IMG/VR virus record: IMGVR_UViG_3300049001_000044
Coordinates: 62,001 to 126,000 of that record
Length of the DNA stretch: 64,000 nucleotides
Reading direction: 5' to 3' (one strand)
Below are positions 1 through 64,000 of the stretch, piece after piece. The position numbers and the translations under genes were made by a program. Below the pieces are notes generated by a model. It was not told where the DNA came from, did no database searches, and was given only the letters and a program-made list of their open reading frames with translations. Numbering within the stretch: the stretch's first letter is position 1; each line of letters begins with the position of its first letter.

Positions 1-73
1 CCGTACCCTGGAGTCGAACCAGGCTCTATACTGATTAACAGTCAGTCGCATACACCACGCTTGCTCGTACGGA
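1..73 (-). tRNA. tRNA-Asn(GTT); 3' end cut by window edge
   Basis: Reverse complement folds as a cloverleaf; anticodon arm ACTGA-CT-GTT-AA-TCAGT; T-loop GGTTCGACTCC. Confidence 0.9.
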
Positions 74-80
74 ATTGATT

Positions 81-155
81 TGGTGGGGGCAGTGAGAATC
101 GAACTCACCTCTCTCCGGTTAAGAGCCGGGACTTCGCCAGCAAAGTTTCACCCCC
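81..155 (-). tRNA. tRNA-Lys(CTT)
   Basis: Anticodon arm CCGG-CT-CTT-AA-CCGG; GAGTTCGATTCTC T-arm; encoded CCA. Confidence 0.9.
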
Positions 156-162
156 AATGTTT

Positions 163-237
163 TGGCATCGCCGAGGAGAGTCGAACTCCCGTCTCCAGAT
201 TGAAAGTCTAGCGTCCTAACCATTAGACGACGGCGAT
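163..237 (-). tRNA. tRNA-Glu(TTC)
   Basis: Anticodon arm CTAGA-CT-TTC-AA-TCTGG; ATCGCCG/CGGCGAT acceptor; CCA. Confidence 0.92.
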
Positions 238-246
238 ATTGAATTT

Positions 247-320
247 TGGTGTGACGTCGGGTTTCGATCCCTATCTCCAAGTTTCACAGACTTGAGTGCT
301 CCCATTACACTATCGTCACC
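247..320 (-). tRNA. tRNA-His(GTG)
   Basis: Anticodon arm CAAGT-CT-GTG-AA-ACTTG; CCA; atypical ATCGA T-loop. Confidence 0.8.
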
Positions 321-335
321 ACTGAATTTTTCCAT

Positions 336-346
336 TTGTAAGAGCA
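336..346 (-). promoter_or_regulatory. boxA-like antitermination element ahead of tRNAs
   Basis: TGCTCTTACAA, one base short of rrn boxA TGCTCTTTAACA, just 5' of tRNA-His. Confidence 0.4.
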
Positions 347-360
347 CTAACGTTTCAACC

Positions 361-566
361 ATTCTTAGAAGACGGGGTATTGCAACCGTTCTCATTAGAA
401 CTCTAACAAATGGAAGCTGCGCGATTTCTCTAGCAGCATACTTCCATTGCCAAATTCATTTTGCCTTTGTCGCACTCGTCTATCTGAAGGCTACTCGATA
501 GGTTCATCGCGGTCCGGGTTTGTTAGCTCGGATACCCTGTCCGAGGATCGCTGTTTCCCAACAGCT
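361..566 (-). ncRNA. structured non-coding RNA/leader of tRNA operon
   Basis: Hairpins GCTGTT-GGGA-AACAGC, CTCGGA/TCCGAG, TGGAAG/CTTCCA and long-range CTAACAAA/TTTGTTAG pairing; no credible ORF. Confidence 0.45.
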
Positions 567-602
567 AAAAACAAAGAAGGGATAATCTTTCGATTATCCC
601 TT
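567..602 (-). terminator. intrinsic terminator (attenuator) upstream of tRNA cluster
   Basis: AAGGGATAATC-GAAA-GATTATCCCTT followed by CTTTGTTTTT on the minus strand. Confidence 0.9.
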
Positions 603-629
603 AGTGTTTGCTTGGATTTAGTCTTCGAC

Positions 630-761
630 TTAACAGTCTGGACGTTTATCCCCTACACTAAGGGTGGTGCTAATATTCTCGACGCGTTCAAAGCGCACGG
701 TATCGCGTTGGCAATCATGCTGCCAATTTTGATTCGTGTGTTTAAACATTGCGTTGATCAT
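630..761 (-). CDS. putative attenuator leader peptide, 43 aa (MINAMFKHTNQNWQHDCQRDTVRFERVENISTTLSVGDKRPDC)
   Basis: GGAG RBS 6 nt before ATG; overlaps antiterminator arm CCCTTAGTGT (655-664); not in the ORF track because it is shorter than 60 aa. Confidence 0.7.
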   Translation of the reverse strand: MINAMFKHTNQNWQHDCQRDTVRFERVENISTTLSVGDKRPDC

Positions 762-806
762 ATCAAGCTCCAGAATTTTCCAATGCAACAATTTGCATTG
801 TGAAGT

Positions 807-814
807 TATTTATA
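807..814 (-). promoter_or_regulatory. T4-type late promoter TATAAATA
   Basis: Exact T4 gp55 consensus about 45 nt upstream of the leader ATG; a second GTAAATA copy at 877-883. Confidence 0.75.
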
Positions 815-897
815 GGGATGCCGAAAAATTCAGCAACCTGAAGAACGAAGATGTTGTTGCATCGTCGTTGTGAAGTTATTTACGTGGGGTTTTAACC

Positions 898-1027
898 TGG
901 TCGGGAATGATGGAATCGAACCATGGTTTCTTCTGTCCAACCGAAGAGTCCTAACACAAGTCGGTGTGTTACTAACTTGCTGAAAGTATCTTCGGCCAGG
1001 AGCGTTCTGCCATTGAACTAATTCCCG
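898..1027 (-). ncRNA. tRNA-Pro(TGG)-like RNA with ~55-nt structured insertion in the anticodon loop
   Basis: CGGGAAT/ATTCCCG-A-CCA acceptor, D and T arms intact; insert 941-995 closed by CCGAAGA/TCTTCGG. Confidence 0.75.
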
Positions 1028-1054
1028 ATAACTCGTAGTAGAGTTGATGGAGTA

Positions 1055-1088
1055 ATTATAGCTTATTTTGTAAGCAACAAAAACTGCA
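1055..1088 (-). promoter_or_regulatory. phage promoter, class CAGTTTTT-N18-TATAAT
   Basis: Same motif and spacing recur more than 10 times in the window. Confidence 0.75.
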
Positions 1089-1158
1089 TTTTGGTTTGTT
1101 GCAACTGCAAGAGCAGCAGCGACAATGAAATTATAGCTTAAGGGCACGCCAACAAAAA

Positions 1159-1437
1159 CTACTTTTGTGCGCCAACGTATTTGTCGTAGAGTAGATCGAA
1201 CCCTTTCAATCTACCTCGTGGCACGTTCAGCGCCAACTCAAACTGGCTAACAGCACGAGAGCCGTTCCCCGCCATCCTCTTCAATGTCCTACTGTAGCGA
1301 AGGAGCAAGTCACCGCTAGAAATCTTCAGCTCGCCAGCAATGCGAACAATCTCCCGCCTCGCTCTCGCTGCTTCTAGTCCAGGCGTCTCTATCTTCTCAA
1401 CCAAATCCATCTCTTTGAGGTACTCTTTCAGTCTCAT
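1159..1437 (-). CDS. hypothetical, putative head-packaged protein (MRLKEYLKE leader)
   Basis: ORF; N-terminal motif resembles T4 capsid-targeting sequences. Confidence 0.6.
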   Translation of the reverse strand: MRLKEYLKEMDLVEKIETPGLEAARARREIVRIAGELKISSGDLLLRYSRTLKRMAGNGSRAVSQFELALNVPRGRLKGFDLLYDKYVGAQK

Positions 1438-2237
1438 GATACCACCGCCGGAATTGTCTTGTACCCTGCTTGATCGAGGAGGAAGATGCGGTGGTGACCG
1501 TCCTGTAGATGGTAGGAGTCGTCGGGTAGCTTGATCACTTTCGCAGGATGCTTCTTCATGAAGGCTAGCAGGTTAGCTTGAGCCGACTTATCTCTCTTGA
1601 ACTCATCGACGAGGGTGCGCATATCCGCTTTAGGATCCACGCCCATCTTGCAGACGTTGATAAGAACGCCGGCGACTTGCGTGCTAGATACTCCCTGTGT
1701 TCCAATGGCGCCATTCTTTCTCTTGACGTTAGCGATTGGGAAGTCAACGATACCGGCGTCCTCATCCAACTTTGGCTTGCGGAATTTGTTCAGTACTTGA
1801 CCCGCCGCAGCGTGAGACTTACTAAAATCGCGTGTAGCCTTCTTCGCCCCTTGATGCGTTACCGTGAAGACTGCTTTGCTGTCAAGCATGACGTTGATTT
1901 GGACTTGTCTGAACTTGCAGTCGATAATGTCTTGGTTGTCGTGGATTAGTCCAACGTACTTACCGTTCTCAGCGCGTGAGAAGGTGACTGCGATATTCCT
2001 ATCGACACTGCGAAGAACCGCAGGCTCACGTTCGTCCTCATCAAATCCATCGCCAAGCAGTGACTCAAAGATGATGTGCGCTGCATCTCCCGCAACAAAG
2101 TATTGGAAGCGAGGACCAAGTGAGACGTACTTTGGCTCGCCCATGTAAGCCATTTCCTTGTTGCTCTCAATCCACCCTAGAATGTATTCCTTAATGTCGT
2201 CGTTGATCGACTCACCTAGATAGTCTTTGAATCTCAT
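1434..2237 (-). CDS. putative head-packaged protein with C-terminal ParB/Srx-like domain
   Basis: MRFKDYLGE leader; YHLQDGHHRIF motif of ParB/sulfiredoxin fold. Confidence 0.65.
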   Translation of the reverse strand: MRFKDYLGESINDDIKEYILGWIESNKEMAYMGEPKYVSLGPRFQYFVAGDAAHIIFESLLGDGFDEDEREPAVLRSVDRNIAVTFSRAENGKYVGLIHDNQDIIDCKFRQVQINVMLDSKAVFTVTHQGAKKATRDFSKSHAAAGQVLNKFRKPKLDEDAGIVDFPIANVKRKNGAIGTQGVSSTQVAGVLINVCKMGVDPKADMRTLVDEFKRDKSAQANLLAFMKKHPAKVIKLPDDSYHLQDGHHRIFLLDQAGYKTIPAVVS

Positions 2238-3346
2238 ACCTTCTTCCTTAGTTTTGCGATGAGTTGTTCCATCTCTTTGGCAGGGTCAACCTTACCAGTT
2301 GCTTTGTTGATTGCTGACTTCGTTGCGTTCTTGGAGTCGACGTAGGTCTTAGCATTTTGGTTCACCTTACCGAGGTAGGAATCTAAGTTGCTCTCCAATC
2401 TTTGCATCATGAAGTAGGCACGAATACCATCTGCTAACTCAGCCTCTTTCTTTAATTCTTCAGGGGACATCTTAGACAACCTCAGCAGATATCTCCACAT
2501 CATCAGCTGCTCACCTTCTGCCTGTGATCTAGTCATGCCGCTATACTTGCGATAACCATCAACGAACAATGCCCATTGATACCCGTCATCGCCCTCGTGG
2601 CTCATAGATCTGATTTTTACTCGGTCTATGATGCTCTTTCCGAACTCCTTGTAGAGGGCTTCCTTGCGCTCCTTCTGCCGTTCGTAATTGAGCTTGTTGC
2701 GTGCCTTCTTTTCTTCGGGGTCATTCTTAATGCGGTCACGTTCTACCCGCATCTCATCGTAATACACATGTTCTTCCTTTGCCTCATCAAGCCATTTCTT
2801 CAGCACTTCAATTGGCGCAACAATTGTTGCCGCATTTGATTTAAAAGTGTAGATGTTCTTGATTAGGTGGCCTAACTGATTGTACGCCTTATACTTCTTG
2901 GCAATGGCGGTGCTCACTACCGAATAGACAAGCTTCAGTGCTGGCCCAGTCTTTGTTGCAACATGAATCTTTACCTTACCATCACCGAGGTCTGTGAGTT
3001 GGACATCATCGTACGTGAGCTCAACAGGCTGTTCCCAACCACTCCAATCTGCCGTTGCTTTCTTCGTCTTGAAATGGTTGCCGTGAATGCGCCAGACATC
3101 CATAGGCCAATCCAAATCCATGTCCTTCATGTATTCAACCGCCTCTTGTGGAGTGGTGAACTTCAACTTGCTAGGGTGCGCAGCTTTCAGCTCATTGAAC
3201 TTCGCCTTAGCCTTCTTTTCGGCGGCCTTGACGGCTTCCTTGCTCGGGGCCTTGTCGATATTGGTCAGGTCGAATGAGTGTCCAAAGAAAATCTGTGCCT
3301 TGAATGTTGGCTTTGCGGCTGCTTCAAAGAGCTGAATTAGTTTCAT
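2234..3346 (-). CDS. hypothetical, putative head-packaged protein (MKLIQLFE)
   Basis: Start re-called at ATG after GGAGA RBS. Confidence 0.65.
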   Translation of the reverse strand: MKLIQLFEAAAKPTFKAQIFFGHSFDLTNIDKAPSKEAVKAAEKKAKAKFNELKAAHPSKLKFTTPQEAVEYMKDMDLDWPMDVWRIHGNHFKTKKATADWSGWEQPVELTYDDVQLTDLGDGKVKIHVATKTGPALKLVYSVVSTAIAKKYKAYNQLGHLIKNIYTFKSNAATIVAPIEVLKKWLDEAKEEHVYYDEMRVERDRIKNDPEEKKARNKLNYERQKERKEALYKEFGKSIIDRVKIRSMSHEGDDGYQWALFVDGYRKYSGMTRSQAEGEQLMMWRYLLRLSKMSPEELKKEAELADGIRAYFMMQRLESNLDSYLGKVNQNAKTYVDSKNATKSAINKATGKVDPAKEMEQLIAKLRKKV

Positions 3347-3347
3347 C

Positions 3348-3860
3348 TTATCTCCAAGGGTTGGACTCTGGCTTGATGTTGCCATCCTTGTCGACGCGAT
3401 AGAACGGGCTGTTGTCATCTACGTGGCCTTGCTTGGCGTCATGGACGTGGTCGCCTGCGGTATCATCCCACATGTCTGCGAGATAATCGTAGAAGCCCTT
3501 AGTGCCCTTGTTGAACTTTCTAATGATGCGGTCGATAGCGTCCATGTCGATCTCATACTTGCGCTGGATACGTTCCAACTTGAAGGATGGATCACTACCG
3601 TCAAGTGCTTGAGCTGCAATCATGGAGAGCTCGGTATCGATCTGATACTCCAGCTGTCTCTTAGCTTCTTGGGCCTTAGCACGCTTGTCTTTGCGCTCTT
3701 CGTCAGACATTTTCTGGCGCTTCTTGACAGGTTCATCGTGCGATGCAGCCCATTCTGCGGCGCCCGGGCTAGACATCGACTTGAACCGCTTATATGAACC
3801 GCTCTTGTTTTTGATTTGCACCGAACTCGGTTTGGCCTCGAACAGCTCTGTAACTTTCAT
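3348..3860 (-). CDS. hypothetical, putative head-packaged protein (MKVTELFE)
   Basis: Late-type TAAATA at 3892-3897 upstream. Confidence 0.65.
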   Translation of the reverse strand: MKVTELFEAKPSSVQIKNKSGSYKRFKSMSSPGAAEWAASHDEPVKKRQKMSDEERKDKRAKAQEAKRQLEYQIDTELSMIAAQALDGSDPSFKLERIQRKYEIDMDAIDRIIRKFNKGTKGFYDYLADMWDDTAGDHVHDAKQGHVDDNSPFYRVDKDGNIKPESNPWR

Positions 3861-3950
3861 GGAGAATCTCCAAGTATGGTTATAAAGAAGGTATTTATGT
3901 CCGGGTCCCGAGCATAAGAAAGCCCGCGAGGGTATCACGGGCCAGGATAC

Positions 3951-4460
3951 TTAGCCGCGAACTGCTTCGAAGATTGTCCAACCATCCTCAACACGAGTAT
4001 TCACGATGCGCAGTGAGGTGCCAATTCCCAAAATCCACTCTGCCTCCGCTTCGTACGTCTCAATGAGAGTGTCTCCATCGGACTCTTCGTATTCTTGTGG
4101 ATTCAACTGCTTCATCTTCTTGTGAAGATCGATGGCCCACTTACACAGCGGAAAACCTCGTACGCACTTGACATGAAGGAGGGCTTTAACTTGTCTGCCA
4201 AACCTCTCCGCCACGCACCTGTACTCGGTCAAACTTGTGTAGTGATCCAAGGTGAATCGCACGTTTGACCCAAACTGCAGCAGTTCAGTGATGGCCTTTA
4301 CCTCTTGCTCGTAAAGGCCACGCCAAAGCTGCGTGCCATCTTCACTAAGAAGCCTCAGTGCTTTTTCAACACTTGGGATTGCTTCCCCATGTTTTCCTAT
4401 GTGACCTTTGCTGTGCACCAAATACAACAGGGTCGACTCATCATCATTTGTTATAGTCAT
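3951..4460 (-). CDS. putative ADP-ribosyltransferase (R-S-E clade)
   Basis: LWRGL...YTSLT...EAEWIL motifs; early-type promoter upstream. Confidence 0.6.
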   Translation of the reverse strand: MTITNDDESTLLYLVHSKGHIGKHGEAIPSVEKALRLLSEDGTQLWRGLYEQEVKAITELLQFGSNVRFTLDHYTSLTEYRCVAERFGRQVKALLHVKCVRGFPLCKWAIDLHKKMKQLNPQEYEESDGDTLIETYEAEAEWILGIGTSLRIVNTRVEDGWTIFEAVRG

Positions 4461-4549
4461 CTCGCTCCCTAATTGTTATAAAAGCGCATCACCTCGATGC
4501 AGTTAAATTATAACACAGGTTGTTAAGAGTGCACAAAAATTTTCAAATT

Positions 4550-5797
4550 TTACAATGTGAAACGCGTGATATCCCCATTGATAATTTCTCCCTTGACCCA
4601 CTCACCAAAGGCATTACAGCCTATCAATCTCGTGGGGCCCTGGCGAGAAGCGAGGAGAGACCAGATTTCTCTGAAGAATCCTTCTCCCACCTCTAGTCTT
4701 CTCTTGTAGTAGTTGAGAGGAGAGGCGTAGATGTCTGCAAAGTTTACCACGACGCTGCTTTCAATATCCAAAATTTCCTTGATGAAGTCTTCCAACTCAT
4801 AGGATAGGAAGTCAACTTGCTTATAGATAACTTCCACATCCTTCAACGGCTGCACCACTGCGTACTCATCGCAGTCAAAGTCGCCAACCATGACTGCTTT
4901 TTCGGCTGATGGAAGATCCTTGAAGGTGCTCACCACATCGCCGTATAGTACGCTACTCTCTGCCGAAAATAGCAGGTGTTGGAAGTCAAGTGCCTCTTGC
5001 GAACGGTCCACGACGTAGATTTTCTTTACCTTGTAGTGCTCAGCCAGGATGAGAGGAGATAGTCCGGCGGCGTGCGTGATAAGTACGTCTGCCACACCAT
5101 CAGGGAGGTCAGGTAGCTCCTCACCACTTTCGTGCATGACGACATGTTGGAGTTTAGCAAGCACTTCCTTTTCAAAAATCGATTCAAAGTGCAGCTCGTG
5201 GTAAGGTGTTTTGAATTCGAACAGGAAGGTACCCTCTTCTAGTGGTAGGTTGTAGAACCTACCGTACTTTTTCAACTGTGCATTGATGAGCAGGCCGCCT
5301 CTCGCGGCATCATCCTTGCTAACCATTGCATTTTCGCCGTTCCTTTCCAAGCCATCGCTGACTTCTTTGAAGCCAACACCGATCATCTGCGTACCATTGA
5401 ACTTGGGCGAGTCGCATGCCTTCCATTCGTCGATGTTGAAGAACAAACATGTCTCTTCTAACCGCGCATATTCAACTGTCTTGCTAGCATAGCCGACTAC
5501 CATGTTGTCGCAGTACCGCTCTAAGCGCGCAACACTTTGCTCGTCATAAATGATGTGGTTGGCACTTTGCACAACGAGGTACTTCGTCTCGCACGTCCCA
5601 AGCGCATGGTCCACGCTGTCACGAAGTAGGATGTGTTTGGCATTCAGTTTGTCACGGAAGAATGGGATGAATGCTTTCGCAAAATCCCAATGCCAGTTTG
5701 GTTCGCCATCCTTAGGATTGAGGATGGCGATAGTTAGGTCGTCTCGAATCATTTCAATGTCCTGTAGTCCGGATGGTGCGCACGACAACGTCCCCAT
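4550..5797 (-). CDS. hypothetical late protein, possibly a Rossmann-fold modification enzyme
   Basis: 415-aa ORF; GATAAATA late promoter inside a hairpin upstream. Confidence 0.5.
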   Translation of the reverse strand: MGTLSCAPSGLQDIEMIRDDLTIAILNPKDGEPNWHWDFAKAFIPFFRDKLNAKHILLRDSVDHALGTCETKYLVVQSANHIIYDEQSVARLERYCDNMVVGYASKTVEYARLEETCLFFNIDEWKACDSPKFNGTQMIGVGFKEVSDGLERNGENAMVSKDDAARGGLLINAQLKKYGRFYNLPLEEGTFLFEFKTPYHELHFESIFEKEVLAKLQHVVMHESGEELPDLPDGVADVLITHAAGLSPLILAEHYKVKKIYVVDRSQEALDFQHLLFSAESSVLYGDVVSTFKDLPSAEKAVMVGDFDCDEYAVVQPLKDVEVIYKQVDFLSYELEDFIKEILDIESSVVVNFADIYASPLNYYKRRLEVGEGFFREIWSLLASRQGPTRLIGCNAFGEWVKGEIINGDITRFTL

Positions 5798-5849
5798 CCT
5801 GAATAAAGAAGTATTTATCCAGTACGGGGACGTTCAGATTTGATGCGAG

Positions 5850-6290
5850 TTAGATGTCTCGACCGTAAGCGTCTACGAGATATGGACCACCGACAGGGCC
5901 AATGAACTTGGCTTCTACCTTGATACCGTTAGGGCTTCTTACTTCATCGATGAGGTAGTAGTTGTCATTCACTCGTTCAACCATCCGCATTGCACAGCGA
6001 CAGAGGGGCTCCACTTTTCGCTCTGGACCCCAAGGCTTATCTTCGTAACCAGGCAGCGTAGCTTGACCCATGCACCCACAAGCATACCCATACGACGGTG
6101 GTTTAGCCAGATATTGGCGAATGGCAGTTTGCTTTTCGATCGTCAGCAACAGCTTAGCTCGCAATTCGCCGACAGTTAAACTGCCACCTTCAACATCCGG
6201 AGAGATGATGGGAGTATCGTCAGTGATAGTGCCTACAACCTTGAACTCTTTAGGGCCGCACGAACAGCTTTCGCATTTTCCGCAAGACAT
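5850..6290 (-). CDS. hypothetical Cys-containing protein
   Basis: ORF with RBS. Confidence 0.6.
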   Translation of the reverse strand: MSCGKCESCSCGPKEFKVVGTITDDTPIISPDVEGGSLTVGELRAKLLLTIEKQTAIRQYLAKPPSYGYACGCMGQATLPGYEDKPWGPERKVEPLCRCAMRMVERVNDNYYLIDEVRSPNGIKVEAKFIGPVGGPYLVDAYGRDI

Positions 6291-6298
6291 AACTTTCC

Positions 6299-6478
6299 TT
6301 AATCGAAGATAGAACCGATGATGTCGCCAGCGGCTTCAGCACCGCCCATGGCGATCATCCAACCCAGGCAGTTGACACCGAAGCCGATCAGTGCACCGAT
6401 ACCAGGTGCGTGTTTGGCCAACTCACCGATGAGGGCGCCCAGACCAGCGCAGACGATGGAGGTAAAGATGAACCACAT
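6299..6478 (-). CDS. small membrane protein
   Basis: Hydrophobic 59-aa ORF (MWFIFTSIVC...). Confidence 0.55.
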   Translation of the reverse strand: MWFIFTSIVCAGLGALIGELAKHAPGIGALIGFGVNCLGWMIAMGGAEAAGDIIGSIFD

Positions 6479-6479
6479 G

Positions 6480-6794
6480 TTAGCCCCTCCGCACCGAACC
6501 ACCGGCAGTGATATTACCGCCGACATCATCACAACTGACCGAGCCACCGGCCATCACGCTACCACCCACGTCATTGCAGCTTACGCTGCCGCCAGCTTGG
6601 ACATTACCCTTGACGTTGTTGCAGGAAATGCTGGCGTCTGACGAGATGTTTTCAACCACGCCTTCCAGGATTCGAACTTCAACAACGCCTTGCGCGTCAT
6701 CACGACGTTCCACGCCGTCGATAATGATCTTGCTGCCGTTAATGACGATGTTGTTGCCTTGGTAGATTTTACCGTTGATATTGATAGTGCCCAT
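6480..6794 (-). CDS. beta-helix repeat protein
   Basis: Tandem GSVSCxDVGGxVxAG repeats. Confidence 0.7.
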   Translation of the reverse strand: MGTININGKIYQGNNIVINGSKIIIDGVERRDDAQGVVEVRILEGVVENISSDASISCNNVKGNVQAGGSVSCNDVGGSVMAGGSVSCDDVGGNITAGGSVRRG

Positions 6795-6797
6795 TGT

Positions 6798-7601
6798 TTA
6801 GTTCCTCGTAAAGTTTTCTTCAAGTGCCATCACCAGCTTTTGCATGTCGCAAGCGTAGAAGCCGCAGGAGTTCAAGGTGTTGATCTCCACTACCTTCAGA
6901 CCTTCGCTCGTGTCTGCAACGTCAATGACGAACGCTTCATGCGGTTGCCATTCAGCGATTCTCTCTTCAGCATACTTCTGGAAGATGCTATCAGCAGGCA
7001 GCGATTGGTAGATTACAGTGTGGCCCAGTTTGTAAGTAGAGCTCGTCACTACCTTGCCCTTGACAACCCAGAAGCGGTGCTCGGAGTAGATCTTCTTTGG
7101 CTTGCAGAGCTGGATGAGGGTGTGCTTGTTTAGCGAATCACCGTAGTCTTCTTCCAACACGCACACCTTACGTTTCCAGGTGTAGAACTCGTCTCGCTCG
7201 AACACCTTACCAGCGAAGGATTTGGAATCGTGGATGGGACGAATGAACATCAGCTCATCGTCAAAATTCGCATCACCGAATTCACAAACTACCGCGTCAT
7301 AGTTCAGCATGTGGTTGCCCCACTTTGCCAACTGAATGGTGAAGTCGAACGGCTCCAGATCGAACACTCCTGGATACCAACCTTCCTTCTTCGCAGTGTG
7401 TCGCATCGAGTAGCTACCCATGCAGATCACATTGTCGTAGCCATCAATAGGGCACTGCGAATGGAACGGTGGGGTGATCTCACCGATGAAGGGGATGATC
7501 TTGTGGATGGAGTGCGGGATGTTGAATTTCTCCAGCGTCTCCAACAGCACGTTGTAGGCGTCCTCGTTGAAGAGATTATTTTGCAATACCCAATGCATCA
7601 C
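6798..7601 (-). CDS. ATP-grasp domain protein (R2K/DUF4343-like)
   Basis: FIRP..KSFAG, EHRFWVV, FVIDVA, VVEINT motifs. Confidence 0.75.
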   Translation of the reverse strand: MMHWVLQNNLFNEDAYNVLLETLEKFNIPHSIHKIIPFIGEITPPFHSQCPIDGYDNVICMGSYSMRHTAKKEGWYPGVFDLEPFDFTIQLAKWGNHMLNYDAVVCEFGDANFDDELMFIRPIHDSKSFAGKVFERDEFYTWKRKVCVLEEDYGDSLNKHTLIQLCKPKKIYSEHRFWVVKGKVVTSSTYKLGHTVIYQSLPADSIFQKYAEERIAEWQPHEAFVIDVADTSEGLKVVEINTLNSCGFYACDMQKLVMALEENFTRN

Positions 7602-7760
7602 TTGTCCTTTCGCTTGTCAACTTCTACTTCCAAACCATCAACATAACCATCGTAGTCAGTGTGGACACGGACGGTCACTGCGCTGTGCGACACATCCAAT
7701 TCCTTCGCAAGCAGTAACTCCAAATCTGCTTTCGTGTACTCATAGGTGATGACGTCAGAT

Positions 7761-8012
7761 TTAATTCTCGGCATTTTTAATCCTTTCTTTCAACATTGCG
7801 TCAGCGCAACGATAGGCCCAGTGAGCAAAGTCACCAGGAGAATTGCAACCAGTGACTGGATTGCCCGTTACTCCTGCAAGAGCCTGGCCAGCGAATTGAT
7901 CGCGAAGCTCAAGCGGATGCAGGGGCGTCTTCATTATCTTCAACGCCTCTGCCATGGTCAACCCGTAGCGGTCTCGTACCAAGGCGATTACATCATGGAT
8001 TGTTGGAGTCAT
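7761..8012 (-). CDS. hypothetical phage protein
   Basis: LRDQFAGQAL...AYRCADAML motif common in phage hypotheticals. Confidence 0.6.
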   Translation of the reverse strand: MTPTIHDVIALVRDRYGLTMAEALKIMKTPLHPLELRDQFAGQALAGVTGNPVTGCNSPGDFAHWAYRCADAMLKERIKNAEN

Positions 8013-9064
8013 TTTGCAAGTTGGTTAGGGGTGAATTGGCGTCCAGCGCGCCAATGTTTGGTGGTTTGAACGTGACCCTTGCGAACGAACTTGGCGACAG
8101 ATTTTCGGAACTCGCCGTACTTGAAACCTTCAGCGAGCCTTACCACGTAGCCTTCGTCCTTCGTGAAGTCCATCTTCAAATCCACATGAAGCGTCTCAAT
8201 GTACTTCGAGATGAAGATACCTTCCCACAGCACAGGCACAGGGGTGATATCCAGCAACTTGAACCACAGCAGTGTTTCATCCCATGGCAGGCATTCGTTG
8301 CGTTCATTCCAGATGCTGAAGCCGAGGAAGTAGCTGCTCAGCCCGTCGTAATGGATGGAATGTTCAGCCCACAGATTTTCACCACATACGCGCCAACCCG
8401 CTGGCAAGTTGAAGCAAACGTTCTCGATGAGGAACTTCTTCACCCATGCTCTGTCTTCGCCACCACGTGAATCAATCGAACGGGCATGGACGTGACCATC
8501 ACTGTAGCAGGTGGTGTTCTCGCCATCCATTTTCCTGGTGATGACAACATACTTGCCTTCAAACTGCGAGCAGTCCTTCAACGCCTTGTCATCATCATGG
8601 ATACCTGGCGACCAAGGAAGGTGGAAAGTGCGTTCGTACTTCACGTAGGGAGTGAAGAGCTCAAGCACATTCGCTAACACCTTCTGCACGGACTCGTCAT
8701 GGAACAACTCGCCCATCCCTCTACGCCCATCTTCAAGAATTGGGTTGCCCCACTTGTCGTAGACGTGGTCAGGGTAGAAGTGCGGAGGCACTATCTTCCT
8801 AGTGATGCCTGCTTTCTCCCTCACCTCTTCGACCGAGTAGATTGTCTTCTCGCACATGAGGTGGTGTTCCTCGCAGACGGTTGCACCATTTTCCAGGTAG
8901 TAGCCACCATCAGGCCAGAGCCTGCGCTCTAGGATGTGATGAGCATCCAATTTCCCTTCGGGCGTTTCTTCTGCCTTCTTCCCGCAGAACACGCATCGAT
9001 GATTGTCACGGGCAAATGTTCCCTCTCGGAAAGCATCCCGTGTTAGTAAGATTGGTTCCTTCAT
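8009..9064 (-). CDS. HNH-fused RNA ligase
   Basis: N-terminal CVFC..DAHHI..VCEEHH; ligase motifs KMDGEN, GEN, EGYVVR, KFVR. Confidence 0.85.
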   Translation of the reverse strand: MKEPILLTRDAFREGTFARDNHRCVFCGKKAEETPEGKLDAHHILERRLWPDGGYYLENGATVCEEHHLMCEKTIYSVEEVREKAGITRKIVPPHFYPDHVYDKWGNPILEDGRRGMGELFHDESVQKVLANVLELFTPYVKYERTFHLPWSPGIHDDDKALKDCSQFEGKYVVITRKMDGENTTCYSDGHVHARSIDSRGGEDRAWVKKFLIENVCFNLPAGWRVCGENLWAEHSIHYDGLSSYFLGFSIWNERNECLPWDETLLWFKLLDITPVPVLWEGIFISKYIETLHVDLKMDFTKDEGYVVRLAEGFKYGEFRKSVAKFVRKGHVQTTKHWRAGRQFTPNQLAK

Positions 9065-9195
9065 TTCTTCTTATTCCTTTTATGGAAGATCACCACAATG
9101 GTGACGATCACAACTACACCACCCAGGATGGCGCCAATTGCTGCAGGAGGAAGTAGGGAAATATCGCCGGTATTGGCGTAAGTGATCGCGTTCAT
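9061..9195 (-). CDS. small single-TM membrane protein (44 aa)
   Basis: MNAITY...AIGAILGGVVVIVTIVVIFHKRNKKK; downstream of promoter. Confidence 0.5.
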   Translation of the reverse strand: MNAITYANTGDISLLPPAAIGAILGGVVVIVTIVVIFHKRNKKK

Positions 9196-9232
9196 AATGG
9201 TATTGTAGCTTGTTGCACTTTGGAAATAAACT

Positions 9233-9307
9233 GAGGTGCTCAGAGACCTCCGTATAGTTTGTAATGATTGTTATTGTGCATTTTGCACTGAGGTCTCTGA
9301 GCACCTC
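9233..9307. repeat. perfect 18-bp inverted repeat GAGGTGCTCAGAGACCTC (dispersed family)
   Basis: Arms 9233-9250 and 9290-9307. Confidence 0.9.
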
Positions 9308-9425
9308 TGGTGACCTCCAGAATACATAGGAAGCACATCAATAGCATTGAGAGTCTTGACAACATTCAATAAGCAAAAAGTTATCAAGAAATAAAATGTA
9401 ATTGTAGCAACGTTACGGAGGTTAA

Positions 9426-9683
9426 ATGAAAAAAGGTTTAGTTACCCCCTTTGATAATCCACCCACTGCGCCTTTCACCAATTTGCAGGCGGTGCGTGAT
9501 TGGCATCAGCAATACGCAGTCAGTTGCGAGCGCAAGGCCGAACGTCATGCAGTAACGGCGCAGACCACAGGTGGCAGTAATAGCGCCTCGCATGCCAACC
9601 ACTTCTCGGAAAGGGCGAAGATGCACCAGTCGGCGGTGAATTTGATCGATGAGATCATCTCGCCCGCCAAGTTGGCCGCATGA
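9426..9683 (+). CDS. hypothetical protein
   Basis: GGAGG RBS, 85 aa. Confidence 0.65.
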   Translation: MKKGLVTPFDNPPTAPFTNLQAVRDWHQQYAVSCERKAERHAVTAQTTGGSNSASHANHFSERAKMHQSAVNLIDEIISPAKLAA

Positions 9684-9748
9684 GGACCCAGCACGGGAAG
9701 TTTGGGCAGCCACTACCACCTGCGTGAATTATTTCCTTGGGAGGTTTA

Positions 9749-9985
9749 ATGACTGATGTTGCAAAACTGAAGCGCGGCTTCGCTGCGATGTCCCCTGAAA
9801 AACAGCGGGAAATTGCAAGTAAAGGCGGCAAGGCCGCGCATGCCATGGGCTTCGCCCATCAATTCACCAGTGAAAACGCTGCAGAAGCAGGAAGGAAAGG
9901 AGGGCTGAAAATCAGTAAGGACCGTGAACACATGTCCAGGATAGGAACCCTAGGGGCGCTGAAGATCGGACGCGGCGGCCACTAG
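9749..9985 (+). CDS. KGG-repeat general stress protein
   Basis: RGFAAMSPEKQREIASKGG...AGRKGG. Confidence 0.85.
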   Translation: MTDVAKLKRGFAAMSPEKQREIASKGGKAAHAMGFAHQFTSENAAEAGRKGGLKISKDREHMSRIGTLGALKIGRGGH

Positions 9986-10029
9986 GGTATTGAAAACCTT
10001 TAGGGGCCGAGGAGGGCCCCTTTTCCGTT

Positions 10030-11259
10030 TTAGAGTTCTATCACGTCCTCAGCTGTGGGGCCGTAGGAGAGGTACTTGACGTTGACTTCAGGGATTCGGT
10101 CAGCGATCACCTTTGACAGTTCATCAGTGAGGATGGTGATGAGCTGCCCTCCCAAGTTCACGTTCAACTTTTCACCAACTTGATCCAGGCAAGTGATCAT
10201 CAGTTGGGGTTTGTTGACATGGATACCAGTGATTTTGCTCAAGCTGTAGGATCGCTGAATATCCCTACTGATCATCAGCGACAAGGTATCCACATCCAAT
10301 GGTGCGTAGCGGAAGTGTCCTTGCCAAGGGCCAGTTACGTTCGTCTTATCTGTGGGGATTTGTGTAGACGTGATAGGGAGATTCTCCATCTTCAGAGGGC
10401 CGGCGCCGTGACGCGTGAGGTAGCACCTAGTGATGTAGACTGGGGTGATCTCGTTGTAGAACGTCTCGTACGCAGTCAAGATGCTTGATGGCAGTCCCGT
10501 GACCGAGCGAGTGACGTGAGGGAAGATTCCCAGCTGTTCATCCAACATCAAACCTTGTGCGCCTTCAATGATGAGGTCAGTGTAGGGGCGGGTGTAGTCA
10601 GCGCGAATGCTCTTCAACGGGGAGAGCATCGTTGCGTCGTGTTCGAAGTCAGGATTTTCGAACATCTGCAGGAACGGCGCAGCCTCTTCCTCGTCGACCC
10701 TGTCCTTCAACAGCTCGTATTCTTTCTTCCAGTACTCATTGAAGATATGTTGCAAGGTGCGGGACATCTGGTAGATGGAGGTCTGCTTCACCATGCCAAG
10801 CGTGATGCTGCGGCCGGCGAGGCTGCGAGTGACCGTCTCGTTGATGCCTAACCCGCAAGAACCGTGGCGCCCTTTACCACGGGACAACTCGCGAAGAGAG
10901 TTCAATGCCATGTCGTAGATGATGGTGACGCGGCATTCGGGGTGAGCAATAATCTTGTCCTCAAGATCCACACCCATCAGATTGAGCTGGTCAATCTCTT
11001 TAGTGAGGGAGTAGGGATTGAGGATGAACTGCCGAGCGAGGTAGGTGTTGGCACCAGCAAAGGTACCTGCACCAATATGACCGAAGACATGGCGTTTACC
11101 ATCCTTCGTTTCGACGGTGTGTCCTGCTTGAGCACCACCGTTTTGGCGTGCTACGAGGGAAGGTTTTCCTGCCTTACGAACGAGATAGTCCGTAGTCAGT
11201 CCCTTACCCTCATCGCCGAAGTTTGCACCAATTACTGCAAAAGCGTGATTCATCGACAT
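10030..11259 (-). CDS. purA: adenylosuccinate synthetase-like protein
   Basis: GANFGDEGKG, GGAQAGHT, EGAQG, YLTRHGAGP motifs. Confidence 0.85.
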   Translation of the reverse strand: MSMNHAFAVIGANFGDEGKGLTTDYLVRKAGKPSLVARQNGGAQAGHTVETKDGKRHVFGHIGAGTFAGANTYLARQFILNPYSLTKEIDQLNLMGVDLEDKIIAHPECRVTIIYDMALNSLRELSRGKGRHGSCGLGINETVTRSLAGRSITLGMVKQTSIYQMSRTLQHIFNEYWKKEYELLKDRVDEEEAAPFLQMFENPDFEHDATMLSPLKSIRADYTRPYTDLIIEGAQGLMLDEQLGIFPHVTRSVTGLPSSILTAYETFYNEITPVYITRCYLTRHGAGPLKMENLPITSTQIPTDKTNVTGPWQGHFRYAPLDVDTLSLMISRDIQRSYSLSKITGIHVNKPQLMITCLDQVGEKLNVNLGGQLITILTDELSKVIADRIPEVNVKYLSYGPTAEDVIEL

Positions 11260-11292
11260 CGTGTTGCCACCTTTCATCGTTTGTTGCTTTTG

Positions 11293-11922
11293 TTAACCCA
11301 AATCAGTTTGCTCTGCGTGGTACTTCTGTGGATTCTTGTCGTCTCGCCATACCTTGACGTGGATAGGATCGTGGAGCTCGACATTGTCTTTGTCATCTTC
11401 TCCTCTCCAATCTTCGTTCTTCAGCGTGATGTTGAAGATTGCCCAGGCAACTTCCCTTCCGCTCTTCTTCCAGCGGCCGCGAAGATCAAGTGCGTCGACT
11501 CCCTTGTCGTCAATCCATGCATCTGCGATCTCACCCATGTGGATGTGATTTTCATCGCAGACTTTCTTCAGGGCTCCATCGCTCAGCCTGATCTCGTCTT
11601 CGAAGGAATCTTCGAAGCGTTGTGCTTTGCTCGCCCGGTCAGCCTTGTCAGTTTCCGCCTTGACCGTTTCAGGGTCGCGCAGCTCCTGTGCCTTCCAACC
11701 TGGCTTGAGATCGTCTTTGCTTGGTTGATGTTCGAAGCGTTGGGAAGTACCGTCAGGGTAGAAGGCGAAATAGACCTTGTGCTTTCCCTTGCCGTTGACG
11801 CCCAGCTTACCCACCAAGTCTCCCTTGATGATCTCGCCATACACCTGGCCACCTACTCGCTCAAGACGAGCAATCAGGTCTTCAATCGTGGTTTTATTTT
11901 CTAGCAGCTCATGGACTTTCAT
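11293..11922 (-). CDS. hypothetical, putative head-packaged protein (MKVHELLE)
   Basis: Leader motif; TAAATA upstream at 11959-11964. Confidence 0.6.
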   Translation of the reverse strand: MKVHELLENKTTIEDLIARLERVGGQVYGEIIKGDLVGKLGVNGKGKHKVYFAFYPDGTSQRFEHQPSKDDLKPGWKAQELRDPETVKAETDKADRASKAQRFEDSFEDEIRLSDGALKKVCDENHIHMGEIADAWIDDKGVDALDLRGRWKKSGREVAWAIFNITLKNEDWRGEDDKDNVELHDPIHVKVWRDDKNPQKYHAEQTDLG

Positions 11923-12048
11923 TTTATGTGATCCTCAAATTGAGTGTAAGTGATCTCATATTTATTTTAACACAATCAAAATCAACATGCACAAAAGGCA
12001 CAGGACTTTTACATCCTGTGCCCCTCTGTCTCCTCTACTTCTAGAGAA

Positions 12049-12441
12049 TTACTTCACGTCGAACTCGACCTCGTGCTTGACACCCTTGGCATCGTAAAAG
12101 AAGAGCTCGATGCCGGAGATAGGTGCGCCATTACCCTCGCAGGTTATGTCACCCTCGTAGAACTCATCGCTGAAACCTTCAGCGATTTGGTTGTCCGGGT
12201 CTTCGATGCCGTTCGCAGCCAGGATTTCTGCTGCCTGATCTTCCAGGTATTCACCATCTTCCAGGCCGTCGATGATCAGCAGATCCTGCTTCAGTCGTTC
12301 TTCCTCATCCATGCCGTAGTGGATGGTCCGCTCAGTATCGCCATCTGCATCGCCATGCATGTAGGTAACATTCAGCTCATACATGTTCTCGTAGGATGGG
12401 AGGGAGACCTGTTTGCCTACTTTCAGTTCAACGTTTTTCAT
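12049..12441 (-). CDS. hypothetical acidic protein
   Basis: ORF followed by terminator hairpin (~11997-12021). Confidence 0.65.
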   Translation of the reverse strand: MKNVELKVGKQVSLPSYENMYELNVTYMHGDADGDTERTIHYGMDEEERLKQDLLIIDGLEDGEYLEDQAAEILAANGIEDPDNQIAEGFSDEFYEGDITCEGNGAPISGIELFFYDAKGVKHEVEFDVK

Positions 12442-12448
12442 TTTTTGA

Positions 12449-13348
12449 TTAGCCTTGGGTCAGTGCGTTCTTGAATGCGTGGCGGAGATCGTCAGGGCAA
12501 TTGCTCGACTCGATCACGTCGTAGATGTCTTCGCCTTGTGCGATCTTCAGGGTCGCGGTGACGACATCAGCCAGCTTCTTGTGGTTGCGCAGGAAGATGA
12601 CATTCGGACCCAACAGCTTGTTCCATGCCGAAGCGACATTGTCAGGGTAGTGGCGGAAGTGGCTGCCTTCTTCCGTGACAATGTGGAAGACCTTGTACTT
12701 CTCTTGCACCACGCTGAGCAGCGATTGGATGCTTTCGACTTCAGGCACGTCATTCGACCCGAATACCCGACGCAGATGCTCTTTGCTCAGTGGAGTCGGC
12801 GGCGGCGGTTCATCGCCGATCGTGAAGAGGAAACCCTTCTGACCGCGACGATCGAAGGAGTCGATCTTGGTTCGGTGGGCAGCGAAGTACCACGGCAGAT
12901 CGTACGACTCGTGATGATTGCCACCGCCACCGCTCTCAAGATACAGAGTGCGCAGCTGTTCGATCAGAGGAATGGCACCGGCTTCGAACTGCGAAACTTG
13001 CAGGGGAGCTTGGTCACTTGCACGAACATCGCCGATGCCCATGAACATGATGTGCGGATCGGTGACAGGCTGGTCTTCGTAGATCGACTCCATCAGCGGC
13101 TGCAGACCTTCACGTGCGATGTTCTCGGCCACGAAGCCCATCGAACCAGTTACGTCCAGGCCGAAGATAACCGGAGTGGAGCTGGGGTTGGCCGCGCTGT
13201 CGCACGATTCACGCAGCATGATCTTGGCCGGGTCCAGGCCAGCAGGCAGGTAGCGGCTTTCGAAGATTTGTTCGCGGCTCTTCGATTCGAGCTTGTGAGT
13301 TGAACGGTAGGAGACGTATTCATTGCTGTCAAAACGGTGGTTACCCAT
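12449..13348 (-). CDS. vWA domain protein
   Basis: MIDAS LDVTGSMG, GGGG..ESY, FTIGDE. Confidence 0.8.
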   Translation of the reverse strand: MGNHRFDSNEYVSYRSTHKLESKSREQIFESRYLPAGLDPAKIMLRESCDSAANPSSTPVIFGLDVTGSMGFVAENIAREGLQPLMESIYEDQPVTDPHIMFMGIGDVRASDQAPLQVSQFEAGAIPLIEQLRTLYLESGGGGNHHESYDLPWYFAAHRTKIDSFDRRGQKGFLFTIGDEPPPPTPLSKEHLRRVFGSNDVPEVESIQSLLSVVQEKYKVFHIVTEEGSHFRHYPDNVASAWNKLLGPNVIFLRNHKKLADVVTATLKIAQGEDIYDVIESSNCPDDLRHAFKNALTQG

Positions 13349-13400
13349 GATCTTTCCTTTCAGAGCGGAGAGAGGAATCCTCTCTCCTTGTTGATGTTGA

Positions 13401-14087
13401 TTAGCCGCGGAACGGAGTCTTGCTGCGACCACCGTAGCTATCGTTGCTATCGCCGCTGAACATCTTCATCATCTGCATTTGCATCATCATCTGCATCATG
13501 TTGGCGCCACCTGCTGCACCTGCTGCCGGGTCCGTACCTGCTGCGCCGGTCTGCATCATCAACATCATTGGCATCATCTTCTCGAGATCGAGATCGTCGC
13601 CGCCCATCATGATCATCGGCAGCAACATGCCTTGCATTGCGCCCAGACCGGTAGCACCACCTGGCAGCATGGTAGTCAGCGAGCGAACAACCATCACGCC
13701 GCTATCGAGGCCGAACATCTGCACTTTCGGCGGGTTCCATGCCTGGATGGTACCGTTAGCACGCATGATTTTGAAGGTGCCTTTCTCGCTCTTCGAGATG
13801 ACCCAGCCAGGAGTATCGCCCGTGGTGTAGATCATATCGCCGACATTCACGGCTTCCTTCGGAGTGGATTGTGCGAAGGCAGGAACCGCGACGGCCATGT
13901 CTTCGAAGAAGTTGATGGTGATCGAAGCGTCTTCGCCTTCACCATCGATCGAAGCGATACCGTCTTTCGTTTGGACGCCGATCTTACCACTCATCAGGTC
14001 CCATACGACGCCATCGACACGGCGGAAGAAGCGGTTCATCAGTGCATCGCCACCAGGCATTTTGAATTTCGACATGTTCATTTTCAT
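13401..14087 (-). CDS. hypothetical protein with Met/Gln-rich low-complexity C-terminus
   Basis: MMQMMMQMQMMKM tail; promoter upstream at 14171-14204. Confidence 0.75.
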   Translation of the reverse strand: MKMNMSKFKMPGGDALMNRFFRRVDGVVWDLMSGKIGVQTKDGIASIDGEGEDASITINFFEDMAVAVPAFAQSTPKEAVNVGDMIYTTGDTPGWVISKSEKGTFKIMRANGTIQAWNPPKVQMFGLDSGVMVVRSLTTMLPGGATGLGAMQGMLLPMIMMGGDDLDLEKMMPMMLMMQTGAAGTDPAAGAAGGANMMQMMMQMQMMKMFSGDSNDSYGGRSKTPFRG

Positions 14088-14216
14088 TTCCTTTTTGCAG
14101 TTGCCCTCTGTCTCGAAACAGCAAGGGCAGATTGGTTTGGTGTACTTCATCTTGTTAGGCTTGCAGTTGAATTGTAGCTTGTTAGCATTCACTTCAAAAC
14201 TGCAAGCCCACTCGCT

Positions 14217-15731
14217 TTAGGCTTCCGTGTTCTGACGCATTTCGTCCAGGGTGATCTCGTTGTAGAGGTCACCGTAGTGGTAGACGATCTGGTGCAGGTC
14301 TTCCAGGGTGTGGTGCAGGTCACCTTGGTCGATACGGACAGTCTTGATCTCGTTAGTCACGGTATCGCGAACCAGAGTCAGCACACCTTCCTTCGACTTC
14401 TTGCCAGCGTCAGTGACGGGGTCCTTCGCGATGCCGACCCATTCACCATCGACCAGGATCGAAGATGCTTTCTGGGCGAACTTGTACTTGTCGCGATTGA
14501 CTTTCTGCAGCAGTGCACCACCAGAACCGAAGATGATGCAGTCAGCCGAGTAGTTCAAGCCGATGACGATGTTGCCCAGCAGGGTACGGATTGCGGAGTG
14601 ATCCACACCATCGCCTTGGATGATGCCGACGTAGCGGATCTTCTTGTGGCCGGTGCTGGTGTAGTCGAAGCCATAAGCATCTTCCTGCATCTTAAGGATT
14701 TTAGGAACGATTTCCATCATGTCGCCGCTGTCCGGGCGGAAGACCACCTTGATGCCTGATGCCTTGATCAGTTCGACGAATGGAGGAGAGCAGAGTCGAG
14801 CTGCGCAGCGGAAGACATCGCGGCCATCGATGACGAGGGAGAGGATCTTGGCACCCAGCTTCTTCGCCGATGCGATCTGGTGCTCGAGGTAGTGGATTTC
14901 GCCGGCATCGTCCAGGCCGAAGGAACATTCCACACTGTGTTCAGTGGCGTAGACGGAGAAAGCAGCCATGTCGCACTTGTAGAAGTGGTTCGCAGCCAGC
15001 ACACCTTCGATGGTATCAGAACCCATGAAGTTGATGAGGTGAGCAAAGCCACCGATTTCAGCCTGCTCCGCGCAGGTAACACCGCGGCCGCCGAAGTCGT
15101 GGTAGGCGAAGCCGATCATCGACATGTCTGCACCCGACAACTTGTAGTAGTGCTTGATTTCCTGCTTAATGTCGTAGTCATCGGTCGCGATGGTGGTGGG
15201 GTACCAGATACCGCGGAGGATGATGGTCTCGAAGTAAGCGGACATCCAGAACAGGTCTTCGTCCAGGCAGGTGACCGTGTACAGAGCGTTGCCGCCCGGA
15301 ACCTTGGTGCCTTCCTTCGCTGCACGAATGATGAGAGGAGCGTAGCCGTTGTACTTCTCCACCACTTTCTCCCAGTCCTTGCGGGAAACCAGGGAGTAGC
15401 CGAAGTGCTTCAGCGAGAACGCTTCAGCTTCGTCGATGTGGAATTTGGTGATGCGCTGGGTAAAGTAGCGCTTCAGCAGCATCTGCATACCGGCAGGAAC
15501 GATGGTCTCGTCCTTGGATACGCGGGCTTCGCCGTAGCTGGACATGCCCTTGATGCCGGGACGGTACGAGAAGGCGTGTGCACCCTTGTACGAGTCCGAA
15601 CGGAGGATGAGGGAGATGATGAGCCGATCCAGGTAGGTGTACTTCTTGTCCGTGCTGGATGGAGTGAGGTACTTGGAAATGAAGTCGAACTTCTGTACCA
15701 AGCCGATTGCGCTGCTTGCAACTTGAGTCAT
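14217..15731 (-). CDS. nadV: nicotinamide phosphoribosyltransferase (NAMPT)
   Basis: DSYK, HDFGGRG, ATEHS, RPDSGD, IQGDG, FGSGGALLQ, KDPVTD..KKSK. Confidence 0.93.
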   Translation of the reverse strand: MTQVASSAIGLVQKFDFISKYLTPSSTDKKYTYLDRLIISLILRSDSYKGAHAFSYRPGIKGMSSYGEARVSKDETIVPAGMQMLLKRYFTQRITKFHIDEAEAFSLKHFGYSLVSRKDWEKVVEKYNGYAPLIIRAAKEGTKVPGGNALYTVTCLDEDLFWMSAYFETIILRGIWYPTTIATDDYDIKQEIKHYYKLSGADMSMIGFAYHDFGGRGVTCAEQAEIGGFAHLINFMGSDTIEGVLAANHFYKCDMAAFSVYATEHSVECSFGLDDAGEIHYLEHQIASAKKLGAKILSLVIDGRDVFRCAARLCSPPFVELIKASGIKVVFRPDSGDMMEIVPKILKMQEDAYGFDYTSTGHKKIRYVGIIQGDGVDHSAIRTLLGNIVIGLNYSADCIIFGSGGALLQKVNRDKYKFAQKASSILVDGEWVGIAKDPVTDAGKKSKEGVLTLVRDTVTNEIKTVRIDQGDLHHTLEDLHQIVYHYGDLYNEITLDEMRQNTEA

Positions 15732-15810
15732 GATAAAGCTCCTTTATCTAAAATTTGGCTTTGCGTCTATCGCTTTGCCGTGGTCATCAAGAGTTGATAT
15801 TGAAATTGTA

Positions 15811-16395
15811 TTACTTCAAGTACGTTTCAAAAACTGCAGTGTTGAAGTTGAATTCGACAGGATCAACGTAGACGATCTCGATGCCAGAGGCCGTGGCCTT
15901 CTCGATCTCGTCCTTAACTCCGGTGGATTGGTCCCAACCTGGAAGCATGACGACGATCACCTTGTCGCAACGCTTAAGCAGGTTGATGGAGTAGTCGCCC
16001 CAGAAGTTGTAATCGCCCTCCATCCCTGGCGTCAGATGGATGGAGTAATGGTTGAAGAGTGGGCTGACGACGTGTTCGCCCGGATTCTTCATCATGTACA
16101 TCCCGCTGATACCCATGATCGCCGTCATGAGCACTTCCTTGTTCTCGTACTGCGAGTACGGGCCGGCCAGATAAACCAGCTTATGCCTGGGTTTATCCAG
16201 GACTTCGAAGCGAGAAGCGATGTAGGAGATGCCTCGCGCTTCCAGCAGCTCAACAAAGCAAGTGTTGGTGTCACTGGCAACTGTGTAAACCCTGCCAACT
16301 TCCAGCTTGAAGAGCCGGTCGTTTGGGAGCAATTCTTCGCTCTCTCCAGCATCAACGCAACGGAGCTGAGTGCCTGCGTGAATCATTTTCGACAT
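15811..16395 (-). CDS. nucleoside 2-deoxyribosyltransferase-like (DUF1937/DUF4406) protein
   Basis: VYLAGPY...CD.V..LPGW..STGV..E. Confidence 0.7.
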   Translation of the reverse strand: MSKMIHAGTQLRCVDAGESEELLPNDRLFKLEVGRVYTVASDTNTCFVELLEARGISYIASRFEVLDKPRHKLVYLAGPYSQYENKEVLMTAIMGISGMYMMKNPGEHVVSPLFNHYSIHLTPGMEGDYNFWGDYSINLLKRCDKVIVVMLPGWDQSTGVKDEIEKATASGIEIVYVDPVEFNFNTAVFETYLK

Positions 16396-16398
16396 GAT

Positions 16399-16971
16399 TT
16401 AATCCTTTTGACGTGGGAGCAACTTGACGTAAGATGCTCCGAATTCTTTAACCACTGCATCGAAATCCTTTGCAGCTTCTGCGAGGTACTTCTTGTCCAA
16501 GCTGGTGATGCTCATGATTGGGAAGCCATACGCTTCTTCCTTCTCTGCAACTAGCGAGGTTTTGTTGTCCTCGTAAGTCAGGTAGAAAGGGCGGCCTTTC
16601 TCGAAGAATACCAGCACCACGATATCCATCTTGGCGATCTTATCTCGCTCACGCTTGGCATCGAAGGCACGATTGTGGAGATAGGTTCCCATCTGCTTCC
16701 ACCACTGCCGAATGAAGGTATAGTCCACACCCTGCTCCAGCAGATTTTCGGCGGTGTGAGCCAGATCATAGATGGTCAGTGTGTCCATCCCACCAGCAAC
16801 CAGCGTCATGTCGATGCGGTGCTTGTAGAGAAGGTAGGAGAGGAATCGATTCCTTACCGTGAACAGCTGGATTTCCCAGAACTCTTCGTCCTTCTCTTCA
16901 GTGATTCCCAGCGCCTTGATGACCTGTTCCTTGGTGGCCATCGTAGCGAGCATTTGTTGCAGGTCGTTCAT
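16399..16971 (-). CDS. hypothetical protein
   Basis: ORF downstream of promoter 17007-17040. Confidence 0.65.
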   Translation of the reverse strand: MNDLQQMLATMATKEQVIKALGITEEKDEEFWEIQLFTVRNRFLSYLLYKHRIDMTLVAGGMDTLTIYDLAHTAENLLEQGVDYTFIRQWWKQMGTYLHNRAFDAKRERDKIAKMDIVVLVFFEKGRPFYLTYEDNKTSLVAEKEEAYGFPIMSITSLDKKYLAEAAKDFDAVVKEFGASYVKLLPRQKD

Positions 16972-17205
16972 CGTAGTTCCTTCATCGAAAAGCATTCAGA
17001 TGATTCATTGTAATGCTTTTCGATCGCATCAAAAACTGCAGTTACAGGTGCTTTTCACCCACCATGGAAAATTCCTTAGGTGCCCAGAGGCGAGTGAACC
17101 TGGACCGCCTTACAACGACGATCATGCCAGGACTGTCTTGGTGCCACACGAGCAAATCTCGGTAGTCTACAACCCAGTCCCAAAAGTCCTTGAGGGCGGT
17201 CATGG

Positions 17206-18339
17206 TCAGTCCTTGATCAGGCCAACCATCGTGTCGATGATGGCGTGGTGATCTTCGAACCAGTTCTGCGGATTTGCACGTGCTTCCGAGATCGGCAGCC
17301 AGAAGGCCTTCGCGGTTTCGACGATGCCTTCAACCCCGCCAGTATCTTCCAGGGGAGCGAACTGGCCAGCCACTTTCGGCAGCGGCTTGGTATCGTCGAG
17401 GCGGTACAGGAATGCGAAGGTGATGGTGCGACCACGCAGCGAACGATTTGGATCGTCGAAGTATTCGTAATCGACGATCGAACCGCGGAGGATGTCCTCG
17501 GTGATTTCCTTCGCTCGCTTGCCTTCGGCTAGTCGCAGGCCGGTTTCTTCCAGCACTTCGGTGATCGCGGCTTCTTTCACTCGCTGCTTCGGCTTGACGA
17601 AGCCACCAGGCAGGGCCCACAGACCTTTGCCAGGCAATGCGCCGCGTTCGACGACGAGGATGTGGCCAGACTGGATGATGACGGAGTCGGCGGTGACGAA
17701 GGTTGGCGCGTAAGGAGCAAATGCCCAGCGTTCCTTGTATGCCTTGATGAAGTTGTATTCATCACGCAAAACGCCGAGAGTTGGCGTGGTGATGAAGTTG
17801 CGAAGGAAGCGATCGGTTGCTTCAGGAATATCCCGCCACGTCATGTAAGCGCCAGTGAACAGGCGATCGCGGAGAGCTGTGGCGTTGAGGTCTTCGCCGA
17901 CAGGGTGTGGGTCCTTGAAGTCCTTGCCCCATTGAGGGAAGCAGCGGAGGTACCAGGTGCTGTCATCGCGCTCGGAACCGGTCACGAAGATTTCCGGGTT
18001 GTCGAAGCCGAAGTCTCGCACAGCAGCTTGGACATTCTCCTGGACCGATTGGATCCATTTCGCGTCGTTGTACGGCTGATCAGGGAGGGGACGAATTTCG
18101 TAGGAGGTTTCTGCCGTTACTTGCAGATTACCGAGCACCCAGTTCGTGATGATCTGGCGGCGTTCGATGTAGGTGAAGGGGTTCTTGATGTCTCGGGATT
18201 TGTTAGCCGAGCCGACCAGAACTACAACGCCATCGTAATTTTGGAAGGCATTGTTGAGGACGTGAACGTGTCCGTTGTGGAGGGGTTGGAATCGACCGAT
18301 GTAGACGGCCACCCGCTTGCGGGGATTAGTGTTTGCCAT
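17206..18339 (-). CDS. nadM: bifunctional NMN adenylyltransferase / Nudix ADP-ribose hydrolase
   Basis: [10 protein letters not shown]; KNPF; Nudix box LPGG..E..EETG; FEDH. Confidence 0.92.
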
Positions 18340-18399
18340 TTTCGAGCTCCTCGTAGTTGGCGTTGGTTTCCTTGGCGTCTATCGCCTCGGTGAAATTAT

Positions 18400-18639
18400 T
18401 TACTGGTTCTGGCGGTAGATTGATTCAGGAACAGTGGTGTAGACCCAGCCTGGATCGCCATCCTTATAGCAGCCGAAGTCAGTGACTCTTCCCATTGGGG
18501 CATTAATGCTGTTCAACGTGGTTACCGACATGTCATGCTGTTTGCAGTAGGTTTCTGCTCTCACACGATCTTCAGCAGTTCGTCCAGCGCAGCCCACCAG
18601 GGAGAGGGTAAGCACCATCATCAGAATTTTCTTCATCAT
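18400..18639 (-). CDS. putative lipoprotein
   Basis: Signal peptide with LVGC lipobox. Confidence 0.7.
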   Translation of the reverse strand: MMKKILMMVLTLSLVGCAGRTAEDRVRAETYCKQHDMSVTTLNSINAPMGRVTDFGCYKDGDPGWVYTTVPESIYRQNQ

Positions 18640-18983
18640 CTTTTCAGCTGCATTTTACTGGAGACGCTTGATGTCTTGCTTCAGGTCAGCGATTTTCTTC
18701 ATCGTGCCTGGAACGTCGTAGGCCTTGCCTTGGCGCTTCTTCTGCAGGGCTTCCTGCATTTCAGCCTCGAGCTGGTTAATGCGATCCTGCAGCACCTTGA
18801 TTTTCTTGTCGTTCTTTGCCATTCAGTTCTCCCATGTGATGATTAGTTTTCGACAGCAGCTCCTGCAGTCGTTGACCTTGCTCTTTAACTTTGTCAAGTA
18901 GAGTATTCATAAGAGCATTTTACACGAGAGTACACACAACAAAAACTGCAGTAGGTCCTTAGAGCATAGTCTGGGACCTCTAA

Positions 18984-19057
18984 ATGAGGCCCAGAGATGA
19001 CACAGGGACCTCGATGACAGCTTTATCATCAAAGGTCCCTGAGGTCTCTGAGCACCT
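18984..19057. repeat. dispersed intergenic repeat cassette
   Basis: ATGAGGCCCAGAGATG (18984-18999), hairpin, GAGGTCTCTGAGCACCT (19041-19057). Confidence 0.85.
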
Positions 19058-19368
19058 TACAGAGTTTTCGCGATCTGAATCGAGGAGGTTTGTTGCAGGT
19101 ACTGTTGTTGGACGTTCTCCGCAGGAGTGAACTTCACGAGGACGCTATTTGCGGGAATCTCCAAGGTCTCAATCTCTGGATTCGAGAGAGTCCATGGCAC
19201 GAACGCCAGTCCTAGTTGACCTGGGCGAACTTGCTGGAATTGGAGAATGTGGGGACGACGAACGACGTAGGAGGTTGGCTTGTCGCTGCCCAAGAGAGTG
19301 AGAGTGCTCTTCAGTTCGGTGACGAGCTCTTCACCGGTGATCATTTTCAGGGAAACGATTTCAGACAT
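19057..19368 (-). CDS. Sm/LSm-like fold protein conserved in T4-like phages
   Basis: IVSLKMITGEELV..P..L....GLAFVPW pattern; late promoter upstream. Confidence 0.55.
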   Translation of the reverse strand: MSEIVSLKMITGEELVTELKSTLTLLGSDKPTSYVVRRPHILQFQQVRPGQLGLAFVPWTLSNPEIETLEIPANSVLVKFTPAENVQQQYLQQTSSIQIAKTL

Positions 19369-19380
19369 GTGGGTGATCCT

Positions 19381-19414
19381 AAAAAGAAAATAGTGGAGCT
19401 ATTTAGCTCCACTA
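19381..19414 (-). terminator. terminator hairpin with TAAATA late promoter at its centre
   Basis: TAGTGGAGCTA-AA-TAGCTCCACTA followed by TTTTCTTTTT. Confidence 0.8.
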
Positions 19415-19435
19415 CCGGATCAGATGTCTGGCTTG

Positions 19436-20071
19436 TTAGGCAGCTTGGGGTGTTGCCTTCTCGAGGGTACGGGTGATGCGGCGCTTTACGATGGGTGTGC
19501 GGATTTTGGCCATCTTCTGCTGGTATTCTTTCAGCTTGTCACCCAGGTTTTCCACACCCAGGAACGTGCTGATCCGATCCAGGTCCTTCCACGTGATGCC
19601 CTCGAGGTAGGATTCGGCGCAGATGTGGAAGGTCTCACGCTCCTCATCCGTGATTTCACGGTAGTACTCGGCCTCGTCCTCGATCACGACGAAGTTGTCA
19701 GTGAGGTGTTCCTTGTGCCGTGCCAGCCACTGGCGGATTTCCGTCAATTTGCTGGTACGCTGGGCGTAGCGGGCTTGGCCATGGACAGTGCACCAGTCAT
19801 CGTGGATTTTCAGGAACAGACCGTTCTCGAAAAAGATGCGCTCCCAGCTTTCCTTGCTGTCCGTCGAGGTGCCGTCGAACGGGCTGGTCATGCCCACACG
19901 ATGGGAGCTGATGACGACGCGAAGATTGGGAACAGCCCAGTCCAGGAAGTTCAGCATGCCCACAGCGCAGGGGTCGAACTGCCAGCCATAGCGGGGAACG
20001 ATGTTCTTGGGCATGAAGAGGGCGCGGCCAGGGACCATCGGTCCGTCAACGTCAAAAAACAGAATTGGCAT
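19436..20071 (-). CDS. HAD-family phosphatase (RNA-repair associated type)
   Basis: FFDVDG, VVISS, FVVIEDE. Confidence 0.7.
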   Translation of the reverse strand: MPILFFDVDGPMVPGRALFMPKNIVPRYGWQFDPCAVGMLNFLDWAVPNLRVVISSHRVGMTSPFDGTSTDSKESWERIFFENGLFLKIHDDWCTVHGQARYAQRTSKLTEIRQWLARHKEHLTDNFVVIEDEAEYYREITDEERETFHICAESYLEGITWKDLDRISTFLGVENLGDKLKEYQQKMAKIRTPIVKRRITRTLEKATPQAA

Positions 20072-20403
20072 AAGTCCTCCCTGGGTTAGAACCCGGTATC
20101 GTCTTTGTTGTAGATGAAGGCCGAGATCAGAAACGCGGTCGCCTGCTCGAGAATCTTCCCTTCCAGAGGGATAGCATTCCCAAAGTCGTCCATGATGAAG
20201 GTCCGCAGATCCTCATCCTTGTAGATGGGGCCGTTAGGCCCATGGAGAACCCGCATCATTTGCGCAGTTCCTCAACAATGCGGGTTACCTCATCGAGGTC
20301 GGCTTCTTCCAGTGCCGCGTCGTAAGTGAGCATGTCCACGGCGATCGCGCGAGCATCCATTCCGGTGAAGTCGTAGCCGTTTTCGGCCGCGTTCTTCAGT
20401 GCT

Positions 20404-20685
20404 TCACGTACCAGTTCTTTGAGCTTGTCCATCTCGCCTCCTGCAAATGTTCACTAGTTCCCTCGAAGTAATGCTCGAGGCTCCAAGCTGGAGAGCCAAA
20501 TCTCGCTGCTCCCCGGAGATGTCGTAGTGCGGGTACTTCGTGTTCTTGTGGAAGAAGTGGGGTTTGATTCCCACCTTCTCCGCAAATTCGTGCATCTCTT
20601 CGTATGTGTCGGCCACGAGGTGAGCGTAGGATTTCCTTCCCTTACTCCCCTTTTTCCAAGTGGCCCCATCCACGTACACTCCCAT
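20404..20685 (-). CDS. DUF4031-like protein
   Basis: VYVD..HLVAD..E.H.FA..G..HYD. Confidence 0.75.
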   Translation of the reverse strand: MGVYVDGATWKKGSKGRKSYAHLVADTYEEMHEFAEKVGIKPHFFHKNTKYPHYDISGEQRDLALQLGASSITSRELVNICRRRDGQAQRTGT

Positions 20686-21437
20686 CACTTGCCTTTCGAC
20701 AGGTGCTTGATGACCTCGACTGCGTGTCCGCACGGGGAGAACACGGAGGCAGACCTGATCGTCGGGAACTTCTTGGAGAGCAGCTCACCAAGTTGCCTGA
20801 ACTCCTTCTCCATCATGAGCTGCTCCACGGTCGGTTCCGCTTCCAAGCTGATGTCGAAGCCCAGGCGCTGCTTCAGGGCCTCCATCTCCTCTTCGTTCAG
20901 GGTCCCGATCTTGGCGATAATCTCGCCCACTTTCCTGCCGCCCGGCTTTCGTGGCCCGTGCTTCTTGCGAACCGGGAGTTGGATCGAGGAAGGGTCGTAG
21001 ACGTGCTTGATGACGTCCTTCCAAGTTTGGCCTGGCTTCGGCCCGCGATCCAGGAACTCCATCACGATCCGCCACTCCTGACCATGGGCCATGACCTTCC
21101 CATTTCCAAGAGAGGGGTTCTCCTTGCGGAGGATTGGGGCAACGTGCTTGGTGGCGATGTGGGCTACCTCGTGTGGAATCGTCTCCAAGATGTAGTCGCT
21201 CTCGTTCTCCACCAGGAACACCGGATGGAAACGCAGGACGTTCAACGAGGGCATTGCCATCCCGCAGGTGAGCGTCTTCAAATCGTACCGGATTTCCGGC
21301 ATGCCCAACTTCAATTTCCACTTCTTGTTGCAAGCGTCGAGGGTTTCTTTAACCCTGGCTTCGCACTTGGCCTTGAGTTCGTCCGTGAGCAATACGGCTT
21401 CACGTTCCATGAACTTGATCTGCTTCTTCTTTTTCAC
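20685..21437 (-). CDS. SprT-like metalloprotease
   Basis: TIPHEVAH...HGQEWR. Confidence 0.85.
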   Translation of the reverse strand: MKKKKQIKFMEREAVLLTDELKAKCEARVKETLDACNKKWKLKLGMPEIRYDLKTLTCGMAMPSLNVLRFHPVFLVENESDYILETIPHEVAHIATKHVAPILRKENPSLGNGKVMAHGQEWRIVMEFLDRGPKPGQTWKDVIKHVYDPSSIQLPVRKKHGPRKPGGRKVGEIIAKIGTLNEEEMEALKQRLGFDISLEAEPTVEQLMMEKEFRQLGELLSKKFPTIRSASVFSPCGHAVEVIKHLSKGK

Positions 21438-21469
21438 CTACAACCTCCGTTGCTGCATTCGATAAGGCT

Positions 21470-21498
21470 ATAATATCACAACCTGATAGAAAGTACAC
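21470..21498 (-). promoter_or_regulatory. early-type promoter GTGTAC-N17-TATTAT
   Basis: Same architecture at 41528-41556 and 47297-47326. Confidence 0.7.
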
Positions 21499-21535
21499 AG
21501 GCAAAATTGTAACAAGCCAGACTTCCTGTTACAAG

Positions 21536-22078
21536 TTACTCAAAGGAAACAAGTCCTCCCATACTCGCATTCATTTGCTCTATTAAAGCAACCCGTTCTT
21601 GGCGGAGTTCTTCGAGCTTAGCGGCATTCGCGGTTGGTAGTTTCAACTCCATTTGGAAAAGGGTGCGAAGTTCCATGAGGAGTTGACCCAAGTGATTTAA
21701 GCCGTTGCCACTGCCCACAGGCGAGACACCCCAGAAGCGGTCGCCCCAAGAGTTGCCCTCAATGAGTATGGCATCTTTCGTGTCGATGAGTAGTTGTTTC
21801 AGGTGGGGATTTTGGTCGAACTTGGCGAAGAGGATTTCCGCCATGACCTCAACTTTGATGTCGTCCCAGTCCGGACGAATGAGGATTTGCCTTCCATATC
21901 TCTTAGCTTGGCCTGGAGACAGATGTAGGAATTTACGTCTTACGAGTGGGTGTTCGGATTTTGCAGCTTGGAAGGCAGCTTCACTGTGGGCCCAAGTGAA
22001 TCCATCCCACGTGAAGCTGCAAAGATAAAAGTTCGATAGGAAACGGTAGTCTCCCTGGAACTCAAGTATTTTTGCCAT
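21536..22078 (-). CDS. NADAR (YbiA/RibX-like) family protein
   Basis: FLSNFY, SEAAFQAAK, KFDQN, IEGNSWGDRFWG, GLNHLG. Confidence 0.9.
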   Translation of the reverse strand: MAKILEFQGDYRFLSNFYLCSFTWDGFTWAHSEAAFQAAKSEHPLVRRKFLHLSPGQAKRYGRQILIRPDWDDIKVEVMAEILFAKFDQNPHLKQLLIDTKDAILIEGNSWGDRFWGVSPVGSGNGLNHLGQLLMELRTLFQMELKLPTANAAKLEELRQERVALIEQMNASMGGLVSFE

Positions 22079-22364
22079 CGGTCTTTTTACGACGCTTCTT
22101 CTTAGGAGGCGTCGTCACTATCTTGTTGAACAGTAAACGAGTGTCGTAAATGACGCCTCTATCCATCAGCACGTCCATGTGGCGTTGATCCAACTGGAAG
22201 TGGTTCTGATGCAGAAGAATGCCGTACTTTGACGCGGCAAAGTTGGCTGCCTGAATTGTGTCTACCCTTCCCCATTGATCGGAGAAGTTGTAGTAAAGCA
22301 GAAGCACGTCTATTTCTAGATCTGAGATATTATTATCGAAGGTGTTATTCTTGCTTAGGTCCAC
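22062..22364 (-). CDS. hypothetical protein
   Basis: ORF. Confidence 0.55.
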   Translation of the reverse strand: MDLSKNNTFDNNISDLEIDVLLLYYNFSDQWGRVDTIQAANFAASKYGILLHQNHFQLDQRHMDVLMDRGVIYDTRLLFNKIVTTPPKKKRRKKTDGKNT

Positions 22365-22403
22365 CTTGGGTGCCTCCGTACGGCGTATTGCGACAGCTCT
22401 ATT

Positions 22404-22604
22404 TTACTTCGGCGGGCGAGTAAAAATTACTTCGACCAGAGTCGAAGTGTCCTCACGATAATAAACCGAGAACCCAGCTGCAAGAGCATCGGCCTCGGGC
22501 GTACCAGTCACTGTAGTTGGATCATACGCTACAGTAACGACTACGGCCCCAGCTTCCGCCAGGGCCTGTAGATTCTTTTTCTGCGTTTCGGTAAAGTTAC
22601 GCAT
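22404..22604 (-). CDS. hypothetical protein
   Basis: ORF with RBS. Confidence 0.55.
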   Translation of the reverse strand: MRNFTETQKKNLQALAEAGAVVVTVAYDPTTVTGTPEADALAAGFSVYYREDTSTLVEVIFTRPPK

Positions 22605-22928
22605 TCAATCCTTTTCTCGGGAGACCGCCTCCTCGAAGATATCCCACATGGAGTTCTTCCATCCAGGCAACGTCGTGATATCGGTCCCCTTGTTAATCAT
22701 GCCAATTACAGTGTGTCCTTCGTCCTTCGTGAGGCGGACTTCTCCGACAGTGACTGCGTTAATCAACTCAACTGAATAACCCAGGTCTTCCTCAGCGTAT
22801 CCTTGACCGTATGGATGACGTTCAATACCATGGTGCTCCACCCTGTAGGTGATAAGCACGTCCATCATATCCACGCCTGCATCGCAAAGCAAATCAAAGT
22901 CGCGGTAAACCAAAGTCTTCATCATCAA
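22605..22928 (-). CDS. hypothetical protein
   Basis: ORF. Confidence 0.6.
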   Translation of the reverse strand: MMMKTLVYRDFDLLCDAGVDMMDVLITYRVEHHGIERHPYGQGYAEEDLGYSVELINAVTVGEVRLTKDEGHTVIGMINKGTDITTLPGWKNSMWDIFEEAVSREKD

Positions 22929-22941
22929 TCCCGTTCAGTAT

Positions 22942-23721
22942 TTATTCAATCATCTCAATGGCAAGTCGCTTGCACGAGTTACCGAATTCGCTCGTATCAA
23001 CGATGATCACATCGTACCCTCTGTCCTCCAGGGTCTTCTTCAGCTGAGGCGTGATCTTCGATACGATAATTGTATCATGTATCGAAATCGCGTTACACAC
23101 CATATTCAATGCATCCTCCTCAGTTATCTCGATCATCTTGCCTTCGTACCACATCTCGATGTTCATCTTCGAGTGCGGATGGAAAGCGTTCGGGTACCAA
23201 AGTAGGTCACCAGTATCTAGCGTGTTCATCACCATGCTCAGGTGATAGAAGCGAGGGTCCTTCAACAGGATGGGACGTACGATGATATCCGCTTCATCGA
23301 GCAGGTCGTCAAGGTGGGCTTTGAACTTGTGGGAGCTGCGATGACCGAAGCCAAACCACAGATGCTTGCGATCGTGACTAATGACTACATCACTGCCTTC
23401 GAACGTGTCAGGACGTTCTTCGCCCCCGTACGATGGGTTGTAGAGGATGTCAAAGCGATGTTCTTGGAACCACTCGGCAATGAAGTGCTCATCGACTTGG
23501 CGTCGTGCGTGCTTAAAGCGGCCCACTATGAAGTCGTTTTTGTACACTGTTCCATAGTCGCCGCAATAGACGCTATCTACTCGCTTCGATGGAGTGTCAG
23601 GCATGACGATCACGTCCGCACCGACGTCGAGCAGCATATTGCGCAGATCGCTCCACTGTTGATACTCCTTGAACGTCGTGTCAGGAGCGGATGGGGTTGT
23701 CATGATGAATTGCTTGGTCAT
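22942..23721 (-). CDS. amidinotransferase / dimethylargininase-family protein
   Basis: DSVY..D, FEGSD, PRFYHL, CNA, C-terminal SC motif of pentein fold. Confidence 0.75.
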   Translation of the reverse strand: MTKQFIMTTPSAPDTTFKEYQQWSDLRNMLLDVGADVIVMPDTPSKRVDSVYCGDYGTVYKNDFIVGRFKHARRQVDEHFIAEWFQEHRFDILYNPSYGGEERPDTFEGSDVVISHDRKHLWFGFGHRSSHKFKAHLDDLLDEADIIVRPILLKDPRFYHLSMVMNTLDTGDLLWYPNAFHPHSKMNIEMWYEGKMIEITEEDALNMVCNAISIHDTIIVSKITPQLKKTLEDRGYDVIIVDTSEFGNSCKRLAIEMIE

Positions 23722-23798
23722 AAGAAGTATGGTTAGTTGGCCTACAAGTGTATCTATCCCAAATAAATATCCTGACCCCTAACAACATGGACGATACC

Positions 23799-24347
23799 AT
23801 GAACATCAAATTCAAGAAATACCTAGAGTTCGTTAACCTTGACGACCCTTCTGATGAGCAAATCAACGAACTGTTCGGCATCTTCAAGAACAATCAGAAG
23901 ATCGACAAGGTGAAAGCTGCTCGTGAAAAGCTGAAAGCGGACACTGCAAAGAAGGTGAATGATTGGCGCGCACAGAAAGCTGCCCAACAGCAAGGTGACG
24001 ACGACGAAGATACAGACATCCCGCAAGCGAAGAATGATCAACGTCGTCCTAACATGACTGCTCAAGCAGCACCGAAGGCAGCCGCTGCTGGTCGCGCAGC
24101 AGAAAGAGACTGGGTGAGCAACCTTGCTGAGGAACACCGCATAAAGACGGTCAAGGGCGAAGAAATGATCGCCATGGCAAAAGATAAGTACCCATTTGGG
24201 CCTGGCTTCAGTGATGAAGATCTGAAAGATGCGGTGACCATGGAAATTTGGGGCTCGTCGTTTGATGACCACGGTGAATGGACCGAATTCAAGCTTAAAG
24301 ATGCCAGTGGCAAACTTATCAAGAGAAAGCGCGTTGACGGGTATTAA
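23799..24347 (+). CDS. putative head-packaged protein (MNIKFKKYLE...INE)
   Basis: TAAATA at 23764-23769; Leu/Ile-X-Glu sites. Confidence 0.6.
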   Translation: MNIKFKKYLEFVNLDDPSDEQINELFGIFKNNQKIDKVKAAREKLKADTAKKVNDWRAQKAAQQQGDDDEDTDIPQAKNDQRRPNMTAQAAPKAAAAGRAAERDWVSNLAEEHRIKTVKGEEMIAMAKDKYPFGPGFSDEDLKDAVTMEIWGSSFDDHGEWTEFKLKDASGKLIKRKRVDGY

Positions 24348-24349
24348 GA

Positions 24350-24778
24350 ATGGCCGCTCATCGCACACCACCAAAGCCAGCATGGTACGACAGCGTTCCT
24401 GAAGGGACCTGTCGTTGGTGCAACAAGGAAGTTGGCTTGACTAGGACTGGCCGTCAAAGCAAGTCACGTTGGCACGCGAAATGTTTTGAGGAATATGAGC
24501 TGCTCTTCTTTGCTGGAGAAACGAGGAAGGCAGTTTGGAAGAGAGATTTTGGCAAGTGCGCAGAGTGCGGACATCAATGCGCTAGGAAGGGTGAAGATGT
24601 GTGGCACATGGACCACATCAAGCCGCTCATCGAAGCCAACGGTGATCTGTCTTATTGGCGTCTTCCTAACTTGCAAACTCTCTGTCAAGAGTGCCACATC
24701 AAGAAGACATCGGCTGAAGCAACTGAACGAGCGACTCGTAGGAGGCTCTTGAAGGAGGCAAAAGAAAAGGGAGCTTAA
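24350..24778 (+). CDS. HNH endonuclease
   Basis: CAEC..DHIKPL..NLQTLCQECH. Confidence 0.9.
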   Translation: MAAHRTPPKPAWYDSVPEGTCRWCNKEVGLTRTGRQSKSRWHAKCFEEYELLFFAGETRKAVWKRDFGKCAECGHQCARKGEDVWHMDHIKPLIEANGDLSYWRLPNLQTLCQECHIKKTSAEATERATRRRLLKEAKEKGA

Positions 24779-24788
24779 GCTCCCTTTT
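24766..24788. terminator. bidirectional terminator
   Basis: AAAAGGGAGCTTAAGCTCCCTTTT. Confidence 0.8.
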
Positions 24789-24790
24789 CT

Positions 24791-24907
24791 GATAATGTTG
24801 GTAGGATTCGAACCTACACTTGCAGTCATTTGATGAACAGTTGGGGTGTTTATTCCCTCTCCCAGTCTTAGTGGGACGCCTTGACCAATTTGGCGTTCAA
24901 CATTATC
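24791..24907 (-). ncRNA. tRNA-Leu(AAG)-like RNA with oversized variable region, no CCA
   Basis: 10-bp closing stem GATAATGTTG/CAACATTATC; D arm; TCCCA-CTAAGAC-TGGGA; GTAGG-TTCGAAT-CCTAC. Confidence 0.65.
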
Positions 24908-24941
24908 GCGAGGCTGCTAGTTATGCAGCATCGTTATCGAA

Positions 24942-25496
24942 TTAAGCTGCTTCCAGCTCTGCTTCAACCATCGTTTCGGTACCTTCGACTTGTGCTTCGA
25001 CTGCGATGCCGCTGCCTTCAGCTTCGGCTTCCGGCGCCGGATCTGCGAAGACTGCAGCGACCTTGCGGGTGGTAGTGGAAGCCTTGACGGTGGTCTTGGC
25101 CTCGGTTGCTTCAGCCTTGCGACCGCGAGGCAGCTTGGTCACGACGCCGCCGACTTCCTTGATGCGACCACCCAGGATCTGGTTCAGTTCCAGCAGGTGC
25201 TTTTTCAGCTGCTTGACGGTGATTTCCGGTTCGACGGTCTTCGCCGCTTCCAGCAGACGCTCTTCAGCTTTCGAGAAGAACTCCGGGTTGACGAAGTTGT
25301 AGTTGCGCGGGATTTCGAAACCTTGCGCGCCCAGGGTGGTGCCGACTTCGATTGCTACGCCCTTCCAGCTGTCGGCGTGATCGGCCGGGCGTGCTTCTTT
25401 CCAGAAGCCGGTTGCGATTTCCTGCAGCAGGACTTGTTGCAGAACAGCCTGTTGAGCGGCGGTCGCAACGAACAGAACTTTGGTGGTGGTCGACAT
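24942..25496 (-). CDS. hypothetical protein with Lys/Ala/Thr- and Glu-rich tail
   Basis: AGGAG RBS, promoter 25561-25594. Confidence 0.75.
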   Translation of the reverse strand: MSTTTKVLFVATAAQQAVLQQVLLQEIATGFWKEARPADHADSWKGVAIEVGTTLGAQGFEIPRNYNFVNPEFFSKAEERLLEAAKTVEPEITVKQLKKHLLELNQILGGRIKEVGGVVTKLPRGRKAEATEAKTTVKASTTTRKVAAVFADPAPEAEAEGSGIAVEAQVEGTETMVEAELEAA

Positions 25497-25595
25497 CTTC
25501 AAATCTCCTAAAAGAAAATACATCAAAATTTAATACGATCGTTTGTTTGATCGATGAGTTATTTTACTTTGCAACGTCATCATCAAAAACTGCAT

Positions 25596-25726
25596 TTGCT
25601 ACTAGTTAGGTGACTCTTTTGGTTGGCCTTCCCTCAACAGGCGAGGAGTCGAACCTCGCTATACCGACCTCTCAGCCGTCGCTGTGCCATTCGCGTTCTG
25701 TTTCAGAGTCACCTAACTAGTAGCAA
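25596..25726 (-). ncRNA. tRNA-like domain enclosed in a 22-bp perfect stem
   Basis: IR 25596-25617/25705-25726; T-arm GCGAGG-TTCGACT-CCTCGC; own promoter at 25741-25772. Confidence 0.65.
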
Positions 25727-25807
25727 CTGCTGATAGTGAAATTATAAGCTACTTGACACTGAATAAAAACTGATTATTTCCCCACTGTATCTTTTCGTTC
25801 TCATCAG

Positions 25808-25896
25808 CAGATGAGGCCCAGAGGTGTTGTGCAAAAGTGACAACAGCAAATACAACGAAGGGTCCCTAACACCACTGGGACCCTTCTGACACCTCT
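25808..25896. repeat. dispersed intergenic repeat cassette
   Basis: CAGATGAGGCCCAGAG plus GAAGGGTCCC/GGGACCCTTC hairpin. Confidence 0.75.
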
Positions 25897-25904
25897 AGCG
25901 ATAC

Positions 25905-26114
25905 TTAGAAGTCAACTTGTCTGACTTCCTTTACAGCTGCAGAAAATTCAACCTGCACTAGCATGCCCGCACGCAGATTATGGGTGTTCAAAGTCAGGTA
26001 AGTGTAGCTCATCCCAAACTCGTTCTCCATGTACACCTCATCATACTGGTCTGCCATGTGAGGTGCTGGCCAAGGTCTTACGGACTTGACCGTCATCTTC
26101 ACCCTGAAGCTCAA
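25905..26114 (-). CDS. hypothetical protein
   Basis: ORF coupled to telA. Confidence 0.5.
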   Translation of the reverse strand: MSFRVKMTVKSVRPWPAPHMADQYDEVYMENEFGMSYTYLTLNTHNLRAGMLVQVEFSAAVKEVRQVDF

Positions 26115-27238
26115 TTGGTGCCCCAGTTCTTCATCTCGAGACGGAGCTGCTCGCGGTTTGCAGAGATTTTCTGCGCATCAGCTTGGCGTTGGGCACGGCC
26201 TTGGGCTTCGATCTGCTTGACTTGGCCCAGGCGGTCGATGAGCTTGGCTTGGGTATACTCGAGCGTATCAGTATCTGCGACCGAGGAACGTTGCGCCAGT
26301 TGGGCGGTTTGAATCGAGCTCTCATGCATGAGGTCAGCACGCTTACGCATCAGATCGTTGTTGCGATCGGCGATGGCATTACCCAGCTTCGCACGATTGA
26401 GGTTCCTTGCTGCCTGCAGAGCCATGGTCAGCTGGCGTTTCCACAGAGGGAGGGTCACGTCGATGATGTCATTGAAGGAAGCAGTGGTGTCGAAGTTGTT
26501 CTTCTGCAGCGAGCGAATGTCTGGTGCATCCATCATGCCGATCTGAATCAGGCGCTCGAGGCGGTCGATCTGTCGCTCGATGCGCTCTTGGATGTTGGCC
26601 TCGTCATTGATGAGCTGGGCATGTTGCATTCGCTGCGTGTCGTCCATGTCCGTCTCCGGCACTTGACGGAGAGAGTTCACGTATGCGATTTGTCGCTGCA
26701 GCAGTTCTTGAAGATTCTCCACGTCATCCTTCATCGTGATGATCTCTTTGATGTTCTCCTGGTAGAGTTGCTCCAACCATTTGTTCTCCACCTGCATCTC
26801 GACCAGCTCTTTCTTCAGATCGTTCGCGATGCGTTCGACTTGCTGGTTGACGTCTTCGTACTGAGCGAGGACCTTCACTCGGGTTTGCTTGAAGAGGTTG
26901 GTGATCTTACCCACCAGACCAGGGTCGCCCTCTTCCAGCTTCGACATGTCCACGGTGGCAGTGAGCGAGAGGATGTCAGTGATGCCCTTACCCAAACCGC
27001 CAGTGTCACCCACCTTCACCTTGTTCAGTACTTGCTCGCTGATCTTATTGATCTTGCTCGTGCTGCCGCGGCCGATCTCTTCAATGTTGGCTGGGAGTTG
27101 GGGCTTCTGCACCAGGCCGTACGTGGGCTGAACTACCGGCAGATTCGCGGTAGGCTGGCTAATCGTCGCATTCAAGTTGATGGACGGGGTCTTTGCGATC
27201 GTCGGCTTTGCGCCAAACATTTTGCTGAAGTCGGTCAT
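26111..27238 (-). CDS. TelA/KlaB toxic-anion resistance family protein
   Basis: Coiled-coil protein with AP.IR..Q.NN and TLPLWK motifs. Confidence 0.8.
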   Translation of the reverse strand: MTDFSKMFGAKPTIAKTPSINLNATISQPTANLPVVQPTYGLVQKPQLPANIEEIGRGSTSKINKISEQVLNKVKVGDTGGLGKGITDILSLTATVDMSKLEEGDPGLVGKITNLFKQTRVKVLAQYEDVNQQVERIANDLKKELVEMQVENKWLEQLYQENIKEIITMKDDVENLQELLQRQIAYVNSLRQVPETDMDDTQRMQHAQLINDEANIQERIERQIDRLERLIQIGMMDAPDIRSLQKNNFDTTASFNDIIDVTLPLWKRQLTMALQAARNLNRAKLGNAIADRNNDLMRKRADLMHESSIQTAQLAQRSSVADTDTLEYTQAKLIDRLGQVKQIEAQGRAQRQADAQKISANREQLRLEMKNWGTN

Positions 27239-27993
27239 AGTGCGTTCCTTAATTCGATAGATTGCTTGGTGCCGTTCAAAACATCCAAGCACAACATTCG
27301 GTACATGGGAACAGTGGCGTTGAGTAGGTCGTCAACTTGATGCGGACGAGTCTTGATATCCATCGCCAGCTTTCTCACCTGTTCCACTCCTAGTGCCACA
27401 AGCTGCTGTTGGGTGTAGAGGGTGTGGCACCGCCTGTTAATTGCGTCCACCTCCAGATCGTCAGTGCAGTTGGGTTTTTTCTTCTCCAGATCTGCACCGG
27501 CTTTCGCCAACTGTTCAGCAAGGTATGAGGCCTGCTGCAGCATCTTCTCCACTTCCGCAATCTTGAAAGGATTGGGACGTTTGAAGCTGCGCAAGGTTGC
27601 TTCCACTTCAGCAATCACCGTGTCGACATAGGCGTCCATGTCGACTTGCGGCTCTTGTTTGAAGAAGCGGAAGATGGATTTTGAAGATGCTTGTTCGTTG
27701 TGGCGCAAGACATCTTCCGCCATCTCATGCAATTTCTGCTGAACCTCTGCAACGATGTCCACATCGTTCTTCACCAGTGCCTCGATCAAGTCCACGTGCT
27801 CCTTGACCTTCTCACTCAGGTCACGGCGCCAGTCCATGATATTGTTGCTGTTGCTGAAAGCATTCGAAGGAGAAGTGCGAACTACAGCAGGTGCTTGTGC
27901 TTTCGGCTTCTCAAACATCTTGCTGTAATCCACTTTCTTCTCCTTCGCTTTCGCAGCAGGTTGGTTTTCAAACATCCTGCTGTAATCTTTCAT
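27235..27993 (-). CDS. helical protein, TelA-like paralog/partner
   Basis: DYSKMF N-terminal motif shared with telA; TVPMY C-terminus resembles TLPLW. Confidence 0.6.
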   Translation of the reverse strand: MKDYSRMFENQPAAKAKEKKVDYSKMFEKPKAQAPAVVRTSPSNAFSNSNNIMDWRRDLSEKVKEHVDLIEALVKNDVDIVAEVQQKLHEMAEDVLRHNEQASSKSIFRFFKQEPQVDMDAYVDTVIAEVEATLRSFKRPNPFKIAEVEKMLQQASYLAEQLAKAGADLEKKKPNCTDDLEVDAINRRCHTLYTQQQLVALGVEQVRKLAMDIKTRPHQVDDLLNATVPMYRMLCLDVLNGTKQSIELRNAL

Positions 27994-28205
27994 CGCTGCC
28001 TAAAACACTGGTAGATGAAGGTGACCATCTTCTCTTCGACCCCCTCATCGCTTAACGAATCGATGAAGGCATCCGAGATGTGGCAGAATCTGCCCTTCGG
28101 CATCTTGAAGTCGGAAGGATGCTGGGAGCCGTGAGCCATGATGGTCTCCACGTTTCGTTCCCTTGCATCCTTCACCAACTTCTTGAAGAGCTCTTTGGCT
28201 TCCAT
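27990..28205 (-). CDS. hypothetical protein
   Basis: Coupled ORF. Confidence 0.55.
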   Translation of the reverse strand: MEAKELFKKLVKDARERNVETIMAHGSQHPSDFKMPKGRFCHISDAFIDSLSDEGVEEKMVTFIYQCFRQR

Positions 28206-28885
28206 TACTCGGTTTCGAAACCGTACAGGTGGAAGAATTCAGCCAGACCGTTCTCGAATCCTTGATTAACGGCTTTGACGGACCAAACACCGTTCTTTTT
28301 ACGGAGCTCAACGAAGAGCAGGCTGGTTGCCGAGTTACCGTCAGCGGTAGTGGCGTCGTCTTCCAGGTCGTAGCTGGCAAGACACTCATCCGTTTCGTTG
28401 TTGAACACCTTGATCCAAGAGTTGTGGACTTGGCCGAAGTTCTGGCGGCGAGCATGCGCTTCGTCGATGGTCACGATGACGTGGACGACGTTGATTTCTT
28501 CCGGCAGGCGATCAGTGAAGACCGTGATGATCTCGTCGGCACCATCACCAGCACCGTCACGGCTGTCGCCGCTGTGGATCATTGCGCAGTTCGGAACAGT
28601 CGGCTTGCCTTTCTTCGGCAGACCACTATCGATGAAGGTGGTCTTGTCGTCGCTAGTGCGCAGCATCGAGTTGTAGAAGAGAACGAATTCTTCGCTGTGA
28701 CCACGGCCGAACGGATACTCGGGTTCATCTTTGTCGACAAGACCGATCGCGCTGACGTCGAGGTCGAACTTCTGACCGGTCTGGAAGACTTGCGGGCTCC
28801 AACCTAGTTCCAGCCGAACTGCGGTGATTGCCGAACCATCGGCTTTCTGCATTTTCAGCTTGCTACCTTTGGTCATTTGCAACAT
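28205..28885 (-). CDS. terD: TerD-family stress protein
   Basis: LGW..FDLD.SA..FYN..HSGD.RDG.GDG.DE.I. Confidence 0.9.
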   Translation of the reverse strand: MLQMTKGSKLKMQKADGSAITAVRLELGWSPQVFQTGQKFDLDVSAIGLVDKDEPEYPFGRGHSEEFVLFYNSMLRTSDDKTTFIDSGLPKKGKPTVPNCAMIHSGDSRDGAGDGADEIITVFTDRLPEEINVVHVIVTIDEAHARRQNFGQVHNSWIKVFNNETDECLASYDLEDDATTADGNSATSLLFVELRKKNGVWSVKAVNQGFENGLAEFFHLYGFETE

Positions 28886-28975
28886 GGTATTTCCTTTCAA
28901 GATTTACGAAGGGGAGTAATTTCCCCTTCGTTTGAAACATGAGATATTCTACTATCGATTGATGCTCTGAAAAAC

Positions 28976-30079
28976 TTAAGTCAGAGTACCTGCTTCGTAT
29001 TTTACAGGTTCACCTTTATTACGTACCTTCAGCGAGTGGATGGCGGCGATCGAGATGATTACCAGGCTGCCACCTGCGGTTACTACTTCGCCGAGTTCGA
29101 TGCCAGCGGCAGAGAGGAACATGACGGCTACGAGGAAGCCAATCGCATAGAATGCGCCGTGTTCGAGGTAAGCCAGTTCATCCAACGCTTCCTTATCGAC
29201 CATGTACAAGGTGAGGGACCGTACGAACATTGCGCCGATACCCAGGCCCAGTGCGATGATGAGGAAGTTGTTCGTGATGGCGAAAGCTGCGATCACACCG
29301 TCGAAGGAGAAGGAAGCATCCACTACTTCCAGGTAGATGAAGGCACCCAGGCCGGTTTTCGCTGCTGCATTGTCATCGCCGAGGAAGGCGCCGATACCAT
29401 CAACCAAGATGTAGGCGACCAGGCCAACCAGGCCAGCAGTGAAGAAGTGAGTGGGCTCATGCATGAAGGGAGAGACGATCAGCAGGGTGACGATGGCAAC
29501 AGCTGCTTGAATCGATTCGATCTTGCCAATGGTGACGAAGTGTTTCTCGATGAAGCCGATCCAGTGATGGTCCTTCTCAGCATCGATGAAGAACTTCAGG
29601 AAGACCATCAGAAGGAAGATGCCACCGAAGGCCATGATCTGCGTGTGAGCACTGGTGATTGCCGCTTGGTACGCTTGAGGATCGAACAACGCCATGTAGA
29701 CGGAGGTACCCTTGAACAGCTCGACCCATGCAGCTCCATTGAAGACCGCGCCGATGTGATCCCAGTTAATCACTGAGTGGGCGCCCGTTGCGATGGAGAC
29801 GATTGCAATGGGGAAGACCAGTCGCATACCGAAGACTGCAATCGCCATACCCCAGGTGAGGAAGCGATGTCGCCATTTGTCGTCCATGTCCTTGAGGACG
29901 GTGGCATTGACGATTGCGTTATCGAAGGAGACGCAGGTTTCCAGAACACCCAGCATGAAAGCTGCGAACATGTACTGCATTGCGGTGGTGATGCCGCCGT
30001 ACATGAAGCCGATACCGCCTGAGAGAGCGATCGCAGCCAGTGCGAAGGCAATGGAGCCACCAAAATATTTCTTGATCAT
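28976..30079 (-). CDS. DUF475/TerC-related integral membrane protein
   Basis: LE..SFDNA..NA, YLEV.DASFSFDGVI, YLEHGA. Confidence 0.88.
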   Translation of the reverse strand: MIKKYFGGSIAFALAAIALSGGIGFMYGGITTAMQYMFAAFMLGVLETCVSFDNAIVNATVLKDMDDKWRHRFLTWGMAIAVFGMRLVFPIAIVSIATGAHSVINWDHIGAVFNGAAWVELFKGTSVYMALFDPQAYQAAITSAHTQIMAFGGIFLLMVFLKFFIDAEKDHHWIGFIEKHFVTIGKIESIQAAVAIVTLLIVSPFMHEPTHFFTAGLVGLVAYILVDGIGAFLGDDNAAAKTGLGAFIYLEVVDASFSFDGVIAAFAITNNFLIIALGLGIGAMFVRSLTLYMVDKEALDELAYLEHGAFYAIGFLVAVMFLSAAGIELGEVVTAGGSLVIISIAAIHSLKVRNKGEPVKYEAGTLT

Positions 30080-30097
30080 CTTGTTCTTTCTTTGAAG

Positions 30098-30805
30098 TTA
30101 AACAGCGGGTTGACGGGCGATCAGCCAGTCGCAGATTTCTTTCTGCAGGATTTGTTCGTACATCTCATCATCGCTGATTTTCAGATCATCGAAGTGGACG
30201 AAGCCAACGTTGTCGTACAGATCAGCAGCTTCTTGCATCAAGCCAAAGTCACGGACATTGCCAACGCCGATCAGCATGAAGTAGTCGTTTGGCGAACTCT
30301 GCACCAGCCGCTTGAACTCTGCGTGGTCACCCATGTCTTGGCCATCGCTGACGAAGAAGTGGACGTTCGGGTAGACTACTTCTTTCTTCGAGAACATCTT
30401 CGTGAAGAAGCCTTTCGCCTTGGCGACCGGGTTGGCTGCGAGTGCAGTGCTGACCGCCTTGGCGTAGTTGGTACCACCGCGCCAGGTGCCGGCTTGGGTT
30501 GCTTCAGGAATGAAGCGTGCCTGAATGTAGGTGTAGATTTCCGGCTCGGTGACATCGCCGTGTTTGTGAGCTTTGTCGCTGAAGGAAGTCACTTCCAGCA
30601 GACCATCTGCGTCGAGGCGGAGAGCCACGGCCATCAGACGTTCAGTCAGCTCTTGCATATCGCTGCGAGGACCATGATAGAAGGGCATTGCCGATCCGCT
30701 GACGTCAAGCAGGAATTTGATCTGTGCCTTCAGATTATCGGGCACGTTGTGCTTCTTCAGTTGCAAAGCAACCTTACCGACTCGTTTACTCATCTCAAGT
30801 GCCAT
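30098..30805 (-). CDS. vWA domain protein (TerF C-terminal type)
   Basis: LLDVSGS, GGTNYA, FVSDG, DNVGF. Confidence 0.8.
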   Translation of the reverse strand: MALEMSKRVGKVALQLKKHNVPDNLKAQIKFLLDVSGSAMPFYHGPRSDMQELTERLMAVALRLDADGLLEVTSFSDKAHKHGDVTEPEIYTYIQARFIPEATQAGTWRGGTNYAKAVSTALAANPVAKAKGFFTKMFSKKEVVYPNVHFFVSDGQDMGDHAEFKRLVQSSPNDYFMLIGVGNVRDFGLMQEAADLYDNVGFVHFDDLKISDDEMYEQILQKEICDWLIARQPAV

Positions 30806-30860
30806 CTAAAAATTCTCCATGAAGGAGTGGTTGTTAAAAAGTTTGTGAGGCTATTGTATG

Positions 30861-31223
30861 CTACTGCTCGATGCTGAAAAACTCATCTTTCTTGCCACCG
30901 CTCAAGATGCTGATGAGGCTATCGATAATACGCAGTCGATAGGCTTGGATTTCCACCTCTGACAGATCGTATGCGACCGCCTCGCCCAGCTTGTCGTAGA
31001 GAAAGGTCATCGCGGTGTTGCTATGACCATTGATATGATCGCCGATCATATCGTGAAGAACTTCTGGGACCAGGCCTTCGTCATTGCTAAGGGGCTGATT
31101 ATTCATGATTGCAACTGTGCGCGCGATTGCAAAGCACACATAGCGAGTCGTTTTACGATCATGCACATCCTCACCATTCCACAGGTGCTCTTTGGATTTC
31201 TCCAGAATTTCAATCAGGTCCAT
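30861..31223 (-). CDS. hypothetical protein
   Basis: ORF. Confidence 0.6.
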   Translation of the reverse strand: MDLIEILEKSKEHLWNGEDVHDRKTTRYVCFAIARTVAIMNNQPLSNDEGLVPEVLHDMIGDHINGHSNTAMTFLYDKLGEAVAYDLSEVEIQAYRLRIIDSLISILSGGKKDEFFSIEQ

Positions 31224-31226
31224 TTC

Positions 31227-31667
31227 TTATCCCTGGTAAACTTGGGTAACAGTCGCACCAGCAGCCACGCCGCCAGTAACAACGTTGGTGTTGGAAGTGG
31301 GAGCTTCTTTCAGTTCGCGGGAGATCAGGTGAGCGAAGCGCTCGAAGAAGACGGCCTTCTGCGAGGAGGCCAGCATCGCGTTCACGTCGACTATGCCGTT
31401 GTGCTTGGGGTCCATCATGTCGTACTCGACGAAGTTGGCGTGTTCCTTGGCAATGTCCACGATCTGTCCCATGCCCAATTGCATGGAGTCGTAGTTGACG
31501 TGGCTGAGTGCTTCGCAGATAGCCAGGGAGAAGAGGATGTATTCGTGCTGTTGCGATTGCACGATGTGGTTGTCGCCGCCAAACGGCATGTCGTTCTTGT
31601 GACCTGCTTTAACAGCCAGGGCGAGCATGCGGATTGCCGGGATAGTGCGGAAGGTAGTGGTAGTCAT
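31227..31667 (-). CDS. hypothetical protein
   Basis: AAGGAG RBS; promoter 31704-31735. Confidence 0.7.
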   Translation of the reverse strand: MTTTTFRTIPAIRMLALAVKAGHKNDMPFGGDNHIVQSQQHEYILFSLAICEALSHVNYDSMQLGMGQIVDIAKEHANFVEYDMMDPKHNGIVDVNAMLASSQKAVFFERFAHLISRELKEAPTSNTNVVTGGVAAGATVTQVYQG

Positions 31668-31806
31668 CGTTTACTCCTTAGAGTTTGTTCATCAAGTAAG
31701 GCTATAGTATACAGGACTTGATGCTACAAAAACTGAAGTAACAAATTTTTCACGCAACAAAAGGGAGCCTTTCGGCTCCCTCCAGAAGAATCTTGAAATT
31801 CTCTGC

Positions 31807-32421
31807 TTACTGGATTTCTTCGACCTCGAAATCGCGGAAGCCGCCGCCATCATCCGCGTACTGACCCCAGATGCAGTTGCCGATCATACTGTCGCAGACG
31901 TAGTGGAGCAGTGCGCTCTTGTCATCTGCGACCGCAGGACCGGTATCACCATGGTCAACAGGGCCGTCAGTGGTAATGATCGCGGTGATTGTGTACGGCA
32001 TGTTCGAGCCATGGCCATGATCCATTGCATCAGCATAGGTCTCGATGCTGATTTCATCTTCCTCATCTTCCTCATCTTCATCGTCACCATATCCACCACC
32101 GCTGATATCTGCTTCGGATTCCACATTGTTCATAAACTCATGGATTCCGAATTCGACGGATTCAATTTCAATGTCCAACACCTTGACGCCCATGCCCTCC
32201 TTTTCGAGGTCCTCGACGTAGTGCGGGTTCTTGAGCAGACTCATTACCTCGTCTTGCAGGTCCTTGCATTGGCTTCCCTTGAATTCGATGTCGTGGTCAG
32301 TACCATCAGGGATATCGAAGTAGTGGGGCGTGTTGTAGGCATTTGCATTCAGCTCAAAAGTAATCTTGTACTTGTGAGGCTTTGCCTGGTTCATGTTATT
32401 CAGTTCTTGCAAGAGTTTCAT
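31807..32421 (-). CDS. acidic protein, putative head-packaged (MKLLQELN)
   Basis: GGAG RBS; DEEDEEDE tract. Confidence 0.65.
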   Translation of the reverse strand: MKLLQELNNMNQAKPHKYKITFELNANAYNTPHYFDIPDGTDHDIEFKGSQCKDLQDEVMSLLKNPHYVEDLEKEGMGVKVLDIEIESVEFGIHEFMNNVESEADISGGGYGDDEDEEDEEDEISIETYADAMDHGHGSNMPYTITAIITTDGPVDHGDTGPAVADDKSALLHYVCDSMIGNCIWGQYADDGGGFRDFEVEEIQ

Positions 32422-32553
32422 ATTTTCTCCAGGAAAATGGTTTATCAAAGTATGTATTATTTTACATCGCAGGAGGTGTCCTGTACACTCGATGTATGCA
32501 TTTGCAACAAAGGGCCCAGATCATCTCTGAGCCCCTCTAGGAGGTCCTGAAGG

Positions 32554-33126
32554 TTATTGGCAGAACACTCCGTACAGGCTGTTAAACTCCATCAGCACTT
32601 TGCCGGGTTGATCGCTCATGGTGTACTTCGAGATCAGGATGTTGTACTCGTCGCCTTTCTTCAAGGCGTAGGCGTTGTTGCAGTGTTTGGAGACGTAGAT
32701 ATTGTTGTACACCTGATGGGTTTGCACGTCCTCCAAGTTCACATAGAAGTGCTTTGGCGGATTCCAACCTACCAACTCATAGCGACGCAGTTCAGTGCCT
32801 ACCTCAATGCGGACAGGTTTGACAGACGCCTTTTCCTCGATGTCAACCTGGTACGTATAGGCGCCCCAACCCTGCATGAACTTGTTGCGAGCGTCCATGG
32901 TGACTGAGCCATTGCACATCCAATCCCAGTAGGGGATGGAGATGAAGAGAGCAACGCATCCCCATATGATGAGACTGTTGCGTTCGGTCCTTTCACTGTC
33001 GTAGTCGGGTATTGCCCAGGACATCAGGCCCAAAATGAAGAAGATGCCGAACATGAAGAACAACACGACACCGGTAAAGACCTTCCATAGCAGGAAGCTA
33101 ACGACGAGAGCAAGTACACTAAACAT
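32554..33126 (-). CDS. membrane protein
   Basis: Three hydrophobic N-terminal segments. Confidence 0.65.
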   Translation of the reverse strand: MFSVLALVVSFLLWKVFTGVVLFFMFGIFFILGLMSWAIPDYDSERTERNSLIIWGCVALFISIPYWDWMCNGSVTMDARNKFMQGWGAYTYQVDIEEKASVKPVRIEVGTELRRYELVGWNPPKHFYVNLEDVQTHQVYNNIYVSKHCNNAYALKKGDEYNILISKYTMSDQPGKVLMEFNSLYGVFCQ

Positions 33127-33184
33127 TTCTATCCTCGAAAAGAAAAAGGGAGTCCGAAGACTCCCAAACATCAGGTGTTGATTA

Positions 33185-33772
33185 TTAACGCAGTTTCAGC
33201 GGGCCATCTTCCTTGCCGGCTTTGTACACGTTCTCGGTGCGGTCGGTGGTGATCGGCTTGAACTTGTTCATGTCGACTTTCGGGTAGCCAGCGATGCGCA
33301 GCCAGAAACCTTGCCACAGGCTACCCTGAGCGGTCTTGTAGCTGCGAGTGACGTCGATCATCTTGGTCTGGTTCACTTCGAACTTGGCACGGAAAGCCTT
33401 GATGGTCGGTTGGATTTCCTTGTACATCTCCACCGCGCCGCCGTCCATCTTGATGTCGTGCTCGTTCATGAAGACGCTCACCGCCTTCAGACCATCCTTG
33501 CCGTAGCGGCCTTGAATGTCGGCCTCGACGATCTTCTTGAAGTCTTCAGCGTACATCGCCGGCACTTGGGCAATTTCCAGAACGGTCTGGGTGCCTTGTG
33601 CGTAAATGTTCTTGTTGTTATCGTAGATGGCTTCCAGCTCGTTGTCCATCTTGTTGCCGTAATCATACGCTGACTTGTACGACATGAATGCAGCGAGAGC
33701 GATACCACCCAGGAGAACCACGATCGCGATCAGCGCTACCATCGCATTGCCAGCTTGGTGTTTCAGTTTCAT
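33185..33772 (-). CDS. LemA-like membrane-anchored protein
   Basis: Single N-terminal TM plus helical domain. Confidence 0.55.
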   Translation of the reverse strand: MKLKHQAGNAMVALIAIVVLLGGIALAAFMSYKSAYDYGNKMDNELEAIYDNNKNIYAQGTQTVLEIAQVPAMYAEDFKKIVEADIQGRYGKDGLKAVSVFMNEHDIKMDGGAVEMYKEIQPTIKAFRAKFEVNQTKMIDVTRSYKTAQGSLWQGFWLRIAGYPKVDMNKFKPITTDRTENVYKAGKEDGPLKLR

Positions 33773-33799
33773 CTTGAACCTTTCAAAGTTTGGGGTTAA

Positions 33800-34945
33800 T
33801 CAACGAAAGCGTCGATTACGATTGGAATTATAACGTGCTGTTTGAGCACCAAAAACTTCAAGTCGCCATGCCCAGAAGCCAAAGTACGCGAGGACAATCA
33901 GCACACCCACAGTCACATTGACCCAGGTCGGAGGATCGATCTCAGCATCAAGGTAGGCGAACTCCTTCATGCGCTTCCGTTGGTGGTACTGCAGCGTGTC
34001 CTTCTCAATCACACTGATGGCAGAGTCAGCTGTCAACTCTTCCATCTCCATCAGGTGATCTTGCAGCTTCACCTTGAACATCTCGTTGTTCGTGAGGGTG
34101 AGGATGTGGACGAAGTCTGGTTTCGATGGGAACTTGGTCGCACCAATTACCACGATCACGTCATTCTTCTTGCCGTTTAACCATGCATCTTGAAGGGCGA
34201 AGCCGTAGGTTGGATCAGCTGTGTTGACCAAGACCACTACCACGTTCGCTTGTTTTGCTGGTCCCAACTTCTTCAGGGATTCGCTCAGCTTGTCGTTCCA
34301 TTCTCGGAGGTTTGGAACTTTCACGCCCACTGCCAGTACTCGATCCACCTTCCAGCGGTTGTAGATGTCAAGTGGATATTCAGGGATCATGTTCTTGAAC
34401 TGCTCCCTCACACTGCCATCAACAGGGTGGAAGAGAGACTCAGGCACCGCCTTGATGTAGTTCGTGTATTGGTTTGTCACCGCACATGGGTCGCCTTTTC
34501 GCACATTCGTGTATTCTCGGGGGTCTGGCGTTCTATACACGTCATCGTCCGTCTCGTCCAAATGCTTCAAGGTGAAGTGACCCACATTCGCATGCGCTTT
34601 CCAAGTTACCGTGAAGTGGTCACGGTAACAGGTCTGACATGAAGTCGTGGTGTTGCCCTTCGAATCCCTTGACGTGGTGCAATTGCATTGGTAGGACTCG
34701 ACGTAGGAACCGTGCAGACGTTCCTTACTGACAATCTCACCATTCCAAATCTCCGTGTCCGACGTCTTGCTTCCTTTGGCAATGAAGAAAGCCGCCGAAA
34801 TGATGAGAGCTGAGATGAGGAACCCGCCAACAGTGAAGAGAGCGATTTCCTTCGCATCTGCTTTCTTCTTCATGAGTACGAAGACCGTAATCACCGACAT
34901 GAAGAGCGGGATAAGCAGCAACCAGAAGAGGGTAGAGTTAACCAT
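33800..34945 (-). CDS. membrane protein with Cys-rich segment and TPM-like periplasmic domain
   Basis: TM helices; CNC..CQTC; W.NGKKNDVIVVIG. Confidence 0.6.
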   Translation of the reverse strand: MVNSTLFWLLLIPLFMSVITVFVLMKKKADAKEIALFTVGGFLISALIISAAFFIAKGSKTSDTEIWNGEIVSKERLHGSYVESYQCNCTTSRDSKGNTTTSCQTCYRDHFTVTWKAHANVGHFTLKHLDETDDDVYRTPDPREYTNVRKGDPCAVTNQYTNYIKAVPESLFHPVDGSVREQFKNMIPEYPLDIYNRWKVDRVLAVGVKVPNLREWNDKLSESLKKLGPAKQANVVVVLVNTADPTYGFALQDAWLNGKKNDVIVVIGATKFPSKPDFVHILTLTNNEMFKVKLQDHLMEMEELTADSAISVIEKDTLQYHQRKRMKEFAYLDAEIDPPTWVNVTVGVLIVLAYFGFWAWRLEVFGAQTARYNSNRNRRFR

Positions 34946-35129
34946 GACAATCCTTGTTATCCATGAAGTAATCGCAAGTCATAACAGCGCCGGAATCCTC
35001 AAGCTGAATCATGTAGCATGGTGGGTGCGCGAAGTAGGCCTGGCGATACTCGTTTGCGGGCGCAGTGTAGCGATAGCATTTCGCCTTCAAGCTGCATTCT
35101 GTCCCGTGACATTTGGAGATGTCGGCCAT
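34938..35129 (-). CDS. small Cys-rich protein
   Basis: MADISKC...C...CYRY. Confidence 0.65.
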   Translation of the reverse strand: MADISKCHGTECSLKAKCYRYTAPANEYRQAYFAHPPCYMIQLEDSGAVMTCDYFMDNKDCHG

Positions 35130-35404
35130 TATTTCGTCATCGCCTCGAGGGCGTGCATGATGTTGTTCTGGGCATCATTGATGCGGCGGTCAGTGCGCTT
35201 GGTCCACGAGCTGTCGTTAGCATCCAAGGCCGACAGCAGATTCTCGTTTGCGTGGCGCAGTTCGCGGCACACGATGGACTTGAGTTGCGTGGTGTCCGTG
35301 CCTCCGATCTTTTGAGCCATCGCCAGGGCCAGCTTCGCCTTCTCGTTGCCTTCAGCTGCCAGTTCCTGCAGGGTTACACGGTAAATGTCTTCAGCGCTTG
35401 CCAT
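35129..35404 (-). CDS. hypothetical protein (paralog of 61538-61801)
   Basis: LQELAAEGNEKAKL motif. Confidence 0.7.
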   Translation of the reverse strand: MASAEDIYRVTLQELAAEGNEKAKLALAMAQKIGGTDTTQLKSIVCRELRHANENLLSALDANDSSWTKRTDRRINDAQNNIMHALEAMTK

Positions 35405-35507
35405 ACTTCTCTCCATAGTAAAAGAGGTCGATAGTCCGAAGAACTATCGACCTCGCGTTCATCGTGATAGAGACATTCTACTTTGAATGTACACTCACAA
35501 AAACTGC

Positions 35508-35774
35508 TTACTTCGCAGTGGCAGTAGTCTTACGACGATGTGGACGGAATGGCTCAGACACATTCACTGGGGACTTTGCCAGATCCACCTGAATTTCCAC
35601 CAGGGTTTCTTCAGGTCGCAGCTTGATGTCGTACTTATTGGTAAACTTTTTCGCTTCCAGTGGATCAACGACGAAGTTTGCTTTCCCTTGTCCAGCATCG
35701 AAGCCAGCGAAGAAGGTGCCATCAGCGGTTTTGACAGCGTACAGGGACACGACGGTATTTTGGTTTTGCATCAT
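35508..35774 (-). CDS. hypothetical protein
   Basis: GGAG RBS. Confidence 0.65.
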   Translation of the reverse strand: MMQNQNTVVSLYAVKTADGTFFAGFDAGQGKANFVVDPLEAKKFTNKYDIKLRPEETLVEIQVDLAKSPVNVSEPFRPHRRKTTATAK

Positions 35775-36009
35775 AACTCCAAATGAGATTTTTATAGGAT
35801 AGCTCGCTTCGTGCGAGTCTTCTAAAGGAAGGTTGGGCAACAAGTTGTGGTGTGTTGCTGTAAGAGAATTATACGTCTTCCAACGTTACAATGTAACTGA
35901 AGTGGTCCTGCAGTTAACAGATACGGAACAATGTAACGTACTACGGACAAAAAGAAGGGTAGCCTAGGCTACCCTTAAAGGACCTTTCGGTCTTTGGAGG
36001 CACAACAAG

Positions 36010-36399
36010 TTACACAGGTTTCAGGCCAGCCGGCCCAAAGAATTCCATTTTGAAGACGACACCATCTTTCGTCATCTTCAGCAACTGCCGAGGATAGACA
36101 AGCTCGATGTTCCTTGCTTCATTCTTCGTCAGCTCGGTGATTTGACAGTAGCCCAGACCTTTCGTCTGTCTCACCCACCGCTTCTGCGTGGTAAGTACTG
36201 CCTTCAACCCACCATAAAGCTCTGCCCACTTAATGTCGGGCTGCCAAATGACTTCATTGTCGCGGAGTAGTTTCCCATCCTTGACTTCGAAGAAGGCTTC
36301 ATGCTTGTGATTGAGAACGTTGCTCACGTGCTCCAGATCGAAGCCCTCATCGAGGAGGAATTTGGCGATGCGCGCGTCTTGCGGCTTAGTACGACTCAT
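36010..36399 (-). CDS. hypothetical protein
   Basis: ORF. Confidence 0.6.
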   Translation of the reverse strand: MSRTKPQDARIAKFLLDEGFDLEHVSNVLNHKHEAFFEVKDGKLLRDNEVIWQPDIKWAELYGGLKAVLTTQKRWVRQTKGLGYCQITELTKNEARNIELVYPRQLLKMTKDGVVFKMEFFGPAGLKPV

Positions 36400-36622
36400 C
36401 TAACGCCTCGACGATTTCTTCGTCAGTGAGAGTTGGGAAATCAACCACTTGCTTGCAATCCAAACAGATCGTCAGATCCAAGTAGTCACCTCGGCCAATG
36501 CCCAAACCACTGGGCACATAGCCATTGTGGTCTATGTCGTCACCTTCTGCAGGGACGAATGTTACGCCACACATATCGCTTACCTTGCCGCCCACCTCGA
36601 GACGACGGTTATGTTCACACAT
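36386..36622 (-). CDS. hypothetical protein (GYVP..G..DY....CLDC family; related to 52871-53356)
   Basis: Motif shared with 52871-53356. Confidence 0.6.
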   Translation of the reverse strand: MCEHNRRLEVGGKVSDMCGVTFVPAEGDDIDHNGYVPSGLGIGRGDYLDLTICLDCKQVVDFPTLTDEEIVEALDESY

Positions 36623-36629
36623 TCAAACC

Positions 36630-36791
36630 TCACTGAAACGGGAAGAAGATGCTGTCCACGATTAGGTAAAAGACGGTGACTAAGATCGCTTGAACCAACA
36701 CCAAGTCCCAGTCCTTCTTCAAATCCACTGTGAAAGAACGAAAACCGACAAAGGTCAAAAAACAAATGATTGCACCGAATAAAGTACCCAT
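36630..36791 (-). CDS. small two-TM membrane protein (53 aa)
   Basis: AGGAG RBS; MGTLFGAIICFLTFVG... Confidence 0.55.
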   Translation of the reverse strand: MGTLFGAIICFLTFVGFRSFTVDLKKDWDLVLVQAILVTVFYLIVDSIFFPFQ

Positions 36792-36819
36792 CTAACAGCT
36801 CCTAGTTGATTAGGCTATT

Positions 36820-37212
36820 TTAGCTTGCGTGCGGCACTTTAAAAACTGCATCATCCTGGCCGGGTATGAAGCACGTTCGGAACCTAAGGGCCTTCTCATA
36901 CAGGACGTATGCGAATACCCCGCTCTCGAGATAGATCCTACCGTGCTTCGCGTCCTCGCTCACATTGGCGTCAAAGAGTAGTTGGCAGTAGTGTTGGTCA
37001 ATCCAGTCCTCGACCTCCTTGAGGAATGGAATCCCGCCAGTGCCAAATCGCTCGATAAATCTTTGAACGAAATGCTCTTCGACGAACATCTTCAGGCGAA
37101 TCTTTTCATCAGGGCACCACACCTTGTTCTTCTCATGGAAGCGGGCCCTGAACGGATTGACGACTTTTAGGTCAAGCACAGTAGTTCTCCAATATGACAT
37201 CGACCTCTTCAT
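36820..37212 (-). CDS. hypothetical protein
   Basis: ORF; HF.QRF.ER motif. Confidence 0.55.
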   Translation of the reverse strand: MKRSMSYWRTTVLDLKVVNPFRARFHEKNKVWCPDEKIRLKMFVEEHFVQRFIERFGTGGIPFLKEVEDWIDQHYCQLLFDANVSEDAKHGRIYLESGVFAYVLYEKALRFRTCFIPGQDDAVFKVPHAS

Positions 37213-37588
37213 CGATCGTCAAACCTCTGCCTATCCGTATGTCGAAGTTTTCAGGAGGAACAAAGAGTTGGTTAGTATCTTCAAATCGTCCTTTTGAAAT
37301 TCGATCCACCCACACAATGAACGCGTCACCGAAAGCCACTCTGCATTCTGGCAGCGGACAGACAAAGTCGGCAACGCAGGGTGTATTAGCACGCAGAACC
37401 GTTTGGCAGAGCCAGCCCATCCTTCTTGCTTGTTCGATGCGATCCTCAACACTGAACTTGAGGTCCTTGTTGAGATTGCCGCGCACCTCATCGGCGTTCC
37501 AATGTACTGCACCAAGTCTCTTAGCCAGCTCTATTGCCAGTGCGGTCTTACCGCTACCGGGCAGTCCCATGATTAAGATTGGCTTCAT
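37172..37588 (-). CDS. adenylyl-sulfate kinase-like P-loop kinase
   Basis: GLPGSGKT, AD.VR..L..DL.FS.EDR. Confidence 0.8.
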   Translation of the reverse strand: MKPILIMGLPGSGKTALAIELAKRLGAVHWNADEVRGNLNKDLKFSVEDRIEQARRMGWLCQTVLRANTPCVADFVCPLPECRVAFGDAFIVWVDRISKGRFEDTNQLFVPPENFDIRIGRGLTIDEEVDVILENYCA

Positions 37589-38273
37589 CGAAAATCTCCT
37601 TCAGTTGGGTAAAGTTCATCACGAACTTGGCCTTGTCGCCGAACTCGATAGTGTTCTTTTGTAGATTGAAAGGCTTGACGGGTAAGCCCACCAATTGACA
37701 GAACTTTTGGGCGTTCGCCGCGAATAGATCCTCGACAAAAACGTGATGAGGATTGCCTAAGTCGATATTTCTATTTTGTTGATACTCTTCAATGCGATGC
37801 CTCCAATGGGCGACATCAATCAGGATTGGGTTCGCAGCGAGTGCCACCTTGTGCTCTTCCATCCTCTGCCCTGGGATGTACCAGTTGAGATGGATGCTGA
37901 TGGCTTGGCTCAGTAGTTGGTTAAAGAGGTCTCTTCGTTCAACCAAAATCACGTGATCGAACGACGCGATGGTTTCCTTCAAGAGGTCTGGGTATTTTAC
38001 CAGGCGTTCTTGGTGGATCTTCGCTACTAAGGGAGCCTCAGCTTTGCGAACTACGTCGATTCGATTTTGGAAAAATTCCCTTGACGAATGTTCAATGAAA
38101 TCGCCGTGTGTGGTGACGATCCTACCCTCATCAACAAACAGCCGAACATGCTTAACCATCCCATTGTACATGTCGGTGGGATGGTTCGACGGACCCAAGT
38201 AGTTGATGATGTTTCGACTTACGAACTTAGATCCAGTTCTGGGTAACCCGAAGATCAGAACTTTGATGTTCAT
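37554..38273 (-). CDS. sulfotransferase-like protein
   Basis: PAPS-binding GLPRTGS; RRD...LS motif. Confidence 0.7.
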   Translation of the reverse strand: MNIKVLIFGLPRTGSKFVSRNIINYLGPSNHPTDMYNGMVKHVRLFVDEGRIVTTHGDFIEHSSREFFQNRIDVVRKAEAPLVAKIHQERLVKYPDLLKETIASFDHVILVERRDLFNQLLSQAISIHLNWYIPGQRMEEHKVALAANPILIDVAHWRHRIEEYQQNRNIDLGNPHHVFVEDLFAANAQKFCQLVGLPVKPFNLQKNTIEFGDKAKFVMNFTQLKEIFDEANLNHGTAR

Positions 38274-38578
38274 GCGTAAGTCGCTGGCTTGAAAGTCCAG
38301 AAGGCGTTGTAGGATTCGTTGTATCCTGGCTTATCATAGACGACGTGCCAGCCAGCTTCGCGGAAAACATCCTCAATGTCTAGCAGCTTGTTGTCAAAGA
38401 CTTGATTGCTGGTGAGGGACAAAGCTTCCATCACCTTCGACAGAGCCTCGTCTTGCTTGATGTGGGCAGTCCGACCATTGTAGTGCTTGGCGATCAGATC
38501 GTTGAAGACCTTGATCACCTCAGGAGGGATGGACTTGATTTGCTTTTCTTTAACTTCGTGGGGACGGATTGGTTGCAT
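38270..38578 (-). CDS. hypothetical phage protein
   Basis: ORF with RBS. Confidence 0.65.
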   Translation of the reverse strand: MQPIRPHEVKEKQIKSIPPEVIKVFNDLIAKHYNGRTAHIKQDEALSKVMEALSLTSNQVFDNKLLDIEDVFREAGWHVVYDKPGYNESYNAFWTFKPATYA

Positions 38579-38639
38579 GTTAGCTCCTTTCTGTAACAGA
38601 GCTATTGTACTTCTGTATTATTCAGAAGAAATCTTCTAC

Positions 38640-38729
38640 CTGAGGTGCTCAGAGACCTCCAGAGACCTCCTATGCGGTCGATGTATGCAACAACACCCAG
38701 ACAGACCCTTCATCTCTGGGCCTCATCTG
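38640..38729. repeat. dispersed intergenic repeat cassette
   Basis: CTGAGGTGCTCAGAGACCTCC (identical to 9231-9251) and CATCTCTGGGCCTCATCTG (reverse complement of 45457-45475). Confidence 0.9.
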
Positions 38730-38753
38730 GGTGTTCGTAGAGGTATCGGAAAC

Positions 38754-39041
38754 CTAGAAGAAGGCAGCACCGTAGTCGTTAAGACGGATCAGTGCAGTAT
38801 CCTGCTCCCCACGGCTTTCCAATTTCAGGGTATCGGACTTGCCATGGCACTCATCGAGGAACCCGGTCGAGGACAGGAAGCCTGCACTTATGGGAGTCGC
38901 AGTGGAACCTTCCCAATGTTTCTCTAGTGTTGGTTGAACCGCTTCCGCGATGAGGGAGTGCACGCACAGCTCAGGAAAGACGATGGGAACTTCAAGCCCA
39001 CCGCCATCCTTGAAGTCGACCCTGAAGATCACGTACTTCAT
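38754..39041 (-). CDS. hypothetical protein
   Basis: ORF. Confidence 0.65.
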   Translation of the reverse strand: MKYVIFRVDFKDGGGLEVPIVFPELCVHSLIAEAVQPTLEKHWEGSTATPISAGFLSSTGFLDECHGKSDTLKLESRGEQDTALIRLNDYGAAFF

Positions 39042-39493
39042 GCGGTCATTCCGTAAATGAGGGATGCATTCTCACGGATCGCTGCGAAGTTCAGTATTTC
39101 CAGGATCGCGGTGAGATGCTTCCGGTCGGCCACACGTTCAGGGTAGGCCTTCATGATGAACTCGTACGCGCTGCTCGGGCCAGTGCAGGAGTTCTGGCAT
39201 TCGCCGGCCACGATGTGGATGATGTCGGCGATTGTGAGCGGGGTGTTCCAGCTTTCGATCAGCTTCAGGAGCTTGTCCTTGTCCTCGGGGAAGAAGTAGC
39301 CGATGTCAGGTTCGTGGGCTTCCATGTCGTCTTCCATGTCGCTAACCGCCTGGCATTCCTGGGCAGTGGCAGCATAGAGTTGAATGCCCTTCTTGCCCAG
39401 CGCTTCGATCATGGCCGTGACGTCTTCCTCCTCGAGGCGAATCACTGCATTGCGGCGGGTATCAGTGGGATGAACCAAAGTAAATTGCCTCAT
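39038..39493 (-). CDS. hypothetical protein
   Basis: Start re-called at MRQFTL. Confidence 0.6.
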   Translation of the reverse strand: MRQFTLVHPTDTRRNAVIRLEEEDVTAMIEALGKKGIQLYAATAQECQAVSDMEDDMEAHEPDIGYFFPEDKDKLLKLIESWNTPLTIADIIHIVAGECQNSCTGPSSAYEFIMKAYPERVADRKHLTAILEILNFAAIRENASLIYGMTA

Positions 39494-39762
39494 GGCATGT
39501 CCTTTGCGAGGGTTACACGGAAGTGGCCAGGATTGACCAGGTAGCTCATCTTGAACGTCCCATTCTTGTTGCCCAGGGGCTTGCGAATGTGGCGATACGA
39601 GTACTTCGCGATTGCCGCACGAACGGCCTGAAACTCGGCGGAGTCCTTGTAGGGGATATCCACGAAGGAACCCGCTGTCTTTTTCGCGGCCAGCTCCTTG
39701 AGGTGGTTCTCGACCATGGTCTCGAGCTCTGACTTGGTCTCCATCAATTCTTGAACTTTCAA
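39490..39762 (-). CDS. hypothetical, putative head-packaged protein (MKVQELME)
   Basis: TTG start after AAGGAG. Confidence 0.6.
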   Translation of the reverse strand: MKVQELMETKSELETMVENHLKELAAKKTAGSFVDIPYKDSAEFQAVRAAIAKYSYRHIRKPLGNKNGTFKMSYLVNPGHFRVTLAKDMP

Positions 39763-39773
39763 TGTCGCGCTCC

Positions 39774-40052
39774 TTACGGCAGTTTGGAGAAGTCCAACCC
39801 TGCTTCGTCGAGGGTGTGGTTCTTGAAGTCGCGGATGTAGTTCGAGAAGTCCATCTCGTAGCGGAAGGACACCTCGTCGCCCACACTCAGCAGGCGTAGC
39901 TTCGCGAGCTCTACCTTGCTCTGTCCCAGCGTTTGACCTTCGTACACAGTCTTCTGCCCTTCGACAACCATCGTCAGGGTAATCATGCCGCCGCGTTCTT
40001 CCATCATGCGTACGCGCTGCACCTTACCACGATTCACCAAATGTGCCATCAT
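39774..40052 (-). CDS. hypothetical protein
   Basis: GAGGAG RBS. Confidence 0.6.
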   Translation of the reverse strand: MMAHLVNRGKVQRVRMMEERGGMITLTMVVEGQKTVYEGQTLGQSKVELAKLRLLSVGDEVSFRYEMDFSNYIRDFKNHTLDEAGLDFSKLP

Positions 40053-40096
40053 CGTTCTCCTCAAAAAGTGGGAGGGTTGGTTCCCTCCCGTTCATC

Positions 40097-41491
40097 TTAT
40101 ACAGCGATCATGTTGCGGCCCTTGAACTCCAGGACTGCGTCATCAGCCATTTCCACGACCTTGTCGAAGCGGATACCGCCACTTGCATCCTTGCGGTTGA
40201 GGGTGGGGAAGCGGAGGGATGCGTGCTTCTTCGCCTTCGTCTTCGACACTTCCTGGAACTTGATCACGGCCGTGGCACCCAGGTATTTCTTGGGGTTAGC
40301 CAGCATGTCTGCCCGCATGTCATCGTTCAGACCCGAGCCGACACAGGTTTCGAAGTAGATGCCATCGTCAGTCCAGCCCGCCACCACGATGCCGCCGACG
40401 GTATTCGCGAGGCGGGATTTGGGGCGACCGTAGTAGAAGCCAATGATGCGAGCGTCCGCCGGGTAGAAGCGCTTGACCTTGATCCAGGTGAAGGTGCGAT
40501 CCCACTCATAAGTGCTGTTCAGGTTCTTCAGGATCAGGCCCTCGATCTTCCTCGCCTTGTTCTCCGGCATGTCGATGGCTTCGTCGCAGTACTCCAGCAT
40601 GTCCGCCTCGTCTTGAACGATGCGTCCTTCCGTGAGGATGATCTTCTTCAGGCCCAGGGCTGGCAGGAGTTCAGCCAGGTACGCACGATTCTGTTCCATC
40701 GTGATGCCGCATTTCTGTGCCATCCAGTCCGTGAGCGGCATGAGGAAGAATGCGCGGAGCCGGAGGGATGCCTTGGCCTCGGTGTTGCCCGCTTTCTTCG
40801 CGTTCACTGTGGCCTCAAAGCCCAGGTCAGAGATGCGTTCGCAGTCCAACACGTAGTCGAATCCCAAGTGGTTGCGAATCTTGTAGAGCTCTTCGTCGAA
40901 GAGGCCGAGGATGTGGGAGGATTGTTTGCCCGACCGGGAGAAGGGGAGGATTTCGTCCTTCTTGACCATGATGATCGTGCGCTCGCCGTCGTACTTGAAG
41001 TCGGCTTGGCAGGGGAAGGTGATGTAGTCCCCGAATTCCATGTCCTCACCCATCTTCTCGGCCAGCATGACCTCGAAGGAAGGGATCACCCCGTACTTGT
41101 CCTTCAGCACCTTGTTCACAGTGTCGGCGGAGAAGCCCGCTTTCAGGTCCTTGTCCAGGATTCGTGCGAGGTAGCGTTGGGTTTCGTGGTCGAAGTAGGA
41201 GAGGGAGTCTGACACCGCCTCTCGTGCGTCATTGCCCGTGAGCTCCTTTGCATCCAGCTTGTCGAGGAGCTGGAAGAACCGGTCGTAATCCTTCTGGGAT
41301 GCGGGGACCTTCGCATCGTCTCCCGGCATATCGAATTTGCGAACGCCGAAAACGCGGAAGGGATTCTGAGCTTCCCAGATCAGCCGCCAGGTATTCTTGT
41401 CGGCTTGTTGCAGGGCAGCCACAATGGCTTTCTTAGTCCCAGCACCGCCAGCAGATTCCGCGGCTTTGATGACTTGTACGAAGTTACTCAT
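40097..41491 (-). CDS. ATP-dependent DNA ligase (T4 gp30-like)
   Basis: KYDGER, EGLILK, WIKVK, VGSG, SLRFP. Confidence 0.92.
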   Translation of the reverse strand: MSNFVQVIKAAESAGGAGTKKAIVAALQQADKNTWRLIWEAQNPFRVFGVRKFDMPGDDAKVPASQKDYDRFFQLLDKLDAKELTGNDAREAVSDSLSYFDHETQRYLARILDKDLKAGFSADTVNKVLKDKYGVIPSFEVMLAEKMGEDMEFGDYITFPCQADFKYDGERTIIMVKKDEILPFSRSGKQSSHILGLFDEELYKIRNHLGFDYVLDCERISDLGFEATVNAKKAGNTEAKASLRLRAFFLMPLTDWMAQKCGITMEQNRAYLAELLPALGLKKIILTEGRIVQDEADMLEYCDEAIDMPENKARKIEGLILKNLNSTYEWDRTFTWIKVKRFYPADARIIGFYYGRPKSRLANTVGGIVVAGWTDDGIYFETCVGSGLNDDMRADMLANPKKYLGATAVIKFQEVSKTKAKKHASLRFPTLNRKDASGGIRFDKVVEMADDAVLEFKGRNMIAV

Positions 41492-41612
41492 TCTTGGTTA
41501 ACCTCAGTTTGTTGTTTTGATAATGTTATTATACCAAGGTTCCTGCAAAAGTACACAACTTTTTTCACTCGTGCCACATAAATATCTGGACGAACCCTAG
41601 ATCTAGGAACCC

Positions 41613-42260
41613 ATGACCATGATCAATCTCGAAAACTTTAAACCTATAAAGCCTTGGCCGACTACAGGCTTCATGCACAACGACAAAATGTTCAGTGATG
41701 AAGATTTTGCGAAGCTCAAGAACTTCAATTTTCGTAAGTGCCAACTCACTGCGGCTGAAGGCAATCGTAAGAGCAAACAGTACTGGAGAACCCAGGACAT
41801 TGACCCAAATGATCCAGCAGAAGTTCTGATCAAACAGACTCTAGAGCAGCTTGATGATTGGGAAGTTCTCAAAGCACTTACCCTCAAAGCATTAGCAAAT
41901 GAAGGACTAACTCCGTCAGATGTGTGGACTGGTGATATCGATGATCTGAAGGATCACTACCTCGGCGTGTTCTGTGCCGTTCATGAAGATGACGCAGAAT
42001 ACTATTTGACGACCCACCTAGATTCAAGACCACTTCTTCAAGTGTACATTGAACCAGATGGGGCGCCAGTTGGAACATACTTCTATGAGATGGATGATTA
42101 CTCGAAGTTTGTGCAGTTGCCATTCAAAGAAAACACTGGATATTTCCAGCTTCATGTTAGACGTGGCTGGCACAGCGTGAGGAACATTCCTGGCGTAACG
42201 AGGCGTTCGATAATTTTCGGGTGGAACATGATGTTCAGTGACAGATTTAGAATGAAATAA
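41613..42260 (+). CDS. 2OG-Fe(II) oxygenase-like protein
   Basis: HLD...GT.F...WHSV...RRS; late promoter CATAAATA at 41577-41584. Confidence 0.7.
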   Translation: MTMINLENFKPIKPWPTTGFMHNDKMFSDEDFAKLKNFNFRKCQLTAAEGNRKSKQYWRTQDIDPNDPAEVLIKQTLEQLDDWEVLKALTLKALANEGLTPSDVWTGDIDDLKDHYLGVFCAVHEDDAEYYLTTHLDSRPLLQVYIEPDGAPVGTYFYEMDDYSKFVQLPFKENTGYFQLHVRRGWHSVRNIPGVTRRSIIFGWNMMFSDRFRMK

Positions 42261-42269
42261 AAAGGGAGC

Positions 42270-42860
42270 CTAGGCTCCCTTTACTTGATCGATTGCCCAC
42301 TTTCGTTCTGTGCAGTGGAAGCAAACTCCGCATGGTGGAATGCTATCATGCTTGGGACATGAACGAGTTAAATCGAGCAAATCATTTACACCAAGCAATG
42401 AGTACAGATAGATCGTCGCGCGCTTATCGAATGTCACGAACGGTGTTGCGTACCCTCTGTACTTGTTATCCATTGCAGTCAATGGACGCATTGGCTTAGG
42501 TCCAGTGTAATCCCAGTTGATTGGATTTTGAGTCACGCCAGTGTAGAGCCAATCGACTTGCTCCATGGTTTCGTAGATGTCTCTACGAAGCAATCCATTC
42601 TCAAGAACGAACTCATGCACCCTAGATCGCAAATCCACGTTGAATTTGTTTTCAAGATAGATGAGTGTGTTATCAATCGAGGCATTCTTCAAGTCTTTTC
42701 GGTACACGACAAAAATTTTGTCAGGCACGACCCCATTTACAAGTAGGCAGTACAGAAGAATTACACTGTCTGCCCCGCCCGAATACGAGATGCCGGTCAT
42801 CCCATCATGCAGCGGGATGATCACGTTTCGATAGGGGGTCTTGTAAATGATTTCCTTCAT
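42270..42860 (-). CDS. QueC-like PP-loop ATPase
   Basis: SYSGGADS; TRSC..CGVCFHCTERKWA. Confidence 0.75.
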   Translation of the reverse strand: MKEIIYKTPYRNVIIPLHDGMTGISYSGGADSVILLYCLLVNGVVPDKIFVVYRKDLKNASIDNTLIYLENKFNVDLRSRVHEFVLENGLLRRDIYETMEQVDWLYTGVTQNPINWDYTGPKPMRPLTAMDNKYRGYATPFVTFDKRATIYLYSLLGVNDLLDLTRSCPKHDSIPPCGVCFHCTERKWAIDQVKGA

Positions 42861-44434
42861 TACGACTTGATACCTTTACCTTGGACTGATTCTTGATCAA
42901 CCTCTTCTAGGAAGGTGAACGAGCTTGATGCGCTCAACTCATCTAGCATTGGTTTGATATCAGACGATACAGCATCTGGTGTCACCAAGAAGAAATAAAT
43001 CTTGGGTGAGACGAATGTAATGCCTGGACAGTGTAGAGTCACGGTGAACCACATCTGCTTAACATTCTCGCCTGGGGCTAGTTGTGTCCCTGGAGTGATT
43101 CGGATACCAACCACGCCGTCATCAGACACTACCGAGTTTTGCAAGATAGTAGCCATCTCAGCATCACCAAATTGCAGCGAGAAGACCAGGTCTTCTTTTT
43201 CAATCTGGGATAGCACGTTAACTGGCATCAGCATTTTCACGTCGACCTTCATATCAGCAGTGCCGCCGAGGGTGTTCGTACCCAGATACTGGATGTTGTT
43301 ATCTGGAAGCGAGTTAGTGTCTGGGCGATGCAGAAGACGATTTTCTGTTTGACTCACCTTATCATTCAAAATCAGCGCATTGTAGGTCGAATCGGCGATC
43401 ATGACGTCCTTCACCTCTTGCGCCATTGGGGCGATCTTGTTGATGCCGAACAGTGCCGATGCAACGCCACTTGCCAACGCGGCCGAGAAAGAAGAACCGG
43501 TGTTAAGCGTGTACTCATCTACCGCATTGAAGCCCGCAACGTCAACGTCTTTAGCTGGCGCATACAGATCAATTTTCTTGTTCACACCATAAACCTCAGC
43601 GAATTCATGATCGTCACTAGTGCTACCTGCAACGGTGAAAACACCCGCCAGACCAGCAGGAGTAACCTCGTCGATGTTTGTGAGAGTGTTACCAGCAGCC
43701 GCAACAACCATCATGCCTGCATCGATGAGTTTGGTAATTTTCGCGTTGATGTACTCGCTCGCTGGGATACGCCACGACATATTCACGACCATTGGCACAT
43801 CGAGTTTCGTCTGACGGTATTCGTAGACTTGGTCGATCAAATCACCCAGTTCACTGATGGATGGTTTGCGAGTAGCATCGCTGACCTTTACGATCTTGAG
43901 TGTTGCGTTCTTGTTGACACCGAGCGTTTTACCAGCTACGAGAGATGCAATTGCAGTGCCGTGACCCAACGTATCTTCGGTGTCAGTGAAATCGGGGAGG
44001 GTGAAGAGGTCTTCGATTTGCACGCCCTCGAACTCGACGTGGTCCTTTCTGATTCCGCTATCCATCACAATAACTTCTACCGATCGCTGCGCTTCAACAG
44101 TCGCAAGATATGGGTTGGCGACAAATGGGGCGTAGCGATTTGCGATTCGATTCTGCGCCCACCCCAGCATTTTGATTGGTGCTTCAGCAGGTTCTAGGAT
44201 TTCGCCTGCTTGAATACGACTGACGGGATCGGCAACTATTTCAGTGGTCCAGCCATCGTCGGTCTTTACATGAAACAGAATAGGCTCGCCAACAGCCACG
44301 CAGGACACAAGTCCTTCGGCTTTCAGAGCCATGTTAATCAAGCCGATCGGAATGTTTGACAGATCGGTCTCGTCAGTCTTGAGCAAGAACAGGTTAGCTT
44401 GCTCAGTAGTTGCGAAGGTTAGTTGAAGTTTCAT
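42860..44434 (-). CDS. S8 subtilisin-like serine protease
   Basis: DSGI, HGT, AAAGN, GSSFSA catalytic triad motifs. Confidence 0.9.
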   Translation of the reverse strand: MKLQLTFATTEQANLFLLKTDETDLSNIPIGLINMALKAEGLVSCVAVGEPILFHVKTDDGWTTEIVADPVSRIQAGEILEPAEAPIKMLGWAQNRIANRYAPFVANPYLATVEAQRSVEVIVMDSGIRKDHVEFEGVQIEDLFTLPDFTDTEDTLGHGTAIASLVAGKTLGVNKNATLKIVKVSDATRKPSISELGDLIDQVYEYRQTKLDVPMVVNMSWRIPASEYINAKITKLIDAGMMVVAAAGNTLTNIDEVTPAGLAGVFTVAGSTSDDHEFAEVYGVNKKIDLYAPAKDVDVAGFNAVDEYTLNTGSSFSAALASGVASALFGINKIAPMAQEVKDVMIADSTYNALILNDKVSQTENRLLHRPDTNSLPDNNIQYLGTNTLGGTADMKVDVKMLMPVNVLSQIEKEDLVFSLQFGDAEMATILQNSVVSDDGVVGIRITPGTQLAPGENVKQMWFTVTLHCPGITFVSPKIYFFLVTPDAVSSDIKPMLDELSASSSFTFLEEVDQESVQGKGIKS

Positions 44435-44462
44435 ACGTTCATCCTTGAGGTTGTCTTCTCTA

Positions 44463-45413
44463 TTACTTATTGAGTAGGGAGAATTGGTTGTTGAGTTTTG
44501 TCAGTCTTCTTTCAACTGACGGTGACAGGCGCAATTCACTGCCATACTCGGGGTATTTTCCATGATTTGGATGTCGATACAGCTTCTCGAACATCCAAGC
44601 ATCGTGCGTCTGACTCTCAATCTGCTTCTTAACTAATTCGAAGCCGTTGAACTTTTGCTCCTGTGGGATTACGTCCAAGCCGTTGAGCCACATTCCTTTA
44701 AGCTTGCACCCATACCAGTCGATCTTCTCCTTGTTGATCGTCCGCATGTTAGGTTGCTGAAGCATGAAAGGGATTGCAATGTCCCTGCTGTAGGACAGGA
44801 AGTTTCCAAATATAGGAAACTTGTTCAACTTTGCGAACGTCATCCACGCAGATTGTGATCGTGTTGAAATGAACTCCCACTTTTCGTCTCGAAGACAGGG
44901 TGGGTTGCCACCACAGATGATCGAGGTGGCGTTGTTTTCCATGATGAGCATCTCGTAGAAGTAGAAATGCGTTGCGAACTGCGGTGATGGACATTCATAT
45001 CGCTCCACGAATTCCATTCTATCCCTTGACAGGAACCGCATGATGTCGACCTCATGCACGATGAAGGGTACCGCATTTAGCGCGCAAAAGTTCAACGCAC
45101 TCGTGACATCATGTTGGTTCAAATCGTCCTTGAACCTGAGGATGGCGGCGGTGAAAGGAACACCATTCCGTTTCAAAGCCAAACATGCTGCTTGGCTATC
45201 CACCCCGCCACTCAGTGCCACGAGCGGATTGTCTCCTAATTGGTTACCCAACCGTTTCACTGCATTGTCGAACCTCACACGCATTTCGTCGCAGGTGAAG
45301 CTCGCCACGTTGATGAAAGTGGTCGTGCTTTTCGATAGGCGCCACACGATTGTTCTATCCTCAAGGGTAGGATAGATCCAATCTTTTTCGAAGGGTTCGT
45401 AAGTGTGGTCCAT
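44463..45413 (-). CDS. PP-loop (asparagine synthetase/adenine-nucleotide alpha-hydrolase-like) protein
   Basis: VALSGGVDSQ. Confidence 0.65.
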   Translation of the reverse strand: MDHTYEPFEKDWIYPTLEDRTIVWRLSKSTTTFINVASFTCDEMRVRFDNAVKRLGNQLGDNPLVALSGGVDSQAACLALKRNGVPFTAAILRFKDDLNQHDVTSALNFCALNAVPFIVHEVDIMRFLSRDRMEFVERYECPSPQFATHFYFYEMLIMENNATSIICGGNPPCLRDEKWEFISTRSQSAWMTFAKLNKFPIFGNFLSYSRDIAIPFMLQQPNMRTINKEKIDWYGCKLKGMWLNGLDVIPQEQKFNGFELVKKQIESQTHDAWMFEKLYRHPNHGKYPEYGSELRLSPSVERRLTKLNNQFSLLNK

Positions 45414-45456
45414 GGACGTATTTATCCATGAACCATCAAGGCACCTCCTGGTGCCT

Positions 45457-45475
45457 CAGATGAGGCCCAGAGATG
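45457..45475. repeat. dispersed repeat CAGATGAGGCCCAGAGATG
   Basis: Matches 18984, 25808 and 38711 copies. Confidence 0.85.
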
Positions 45476-45484
45476 CGAGGGATT

Positions 45485-45892
45485 TTAAGATGATGACTTA
45501 TTAGTCCGAAGGAACCGTTCCATCTCGTATAAACCTGGGGCGTGGTGCTTTTCGTTCACGTACGCGGAAACTTCCCGGAAGGTGAACTCGGCCACGCTGA
45601 TATACTCGCAGCGCTGCATGTACTTCTCAGCAAGGGTAACGTCCACGTACGTGTCGCCGTGCTTTACCCACGCGTGCTCGATTGGAGCCCCACCTTCAAG
45701 GATGAGGAATCCCAGCACGTACTTCGTGCTGTCATCGGAGACTTCGTGGAGGACAACCCTAAATGCATTGTTGAAGCACTGGCTCTGTTCGCTGCGGGCA
45801 TGGACTTTGGAGGTCACGTGAACCTCCTTGACGTCTACTGGCAAATACCGGTAATTCGACGCCATCATTTTGACGAGCTCGAGGGCGTTCAT
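45485..45892 (-). CDS. hypothetical protein (Cys-His-Asp, transglutaminase/papain-like)
   Basis: CFNNA...HAWV...DVT. Confidence 0.55.
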   Translation of the reverse strand: MNALELVKMMASNYRYLPVDVKEVHVTSKVHARSEQSQCFNNAFRVVLHEVSDDSTKYVLGFLILEGGAPIEHAWVKHGDTYVDVTLAEKYMQRCEYISVAEFTFREVSAYVNEKHHAPGLYEMERFLRTNKSSS

Positions 45893-46174
45893 TGGGGACT
45901 CCTTAAAGGAGGTATTTATGCTGGCCGGTTCTCACTCAGCCATTTTGCCTTCTGGGCCATTCCCTCAGGATCCTTTTCCACCTGCTCACGGGCAAACTGA
46001 TCCACAAAGTCCACCTCCCAGGGTTCCAACTTTCTTTCAAAATCCTGCTCGTGGATGAAGATGAGTTCTTGAAGGAGCTCGGCTGCGATCGTTTCTTTCC
46101 GCCGCCATCCTGCCCGTGCCACACTGTTGATATGCAACACGATGAGGACGGACAGGATGATTGCCTGACCACGA

Positions 46175-46390
46175 TCAGTGAACACGGCTTTTCCCCAGTG
46201 CTTTGTCGGCCATAATGATGGAGTCGATCGAGGACTGCAAGTTTTCGTACACCGACTGCAGGTGACTGCGCTGGACATCATCGCCCGTCTCCGAGATCAT
46301 CTGCTCCACCCGCTGTTTCTGCACGTGCAGATCGATCGCCAAGATGCTGTAGGCATTACTTTTCCAATTACGATTCGTGAGACTCATCAC
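46175..46390 (-). CDS. hypothetical protein
   Basis: ORF with RBS. Confidence 0.55.
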   Translation of the reverse strand: MMSLTNRNWKSNAYSILAIDLHVQKQRVEQMISETGDDVQRSHLQSVYENLQSSIDSIIMADKALGKSRVH

Positions 46391-46443
46391 TTCCTCCCAG
46401 GAAAAGGGGGCCCGAAATCCTTTCCATTCCGGGCCACTTGACT

Positions 46444-46791
46444 TTAGACGCGCAGCTTATCCATGTTGTTGCCAGCCGCGATGTATGCCTTCACCCATTT
46501 CGGGCGGGCACCCTTGCCTCCCCAGGTTTCTTGGGGGTTGTCGGGATTGCGGTACATCACCGCTGCACCCGGTGCGCGGTAGGTGAGGATTTCCGAGAGG
46601 GGCATGCCGATGTTGGCCGCGATCTGCATGATCTGCTCCACGGCCTGCTGGCGTTCGCGCTGCTCCACTTCCTTCGTCTTTGCGGCTACTCGCTCGGCCA
46701 GCTTTTTCAGATCCGCCGCACTGAGGTTGTCCAGCTGCGGGGTGATCTGCTCGAGGGCCACAGCCGAGAATTTGTTGTCTGCTTCTGCCAT
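46444..46791 (-). CDS. hns: H-NS family nucleoid protein
   Basis: YRNPDNPQETWGGKGARPKW DNA-binding motif; N-terminal coiled coil. Confidence 0.85.
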   Translation of the reverse strand: MAEADNKFSAVALEQITPQLDNLSAADLKKLAERVAAKTKEVEQRERQQAVEQIMQIAANIGMPLSEILTYRAPGAAVMYRNPDNPQETWGGKGARPKWVKAYIAAGNNMDKLRV

Positions 46792-46874
46792 TTTTGTTTC
46801 TCCTATTTCTACTTCTTCATCATCAAACCCAGAGTTTCCTCCGGGCACTCATCATCCGCGATTTGCGGGATTCC

Positions 46875-47264
46875 TTAGGCCTTGAACGGCTTGCCGTTGC
46901 GGAAGACCACTTCCAGGGTCGGTTGGGTCAGGCCCACGGTCCACTTGGTGGTGGGGAACTGCGGGGTGCCGTCCGAGTTGCACGAGGGGCCCTGCATGCA
47001 ATCACCGTTCCGGTTCATGTGGTCGAACTTGAAGTAGTTGTAGCCCGCATTTTTGCCGCGGCCCGACTTGTAGAAGCGAATGACATCGCCCACCTGGAAT
47101 TTCCCCTCCACCACTGCAGCCGTGGCGACAGTTTGGCGGCTAATCCGATTCTTGGCCTTGTAAATCACACTCAGTTGTTTGTTCAACTGGAGGAGTTCCT
47201 CCGCGGTCAGGTTATGCAGGCCAGCCATCATTTCAGCGAGAGTAAGTTTTTTAGTTTCCATCAT
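46875..47264 (-). CDS. hypothetical early protein
   Basis: Follows early-type promoter 47297-47326. Confidence 0.7.
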   Translation of the reverse strand: MMETKKLTLAEMMAGLHNLTAEELLQLNKQLSVIYKAKNRISRQTVATAAVVEGKFQVGDVIRFYKSGRGKNAGYNYFKFDHMNRNGDCMQGPSCNSDGTPQFPTTKWTVGLTQPTLEVVFRNGKPFKA

Positions 47265-47418
47265 CGTTTCCTTCAGTTTGTTTCGTCGATAAGGCTATAA
47301 TACCATGGTGCGTCAGGATGTAAAACAAAAGATTGTAACAAATTGTAACGATGAATCCTAAACCTGGCGCTATATATAGCAGACCTTGGTAAATACGCGA
47401 TCTAATATGGAGGCCACC

Positions 47419-47886
47419 TTGGCGAAGAAAAGAATCCCAGAACTTAAGATCGAGACTATTAACGGTCGAGACAACTACATCTACCTTTCCCTAGTAGAGT
47501 ACAAGCGAGAGAATTACCTATGCATCATCGACAACATTAAGTCCGCAGAAATTGGTGCGTACGTCTTGGACTATGCTGGCCAGAGCGGTATTGACGTTGT
47601 GGAATTTTTGGAGTTGGCTACCCTATGGTTCTACTCCAAGTCCGACGAGTACCCACTGTCCGTGGCCTTGGCACAACAAGGCAAGACCGAATGGGCATCA
47701 GGTATGTACCGAACTTTTGACACCACCTACGTCTCACGAATCGTTGGGCAGGGGTTCTCGTACGACAGAATGGAAAAATCGAAGGTGCGTAGACGTAGAG
47801 TGGTTGCTCTACCGGCGGGCATCGAAGTACGATTGAAGAAGGATGGACGGAAACTAGAGCCAGGACAACTTATCCCGGAGGAATGA
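47419..47886 (+). CDS. hypothetical late protein
   Basis: GTAAATA at 47389-47395; GGAGG RBS then TTG. Confidence 0.65.
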   Translation: MAKKRIPELKIETINGRDNYIYLSLVEYKRENYLCIIDNIKSAEIGAYVLDYAGQSGIDVVEFLELATLWFYSKSDEYPLSVALAQQGKTEWASGMYRTFDTTYVSRIVGQGFSYDRMEKSKVRRRRVVALPAGIEVRLKKDGRKLEPGQLIPEE

Positions 47887-48383
47887 TGAAGCTAAGTCAG
47901 CTGTTTGAAGCAAAGGCGGTGCCAGAGATTTGCAGAGGAATCAACGCAACTGTTACGGTGAACTTAGAACAGGCAGATAGGATTCTTAATGGCGAAATGG
48001 ATGGGAAGGAAATCGTATCATTCCTAGAGGACGCAGGAATTTGGTGGTACGACATGGAGAAGGATGGTGCCTCTATGATAGAGGAGGCGAAGGAATTCGC
48101 CATGAAGGAAGATGACCTCACCCAAGGATTTGGCAAGTACTGCTATGACTTGCTGAAGAAGGGCGAATCCAAGACAGAGGAAGTAGAACTGCCCATCGTC
48201 CTCGTGGCAAAGAAGCCAAAGGGATGGGACTATGAGAAAAACCCGCTACAGCAGGGCGGGCTGAATGGTAATTCCTACATCGAAACCAGTCGTTGGAAGT
48301 CCGTGCAGCTCTTACGGGTTCTCTACTTCAGCAACAAGGGCTGGGTAGAGAAACCAGTAAGCGCCAAAATCAAACTTGAGTGA
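47883..48383 (+). CDS. putative head-packaged protein (MKLSQLFE)
   Basis: Leader motif; late operon. Confidence 0.6.
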   Translation: MMKLSQLFEAKAVPEICRGINATVTVNLEQADRILNGEMDGKEIVSFLEDAGIWWYDMEKDGASMIEEAKEFAMKEDDLTQGFGKYCYDLLKKGESKTEEVELPIVLVAKKPKGWDYEKNPLQQGGLNGNSYIETSRWKSVQLLRVLYFSNKGWVEKPVSAKIKLE

Positions 48384-48849
48384 GAGCCTTCTCAACGTGG
48401 AGTCGTTCGATGTAGTAACCAAGGAACTCGTTCGCAAGAGTGTAGGATCCTTGGAACAATCCCTCATCGAAGATGTAGGAGGCGTCTAGCGAACCAATGA
48501 AGGTGGTGGTTCTTACTTCAAGGTCGTTGACGTAGAAGAGGACTTTGTACTGCCCACCGTTGATGAAGACCTGCCCACGCATGAACTTGTATTCCTCAGC
48601 AGAGAACGTGAAGTATAAACCACTCGTGCTCTTCACTTCCAAATACAAGTCACCCATCTGCAAATCATAATGCGCGAACTTTGGTGGAATAGTACACGAA
48701 AGTTCGCGCATTGCTTTGTGCTTGAACATGTCATCAACGGCCAACCCAAACGCCTGACCCATTGCAAACTTGGTCTTCCTCAGCGTTTGGGCAGCCCACT
48801 CCAGAGTTTCCTCAGGGACTGGGATCGGCTCGTTGGGCTGATGAATCAC
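48370..48849 (-). CDS. PD-(D/E)xK nuclease-like protein
   Basis: YDL......EVKS. Confidence 0.55.
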   Translation of the reverse strand: MIHQPNEPIPVPEETLEWAAQTLRKTKFAMGQAFGLAVDDMFKHKAMRELSCTIPPKFAHYDLQMGDLYLEVKSTSGLYFTFSAEEYKFMRGQVFINGGQYKVLFYVNDLEVRTTTFIGSLDASYIFDEGLFQGSYTLANEFLGYYIERLHVEKALTQV

Positions 48850-49214
48850 GGCTTGTTGAAGTACTGCGTGACCACGACTTCACGAGGATAGACGCGCTCC
48901 AGGGAGGAGTCATCCCACTCGGTACCCGCGTATGAGTTGTAGAAGCCAGTGAAGCGAACGTGAGCCAGTACTTCATCGCCGTAGGAAATACCAACGACTA
49001 CTTCAGCATGATCACCACCGCCTTCGTAGCCGCCTTCCGAATACACCTGCTTCAGCTCAAAACCGTTGATGGCTTCCGGTTCTCCACTGTAGTCGAAGAT
49101 GCACAGGCTTTCGCCAGTTTCTTCCATGAATTGGTTGAAGTAACGGACTGGATCCTGGAGGATCAGTGCTTTGGTTTCGTCGATCGACAGGTCTTGCAGA
49201 TTAAGTTCTTCCAT
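48846..49214 (-). CDS. acidic protein, tandem paralog 1
   Basis: GGYEGGG...G.Y.SY.GTEWDD. Confidence 0.75.
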   Translation of the reverse strand: MEELNLQDLSIDETKALILQDPVRYFNQFMEETGESLCIFDYSGEPEAINGFELKQVYSEGGYEGGGDHAEVVVGISYGDEVLAHVRFTGFYNSYAGTEWDDSSLERVYPREVVVTQYFNKP

Positions 49215-49224
49215 TTTCTTCTCC

Positions 49225-49602
49225 TTAGATTGCGTGGTATTGGGTGACCATCACTTGCACCGGCGTCACGAGGTAGATGTCATCCCACTCGGTGCCTTCG
49301 TAGCTGTCATAGCTACCAGCCATTTCAAAATAGAACACATCAGTGTCGCCTATCACATTGCGAACAGCAAAGGTTCGTTCGGCATACTCGCCACCACCTT
49401 CGGTGCCACCAACGCTGTTGACCAGCTTGATGTACATGCCGTGATGGGTCTTCATACCACGATAGCTGTACGAGTAGTCAGATGCGCAATCATAGCCGTC
49501 AGTCCGCATTGCGGTCTTCACCCATTCGATCGGGTCGTTCTTGGCCAGCTCATGCGCTTCCGCTTCGGTCATTTCGTCAAACGTACGTTCAGTCATATCC
49601 AT
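49225..49602 (-). CDS. acidic protein, tandem paralog 2
   Basis: GGTEGGGE...GSYDSYEGTEWDD. Confidence 0.75.
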   Translation of the reverse strand: MDMTERTFDEMTEAEAHELAKNDPIEWVKTAMRTDGYDCASDYSYSYRGMKTHHGMYIKLVNSVGGTEGGGEYAERTFAVRNVIGDTDVFYFEMAGSYDSYEGTEWDDIYLVTPVQVMVTQYHAI

Positions 49603-50045
49603 TACTTTCCTTTTGGCAGCCACTTCATTACTTTGACTTCGCGCTTTTCCACTTCATAGGCGTGATCGTTGTAGTTGCTGTACTCATAAGAGCTGTAAGT
49701 ACCATCGACGGCGAAGTAGGTTACCAGCTCGCCATCCTTGTAGATGCCGAAGACTTCAGTGATGTCGCTGCAGTCGTACTCCCCACCTTCAGTTTCCTTG
49801 TGCTTGATGTGGAAGCCCAGAACCTTGTGCTCATGGTTGAAGTACTGATACTCTTCGATTTCTTCAATGAAGATTTTCTTTTCCTCGGCTTCGTAGCCTT
49901 CACCGCGCTCGTCCTGGAACGGGAAGTTCGACAAGAATGCCGTCAACCATTCGCTGACATCCTTCTTCAGCAACGCTTCGAATTGTTCCTGGGTCATGCC
50001 TTCAGTGAGAGAAGTTCCAGTGCTTTGGTTATCTGCGTCTGCCAT
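49602..50045 (-). CDS. acidic protein, tandem paralog 3
   Basis: EGGEY...GTYSSY. Confidence 0.7.
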   Translation of the reverse strand: MADADNQSTGTSLTEGMTQEQFEALLKKDVSEWLTAFLSNFPFQDERGEGYEAEEKKIFIEEIEEYQYFNHEHKVLGFHIKHKETEGGEYDCSDITEVFGIYKDGELVTYFAVDGTYSSYEYSNYNDHAYEVEKREVKVMKWLPKGK

Positions 50046-50779
50046 TCTTTCTTCCTTACGTAGAGTAGATTGTAGTGGTTGATGATGAGGTACCTTGCGA
50101 ACCAACCCTTAGTCATCGAGGTGCACAGTTGGCGATGTGCGTACTTTACAGCTCGAAGGCGCTCAACCTTCGTACTTTCTTTCGTCAGTTGCGCTCGTTC
50201 GATCGCAGTGACGAGGATTTCTTCCAATGCGTCTTGCGCTTGCTGATCAGGAGTGAGTGCATTGAACATCTCCTCACTACACCAAACCTTCGTCAAGTCA
50301 GGTCGGATAAGTTCATGCATTGGGCGATCGTTGAACTTCACACAGTCATGAACATGATCGTGAGGATAGATACGCTTGACCTTCTCGGTGAAGAAGGTAT
50401 CTACATCACCTCCAACGTAGGCAGGCTTCTTACCATGAATCCGTTCCCACATTGCATAGAGCTTGTAGTAGAGATCCAAATCGAAAGGAACCTGCTTCTG
50501 TTGAAGGAAGTGGATATCGAAGAGCGTCTTGTCGAAGTGGATGTCCCAATGAGCATGACTGATCTTCAAGGTGAGTAAAATCCAGGGATCAGCAAAGACC
50601 TTGTCCTCGCTCCTCTCCATGATCTCTTCAGCCAGCTCATGCCACTGACTATCGACAACACAAACCTTCGCTTGATTGCCTGCTATCTTTGCAGGGGTGA
50701 GAAGGTCAAGATCCGTTGGCTTGCGCGAGTCCTCAAACCAATGATACTGTGCGGTGCTGCCGATAATCATCCAAGTCAT
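49994..50779 (-). CDS. phage nucleotidyltransferase-like protein
   Basis: IIGS...DLDL; K.SH..W; HDHVH. Confidence 0.6.
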   Translation of the reverse strand: MTWMIIGSTAQYHWFEDSRKPTDLDLLTPAKIAGNQAKVCVVDSQWHELAEEIMERSEDKVFADPWILLTLKISHAHWDIHFDKTLFDIHFLQQKQVPFDLDLYYKLYAMWERIHGKKPAYVGGDVDTFFTEKVKRIYPHDHVHDCVKFNDRPMHELIRPDLTKVWCSEEMFNALTPDQQAQDALEEILVTAIERAQLTKESTKVERLRAVKYAHRQLCTSMTKGWFARYLIINHYNLLYVRKKEWQTQITKALELLSLKA

Positions 50780-51012
50780 TTCATCTTCCGTTTCTTACGC
50801 TCTTTTTCCAATCGTCGTTGAAGTCTTCTATCTGCTTCAAGATCACGAATGCGCTGCCATTCACGAGCCTCTTGTGCCGGTGTTAATGGATCTGGCATTG
50901 GCGTAGAGCTCCAACAAACTAAGACCCATTCACCATCCCGATATTCGAAAATAGAGTTGCCTCTCGGCCACAACATACCTTCAACCGGTTGGGATGGAGG
51001 GAAGTCACTCAT
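50776..51012 (-). CDS. hypothetical protein
   Basis: Coupled ORF. Confidence 0.5.
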   Translation of the reverse strand: MSDFPPSQPVEGMLWPRGNSIFEYRDGEWVLVCWSSTPMPDPLTPAQEAREWQRIRDLEADRRLQRRLEKERKKRKMK

Positions 51013-51340
51013 TCTTCTTCAACCCATTCGGTATGGTTCACTTCTCCGCAGCAAGCACTTGCGAGGCCATGCTCTTCTGGTACTTTATCCCCGCAGTAGA
51101 CGCATGCCCAATAACCATCCTTCTCAGGCTTCTCATCTATGACATGACCACAGCCAGCGCTACAGCACCACTTGCCGTTGTTCTCACCGTAGTGTAGTTG
51201 CAACTTCCACCAACCCATGTTGTGTTTGCAGCACAGGTTGCAGATGGTGCCGTGGTTGTGATCGTACATGTAAGTGCCGGTGCCCTTACAGCGGGGACAA
51301 TCTGGGCGAGCATTGTCCTTCGCGTTCTGCCATGTGTCAG
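51009..51340 (-). CDS. Cys-rich zinc-finger protein (start uncertain)
   Basis: CPRCKGTG and several CxxC motifs. Confidence 0.55.
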
Positions 51341-52416
51341 TCAAGGTAGTACTTTCGCAGAAGATTGGTTTTGAACTCGACGTACTGCTCATCCAGTTCA
51401 GGGGTGCGTTCCTGAAGATGAGAGTTCGCCACTGCATCGTCGATCACATTGAAGAGAGTAGTGAGGTAGTTGGTTGCGTCCTCGAGAGTGCGCTTACCCT
51501 CCTTCACCTCTTTCAAGTAATCAGCGTTGGCGCAAGGGAAGACCAGCTTACCCGTGGTCGTCAGCTCCAGCACCTGCTCAGTGATTCGGATGGCGTGAGA
51601 GAGAGCTTTCCAATCTACGCCTTCGCCATCGTACTTCTTAACGCGATCGCCATATTGCGCGAGCGATGCTTTAAGCGACTTAAGCATTGTACTAAATGCG
51701 GCCGTCAGAGGAAACTGCTTTCCGCATACTTCGATCGCTGGCGCCATCTGAGTTCCACCGGCACCATTCAGGATTTCGCACTCTTTCACATGCGGCATCT
51801 TGACCAGCTCTGCGATGAGGGCAGGCGAATCCTTTAGGATCAGCTTGTTGATTGCCTGCTCGTTCGTCTTCATGATTGCAAGACTTTGGATGTAGCCCTC
51901 GACAGTCTCAACCACGTTCTTCATCGAGGTGTAGCGCTCAGTCTTCAGACCATAGTTGCGCGATTGGCTCACTGCGTAGCCCACCATCTTCTGGACGTTG
52001 CGAGTCAGGAAGCGGCCGACCAGTTCGTCCATCCACTCGAAGACGAAGATGTGATCGTCGGTGATTAGCTTGTCTGCCGCCAATTGCTGCACAGGCATGC
52101 CCTCGAACCACACTTTCTCTTGCAGCACAGCAAAGGCGATTTCCAGCGCGTAGGTTTGGCCAGCGATGAAGTCATTGAGGAAGACTTGCAGAGGGATGTA
52201 CTCGTACTCTGCTTCTCCTACCGACATTTTCTCACCATCCTTCTTACCCTCAGGCAGAACCTTACGATTGGTGACTTGCTTGTTCAGCAGAAGGTCGGCC
52301 AGCGAAGGCAGGCAAACCAGCTTGAAGTCAAGATCCGAATTTGGACCGTTGGTGCCGTACAGGTGCGAACCAAAAGGCACCATGAACAGCGCAGTTTCTA
52401 CTTTTACTTTCATCAC
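51337..52416 (-). CDS. Pol-beta-superfamily nucleotidyltransferase (RlaP-like)
   Basis: FGSHLYGT....SDLD; DWKALSHAIR. Confidence 0.75.
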   Translation of the reverse strand: MMKVKVETALFMVPFGSHLYGTNGPNSDLDFKLVCLPSLADLLLNKQVTNRKVLPEGKKDGEKMSVGEAEYEYIPLQVFLNDFIAGQTYALEIAFAVLQEKVWFEGMPVQQLAADKLITDDHIFVFEWMDELVGRFLTRNVQKMVGYAVSQSRNYGLKTERYTSMKNVVETVEGYIQSLAIMKTNEQAINKLILKDSPALIAELVKMPHVKECEILNGAGGTQMAPAIEVCGKQFPLTAAFSTMLKSLKASLAQYGDRVKKYDGEGVDWKALSHAIRITEQVLELTTTGKLVFPCANADYLKEVKEGKRTLEDATNYLTTLFNVIDDAVANSHLQERTPELDEQYVEFKTNLLRKYYLD

Positions 52417-52871
52417 ATCTCCAGATTAAACTTGTGGCTCATATCGATCGAGTCGCACTTGATGAAGGTGACCTCCATCTTCTCCACCACTCGAATGAAC
52501 AAGTCGTAGTCTTCGTAGTCGACGGTGTCGCCCAACACTTCACGAAGCTCGTCATAGATTTCCTTCGCACGAGTAGTCTCTTCATCCGTGTCTTCGTCTG
52601 CTTCGCCGAACTCGTGGTAGTACTTTGAACGAACATCCGCGCTGATACCTGGATGTTCGTCGAGAGATTCCTTCACGATCGAAAGCAGGGTGCTAGTACA
52701 GATTTCGTCGTTGCCTTCGCCACCACCGTTGTACTTGCTCTTGAAGTGACGAAGGATGTGAACGTAGAACTCCACGTCTTCCTTCGACAGCCCGCCAATA
52801 CTGTTGGTTTGGTAGTGGTCAGCATCGTTCTCCCAAGTGGTGACGTGGAGTTGATAGCCAGCTTGGATCAT
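52413..52871 (-). CDS. hypothetical protein
   Basis: TWENDADHY motif. Confidence 0.65.
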   Translation of the reverse strand: MIQAGYQLHVTTWENDADHYQTNSIGGLSKEDVEFYVHILRHFKSKYNGGGEGNDEICTSTLLSIVKESLDEHPGISADVRSKYYHEFGEADEDTDEETTRAKEIYDELREVLGDTVDYEDYDLFIRVVEKMEVTFIKCDSIDMSHKFNLEM

Positions 52872-53356
52872 TACTCTTCTCCTAAGATCATTTTGATTGC
52901 CTTGAGCGTGGTGCCAGTAGCGGTGGAGAGCTCATCCCGCAGCATCTGAATTGCGTCAGGATTTTTCTCCCACTCGCTGCCGAATGCGTCCTTTAGCACT
53001 GCGATGATATGGTTTTTCTCTAGCACTGTGGCATTGATGACGGGTTCAGGCAGGGCGGCTTTGACTTCCGCGTTCTTCACCTTCTTCGCATCCAGTTTTT
53101 CCAGGTGCTCTTCGTATCCTTCAAGAGCTTCCACCTCTTCGTCAGAGATGGGTTCCCAATCTCTGATCTTTCCGCAGTCCATACAGATGTAGACGTGAGT
53201 CTCATCTCCACCCAGAATTCCAACATAGGGGAGGTAACCCTGAGTCTCAAAATTTTTGAGGTGAGAGAACCGCACATTGGTTACGTCGTTGTGCTTGACG
53301 TAAATCTCCATCAGTCGCGTGCATTCACACATCATCGGCCTTTCAAAATACTGCAA
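52871..53356 (-). CDS. hypothetical protein
   Basis: GYLP..GGD....CMDCG. Confidence 0.6.
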   Translation of the reverse strand: MQYFERPMMCECTRLMEIYVKHNDVTNVRFSHLKNFETQGYLPYVGILGGDETHVYICMDCGKIRDWEPISDEEVEALEGYEEHLEKLDAKKVKNAEVKAALPEPVINATVLEKNHIIAVLKDAFGSEWEKNPDAIQMLRDELSTATGTTLKAIKMILGEE

Positions 53357-54449
53357 TCAATCGTTTGATACGAGCCTTACGCTCTTTGTTCATGGCCACG
53401 CCGATGGCCGGGCCTTCCAGGTGCGTGTAGGGTTCGCTCGTTACTCGACGAACCTCTTGCAGCATTTCCTTCAATTCGTCAGGCCATACCGCAGTCACGT
53501 GGCCGGAATTGTTCAGCACTTCGACAGCTAAGATCACGTCCTTGATGAGCGTGTCATCTTGCCATGCTTTCGTCGTCTTGAACAGTTCGAAGATGGCTTC
53601 GACTTCCAGATCACCCATCCTGTCGATGCGCTGAACAGCTTGATGGATTTGGGTGACGTGGGTGGGCAGAGCATGCACACGACCAGGCAGATCATTCTTC
53701 GCAGTCAACGCGACGAAGTAAGCGAACTGAATCTCGTCCCTGACATAGCGAAGAGTCCTTGCCAGCTTGTCCATCTTGGAGATGACTCGCACGGCTTCAT
53801 GCTGATTGCCCCACACCTCTTTGAAGAACTTGACCCTATTGAAGACGCCAAAGCTGTGCAAGACGTGGAACATCAAGTTAGCCCTGCCGTCTTCAACTGC
53901 TTTGCTGATCTCCAGCCAGTAGCGTTCGTAGGGGATGTGGTCAAGTTCACCCGACTCAACCACGCTGATCGCCAGCTTTTGGGTCTCCTCTGCAATGGAG
54001 AAGTCCTCATAGCGCGCAGCAAATCGTGCGAGGCGAACAACACGCAGAGGGTCTTCAGCAAAAGCTGGGGACACATGCCTCAGCACCTTGTTCTTCAGAT
54101 CATCCAAACCACCGAAGTAGTCGATGATGTTGCCATGAACGCTATCCTTTGCGAGGGCGTTGATGGTGAGGTCACGGCGAGAGAGGTCTTCTTCCAACGT
54201 CACGTCGGTACCGAAGTCGCAGGAGAAACCGTGATAGCCAACACCCGTCTTTCGTTCACGGCGCGCCATTGCAATCTGACTACCATCTGCAGGGTCGATG
54301 AAGACGGGGAAGTCAGCACCGACCGGATCACCGAAGCTTGCTTGCAGTTGTTCGAACGTGCAGCCAACAGCTACGTAATCCAAATCATTTGTTGGTCGGC
54401 CCAACAGCTCATCACGAACTGCACCTCCAACCAAATAGACTTTCTTCAT
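53343..54449 (-). CDS. cca: tRNA nucleotidyltransferase (CCA-adding enzyme, class II)
   Basis: YLVGGAVRD.LLG..DLD; DLSRRDLTINA; EDPLRV.R.ARF. Confidence 0.92.
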   Translation of the reverse strand: MKKVYLVGGAVRDELLGRPTNDLDYVAVGCTFEQLQASFGDPVGADFPVFIDPADGSQIAMARRERKTGVGYHGFSCDFGTDVTLEEDLSRRDLTINALAKDSVHGNIIDYFGGLDDLKNKVLRHVSPAFAEDPLRVVRLARFAARYEDFSIAEETQKLAISVVESGELDHIPYERYWLEISKAVEDGRANLMFHVLHSFGVFNRVKFFKEVWGNQHEAVRVISKMDKLARTLRYVRDEIQFAYFVALTAKNDLPGRVHALPTHVTQIHQAVQRIDRMGDLEVEAIFELFKTTKAWQDDTLIKDVILAVEVLNNSGHVTAVWPDELKEMLQEVRRVTSEPYTHLEGPAIGVAMNKERKARIKRLIAVF

Positions 54450-54694
54450 CAATCCTCCTCGATGGTTGTTCCAAAGAAATGGCAAACGCTGCCCTTTACC
54501 TTCTTGCCCTTTGGGTTAACTGCTTTGAATGACGTGCCAAGAGCCCAAAATTGTGGAGGTCCACAACGAATGTCCATAGCACCGTCATTCACTTCAACGT
54601 GGGTGTAGCCATTCTTCTCAAGGAGGTCTTGATCAGCTTGACTTTGACACCCAACGAGAAGCAAGGCCACCGTTACGATGGCCAGGTATTTCAC
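54449..54694 (-). CDS. putative lipoprotein
   Basis: LLVGC lipobox. Confidence 0.7.
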   Translation of the reverse strand: MKYLAIVTVALLLVGCQSQADQDLLEKNGYTHVEVNDGAMDIRCGPPQFWALGTSFKAVNPKGKKVKGSVCHFFGTTIEED

Positions 54695-55278
54695 GACCAG
54701 ACCACTCCACCCGAAACCACCGAGCCGGCGATCTTGAATGCAACGAAGTGGACGCCCGGATTCAGACCAGCCAGTCGAGTCATCTCGCTCTTCAGCGAGG
54801 CCTCAGTGGTATGGATGACCGGGTTGGTACCGAAGACGAACTTGCCGTCAACGATCGACGCGATCATCGTGCCTTTCGAAGACAGTGCTTCGTCGACAGT
54901 GCGAGCGTGGTTACGCTCAGCGGTGATGGCGGCGCCAGTTGCCTTCAGCTTCGTTAGTACTGCGCCAGGCTGCACTTTTGAAGGCAGAGTACTGGTGCGA
55001 ATGCCGGTAACGGTCGGGACGGAGGTCTCGATACCGAAGTCACGGTGCGACTTGCAGTTGGTGGTCAGGTACGACTGTTGAAAGGTGGCGCCGTCCAGCG
55101 TGAAGTAGCGGGTTTGGTAACCGTACTGTTGGGAGCCCATCAGCTGCTTCAGCTTACCAGTGCCACGAGTCGAGAAGATGTTGCCATCCTTGTCCATGAA
55201 GTAACCGCGGAAGCGGCTCTGGAACTTCTCCATCGGAAACAGGTGCTGCTCTTTACCTTGAGTGTTGTATACTTTCAT
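54691..55278 (-). CDS. hypothetical protein
   Basis: GGAG RBS; promoter upstream. Confidence 0.7.
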   Translation of the reverse strand: MKVYNTQGKEQHLFPMEKFQSRFRGYFMDKDGNIFSTRGTGKLKQLMGSQQYGYQTRYFTLDGATFQQSYLTTNCKSHRDFGIETSVPTVTGIRTSTLPSKVQPGAVLTKLKATGAAITAERNHARTVDEALSSKGTMIASIVDGKFVFGTNPVIHTTEASLKSEMTRLAGLNPGVHFVAFKIAGSVVSGGVVWS

Positions 55279-55340
55279 CTAAGCTCCGTAATTTGTTGAT
55301 GTGTTATTGTAGCATTTTGCCACTTGTGAAAAATCTGCAA

Positions 55341-55637
55341 TCAGATAGGGGTGCGCAGGTAGCGCAATACCTTCGTCTTCTTGTAGGCAACCCGCCGCTC
55401 AATCAGCTCTTCGCTGAGAGGGCTATCCTCTGTCTCCTTCAGCATCTCAACCAACGCCAGTGCATCGGCGGTTTCCAGATTCAGGAGCTCGAAGTTAGTG
55501 CCTGCGTCAGGGTCGCCAGGGTTGAAGCTGTTGATGCCAAACCTTCGAATCTTGCTGATGATTTGGATGATCTCGGCACACTCCTCTTGCAGAATGCCCA
55601 GCAATTCCATTTGGTATGGGGTGGGTTCTTTTATCAT
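55341..55637 (-). CDS. MazG-like NTP pyrophosphohydrolase
   Basis: LQEECAEIIQ.ISK..R...ETAD. Confidence 0.75.
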   Translation of the reverse strand: MIKEPTPYQMELLGILQEECAEIIQIISKIRRFGINSFNPGDPDAGTNFELLNLETADALALVEMLKETEDSPLSEELIERRVAYKKTKVLRYLRTPI

Positions 55638-55856
55638 TTAGTCGGTCTCAAATTCTGCGTCTGCGCGGCAGACAGTTTGGATTATGCTGTTTACCTGACG
55701 ACCCATTGCGTAGCCATCAGTGAACGCCTCTGCATCGTCAGTGTTGCTGCCCATGTACATGACGAGTACTTCGCCATCTACTTCGACAGTGGTGTAGAAG
55801 TCCCCATAGAACTCCTCATCTTCCGGTTGGAAGTGCTTTACGATTTCAATCTTCAT
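55638..55856 (-). CDS. hypothetical protein
   Basis: ORF. Confidence 0.55.
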   Translation of the reverse strand: MKIEIVKHFQPEDEEFYGDFYTTVEVDGEVLVMYMGSNTDDAEAFTDGYAMGRQVNSIIQTVCRADAEFETD

Positions 55857-56143
55857 AGTCCTACTTTATCAAGTGCGCCCCAGTATTCTTCAAGAGGAAT
55901 CCACAGATCGTCGTCATCGGCTTCCCAGCCGTCGAAGAGAATCTTCAATGTGCATCCTTCTACTTCTTTCTCACCGTTGTAGCCGCATGTGGTACCTTCT
56001 TCGTCGTCCCACACGTACTCAACTTGGATCTGTCGTGGGTCAAAGCCTTCATGAAAGCCTTGAACCTTTTTCAACCAGATGATGTCTTCACCGTGAGCAG
56101 GCTTGCTCTCTGCGACGGTGTGGAATGTGAATGTGACGCTCAT
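55853..56143 (-). CDS. hypothetical protein
   Basis: ORF. Confidence 0.6.
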   Translation of the reverse strand: MSVTFTFHTVAESKPAHGEDIIWLKKVQGFHEGFDPRQIQVEYVWDDEEGTTCGYNGEKEVEGCTLKILFDGWEADDDDLWIPLEEYWGALDKVGL

Positions 56144-56334
56144 ATGTATCCTCTTGGGTTACGAACCATCTCCATGATCTGGAGTTGAAGTTCAGTCGGT
56201 GTAGGTGGAGGTGGGGTTGTGGTGTCTATGTAGAAGACCCTTCGCTCACCTCTCACTATCTTGAATATGGGAACGTATGGGCAGTAGAAGTTAGCGACAT
56301 CCATTTCTGTCTGTCCCTTGTAACCAGTAATCAT
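56140..56334 (-). CDS. 64-aa protein combining capsid (gp23)-like and portal (gp20)-like motifs
   Basis: GYKG..EMD...YCPYVP then ERRVFYIDT; translationally coupled on both sides. Confidence 0.6.
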   Translation of the reverse strand: MITGYKGQTEMDVANFYCPYVPIFKIVRGERRVFYIDTTTPPPPTPTELQLQIMEMVRNPRGYI

Positions 56335-56783
56335 TCTAGTCGTCCAATAGTTAGGTGGAAGAAGCGCTTGTTGGTGGGGAGGCCATACGATGAGCGGATA
56401 TCCGCCAACTCATCGCATCGAACGTTCAACCACCAATGGTCCGCGTTGGAGTAGATTTGGTGGGTGTAATCAATCTTGACTTTCCTACCATCATCCCATC
56501 CCCATCGTTCAGGGTTAGGGAGTGTCTCGCCTCGTATAACGGAGACGTGAGCACCCCACTTACTCCGCCAATGGAGAGGGATGTCGAAGCGCTTTTGGAT
56601 CTGCGCTGCGTAGTAACGAGCGATCTCGTCATCTACCTGGAGTAGGAGCCAGTCACCTACGTAGCGAAGGGTGCCAACAACACTGTGCACGTAATCGTCA
56701 CCCTCGCGATCGCGATACGTCGTGACGAGTCTTCCAAAGCTACTTCCTAAGATGAGGGTCCCGTCAGACGTATCTACAATCAT
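56331..56783 (-). CDS. 2H phosphoesterase
   Basis: HVSV and HLTI motifs. Confidence 0.75.
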   Translation of the reverse strand: MIVDTSDGTLILGSSFGRLVTTYRDREGDDYVHSVVGTLRYVGDWLLLQVDDEIARYYAAQIQKRFDIPLHWRSKWGAHVSVIRGETLPNPERWGWDDGRKVKIDYTHQIYSNADHWWLNVRCDELADIRSSYGLPTNKRFFHLTIGRLE

Positions 56784-57316
56784 GTCGAGATGACCTCCGA
56801 ATCGGTGCCTACGGAAGGCGAGAAGGTTCCTGCTGCGATGATCGCGTTCTTGACGATCGTTTCGGCAGCCTCGTAGGTGCGAGGAGTACCATTCAGCAGA
56901 TTAGTGAAGACGCTACCCATTGCGTACTCAGCACCGCTACCAACTGCAGCGAAGCCACGAGTCGAGCGAAGGACGGAGAAGTCCGCTTGTAGTTCCCACA
57001 GTTGACCCTTCACACCGATCAGTGCATTGCCGCCCTTGTCGTGGTCGAAGCTCTTCAGCGCGTCCTTGATGTCAGGGATCAGCACAGTGATTAGCCAACG
57101 ATAGATCTGTTTTGGATCTTCAGGAACGACTGGATCCGGTAGCCCATGCTCCAGCACTTGGCCAAAGCGATAGCTTGAGGTAAAGCCGAAGATGACGCCG
57201 TTCTTGTCAAACACCTTGGGTTGAGTGTGAACGACTTTGTTGTTCCAGCCAGTTCCTTGGATGTCGCCACCCATCAGAACCTTGCCATTGTGTTCGATGC
57301 CTACGATGCAGGTCAT
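56780..57316 (-). CDS. proteasome/HslV-like Ntn hydrolase
   Basis: N-terminal Thr (MTCIVG), K33-like PKVF, AVGSGAEYAMG. Confidence 0.8.
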   Translation of the reverse strand: MTCIVGIEHNGKVLMGGDIQGTGWNNKVVHTQPKVFDKNGVIFGFTSSYRFGQVLEHGLPDPVVPEDPKQIYRWLITVLIPDIKDALKSFDHDKGGNALIGVKGQLWELQADFSVLRSTRGFAAVGSGAEYAMGSVFTNLLNGTPRTYEAAETIVKNAIIAAGTFSPSVGTDSEVIST

Positions 57317-57609
57317 GTAGTCTCCTTAGGAGGTTGAATGAATCCACCGACGATCAGTTCGTCTTCGAGCTGGTTAGCCCATCGAGCGACTTGTGCCGTG
57401 GATGTATGAGGGTCATTGAAGGCCGCCAACATCTGAGTAGCGGTGTTAATGACTGGGAGTTTTGTCTTGGTGAAGAGGTGCGCCATGTGGAGAACTCGGA
57501 CCATGATGTCGTCCTCGAGCTCGTTACCTTCCTCGTAGTATTGAATCCACTGGAGCAGTTCTTCTTGAGATAGAGGTGATGGTGCTGGCATTATTTGTTT
57601 GGATACCAA
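57313..57609 (-). CDS. hypothetical protein
   Basis: ORF. Confidence 0.55.
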   Translation of the reverse strand: MVSKQIMPAPSPLSQEELLQWIQYYEEGNELEDDIMVRVLHMAHLFTKTKLPVINTATQMLAAFNDPHTSTAQVARWANQLEDELIVGGFIQPPKETT

Positions 57610-57769
57610 ACAGCGGTACCTTCCTTAAGTTCGTTTACCCAAGTGTCAATTCTCCATCCCTTCTCAGTGTCAAATTCCCAAAACACTGGAAGAAAGGTTC
57701 TGACGCCGTCGATAGAGACGTTGTATTTTCCCGACTCTGTTGGTGGGTCCATAAAGCAATCAAATCCGT

Positions 57770-58345
57770 TCATAGGACTCCTGTTGAGATGAGATGCAGT
57801 TGTAAGACGATCACCAATGCGTAGGCAATCGCGTGGCTCTTTTTGAAGCTGTACCCTTGCTCGTCCTTCGCATACAGAGTGCGACGGCATACGTCACGTT
57901 GGGCGTTGTAGAGCTTGAGGAATTGCTTCTTACCCGGTCGAATCAGTGCGAGGACGTCTGCAAGTTCTTCCACACTTCGTGGCTTCACAAAGTTGAGGAC
58001 GTCACCATGATTCGACAACTGAAACAGTTTCTTCTGTTCAGTTGGAACCAGAAGTAGCCCCCAGTCGGGTTCGATCTTCAACAGCTCTTCAATCTCTTCA
58101 CGAGAAGAGAAGTGATCGTACACACCCAAGTGCAGCATGTCCACTTTGAAGTAGCCCAGCTTTTCAGCTGCCTCGTAAGGGATGGCTGCGAGCTGTGTGA
58201 CAGGGTCGACAGGGATTTTCTGAGGATAGACACCGCATGGGTGAGGAGCTAGGTAACCGTTCTTCACTAAGCTGGCACGAGGCCAAGGAAAGACAGAGTT
58301 GGGTTTGAAGCTCGTCGGGAAGTCGATGTCAATATCCGCGTTCAT
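57770..58345 (-). CDS. miniature DNA polymerase III alpha (DnaE) catalytic-core protein
   Basis: DIDIDF, HPCGVY, KVDML, ALIRPG, YSFKKSHAIAYA. Confidence 0.8.
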   Translation of the reverse strand: MNADIDIDFPTSFKPNSVFPWPRASLVKNGYLAPHPCGVYPQKIPVDPVTQLAAIPYEAAEKLGYFKVDMLHLGVYDHFSSREEIEELLKIEPDWGLLLVPTEQKKLFQLSNHGDVLNFVKPRSVEELADVLALIRPGKKQFLKLYNAQRDVCRRTLYAKDEQGYSFKKSHAIAYALVIVLQLHLISTGVL

Positions 58346-58527
58346 TGGAGTACAGAATCTTTCTTGATGCAGTAGAAGCGGTCTTCAGCGTTGATGAATA
58401 CTCCGCCTTTGGCTTTGCACTGTTCACGGTAGTCAACCTTCTCGTTGACGTACAAGACGCCGACCACCACGATAATTGGCAGGGCGATGAAGGGAAGAGA
58501 CAGCATGATGCGGTCTAGTATGCTCAT
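58342..58527 (-). CDS. small membrane protein
   Basis: Single TM. Confidence 0.6.
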   Translation of the reverse strand: MSILDRIMLSLPFIALPIIVVVGVLYVNEKVDYREQCKAKGGVFINAEDRFYCIKKDSVLQ

Positions 58528-58556
58528 ATTGTATCCTTTATGAATGATGGGAAAAA

Positions 58557-58958
58557 CTAGGGACCTCGATCTAAGTCTTCATCATCGAAGTACTCGACCT
58601 CATCCCTACTGCAACTGACGCTGCCATTTTGGAAGGTCTTCAGCCACACGTCGTCGCCCATTCCATCTCCTTCACCTACTCCTTCTAGGATGAACTTGAT
58701 GGTAGGGAATGCTTCGCTGATTCTGCGCATGTGACCCTCATGATGGTACCATTTGCAGTTACCGCCAACGCAAGCACTCTCAACGTAGTCGAAATCGTAG
58801 TAGTTCTCTAGTCCGTCAGGCTTGTACTCTGCGATGATTCGTTCGATCACCTCACGGTTGTTGAGGAAGAACCGCTGCACTTCCATCCTTGGGCTGCAGC
58901 GAACTTCTGTCCCACCGGTCTGATCAACGTGCAGCTTGTAGTCAGTGTAGTATCCCAT
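58557..58958 (-). CDS. hypothetical protein
   Basis: MGYYTDY...KWY..M..IS..FP..F.LEG.GE. Confidence 0.65.
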   Translation of the reverse strand: MGYYTDYKLHVDQTGGTEVRCSPRMEVQRFFLNNREVIERIIAEYKPDGLENYYDFDYVESACVGGNCKWYHHEGHMRRISEAFPTIKFILEGVGEGDGMGDDVWLKTFQNGSVSCSRDEVEYFDDEDLDRGP

Positions 58959-59701
58959 TACAAACCCAGCTCCTTCACAATGCTGATAATCTCTTCACGA
59001 ATTTTTGCGTTCTTCTGCAGACGCTCTGCCCAAGTAGAGAACTTGATGATCTTGTCGTACGCCTTCTTCTCCTCATCATCCAACTTTCTAATCAACTCTT
59101 GCGAGGTGACCGAGTGGAAGAGGAACCACGGCGAAATCTTCCGCTGCGTAATAAGGGAGAGCATGCGTTGAGGGCCAAGGTGGTTGACGATCTTGTTGTA
59201 CTCCACCCCTTCCTTGTCTGCCATATCCATCAGGGTCTGGATCGACATCACCACTTGATCGAGTGGCTTCTCACGGGTGTCCATGTAGTCCAAGTACATG
59301 GTGTAGCACTGATCCCTTGTCCATAGATCAGGTGTGATCCCACTGTCGACCATGATTTCGATGTAGCGGTCTGGCTTGCTAATTCCAGCAGTGGCGACCA
59401 TTGTTGCGAACTTCAGAAATTGCTTGTAGTAACGGGATGCGGCGAATGCATCGATCGCTTGGGTCTTGAACTTCCTCACCCGCATCCAGGTGAGGTAGTG
59501 TTGGTATGCAGCTTGACCCATAGGAGAGGCCAGCTCTTGAGCACGAGTCTTCTCCTTGCATGCATGCCGTTCGAACACCACTTCATTGGTGAAACGCTTT
59601 GAGCAGTAGTGGCAGAGCCAGTGCCCTGCCTTTTGCGATTGCGTGATATTCGCATCTTCCAACGAGACACGACGATCCGCGATTGCATCCATGTTAAGCA
59701 T
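58958..59701 (-). CDS. C2H2-type zinc-finger protein of the replication block
   Basis: CHYCSKRF.....H.C. Confidence 0.65.
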   Translation of the reverse strand: MLNMDAIADRRVSLEDANITQSQKAGHWLCHYCSKRFTNEVVFERHACKEKTRAQELASPMGQAAYQHYLTWMRVRKFKTQAIDAFAASRYYKQFLKFATMVATAGISKPDRYIEIMVDSGITPDLWTRDQCYTMYLDYMDTREKPLDQVVMSIQTLMDMADKEGVEYNKIVNHLGPQRMLSLITQRKISPWFLFHSVTSQELIRKLDDEEKKAYDKIIKFSTWAERLQKNAKIREEIISIVKELGL

Positions 59702-60311
59702 TTGAGTATCTTTCTGGGACAATTTCAACCTCCTTACCTGTCCATGCTCGGCCAGGTGTGATTGGTTCCCCTAAGGATTGGTAGAACTTGATGAAGTCGA
59801 CAATGACTTCAGGTGTGATCTTCGGTACATCTAAGGTGACCCAGAGACCTACAGCAACTTTGCCATAGTCCTTTACATCTACTTTAGGCGACACCTTCTG
59901 GGCCTCTCTAGTGACCTCAGGCAATAACTGTTGCTTCAACAGCTCTCTTGCATTGTAAGCTGCAGTGTGTTCGTCCGTAAACTCAAGTCGACCAAAGCCA
60001 GTCTTCTTGTCGATAGGATGGAAGATCAGACCACTTCCTGCTGGATATGGATGCAACTCGTTCAGCTTCGCATCGATGATTTCTTCTACCATCTCCTCCA
60101 CAGCGTATTGCGCGGTGTTGGCTGCGACAGCGAAGTACTTCTTCAGCTTGGTGTGGAAGAACCGAAAGTCAACCCACTGCCAACCACGATCTGGATCGTA
60201 CATGTGGTTGCAGTAGAATTGCCCATCATACGCGCAGTCAGGGTACTGACGCATCAGGTTCTTGGCGTTAATCCACTGCTCTTTGCGTTGCTTTCGGTTC
60301 TTTGCTTTCAT
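59694..60311 (-). CDS. hypothetical protein
   Basis: ORF. Confidence 0.6.
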   Translation of the reverse strand: MKAKNRKQRKEQWINAKNLMRQYPDCAYDGQFYCNHMYDPDRGWQWVDFRFFHTKLKKYFAVAANTAQYAVEEMVEEIIDAKLNELHPYPAGSGLIFHPIDKKTGFGRLEFTDEHTAAYNARELLKQQLLPEVTREAQKVSPKVDVKDYGKVAVGLWVTLDVPKITPEVIVDFIKFYQSLGEPITPGRAWTGKEVEIVPERYSNA

Positions 60312-60426
60312 TTTGAAAATGCCTTATCTGCAGTAAAGTCGTGGAACTTGATCGACCACTTACTATTACAGGTGATGCCCATCAAGGGATGCGCCACCAC
60401 GTTATGGATAAATTCCCACAGCTTCA

Positions 60427-60603
60427 TCATTTGGGAAACTTGGTGACGTAGACGGTTGGGATGCCGAGCGGGCCTGCTTCGCTAGTGAAGGTGTACTCCA
60501 CTCCATCAGTGCCGATCAGTTTGATTTCGTTCAGTGTCTGTGCGTCAACACGGGCGATGGTTACGCCAATCAACTCTTTGGAACCGCGATTAGGGTCGAT
60601 CAT
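60427..60603 (-). CDS. hypothetical protein
   Basis: AAAGGA RBS. Confidence 0.5.
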   Translation of the reverse strand: MIDPNRGSKELIGVTIARVDAQTLNEIKLIGTDGVEYTFTSEAGPLGIPTVYVTKFPK

Positions 60604-60807
60604 TTCATTTCCTTTCAATAAAACCCACGCCAGTCCATCCAACGACGCAATCATCAGAGATGTGCAACGGATATTTCTCATCCTTCAGGAATGGCTCCTG
60701 TTCGATAAGTTTAGCGAGCAGTTCTTCTTCAGTGTCGACTGTGAAAGGAGCAGGAATCTTACCCTCCTCATCTTGCCACAGACTGATATTACGATACGAG
60801 AACGTGA

Positions 60808-61263
60808 TCATTCTTTCAATTCCTTTTTCAGTTTCGCCATCTCGTCCTTCTGCCATCCCAGCGCCTCTGCCATTTCGACGATCTCTTCTGCGGGTGGGAG
60901 CACGGTCATCTTGCGCATCTCCAAAGAGGAGTAGTCGAAGTAGTCTTGCACCACTTGACGCGACAAACTCTTCTTCTTGCTGCTCTTGATACCCAACCAT
61001 TGATAGCGGCGGGATACCTTGCTACTACACGATGCGAGTAGCATGGACAGAAGTTCAGGGTGCTTGCCTAAGGGAAAGATCACCTTGTTGGCAAAGGTGT
61101 TGATGGCCATGATTTGGCGTTCATCACTTGTGCCGGTCATCCATCGCATGATGACGAGTGGAGCAAAGCCCTTCTTCTCGTCATCGCTAAGACGGCGATA
61201 CACCATGTGATCACCGGAGCTGAGCTCGCCCAGCACTTTGAAGATGTCTAGTTTGAATGTCAT
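60808..61263 (-). CDS. putative clamp-loader small subunit (gp62-like)
   Basis: F.P.VIMRW...N...H..L...Y.W; near gp44. Confidence 0.65.
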   Translation of the reverse strand: MTFKLDIFKVLGELSSGDHMVYRRLSDDEKKGFAPLVIMRWMTGTSDERQIMAINTFANKVIFPLGKHPELLSMLLASCSSKVSRRYQWLGIKSSKKKSLSRQVVQDYFDYSSLEMRKMTVLPPAEEIVEMAEALGWQKDEMAKLKKELKE

Positions 61264-61541
61264 GGGCAATATGGCGCAGGTACGCCGAACTCGTGGTCAA
61301 GCCAGTCCTTACCACACTTGGGGCAATTTTCTGTGATTTCTTTGCACTGATTATTTGGACGTTCCTTCAGAATCTTCATCTCATAATTTGGCTCAACAGT
61401 GCGTGGCAAATCATGCAGCATCAGGTCAACGTACGGCTGATACGGATGGACTGGCAGCTTGGAAGGAAGAACGACAGGAGGCATGTCCTTGATCATCTCC
61501 TTCAGCTGCGCCATCAACTCCTCTTGCGTGATCGTGCTCAT
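61260..61541 (-). CDS. hypothetical protein
   Basis: Coupled ORF. Confidence 0.55.
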   Translation of the reverse strand: MSTITQEELMAQLKEMIKDMPPVVLPSKLPVHPYQPYVDLMLHDLPRTVEPNYEMKILKERPNNQCKEITENCPKCGKDWLDHEFGVPAPYCP

Positions 61542-61801
61542 ACGTGCGAGAGGGCAGCGGTGGCCGCCAGAATGTTCATGCGGACTTTGTCGAGCTCGGC
61601 AACTGCGGAGGCGTCGTACCCACTATCGATGTGGCCCGCGGCCTTGTTGATGGCGGCCATTGCAGATGTCAGCTCGGCGATGATCTTACTCGGGGTGGGG
61701 GAGTCGTCGCGCTCACACAGACGCAGGCCCAGCTTTGCTTTCTCGTTGCCTTCATTGGCAAGTTCTTGCAGGACTTGATACAGGATTTCTTCGCGTTTCA
61801 T
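61538..61801 (-). CDS. hypothetical protein (paralog of 35129-35404)
   Basis: LQELANEGNEKAKL. Confidence 0.7.
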   Translation of the reverse strand: MKREEILYQVLQELANEGNEKAKLGLRLCERDDSPTPSKIIAELTSAMAAINKAAGHIDSGYDASAVAELDKVRMNILAATAALSHV

Positions 61802-62709
61802 TGGTTACCCAGTTCGATGAACATTGCAGCCAGATTGATTTCGGTATCGGCCATGAGAGGATGGCGCGACAGGTATTCGGCGATGGTGACGATTGCTTGG
61901 TCTTTGTCCTTCACCTTCATCTTGTCGATGTTTTGGTACAGGAACTTGAACACGTCTTCATGCTCTTCACGAGTGGCAGACTCGCAGACCAACTTCCTGG
62001 CTTTCTTGAAGTCACCCTTCTGAATGCATTCCAGCAGACCAAACTTCCAGTCAGCGGCATCAGCACTCACATCCTTCGCACTTTGCAGTTTCTTGTTCTG
62101 CACATTTTGGGACAGGAGCTGGATAGTCTTGCGAATGTCAGGGTAGCCAACAGCCACGTAATCGCACAGGATCAGAGGATCATATTCCACCTTTTCCGTG
62201 TCCAGCATTTCTGCCATTCGCAGCGCAACCTTCTCTTGGTCAGGGGCTTTGAACGACACCTCTTGGAATCGGCTACGCAGCGGAGGGATGACCTTGTTGA
62301 CGTAGTTGCAGGTGGCGATGTAGCGGCAGTTCTCCGAGCTGTCTTCGATCAGCGAACGAAGCAGAGCTTGTGCATCGAGCGAGAGGTAGTCGAACTCTTC
62401 CAACTGAATCACTTTGAACTTACCCAGTGGGAAGGTCATTGCGAAGCCAACCGCCTTGTCACGAAGGGCTTCGATCTTTTCGTCCGAACATTTCAGCCTT
62501 AACACATCAGACGGATCAATTTGCAGATCGTTGATGAGGGCTTTGGAGATGGTGGTCTTTCCGGTGCCTTGCACGCCGAACAACAGGAGATTGGGAAGAT
62601 CACCGCTTGCTACGATGTTCTTGAAGAAGTTCTCTTGCTTATCGTCCTGAAAGATTACTTCAGCGATAGTCTTCGGGCGATAGCGTTCAACCCACAGCGA
62701 TGTTTTCAT
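61798..62709 (-). CDS. clamp-loader AAA+ subunit (T4 gp44 / RFC-like)
   Basis: LWVERYRP, G.QGTGKTT, LEEFD, AQ.LLR, LRSR. Confidence 0.92.
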   Translation of the reverse strand: MKTSLWVERYRPKTIAEVIFQDDKQENFFKNIVASGDLPNLLLFGVQGTGKTTISKALINDLQIDPSDVLRLKCSDEKIEALRDKAVGFAMTFPLGKFKVIQLEEFDYLSLDAQALLRSLIEDSSENCRYIATCNYVNKVIPPLRSRFQEVSFKAPDQEKVALRMAEMLDTEKVEYDPLILCDYVAVGYPDIRKTIQLLSQNVQNKKLQSAKDVSADAADWKFGLLECIQKGDFKKARKLVCESATREEHEDVFKFLYQNIDKMKVKDKDQAIVTIAEYLSRHPLMADTEINLAAMFIELGNQ

Positions 62710-62780
62710 TTTGATCCTTTAAGTGACAGCGATACCTACCGTACTATTGTAGTACGGAGGCAATCAACTTTAAACTTCAG

Positions 62781-63188
62781 TCAGTCTTTGCAGTCTTCGC
62801 TGATGCGAGTAGGAGGGGTAGTGCCGAAGAACTCAGGATGCTTCGCGTAGTGCGCAGCTCGTTCTTGGTGGTCTTGCTCGAGGTAGGCCTGCAGCGCATT
62901 CACAACGTGCTGCGTCTCGTGAGGGGACATGTGGTAGAAGAGAGTGTCGAGAAGCTTCTTCGCCATCTCCTTTGCATCCTCGCATGTCGCACTGATGCCT
63001 TGTTCAGCAAGTTGTTCAGTGCGCCATAGCCCGGCAAAGGAGTGGGTGATTGACTCATGCGAAGCATGCTCCACGATAAGATGAAAGCGCTCATTCTCTG
63101 TCCGATAGATGAGGTACTCTTCCTTGCCACGCCATGTGGGATTACCGTTCTCTTCGGCAAACTTTTCTAACGGTTGAAGGTCTGTCAT
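62781..63188 (-). CDS. hypothetical protein
   Basis: ORF. Confidence 0.55.
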   Translation of the reverse strand: MTDLQPLEKFAEENGNPTWRGKEEYLIYRTENERFHLIVEHASHESITHSFAGLWRTEQLAEQGISATCEDAKEMAKKLLDTLFYHMSPHETQHVVNALQAYLEQDHQERAAHYAKHPEFFGTTPPTRISEDCKD

Positions 63189-63261
63189 TTCTTCTTCGGT
63201 GGTTTTGGGAACAACGTGCAGAGGATCATCGCCAGCACCATGATCACCATGGGATGGGAGT

Positions 63262-63600
63262 TCATTGATAGGTCTTCAGCCAGCGATTCAGGATTTTCTT
63301 GCACTCTCTAGCTTCTTCGCCCTTCCACGCCTGCATGTTGTTGAGCATGTACATGACTTGAGATTGAACACCTCTGATGCCGAACAGCTCACCATCCTCT
63401 CCTCGACTTTGGAAGGATTTCGTCATTGCATGGGCGTAGGTCAGAGCATAGGTGTTAACGCTTGCATTCAGCATGGCGATTCGAAGGGCGTCGATGACTT
63501 CCTTGGGCACCTTCGCCTTCGCAAGTTGCACGGCAAGTTCGTCGCTCATCATTGGGCCAGGGCCTTTGTTCTTGCCCTCTAGTAGTTCATTCACTTTCAT
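63262..63600 (-). CDS. putative head-packaged protein (MKVNELLE)
   Basis: GGAG RBS then MKVNELLE. Confidence 0.6.
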   Translation of the reverse strand: MKVNELLEGKNKGPGPMMSDELAVQLAKAKVPKEVIDALRIAMLNASVNTYALTYAHAMTKSFQSRGEDGELFGIRGVQSQVMYMLNNMQAWKGEEARECKKILNRWLKTYQ

Positions 63601-63601
63601 G

Positions 63602-63811
63602 TTAGCTCCAGCATAGTCTGAGTTTGCGCTTGACGATCTCCACTCCGGCGATTTCACGTGGATCGATCCAAGCAATGTTCTGTTGGTCTTTCTTTGGCCA
63701 CTTGATGTTGTAGCCCTCTTCACCGAACTTCCAGTCGCGGACGTTCTTAGTGACGATGGTGCCACCACCTTTCAGGATAATTCGTAGGTCGTGCAGCTCT
63801 TCAAACTTCAT
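63602..63811 (-). CDS. hypothetical protein
   Basis: GAGGA RBS. Confidence 0.6.
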   Translation of the reverse strand: MKFEELHDLRIILKGGGTIVTKNVRDWKFGEEGYNIKWPKKDQQNIAWIDPREIAGVEIVKRKLRLCWS

Positions 63812-64000
63812 CTTGTCCTCTTATTTTGGATTGCCTACAACGACGGGATCAGCTTGAGCTGGCTCTTCGATGTAGTGGTTACGCAGTCTAACGGAATGGT
63901 TGGAAAGCGTGGTGTTGTCGGTAACGATGTCAGCATTGTAGGTGCTTACATCTTCAAGCGCACTACGTGGAGTGGACAGAGCGATGACATCGCGGCCGTC

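Follow-up and report, generated by a model that had tools for sequence, protein, structure and literature searches.

A phage cassette pairing a subtilisin-type protease with a predicted asparagine-synthetase-like ATP enzyme, possibly for protein or peptide tailoring

Several described systems couple proteolysis or ATP-dependent amide formation to the modification of proteins and peptides. In lasso peptide maturation, a transglutaminase-like Cys protease (B) is genetically coupled to an AsnB-like cyclase (C) that makes an amide from an adenylated carboxylate, with tailoring enzymes clustering alongside. Asparagine synthetase B, beta-lactam synthetase, carbapenam synthetase and Dph6 are likewise carboxylate-adenylating amide synthetases with an SGGxDS PP-loop, and AsnB-family enzymes adenylate carboxylates to make amides. 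Whilst most PP-loop families act on nucleotides or small molecules, lasso cyclases, Dph6 and the QueC-family protein N-terminal deazaguanylases Cap9 (type IV CBASS) and QatC show that such enzymes can act on peptide or protein substrates. Subtilases of the S8 family are also embedded in post-translational modification cassettes, as with cyanobactin PatA/PatG, lanthipeptide LanP and QhpE, whilst in phages QueC-family genes occur in 7-deazaguanine DNA modification clusters (dpdA with folE, queD, queE and queC).

The locus considered here lies within a 64,000-nt stretch (the window; positions 62,001 to 126,000 of IMG/VR record IMGVR_UViG_3300049001_000044) of a complete, DTR-bounded 343-kb soil jumbo phage genome. 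An earlier note, made from sequence alone, described a late operon of two PP-loop enzymes and an S8 protease converging on a late 2OG-Fe(II) oxygenase at a shared terminator, and this observation is confirmed, with all four genes placed as described (Table 1). The note's reading of the locus as a system for tailoring a virion protein or peptide, perhaps the protease's own C-terminal tail, is supported only in part. The core of the cassette, the protease and one of the two PP-loop enzymes (hereafter PPL), recurs in many uncultured phages and is not described in the literature searched.

Table 1. Positions of features at the locus, numbered from the first nucleotide of the window
Position	Strand	Feature	Length	Details
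45913..45920	-	CATAAATA late-type promoter-like motif		20 nt upstream of the 135-aa ORF; followed by an AAGGAG ribosome-binding site; probable start of the transcription unit
45485..45892	-	Orphan ORF, probably first gene of the operon	135 aa	Not conserved with the module
45444..45449		AGGAGG site		Belongs to the 4-codon mini-ORF
45422..45436		Mini-ORF	4 codons	Overlaps the GATAAATA motif
45419..45426	-	GATAAATA motif		Ends 5 nt before the PPL ATG
44463..45413	-	PPL, PP-loop ATP pyrophosphatase with predicted asparagine-synthetase-like synthetase fold	316 aa	No glutaminase domain; core partner of the protease
42860..44434	-	S8A (proteinase-K-type) subtilase	524 aa	Prodomain about 1-85; catalytic domain 86-372; Ig-like beta-sandwich about 372-510; disordered tail 516-524
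42270..42860	-	QueC-family, Cap9-like PP-loop/Zn enzyme	196 aa	Start overlaps the S8 stop by 1 nt; accessory gene
42261..42282	.	Palindromic hairpin between the convergent genes		9-bp stem, 4-nt loop; overlaps the last codons of the QueC-like gene
41613..42260	+	2OG-Fe(II) oxygenase (P4H/PF13640-like)	215 aa	Own late-type promoter; convergent with the operon
41577..41584	+	CATAAATA late-type promoter-like motif		28 nt upstream of the oxygenase ATG

PPL carries an SGGVDS PP-loop but returns only weak Pfam hits, with sequence similarity limited to the PP-loop region. The loop residues S68, G69, G70, D72 and S73 are conserved in 98-100 % of 177 family sequences, and the family has its own invariant set, with N99 and R280 present in all, and D102 (94 %), S143, P144, G257, F258, E259 (99 %) and K262 (93 %) conserved in 93-100 %. 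The AF2 model (pLDDT 94.6) resembles the synthetase domain of asparagine synthetase and its relatives, with VIA-align giving Z scores of 14.8 to AsnB/ASNS, 13.6 to beta-lactam synthetase and 12.7 to carbapenam synthetase over about 270 aligned residues. No N-terminal glutaminase (Ntn) domain is present, as only about 55 residues precede the PP-loop domain and no GATase hit was found. A sulfurtransferase of the [4Fe-4S] TtuA/NcsA/LarE type is not indicated, since C77, C110 and C141 are conserved in only 27, 59 and 81 % of the 177 members, respectively. PPL is about half the length of lasso cyclases and lacks their N-terminal domain, and no lasso cyclase structure appeared amongst the matches. 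The family is almost entirely viral: its nearest Atlas clusters are 95-100 % viral, whilst the cellular Atlas neighbours all carry PF00733.

The protease matches Peptidase_S8 (E 3e-18), and its catalytic residues D125, H158 and S315, together with the oxyanion N249, are invariant in 53 homologues. Its AF2 model (pLDDT 88) superimposes on aqualysin I with a Z score of 37.9 and an rmsd of 2.0 Å over 274 residues at 29 % identity, indicating an intact proteinase-K-type enzyme. Weak NCBIfam hits to the QhpE and PatA models lie far below curated cut-offs, and no cognate partners of those systems (YcaO, LanM, QhpD) are present. The suggestion in the earlier note that the C-terminal tail is one candidate for the modified substrate is not supported, as alignment occupancy over the last 24 residues is 0.47 and residues 516-524 model as disordered (pLDDT about 34). 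It is similarly very unlikely that this enzyme is the capsid maturation protease. Although expression appears to be late, no separate precursor gene exists, and S8 carries a C-terminal Ig-like domain of a kind common on virion proteins, a canonical T4 gp21-type prohead protease (Peptidase_S77, E 1e-24) with its own late motif is encoded elsewhere in the genome, and the modules are not linked to structural genes in related phages.

The QueC-like protein harbours an SGGADS loop and a C(x)8CxxCxxC zinc motif, with S27-G-G-x-D31-S and the C168/C177/C180/C183 pattern conserved in 19 homologues. PF06508 matches only its C-terminal 55 residues, at 22.3 bits against a cut-off of 22, although a homologue is annotated by JGI as a 7-cyano-7-deazaguanine synthase. 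The YxQxHxxE, VPxRN and YPDC motifs of canonical QueC, within which Y35, R99 and Y131 were shown by mutagenesis to be essential (PMC13329287), are neither present nor conserved. The earlier note had argued against simple 7-deazaguanine synthesis because no queD, queE, folE or dpdA gene lies in the window, and a search of the complete genome bears this out, as no TGT/DpdA, PTPS (QueD), GTP cyclohydrolase I (FolE) or radical SAM (QueE-type) gene was found. Synthesis of preQ0 or ADG for DNA or tRNA modification from host-made CDG is therefore very unlikely. The closest solved relative is instead Cap9, which modifies protein N-termini: a profile of the homologues matches 9nto_B at E 1e-8, with residues 13-186 aligned to 4-186, and the PADLOC CBASS QueC model (PDLC00911) matches at E 2.5e-6, in keeping with a minimal QueC fold of about 185-190 aa. 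Here too, however, the CDG-binding signature that Cap9 retains (Y/FxQ(x)5E, H(x)4YxDC and RN; motifs as given in PMC13329287) is absent from the aligned positions, and only the ATP and Zn sites and the PF(x)4K lysine are kept. The genome has no Cap10/TGT or QatABD partners, and no CD-NTase lies amongst the gene's neighbours, which are S8, PPL and an oxygenase. The similarity to Cap9, along with weak matches of S8 to the defence subtilase and IetS models, might suggest counter-defence, in which the Cap9-like enzyme, and perhaps PPL and S8, would target or mimic immune proteins that rely on N-terminal deazaguanylation (type IV CBASS, QatABCD), or would cleave and inactivate defence proteins. We consider this unlikely, given the missing CDG-binding motifs, defence-model matches that fall far below curated cut-offs, the poor fit of a late-type promoter with an early anti-defence role and the absence of the QueC-like gene from most modules.

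The oxygenase has no Pfam hit, yet an HxD...H...RxS arrangement (H133, D135, H185, R195 and R196, followed by Ser) is invariant in 9 homologues, and its Atlas model matches PF13640-bearing clusters at TM 0.67-0.77, in keeping with the double-stranded beta-helix fold of P4H-like enzymes. Its homologues sit on the same contigs as PPL homologues, but direct homologues occur only in the closest clade, with other 2OG families taking its place elsewhere.

With regard to conservation of the neighbourhood, which the earlier note had proposed as a check, the four genes are functionally linked but are not one obligate unit. Amongst 44 lineages dereplicated at 70 % identity, S8 lies within 6 kb of PPL in 40, in three different gene orders, whilst a GNAT gene is adjacent in 22, some 2OG oxygenase in 22 and the QueC-like gene in 13. 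Pairwise distances of PPL and S8 correlate at r = 0.91 (Mantel p = 0.001), and two anciently diverged module types co-reside in the same genomes, including this one. One lineage has a GNAT::PPL fusion, and in other clades an AspH-like oxygenase overlaps the PPL start and a P4H-like oxygenase follows S8. Some of the surroundings do, however, point towards nucleotide, cofactor or tRNA chemistry, in which the two PP-loop enzymes would act on a nucleotide, NAD-type cofactor, tRNA base or sugar (for example by amidation or amidine formation, with GNAT supplying an acetamido group), with S8 merely activating or regulating them, or being functionally separate. Sequence-level PPL hits are to the PP-loops of NAD synthetase, MnmA, GMP synthase and NcsA, the second module in this genome is flanked by two NUDIX hydrolase genes and a 5′-nucleotidase (NT5C) gene, related loci carry metallophosphatases and RNA-repair-type genes, with Tpt1, TROVE and PTH2 amongst the genes found there, and a cellular homologue is paired with GNAT but has no S8. 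This alternative remains possible but is not favoured, as S8 adjacency in 91 % of lineages, together with co-divergence and paired duplication, is hard to explain if S8 is unrelated, as the predicted fold over the whole domain is closer to AsnB and beta-lactam synthetase than to NAD or GMP synthetases (Z 14.8 against about 10), and as the conserved accessory oxygenases belong to families best known as protein or peptide hydroxylases.

A true RiPP pathway, in which S8 would cleave, and PPL would macrolactamise or amidate, a separately encoded precursor to give a secreted or intracellular bioactive peptide, is doubtful. A protease paired with an AsnB-like ATP enzyme is the logic of the lasso B/C pair, and 2OG oxygenases, GNAT and radical SAM/SPASM genes lie nearby in some loci. 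A candidate precursor is a small Zn-ribbon DUF6171 gene of 60-94 aa, found in the S8-then-PPL module type and translationally coupled to S8 in 17 of 44 lineages, yet this protein is conserved along its whole length with fixed Cys ligands, and so looks like a folded Zn domain and not a leader-plus-core peptide. The module in the window has no small ORF, its intergenic gaps being 28, -1 and 71 nt, and no RRE (PqqD-like) domain or transglutaminase-like protease was detected in the operon proteins by Pfam search.

Collectively, the locus is best read, with moderate confidence, as one copy of a conserved phage module almost confined to viruses, whose obligate core would be an intracellular proteinase-K-type S8 endopeptidase and a dedicated PPL of about 300 aa, to which different phages add a GNAT acyltransferase, a Cap9-like QueC-family ligase, and P4H-like or AspH-like 2OG oxygenases. 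Each of these enzymes belongs to a class with precedents on protein or peptide substrates, making protein or peptide tailoring the best available reading. What the analysis demonstrates is the genetic linkage and co-divergence of PPL and S8, the conserved catalytic residues, the fold similarities of the models, the missing que and dpd genes and the motif shared with structural genes; the chemistry and the timing of expression are inferred, and the only sequencing runs that hold this sequence are of soil DNA. The most likely mechanism would be to 'cleave and cap', whereby late in infection the protease cuts a protein or peptide and the ATP-dependent enzymes then adenylate a carboxylate and convert it to an amide. 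PPL would amidate, ligate or cyclise a protein-borne carboxylate, the QueC-like enzyme would join a small carboxylate, not 7-carboxy-7-deazaguanine, to a newly exposed amine, and the oxygenase would hydroxylate a side chain. No virion-protein target and no RiPP precursor was found, and no substrate or precursor gene is conserved with the module. Because PPL and S8 duplicate and diverge as a pair, the substrate may lie within the pair itself, for example at the S8 prodomain junction, although some S8 members lack the prodomain, which therefore cannot be a universal substrate, and complex prediction for S8 with PPL gave no verdict; it could equally be a virion or host protein.

The label 'late' is an inference, albeit one with real support. 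The TATAAATA-like -10 element typical of T4-type late transcription units is represented here by (G/C)ATAAATA, which lies within 60 nt upstream of a same-strand start in 34 of its 62 occurrences in the genome, including those preceding genes for tail sheath, TerL, tail tube, head-tail adaptor and the gp21-like prohead protease, and which is carried by both transcription units of the cassette. One correction to the earlier note is, however, required, as the motif it took for the PPL promoter lies much closer to the start codon than the usual 22-32 nt, such that a role as the main promoter is doubtful, whilst a canonically spaced example precedes the orphan ORF, with which the operon probably starts. 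This ORF appears to be unique to this phage, having no Pfam or PHROG hit and no relative in viral contigs, the PDB or any of the loci retrieved. At the opposite end of the operon, the convergent genes are 9 nt apart, and the hairpin spanning this gap has a T-run that is strong on the minus strand and weak on the plus strand.

The window is bases 62001-126000 of an IMG/VR virus record that is 343,229 bp long, carries direct terminal repeats and is rated 100 % complete. The record derives from a soil metagenome, and no RNA run was found to hold the sequence. The phage itself is a distant T4-like jumbo myovirus, encoding a tail sheath, a tail tube, TerL, a head–tail adaptor and a prohead protease of the T4 gp21 type (Peptidase_S77). 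Its TerL is 43 % identical to that of Ralstonia phage RsoM2USA (343.8 kb), with Atu_ph07, XacN1 and Xoo-sp13 being the next closest.

The observation made in the earlier note holds, as all four open reading frames of the proposed modification cassette are present as described. On the minus strand, a PP-loop protein (PPL) is followed after 28 nt by a Peptidase_S8 (S8), the stop of which overlaps by 1 nt the start of a QueC-like gene, whilst a 2OG oxygenase gene converges from the plus strand. The 9 nt gap between the convergent genes is spanned by a perfect hairpin with a 9 bp stem, displaying a strong T-run on the minus strand and a weak one on the plus strand. The coordinates of these and other features are collected in the table below.

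Coordinates of the cassette and of additional features (L-numbers designate individual loci, with positions given within each locus)
Feature	Coordinates	Strand	Details
Gene preceded by (G/C)ATAAATA	window 4550-5797	-	
Gene preceded by (G/C)ATAAATA	window 11293-11922	-	
Gene preceded by (G/C)ATAAATA	window 22605-22928	-	
ATP-dependent DNA ligase	window 40097-41491	-	PHROG 114, E 7.5e-71; immediately beside the oxygenase gene
Motif of the oxygenase gene	window 41577-41584		CATAAATA
2OG oxygenase	window 41613-42260	+	215 aa
Hairpin between convergent genes	window 42261-42282		
QueC-like protein	window 42270-42860	-	196 aa
S8 protease	window 42860-44434	-	524 aa
PPL	window 44463-45413	-	316 aa
ATAAATA motif in front of PPL	window 45419-45426		
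AGGAGG site and mini-ORF	window 45422-45449	-	mini-ORF of 4 codons; stop codon 45422-45424
Orphan ORF	window 45485-45892	-	135 aa
Motif of the 135-aa ORF	window 45913-45920		CATAAATA
Orphan ORF	window 45916-46281	-	121 aa
Terminator-like hairpin	window 46409-46435		strong; follows the H-NS-type gene
Protein with H-NS C-terminal DNA-binding domain	window 46444-46848	-	134 aa; E 6e-13
Second module (DUF6171, S8, PPL)	genome 53688-56453 (L074:5689-8454)	-	outside the window
AspH-like oxygenase and GNAT	genome 188672-191654 (L075:3673-6655)		outside the window
Cellular PPL homologue	L088:8001-10184		561 aa; 1.89-Mb contig
Modules beside further modification genes	L002:1517-5845 and L089:163-5207		relatives of the module

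The description of the cassette as late in the note rested on an ATAAATA motif. Genome-wide, 34 of the 62 occurrences of (G/C)ATAAATA lie within 60 nt upstream of a same-strand start, and the genes so preceded include those for the tail sheath, TerL, tail tube, adaptor and prohead protease. The motif is therefore a credible T4-like late promoter element, and a usable predictor of putative late promoters for this phage group, with timing inferred from sequence alone. One correction is, however, required: the copy in front of PPL, which the note had taken as the promoter of that gene, ends 5 nt before the ATG, whereas the usual spacing is about 22–32 nt. A well-spaced copy, followed by an AAGGAG site, instead precedes the orphan 135-aa ORF, and the transcription unit therefore probably comprises the 135-aa ORF, PPL, S8, the QueC-like gene and the hairpin, in that order. 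Immediately upstream of PPL, a strong AGGAGG site is followed 7 nt later by the mini-ORF, which stops inside the GATAAATA motif, 8 nt before the PPL start codon (ATG at 45413). This arrangement may serve translational coupling or reinitiation for PPL, which has no ribosome-binding site of its own at normal spacing.

At the sequence level, PPL matches known families only around the PP-loop. Structure prediction with AF2 from a 31-sequence alignment gave a pLDDT of 94.6, and comparison of the model by VIA-align ranked asparagine synthetase (Z 14.8, 271 residues), beta-lactam synthetase (Z 13.6) and carbapenam synthetase (Z 12.7) above LarE, NAD synthetase, TtuA, QueC and Cap9 (Z 9.5–11.7). The nearest Atlas clusters (TM 0.73–0.78) are 95–100 % viral, whilst the cellular neighbours after them all carry PF00733 Asn_synthase. 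PPL has no glutaminase domain. Across 177 family members, N99 and R280 are invariant, and the PP-loop residues, D102, S143, P144, G257, F258, E259 and K262 are conserved in 93–100 %. The possibility that PPL is an Fe-S sulfurtransferase was considered, but is ruled out as its cysteines are not conserved across the family.

The S8 protein harbours an invariant D125/H158/S315 triad together with N249. Its predicted structure (pLDDT 88) displays a prodomain (1–85), a low-confidence linker (86–90), a proteinase-K/aqualysin-like catalytic domain (Z 37.9, rmsd 2.0 Å), a C-terminal Ig-like beta-sandwich and a disordered tail. By inspection there is no signal peptide. A P-[IV]-K-[LM]-[LM] motif is conserved at the end of the prodomain, although some members lack a prodomain altogether. 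A role for S8 as the prohead protease was rejected, because the gp21-type protease is present elsewhere in the genome. Similarly, the note had proposed the C-terminal tail of the protease as a candidate substrate; however, this tail is neither conserved nor ordered. Complex prediction for S8 with PPL returned a score of 0.20 against a mark of 0.32, and is not used as evidence either way.

The QueC-like protein retains SGGxDS, the C(x)8CxxCxxC zinc site and the conserved lysine. It lacks the YxQxHxxE, VPxRN and YPDC signatures of canonical QueC, in which Y35, R99 and Y131 were shown to be essential (PMC13329287), and also the variants of these motifs that Cap9 retains. Despite this, its best solved relative is Cap9 (E 1e-8, full length), and it also matches the PADLOC CBASS QueC model. 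With regard to 7-deazaguanine synthesis, searches of the complete genome found no TGT/DpdA, PTPS/QueD, GTP cyclohydrolase I or radical SAM gene, each of these searches having returned hits in 10–14 of the 14 control genomes. This extends to the whole genome the absence of such genes that the note had seen within the window and, together with the missing motifs, makes synthesis of preQ0 or ADG very unlikely. Accordingly, routine annotation is corrected, in that the 'QueC' gene in these phages should not be read as evidence of 7-deazaguanine DNA modification. The oxygenase has an invariant HxD...H...RxS motif and a predicted structure matching PF13640 clusters; its assignment rests on these two features, as profile–profile alignment (hhalign) of its family against the other 2OG clusters found in these neighbourhoods showed no significant relation.

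PPL homologues were recovered from metagenomes (47 clusters) and from IMG/VR (61 loci), and an exhaustive HMMER search of 1.84 billion representative proteins found 853 representatives at E ≤ 1e-10, each standing for a 50 %-identity cluster. By contrast, megablast of the region and tblastn of three diverse PPL proteins against 50,697 cultured phage records gave no match, with S8 giving only distant hits, and a scan of prokaryote genome contigs with the PPL profile, for which only one peptide pattern was usable, gave one weak hit. Among 44 lineages dereplicated at 70 % identity, each with at least 3 kb of flank, S8 lies within 6 kb of PPL in 40, a GNAT in 22, any 2OG oxygenase in 22, a DUF6171 Zn-ribbon protein (60–94 aa) in 17, a QueC-like gene in 13 and a metallophosphatase in 11. 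Gene order varies (PPL then S8; DUF6171, S8, then PPL; or divergent), but the pair persists, and PPL and S8 distances correlate at r = 0.91 (Mantel p = 0.001). Alignment by hhalign of the DUF6171 protein against PPL, S8 and the QueC-like family found nothing. Direct homologues of the oxygenase in the window occur only in the closest clade, where they sit beside PPL, whilst in other clades an AspH-like gene overlaps the PPL start and a P4H-like gene follows S8. One lineage has a GNAT::PPL fusion next to S8 and a B12-radical SAM gene. The only clearly cellular PPL homologue seen is a longer protein with an uncharacterised C-terminal half of about 250 aa, which is followed directly by a GNAT, with no S8 nearby.

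Two ancient module types co-reside in single genomes, including several other jumbo-phage genomes as well as the one studied here, in which a second, anciently diverged module is found in the order DUF6171 small Zn-ribbon protein, S8, PPL. This module is flanked by two NUDIX hydrolases and a 5′-nucleotidase (NT5C), neighbours that favour the main rival explanation, namely nucleotide or cofactor chemistry by the PP-loop enzymes; the near-obligate linkage to S8 counts against it. Far from both modules, an AspH-like oxygenase and a GNAT lie together, of the families that in other phages sit upstream of PPL and follow S8, respectively, and next to them is a 465-aa gene with the late motif.

Taken directly from the analysis is that the cassette is real and appears to carry late-type promoters, and that its core is PPL plus S8, with the QueC-like gene and the oxygenase as recurrent accessories. 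What the cassette does, including the timing of its expression and the chemistry of its enzymes, is inferred. In this view, every recurrent partner of the protease either makes amide bonds (AsnB-like PPL, Cap9-like QueC, GNAT) or hydroxylates side chains (P4H- and AspH-like oxygenases), and, as the protease would make new amine and carboxylate termini, the most economical model is proteolysis followed by ATP-dependent capping, ligation or cyclisation of a protein or peptide. Co-duplication and co-divergence of PPL with S8 suggest a specific physical or substrate relationship within the pair. The interpretation in the note, that the cassette tailors a virion protein or peptide post-translationally, is thus supported only in part, as its candidate substrate is not borne out and no precursor gene was found. 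The 135-aa ORF was considered both as a conserved partner and as a lasso-B-like protease, but has no relatives in any of the searches made.

A more far-reaching possibility, which can be held only tentatively, is that the PPL–S8 pair defines a new, virus-specific post-translational modification system. Here, the subtilase would create a new protein terminus, which a dedicated AsnB-like ATP enzyme would then convert into an amide, isopeptide or conjugate, with a Cap9-like QueC enzyme and a GNAT also acting on it in some phages, and with 2OG oxygenases hydroxylating the product. The target would be a virion or host protein, making this a 'cleave-and-cap' chemistry not yet described for viruses. 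The PP-loop family is large, almost confined to uncultured phages and without an assigned function, yet it is locked to a subtilase across deep divergence. If the pair performs ATP-dependent capping or ligation of proteolytic termini, it would add a new enzymatic logic to phage biology, and would give PP-loop and QueC-family enzymes a protein-directed role on the virus side of the arms race, to match the recently found Cap9 and QatC on the host side; the enzymes themselves could be useful for peptide amidation or ligation. Literature searches for this gene combination, for DUF6171 and for phage RiPP systems found no description in the searchable literature, and the 2026 survey of the QueC family does not cover a phage cluster linked to S8. 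Tailoring cassettes that combine a protease with an ATP-dependent amide synthetase are already known, and the present cassette, a proposed variant of these, is built on a previously unrecognised, virus-restricted AsnB-like family.

In some relatives (loci L002 and L089) the module sits beside radical SAM/SPASM enzymes, an O-fucosyltransferase-like gene, a B12-binding radical SAM gene and an ART-PolyVal ADP-ribosyltransferase-like gene, which are further candidates for protein or peptide modification. Within the window, the 121-aa ORF, like the 135-aa ORF that is probably co-transcribed with the module, is an orphan with no detectable relatives. Finally, the phage-encoded H-NS mimic suggests a proteobacterial host.

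Follow-up and report, generated by a model that had tools for sequence, protein, structure and literature searches.

Introduction

Several host defences read short peptide determinants made by phages, such as the Gol peptide of T4 gp23, which is read by Lit, and Stp, which is read by PrrC. Gol is a trigger within the capsid protein, with no separate gene, and occupies about residues 93-122 of gp23. Peptide determinants of abortive infection are also covered in a review of the field (PMC13728456), and the same review counts capsid and portal proteins among the main cues for bacterial immunity, as in the Avs, CapRel, SpbK and CBASS systems (PMC13728456).

The two head proteins that matter here have been studied closely in T4. 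In the portal protein gp20, the stem helix alpha5 spans residues 255-278 and the clip domain covers residues 279-358 (PMC4493910). The clip protrudes from the capsid as the docking site of the terminase gp17 and, at a later stage, of the neck, and it builds an inter-subunit three-stranded sheet (PMC4493910). Residues N291, M292, R295 and K296 at the clip tip contact the large terminase, and a synthetic 24-aa peptide covering gp20 288-311 binds gp17 and inhibits packaging in vitro (PMC4493910). In the capsid protein gp23, A455 is a buried residue in the beta-sheet of the P-domain, and the single substitution A455V is enough to bypass the co-chaperonin gp31 (PMC9546572).

The locus studied here encodes a microprotein in which pieces of both head proteins are combined. 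The original prediction described a 64-aa ORF, translationally coupled within a non-structural operon, whose first half matches the C-terminal motif of gp23 and whose second half matches gp20 in gap-free register, and it proposed a dual-epitope decoy of the sensors that detect capsid and portal. We examined the gene, the origin of its parts, its homologues and its neighbourhood, and then weighed what the peptide may do.

Results

The microprotein gene and its source phage

The window analysed, 64,000 nucleotides in all, comprises bases 62,001-126,000 of a 343,229-bp soil metagenomic contig (JGI sample 3300049001, IMG/VR UViG_3300049001_000044). Judged by the protein of a polymerase fragment, it comes from one of the jumbo phages that are related to Ralstonia phage RsoM2USA and Xanthomonas phages Xoo-sp13 and XacN1, and the Rak2-like group stands farther off. 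The microprotein gene (P0001, 64 aa) lies on the minus strand at 56140..56334, as found from the ORF listing and the sequence, and runs from an ATG start to a PRGYI tail; the ORF that had been predicted is real, and its quoted sequence is correct once this tail is added. On each side the gene shares an ATGA with its neighbour: at 56331-56334 its ATG runs into the stop codon of the upstream 150-aa gene (minus strand, 56331..56783), and at 56140-56143 its TGA runs into the ATG start of the downstream 96-aa gene (minus strand, 55853..56143). The downstream gene encodes an acidic protein without PHROG or Pfam match, and its ribosome-binding site, AAGAGGA (minus strand, 56149..56155), is located within the PRGYI-tail codons of the microprotein gene.

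The JGI annotation calls the microprotein gene, with a weak Gp23 Pfam match, while a second gene caller passed over the ORF. An independent assembly of the source run showed 0 differences from the 2.1-kb region at a word depth of ~20x (this is the same sample, not independent biology), so the chimera is not a mis-join, and an assembly artefact is ruled out as its origin. Among the sequencing runs searched, in a search that was not RNA-specific, only the source run contains the region. A scan for promoters and terminators gave the same counts as in shuffled sequence. The phage, a soil jumbo phage of ~343 kb, is a relative of RsoM2USA, Xoo-sp13 and XacN1, and the microprotein ORF is one of its real accessory genes.

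The product of the 150-aa upstream gene is 2H-phosphoesterase-like (phrog_12204, E 5e-25), with 21.8 bits against PF22547 2H-SAK, below the cut-off of 27, so that the 2H neighbour named in the prediction stands only roughly, while the MazG-like gene that it also named is indeed present, two genes downstream of the microprotein gene. JGI missed the 150-aa gene and annotated a 32-aa piece and an opposite-strand ORF instead; the Logan gene caller calls it. Around these genes we found an HslV-like peptidase (window 56780-57316, phrog_1040), the MazG-like pyrophosphohydrolase (window 55341-55637, phrog_4856, E 3e-16), a CCA-adding tRNA nucleotidyltransferase (window 53343-54485) and an RlaP-like protein (window 51346-52389), which make up a cluster of RNA-repair or host-takeover type.

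Two further features of this part of the genome were observed. The DNA polymerase III alpha-like gene is split into a 191-aa finger fragment (window 57770-58345) and a 170-aa PF07733 fragment outside the window (record ~128.2-128.7 kb). Unrelated genes occupy the ~8 kb that separate the two, and the same arrangement is seen in related contigs. A gene of the Acb1 Pfam family (anti-CBASS 2H phosphodiesterase) lies outside the window, ~15 kb away (L210:3762-4247, record ~133.9-134.4 kb), near genes for Thg1-like protein, dCMP deaminase, glutaredoxin and ribonucleotide reductase.

The capsid-derived and portal-derived parts

Residues 1-23 (minus strand, 56266..56334) are a copy of the major-capsid motif GYKG..E.D...FYCPYVP, which is supported by BLASTP, Pfam, PHROG and a clade HMM. 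In BLASTP against T4 proteins from GenBank, residues 4-23 align with gp23 437-456 (11 of 20 identical, pairwise E 3e-6), and the identity rises to 15-16 of 23 when related phages rather than T4 are compared. Pfam Gp23 (PF07068) is matched with 27.3 bits against a cut-off of 24.4, though only over profile positions 303-325 of 376, and PHROG 138 (major head protein) is matched with E 2e-5. We also built clade HMMs of the two head proteins from related jumbo phages (231 capsid and 166 portal sequences); the capsid model gave the microprotein 30.9 bits, while the best of 20,000 shuffles reached 9.4. The first half is thus the gp23 C-terminal motif that had been predicted. The position of T4 A455 falls at the end of this piece. 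It comes from another part of gp23 than the Gol region sensed by Lit. A full-length capsid protein of the HK97 fold has about 400-520 aa and is encoded in the head module; the microprotein has 64 aa, and its AlphaFold2 model has no such fold.

In the portal-derived part, residues 21-59 align with T4 gp20 271-310 in BLASTP (14 of 40 identical, pairwise E 6e-6), with one 1-residue gap (RG-ERR versus RAPDRR) and none after it; the predicted gp20 match therefore stands, and the gap-free register holds only beyond that position. Within this part, residues 23-38 (minus strand, 56221..56268) form the portal-derived strand IFKIVRG-ERRVFYIDT, corresponding to T4 gp20 273-289, where stem helix alpha5 ends and the clip starts, by BLASTP, Pfam, PHROG and clade HMM, and identical at 13 of 17 positions to the portal of locus L015. 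Residues 38-47 (minus strand, 56194..56223) are a Thr/Pro-rich stretch, TTTPPPPTPT, which in the gp20 alignment stands in place of the portal clip tip (T4 T289-A298). The terminase contacts of the clip tip are not kept, T4 N291, M292, R295 and K296 being replaced by T40, P41, P44 and T45, while residues 37-60 as a whole align with the inhibitory gp20 288-311 peptide.

Library-wide, the portal signal is weaker than the capsid signal. Portal_T4 (PF07230) is the sole Pfam match of the portal half, at a weak E of 0.025 and with 12.3-13.7 bits, which does not reach the curated threshold of 22.9, and phrog_213 (portal, E 0.013) is the sole PHROG match when the portal half is scanned alone. The clade portal HMM gave 15.9 bits against 8.1 for the best of 20,000 shuffles, and it is by this model and its shuffles that the match is significant. 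A tblastn search of GenBank phages with the portal half returned no match, under the low-complexity filter and at that database size. Compared with a full dodecameric portal, which has wing, stem, clip and crown, the microprotein holds ~40 residues from the stem end and the clip start only.

A family of capsid/portal-strand microproteins

A word-seeded search with the single protein found only the protein itself, and peptide patterns in IMG/VR likewise. By contrast, exhaustive HMMER over 1.84 billion representatives gave two small proteins aligned over residues 2-60, and two rounds of profile search extended these to a set of 21 clusters, whose proteins measure 55-98 aa; against a database of 5.8 billion proteins their E-values range from 1e-27 to about 1e-8. 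At the same database size, P0001 itself matches the family profile with E 2e-20. We defined the family by alignment A3, with at least 21 clusters. P0001 has both the N-terminal motif GYKG..D..F[FY]CPY.P and a length within the 55-98 aa of the family. The members come from many independent contigs, several of them 330-350 kb long; P0130 alone is indexed in 53 collection blocks, from which 24 contigs were read.

The capsid motif is present in all 21 members, with 17-40 bits at capsid HMM positions 325-352, and 0 of 3,000 shuffles scored as high. All 21 also match Pfam Gp23, either passing or approaching the model, and hhalign of six other members against capsid proteins gave a probability of 98.5% and E 3e-15. 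The residues that are invariant in the family (G, Y, K, G, D, F, C, P, Y and P) coincide with the capsid-invariant ones. After the motif there is usually Pro-Gly, then a variable linker, and then a C-terminal motif P-T-x-[IL]-Q-x-x-I-M-x-x-V-[RK] (PTEIQ..IM..VRN), which is present in P0001 as PTELQLQIMEMVRN (residues 46-59; minus strand, 56158..56199) and is shared by the whole family in alignment A3, a helix being predicted there by AlphaFold2. In A3, T47 and Q50 are invariant and M54 nearly so; for I53 and V57, invariance was limited to the first 10 members. When this family-wide helix was placed by hhalign, the best position was the cognate portal helix, but with P 0.07, which is not significant, so a portal origin of the helix is only a suggestion.

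The portal strand is found in six of the 21 members (P0001, P0003, P0127, P0132, P0133 and P0136), and a seventh, P0135, has a degenerate form. Its scores in the six (6-21 bits) are above all 3,000 shuffles, at portal HMM positions 288-311 in the five others and 294-315 in P0001. The strand of this subfamily, Y-[KR]-[IV]-x-R-x-x-[ED]-R-[RK]-V-F, is a copy of T4 gp20 ~267-289 and is present in P0001. It precedes the capsid motif in the other five members (e.g. IYKVYREPERRVF) and follows it only in P0001, where portal strand and family helix together resemble the continuous gp20 segment 271-310. The combination of capsid and portal pieces is thus a recurrent architecture, with the order permuted in P0001. 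Since only 6-7 of the 21 members have the portal strand, the core of the family is not a dual epitope but the capsid motif plus the C-terminal helix, that is, a copy of the T4 gp23 437-458 strand followed by a linker and the helix motif.

None of 50,697 GenBank phage genomes yielded a family member, and neither Pfam nor PHROGs has a model for the family. A candidate in Serratia phage 3M was spurious, lying on the opposite strand with an internal stop, and many Gp23 matches of ~89 aa turned out to be C-terminal ends of real capsid genes read from an internal Met, mostly on short contigs. On sequence grounds, these microproteins of 55-98 aa with capsid and portal strands are an undescribed family, absent from isolates and from curated models.

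Neighbourhood and distribution of the family

In L369, a member (36% identical) directly follows the polymerase-finger fragment and precedes the CCA-adding enzyme; the stretch is collinear with the window, and the neighbouring proteins are 29-68% identical. In L391, this polymerase fragment has a member with the portal strand two genes upstream of it. Other members adjoin genes for RNA ligase, guanylate kinase, ribonucleotide reductase, peptide deformylase or NUDIX proteins, and the members are always co-directional with their neighbours and mostly overlap them.

The gene is also missing from close relatives. The closest relative found, L379, whose polymerase fragment is 87% identical, lacks the microprotein gene together with the 96-aa gene: a 470-bp piece corresponding to window ~55861-56328 is absent, which is a two-gene indel with breakpoints at the gene boundaries. 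A family member near the polymerase fragment is likewise absent in ten other relatives. RsoM2USA and Xoo-sp13 are without the gene around the polymerase fragment. No homologue of the 96-aa protein was detected among the neighbours of other family members.

Head genes of the phage and origin of the parts

There is no full capsid or portal gene within the window. To locate the phage's own head genes we used coordinates from the RsoM2USA paper and then the RsoM2USA capsid protein as query. The portal (L293:5107-6774, 555 aa) and the capsid gene (L293:10001-11218, 405 aa) are each about 100 kb from the microprotein gene, which lies at ~118 kb of the record, while the head module lies at ~220-226 kb. 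The microprotein is identical to the phage's own capsid motif at 11 of 24 positions (46%), this motif having an extra residue typical of the RsoM2USA clade, and to its own portal segment at 17 of 40 (43%). At the nucleotide level the identities are 63% and 53%, respectively, and exact runs are found only in FYCPY codons, which are common to many capsid genes. With identities this low for both protein and DNA, two possibilities were rejected: that the microprotein gene was copied recently from the capsid and portal genes of this phage, and that it acts on them as an antisense element. No other head-gene remnants were found in the genes flanking it. At the capsid/portal join, residues 21-23 (minus strand, 56266..56274) read V-P-I, where the parents have V-P-L in the capsid and V-V-I in the portal by alignment, and this stretch may represent microhomology at the junction.

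Other small ORFs with head-gene fragments

Small ORFs with pieces of head genes were also observed elsewhere in related phages. XbC2_260 (L209:16654-17151, phrog_25089; also in L211, L212, L217 and L219) is a 165-aa protein conserved in GAP32/XbC2-like jumbo phages, whose residues 143-168 are 81% identical to the clip segment 324-349 of the portal of the same phage; some homologues are without it. L018 (IMGVR_UViG_3300032285_003046) has a small ORF (6858-7283, minus strand) that lies about 100 nt downstream of the capsid gene in convergent orientation and whose last part is a 48-residue copy of the capsid motif (40.9 bits with the clade HMM, 33.6 bits with Pfam Gp23). Two more small ORFs, L019:16438-16770 and L149:13341-13691, hold short portal (HMM 384-406) or capsid (HMM 161-218) fragments. 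The ORFs of L018, L019 and L149 have the motif F-x-F-x-x-E-E-D-A-x-x-F-x-L-x-W beside the captured fragment.

Maintenance of the gene

Among strain variants of one member, the microprotein gene has diverged by 1.5-2.9% at the nucleotide level, compared with 5.6-6.6% for the adjacent polymerase gene and 7-11% for intergenic sequence, and its lower divergence is significant in two of three variant pairs (Fisher p 0.003-0.007). The pN/pS among close variants of that member is ~0.5, on only 3-6 changes, and the variants of other members are identical or too close for dN/dS. The codon usage of P0001 is poor for the phage, at the 8th percentile of in-frame gene windows, and its GC3 is 0.49 versus 0.62.

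These observations bear on whether the peptide has a role at all. It could be a non-functional scar, in which two head-gene fragments were joined by illegitimate recombination and the frame stayed open by chance; the three-residue junction that fits both parents, the poor codon usage, the ORF being skipped by one gene caller, the absence of the gene from the closest relative, and the other small ORFs with capsid or portal fragments in related contigs would all agree with such an origin. However, the original prediction had itself considered a unique scar, or halves without a match to gp23 and gp20, and what we found is that both halves match significantly and that the homologues form at least 21 clusters, all with conserved motifs, six of which combine capsid and portal strands. 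The gene is coupled by ATGA at both ends and diverges less than its flanks in strain variants, and in L369 a member holds its place in a conserved neighbourhood although the neighbour proteins have diverged to 29-68% identity, over which a 64-codon ORF with its motifs would be unlikely to persist without selection. The family thus largely refutes the scar, which we regard as essentially excluded. It could also be that the ORF is open merely as a spacer which brings ribosomes to the downstream gene by translational coupling, with a peptide that has no role, as might be suggested by the ATGA shared with each neighbour, by the downstream ribosome-binding site within its last codons, and by the joint gain or loss with the 96-aa gene; but what is kept in 21 clusters is the motifs, not a mere open frame, and the downstream genes are unrelated, so a spacer is extremely improbable.

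Discussion

The copied capsid and portal strands are buried or paired in finished structures and are free only in unfolded or unassembled subunits, as follows from the inter-subunit sheet of the T4 clip and from the place of A455 in the P-domain sheet. A capsid piece within a protein of 60 aa cannot hold its native contacts, yet the conserved residues are retained; invariant residues kept in a protein too small for the parental fold suggest that they are read, as peptides, by a binding partner. Given the family alignment, AlphaFold2 returned a mean pLDDT of 59, the only confident part being helix 48-58 (pLDDT 77-81), and the low values elsewhere suggest a peptide that is disordered until bound. 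The reading we prefer is a peptide mimic of unassembled head proteins that competes for a partner of the capsid and portal strands, to which we give a probability of about 45%. The microprotein, largely disordered by itself, would be expressed from an operon of nucleotide-metabolism and RNA-repair genes, a kind usually on before the head genes; it would display strands that capsid and portal normally expose only while unfolded or unassembled, and would compete for a partner that binds such strands.

The candidate partners, in what we consider to be descending order of likelihood, are a host sensor for head proteins, towards which the peptide would be an antagonist or decoy, the machinery of rival T4-type phages for assembly or packaging, and the phage's own folding or assembly machinery. 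The patchy presence, the variable neighbours and the setting among nucleotide-metabolism and RNA-repair genes suggest the signature of an arms race and favour a host sensor or a rival phage as the target. Host sensors for head proteins are common (PMC13728456). By analogy with such sensing, the decoy of the original prediction, directed at capsid and portal sensors together, is one candidate reading among several. It is qualified by the portal strand, which only 6-7 of the 21 members have, and by the capsid piece, which lies outside the Gol region. Against mimicry count the replaced terminase contacts of the clip tip, the lack of the portal strand in most family members, and the report that known portal sensors recognise folds, not short peptides (PMC13728456). 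A more specific version, in which a multi-epitope mimic expressed before the head genes either blinds immunity that senses unassembled capsid or portal or poisons competing T4-type phages, is tentative and rather doubtful. If it were true, the microprotein would be a counter-defence or an inter-phage weapon of an undescribed kind.

Two functions directed at head assembly deserve to be weighed separately. If the peptide were a weapon against competing T4-type phages, its strands would enter the capsomers or the portal clip of the rival, or occupy its terminase, before this slow jumbo phage assembles its own heads, and such a poison would be broad-spectrum since the pieces that were copied rank as the best conserved of the entire T4 superfamily. 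We know of no precedent for a microprotein that poisons rival T4-type phages, and self-poisoning is conceivable, although motifs only 46% and 43% identical to the phage's own versions could spare it. The T4 gp20 288-311 peptide blocks packaging in vitro and the clip strand forms an inter-subunit sheet (PMC4493910), which would suit this function, as would the 270-min latent period of RsoM2USA (PMC8504454); but the terminase-contacting residues of the clip tip have been replaced, and we consider a weapon unlikely. Alternatively, the microprotein might regulate the morphogenesis of the phage's own head, engaging a chaperonin or scaffold in place of the capsid protein, or capping portal monomers, and so timing assembly. 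The capsid piece does include the gp31-bypass position A455 in the P-domain sheet (PMC9546572), and in relatives a gene for a GroES-like co-chaperonin (XbC2_264) is found close to the head genes. However, the gene is far from the head module (record ~118 kb versus ~220-226 kb), its motifs do not follow those of the capsid or portal encoded by the same phage, and its absence from the closest relative and from the polymerase regions of RsoM2USA and Xoo-sp13 indicates that it is dispensable for assembly, which makes such a regulator quite improbable.

Whichever partner the proposed peptide mimic may bind, the family is a clear case of new genes made from pieces of essential genes, with the same two pieces joined in two orders, and it raises the question whether fragments of phage structural proteins antagonise immune sensors, rival phages or the phage's own assembly chaperones. 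With only 55-98 residues, the microproteins are easy to synthesise and assay.

Compared with described systems, the microprotein is like gp23 (PF07068) in that residues 1-23 are the most conserved gp23 motif, and unlike it in that about 25 of 400-520 residues are present, which makes an HK97 fold impossible, and in that the gene lies in an operon for nucleotide metabolism and RNA repair. It is like the stem alpha5/clip of gp20 (PF07230) in that residues 21-59 correspond to 271-310 and residues 37-60 to the inhibitory peptide, and differs by a score below the Pfam threshold, a one-residue deletion in the RAPERR motif and a Thr/Pro stretch in place of the gp17-contact tip. With Gol/Lit and Stp/PrrC it shares the form of a short phage peptide, and a role in defence is here a candidate by analogy. 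XbC2_260 and the L018 ORF are, like the microprotein, small jumbo-phage proteins with a short copy of a head-protein motif; they have other architectures and show no homology to the family beyond the copied motif, and in XbC2_260 the copied portal segment is another one. Finally, T4 alt.-1 and alt.-2, annotated as an old partial duplication of gene alt, are likewise small ORFs from a larger virion-protein gene; they lie beside a single parent gene, and neither a conserved family nor a function has been claimed for them, whereas the microprotein combines two unrelated parents and is conserved across many phages.
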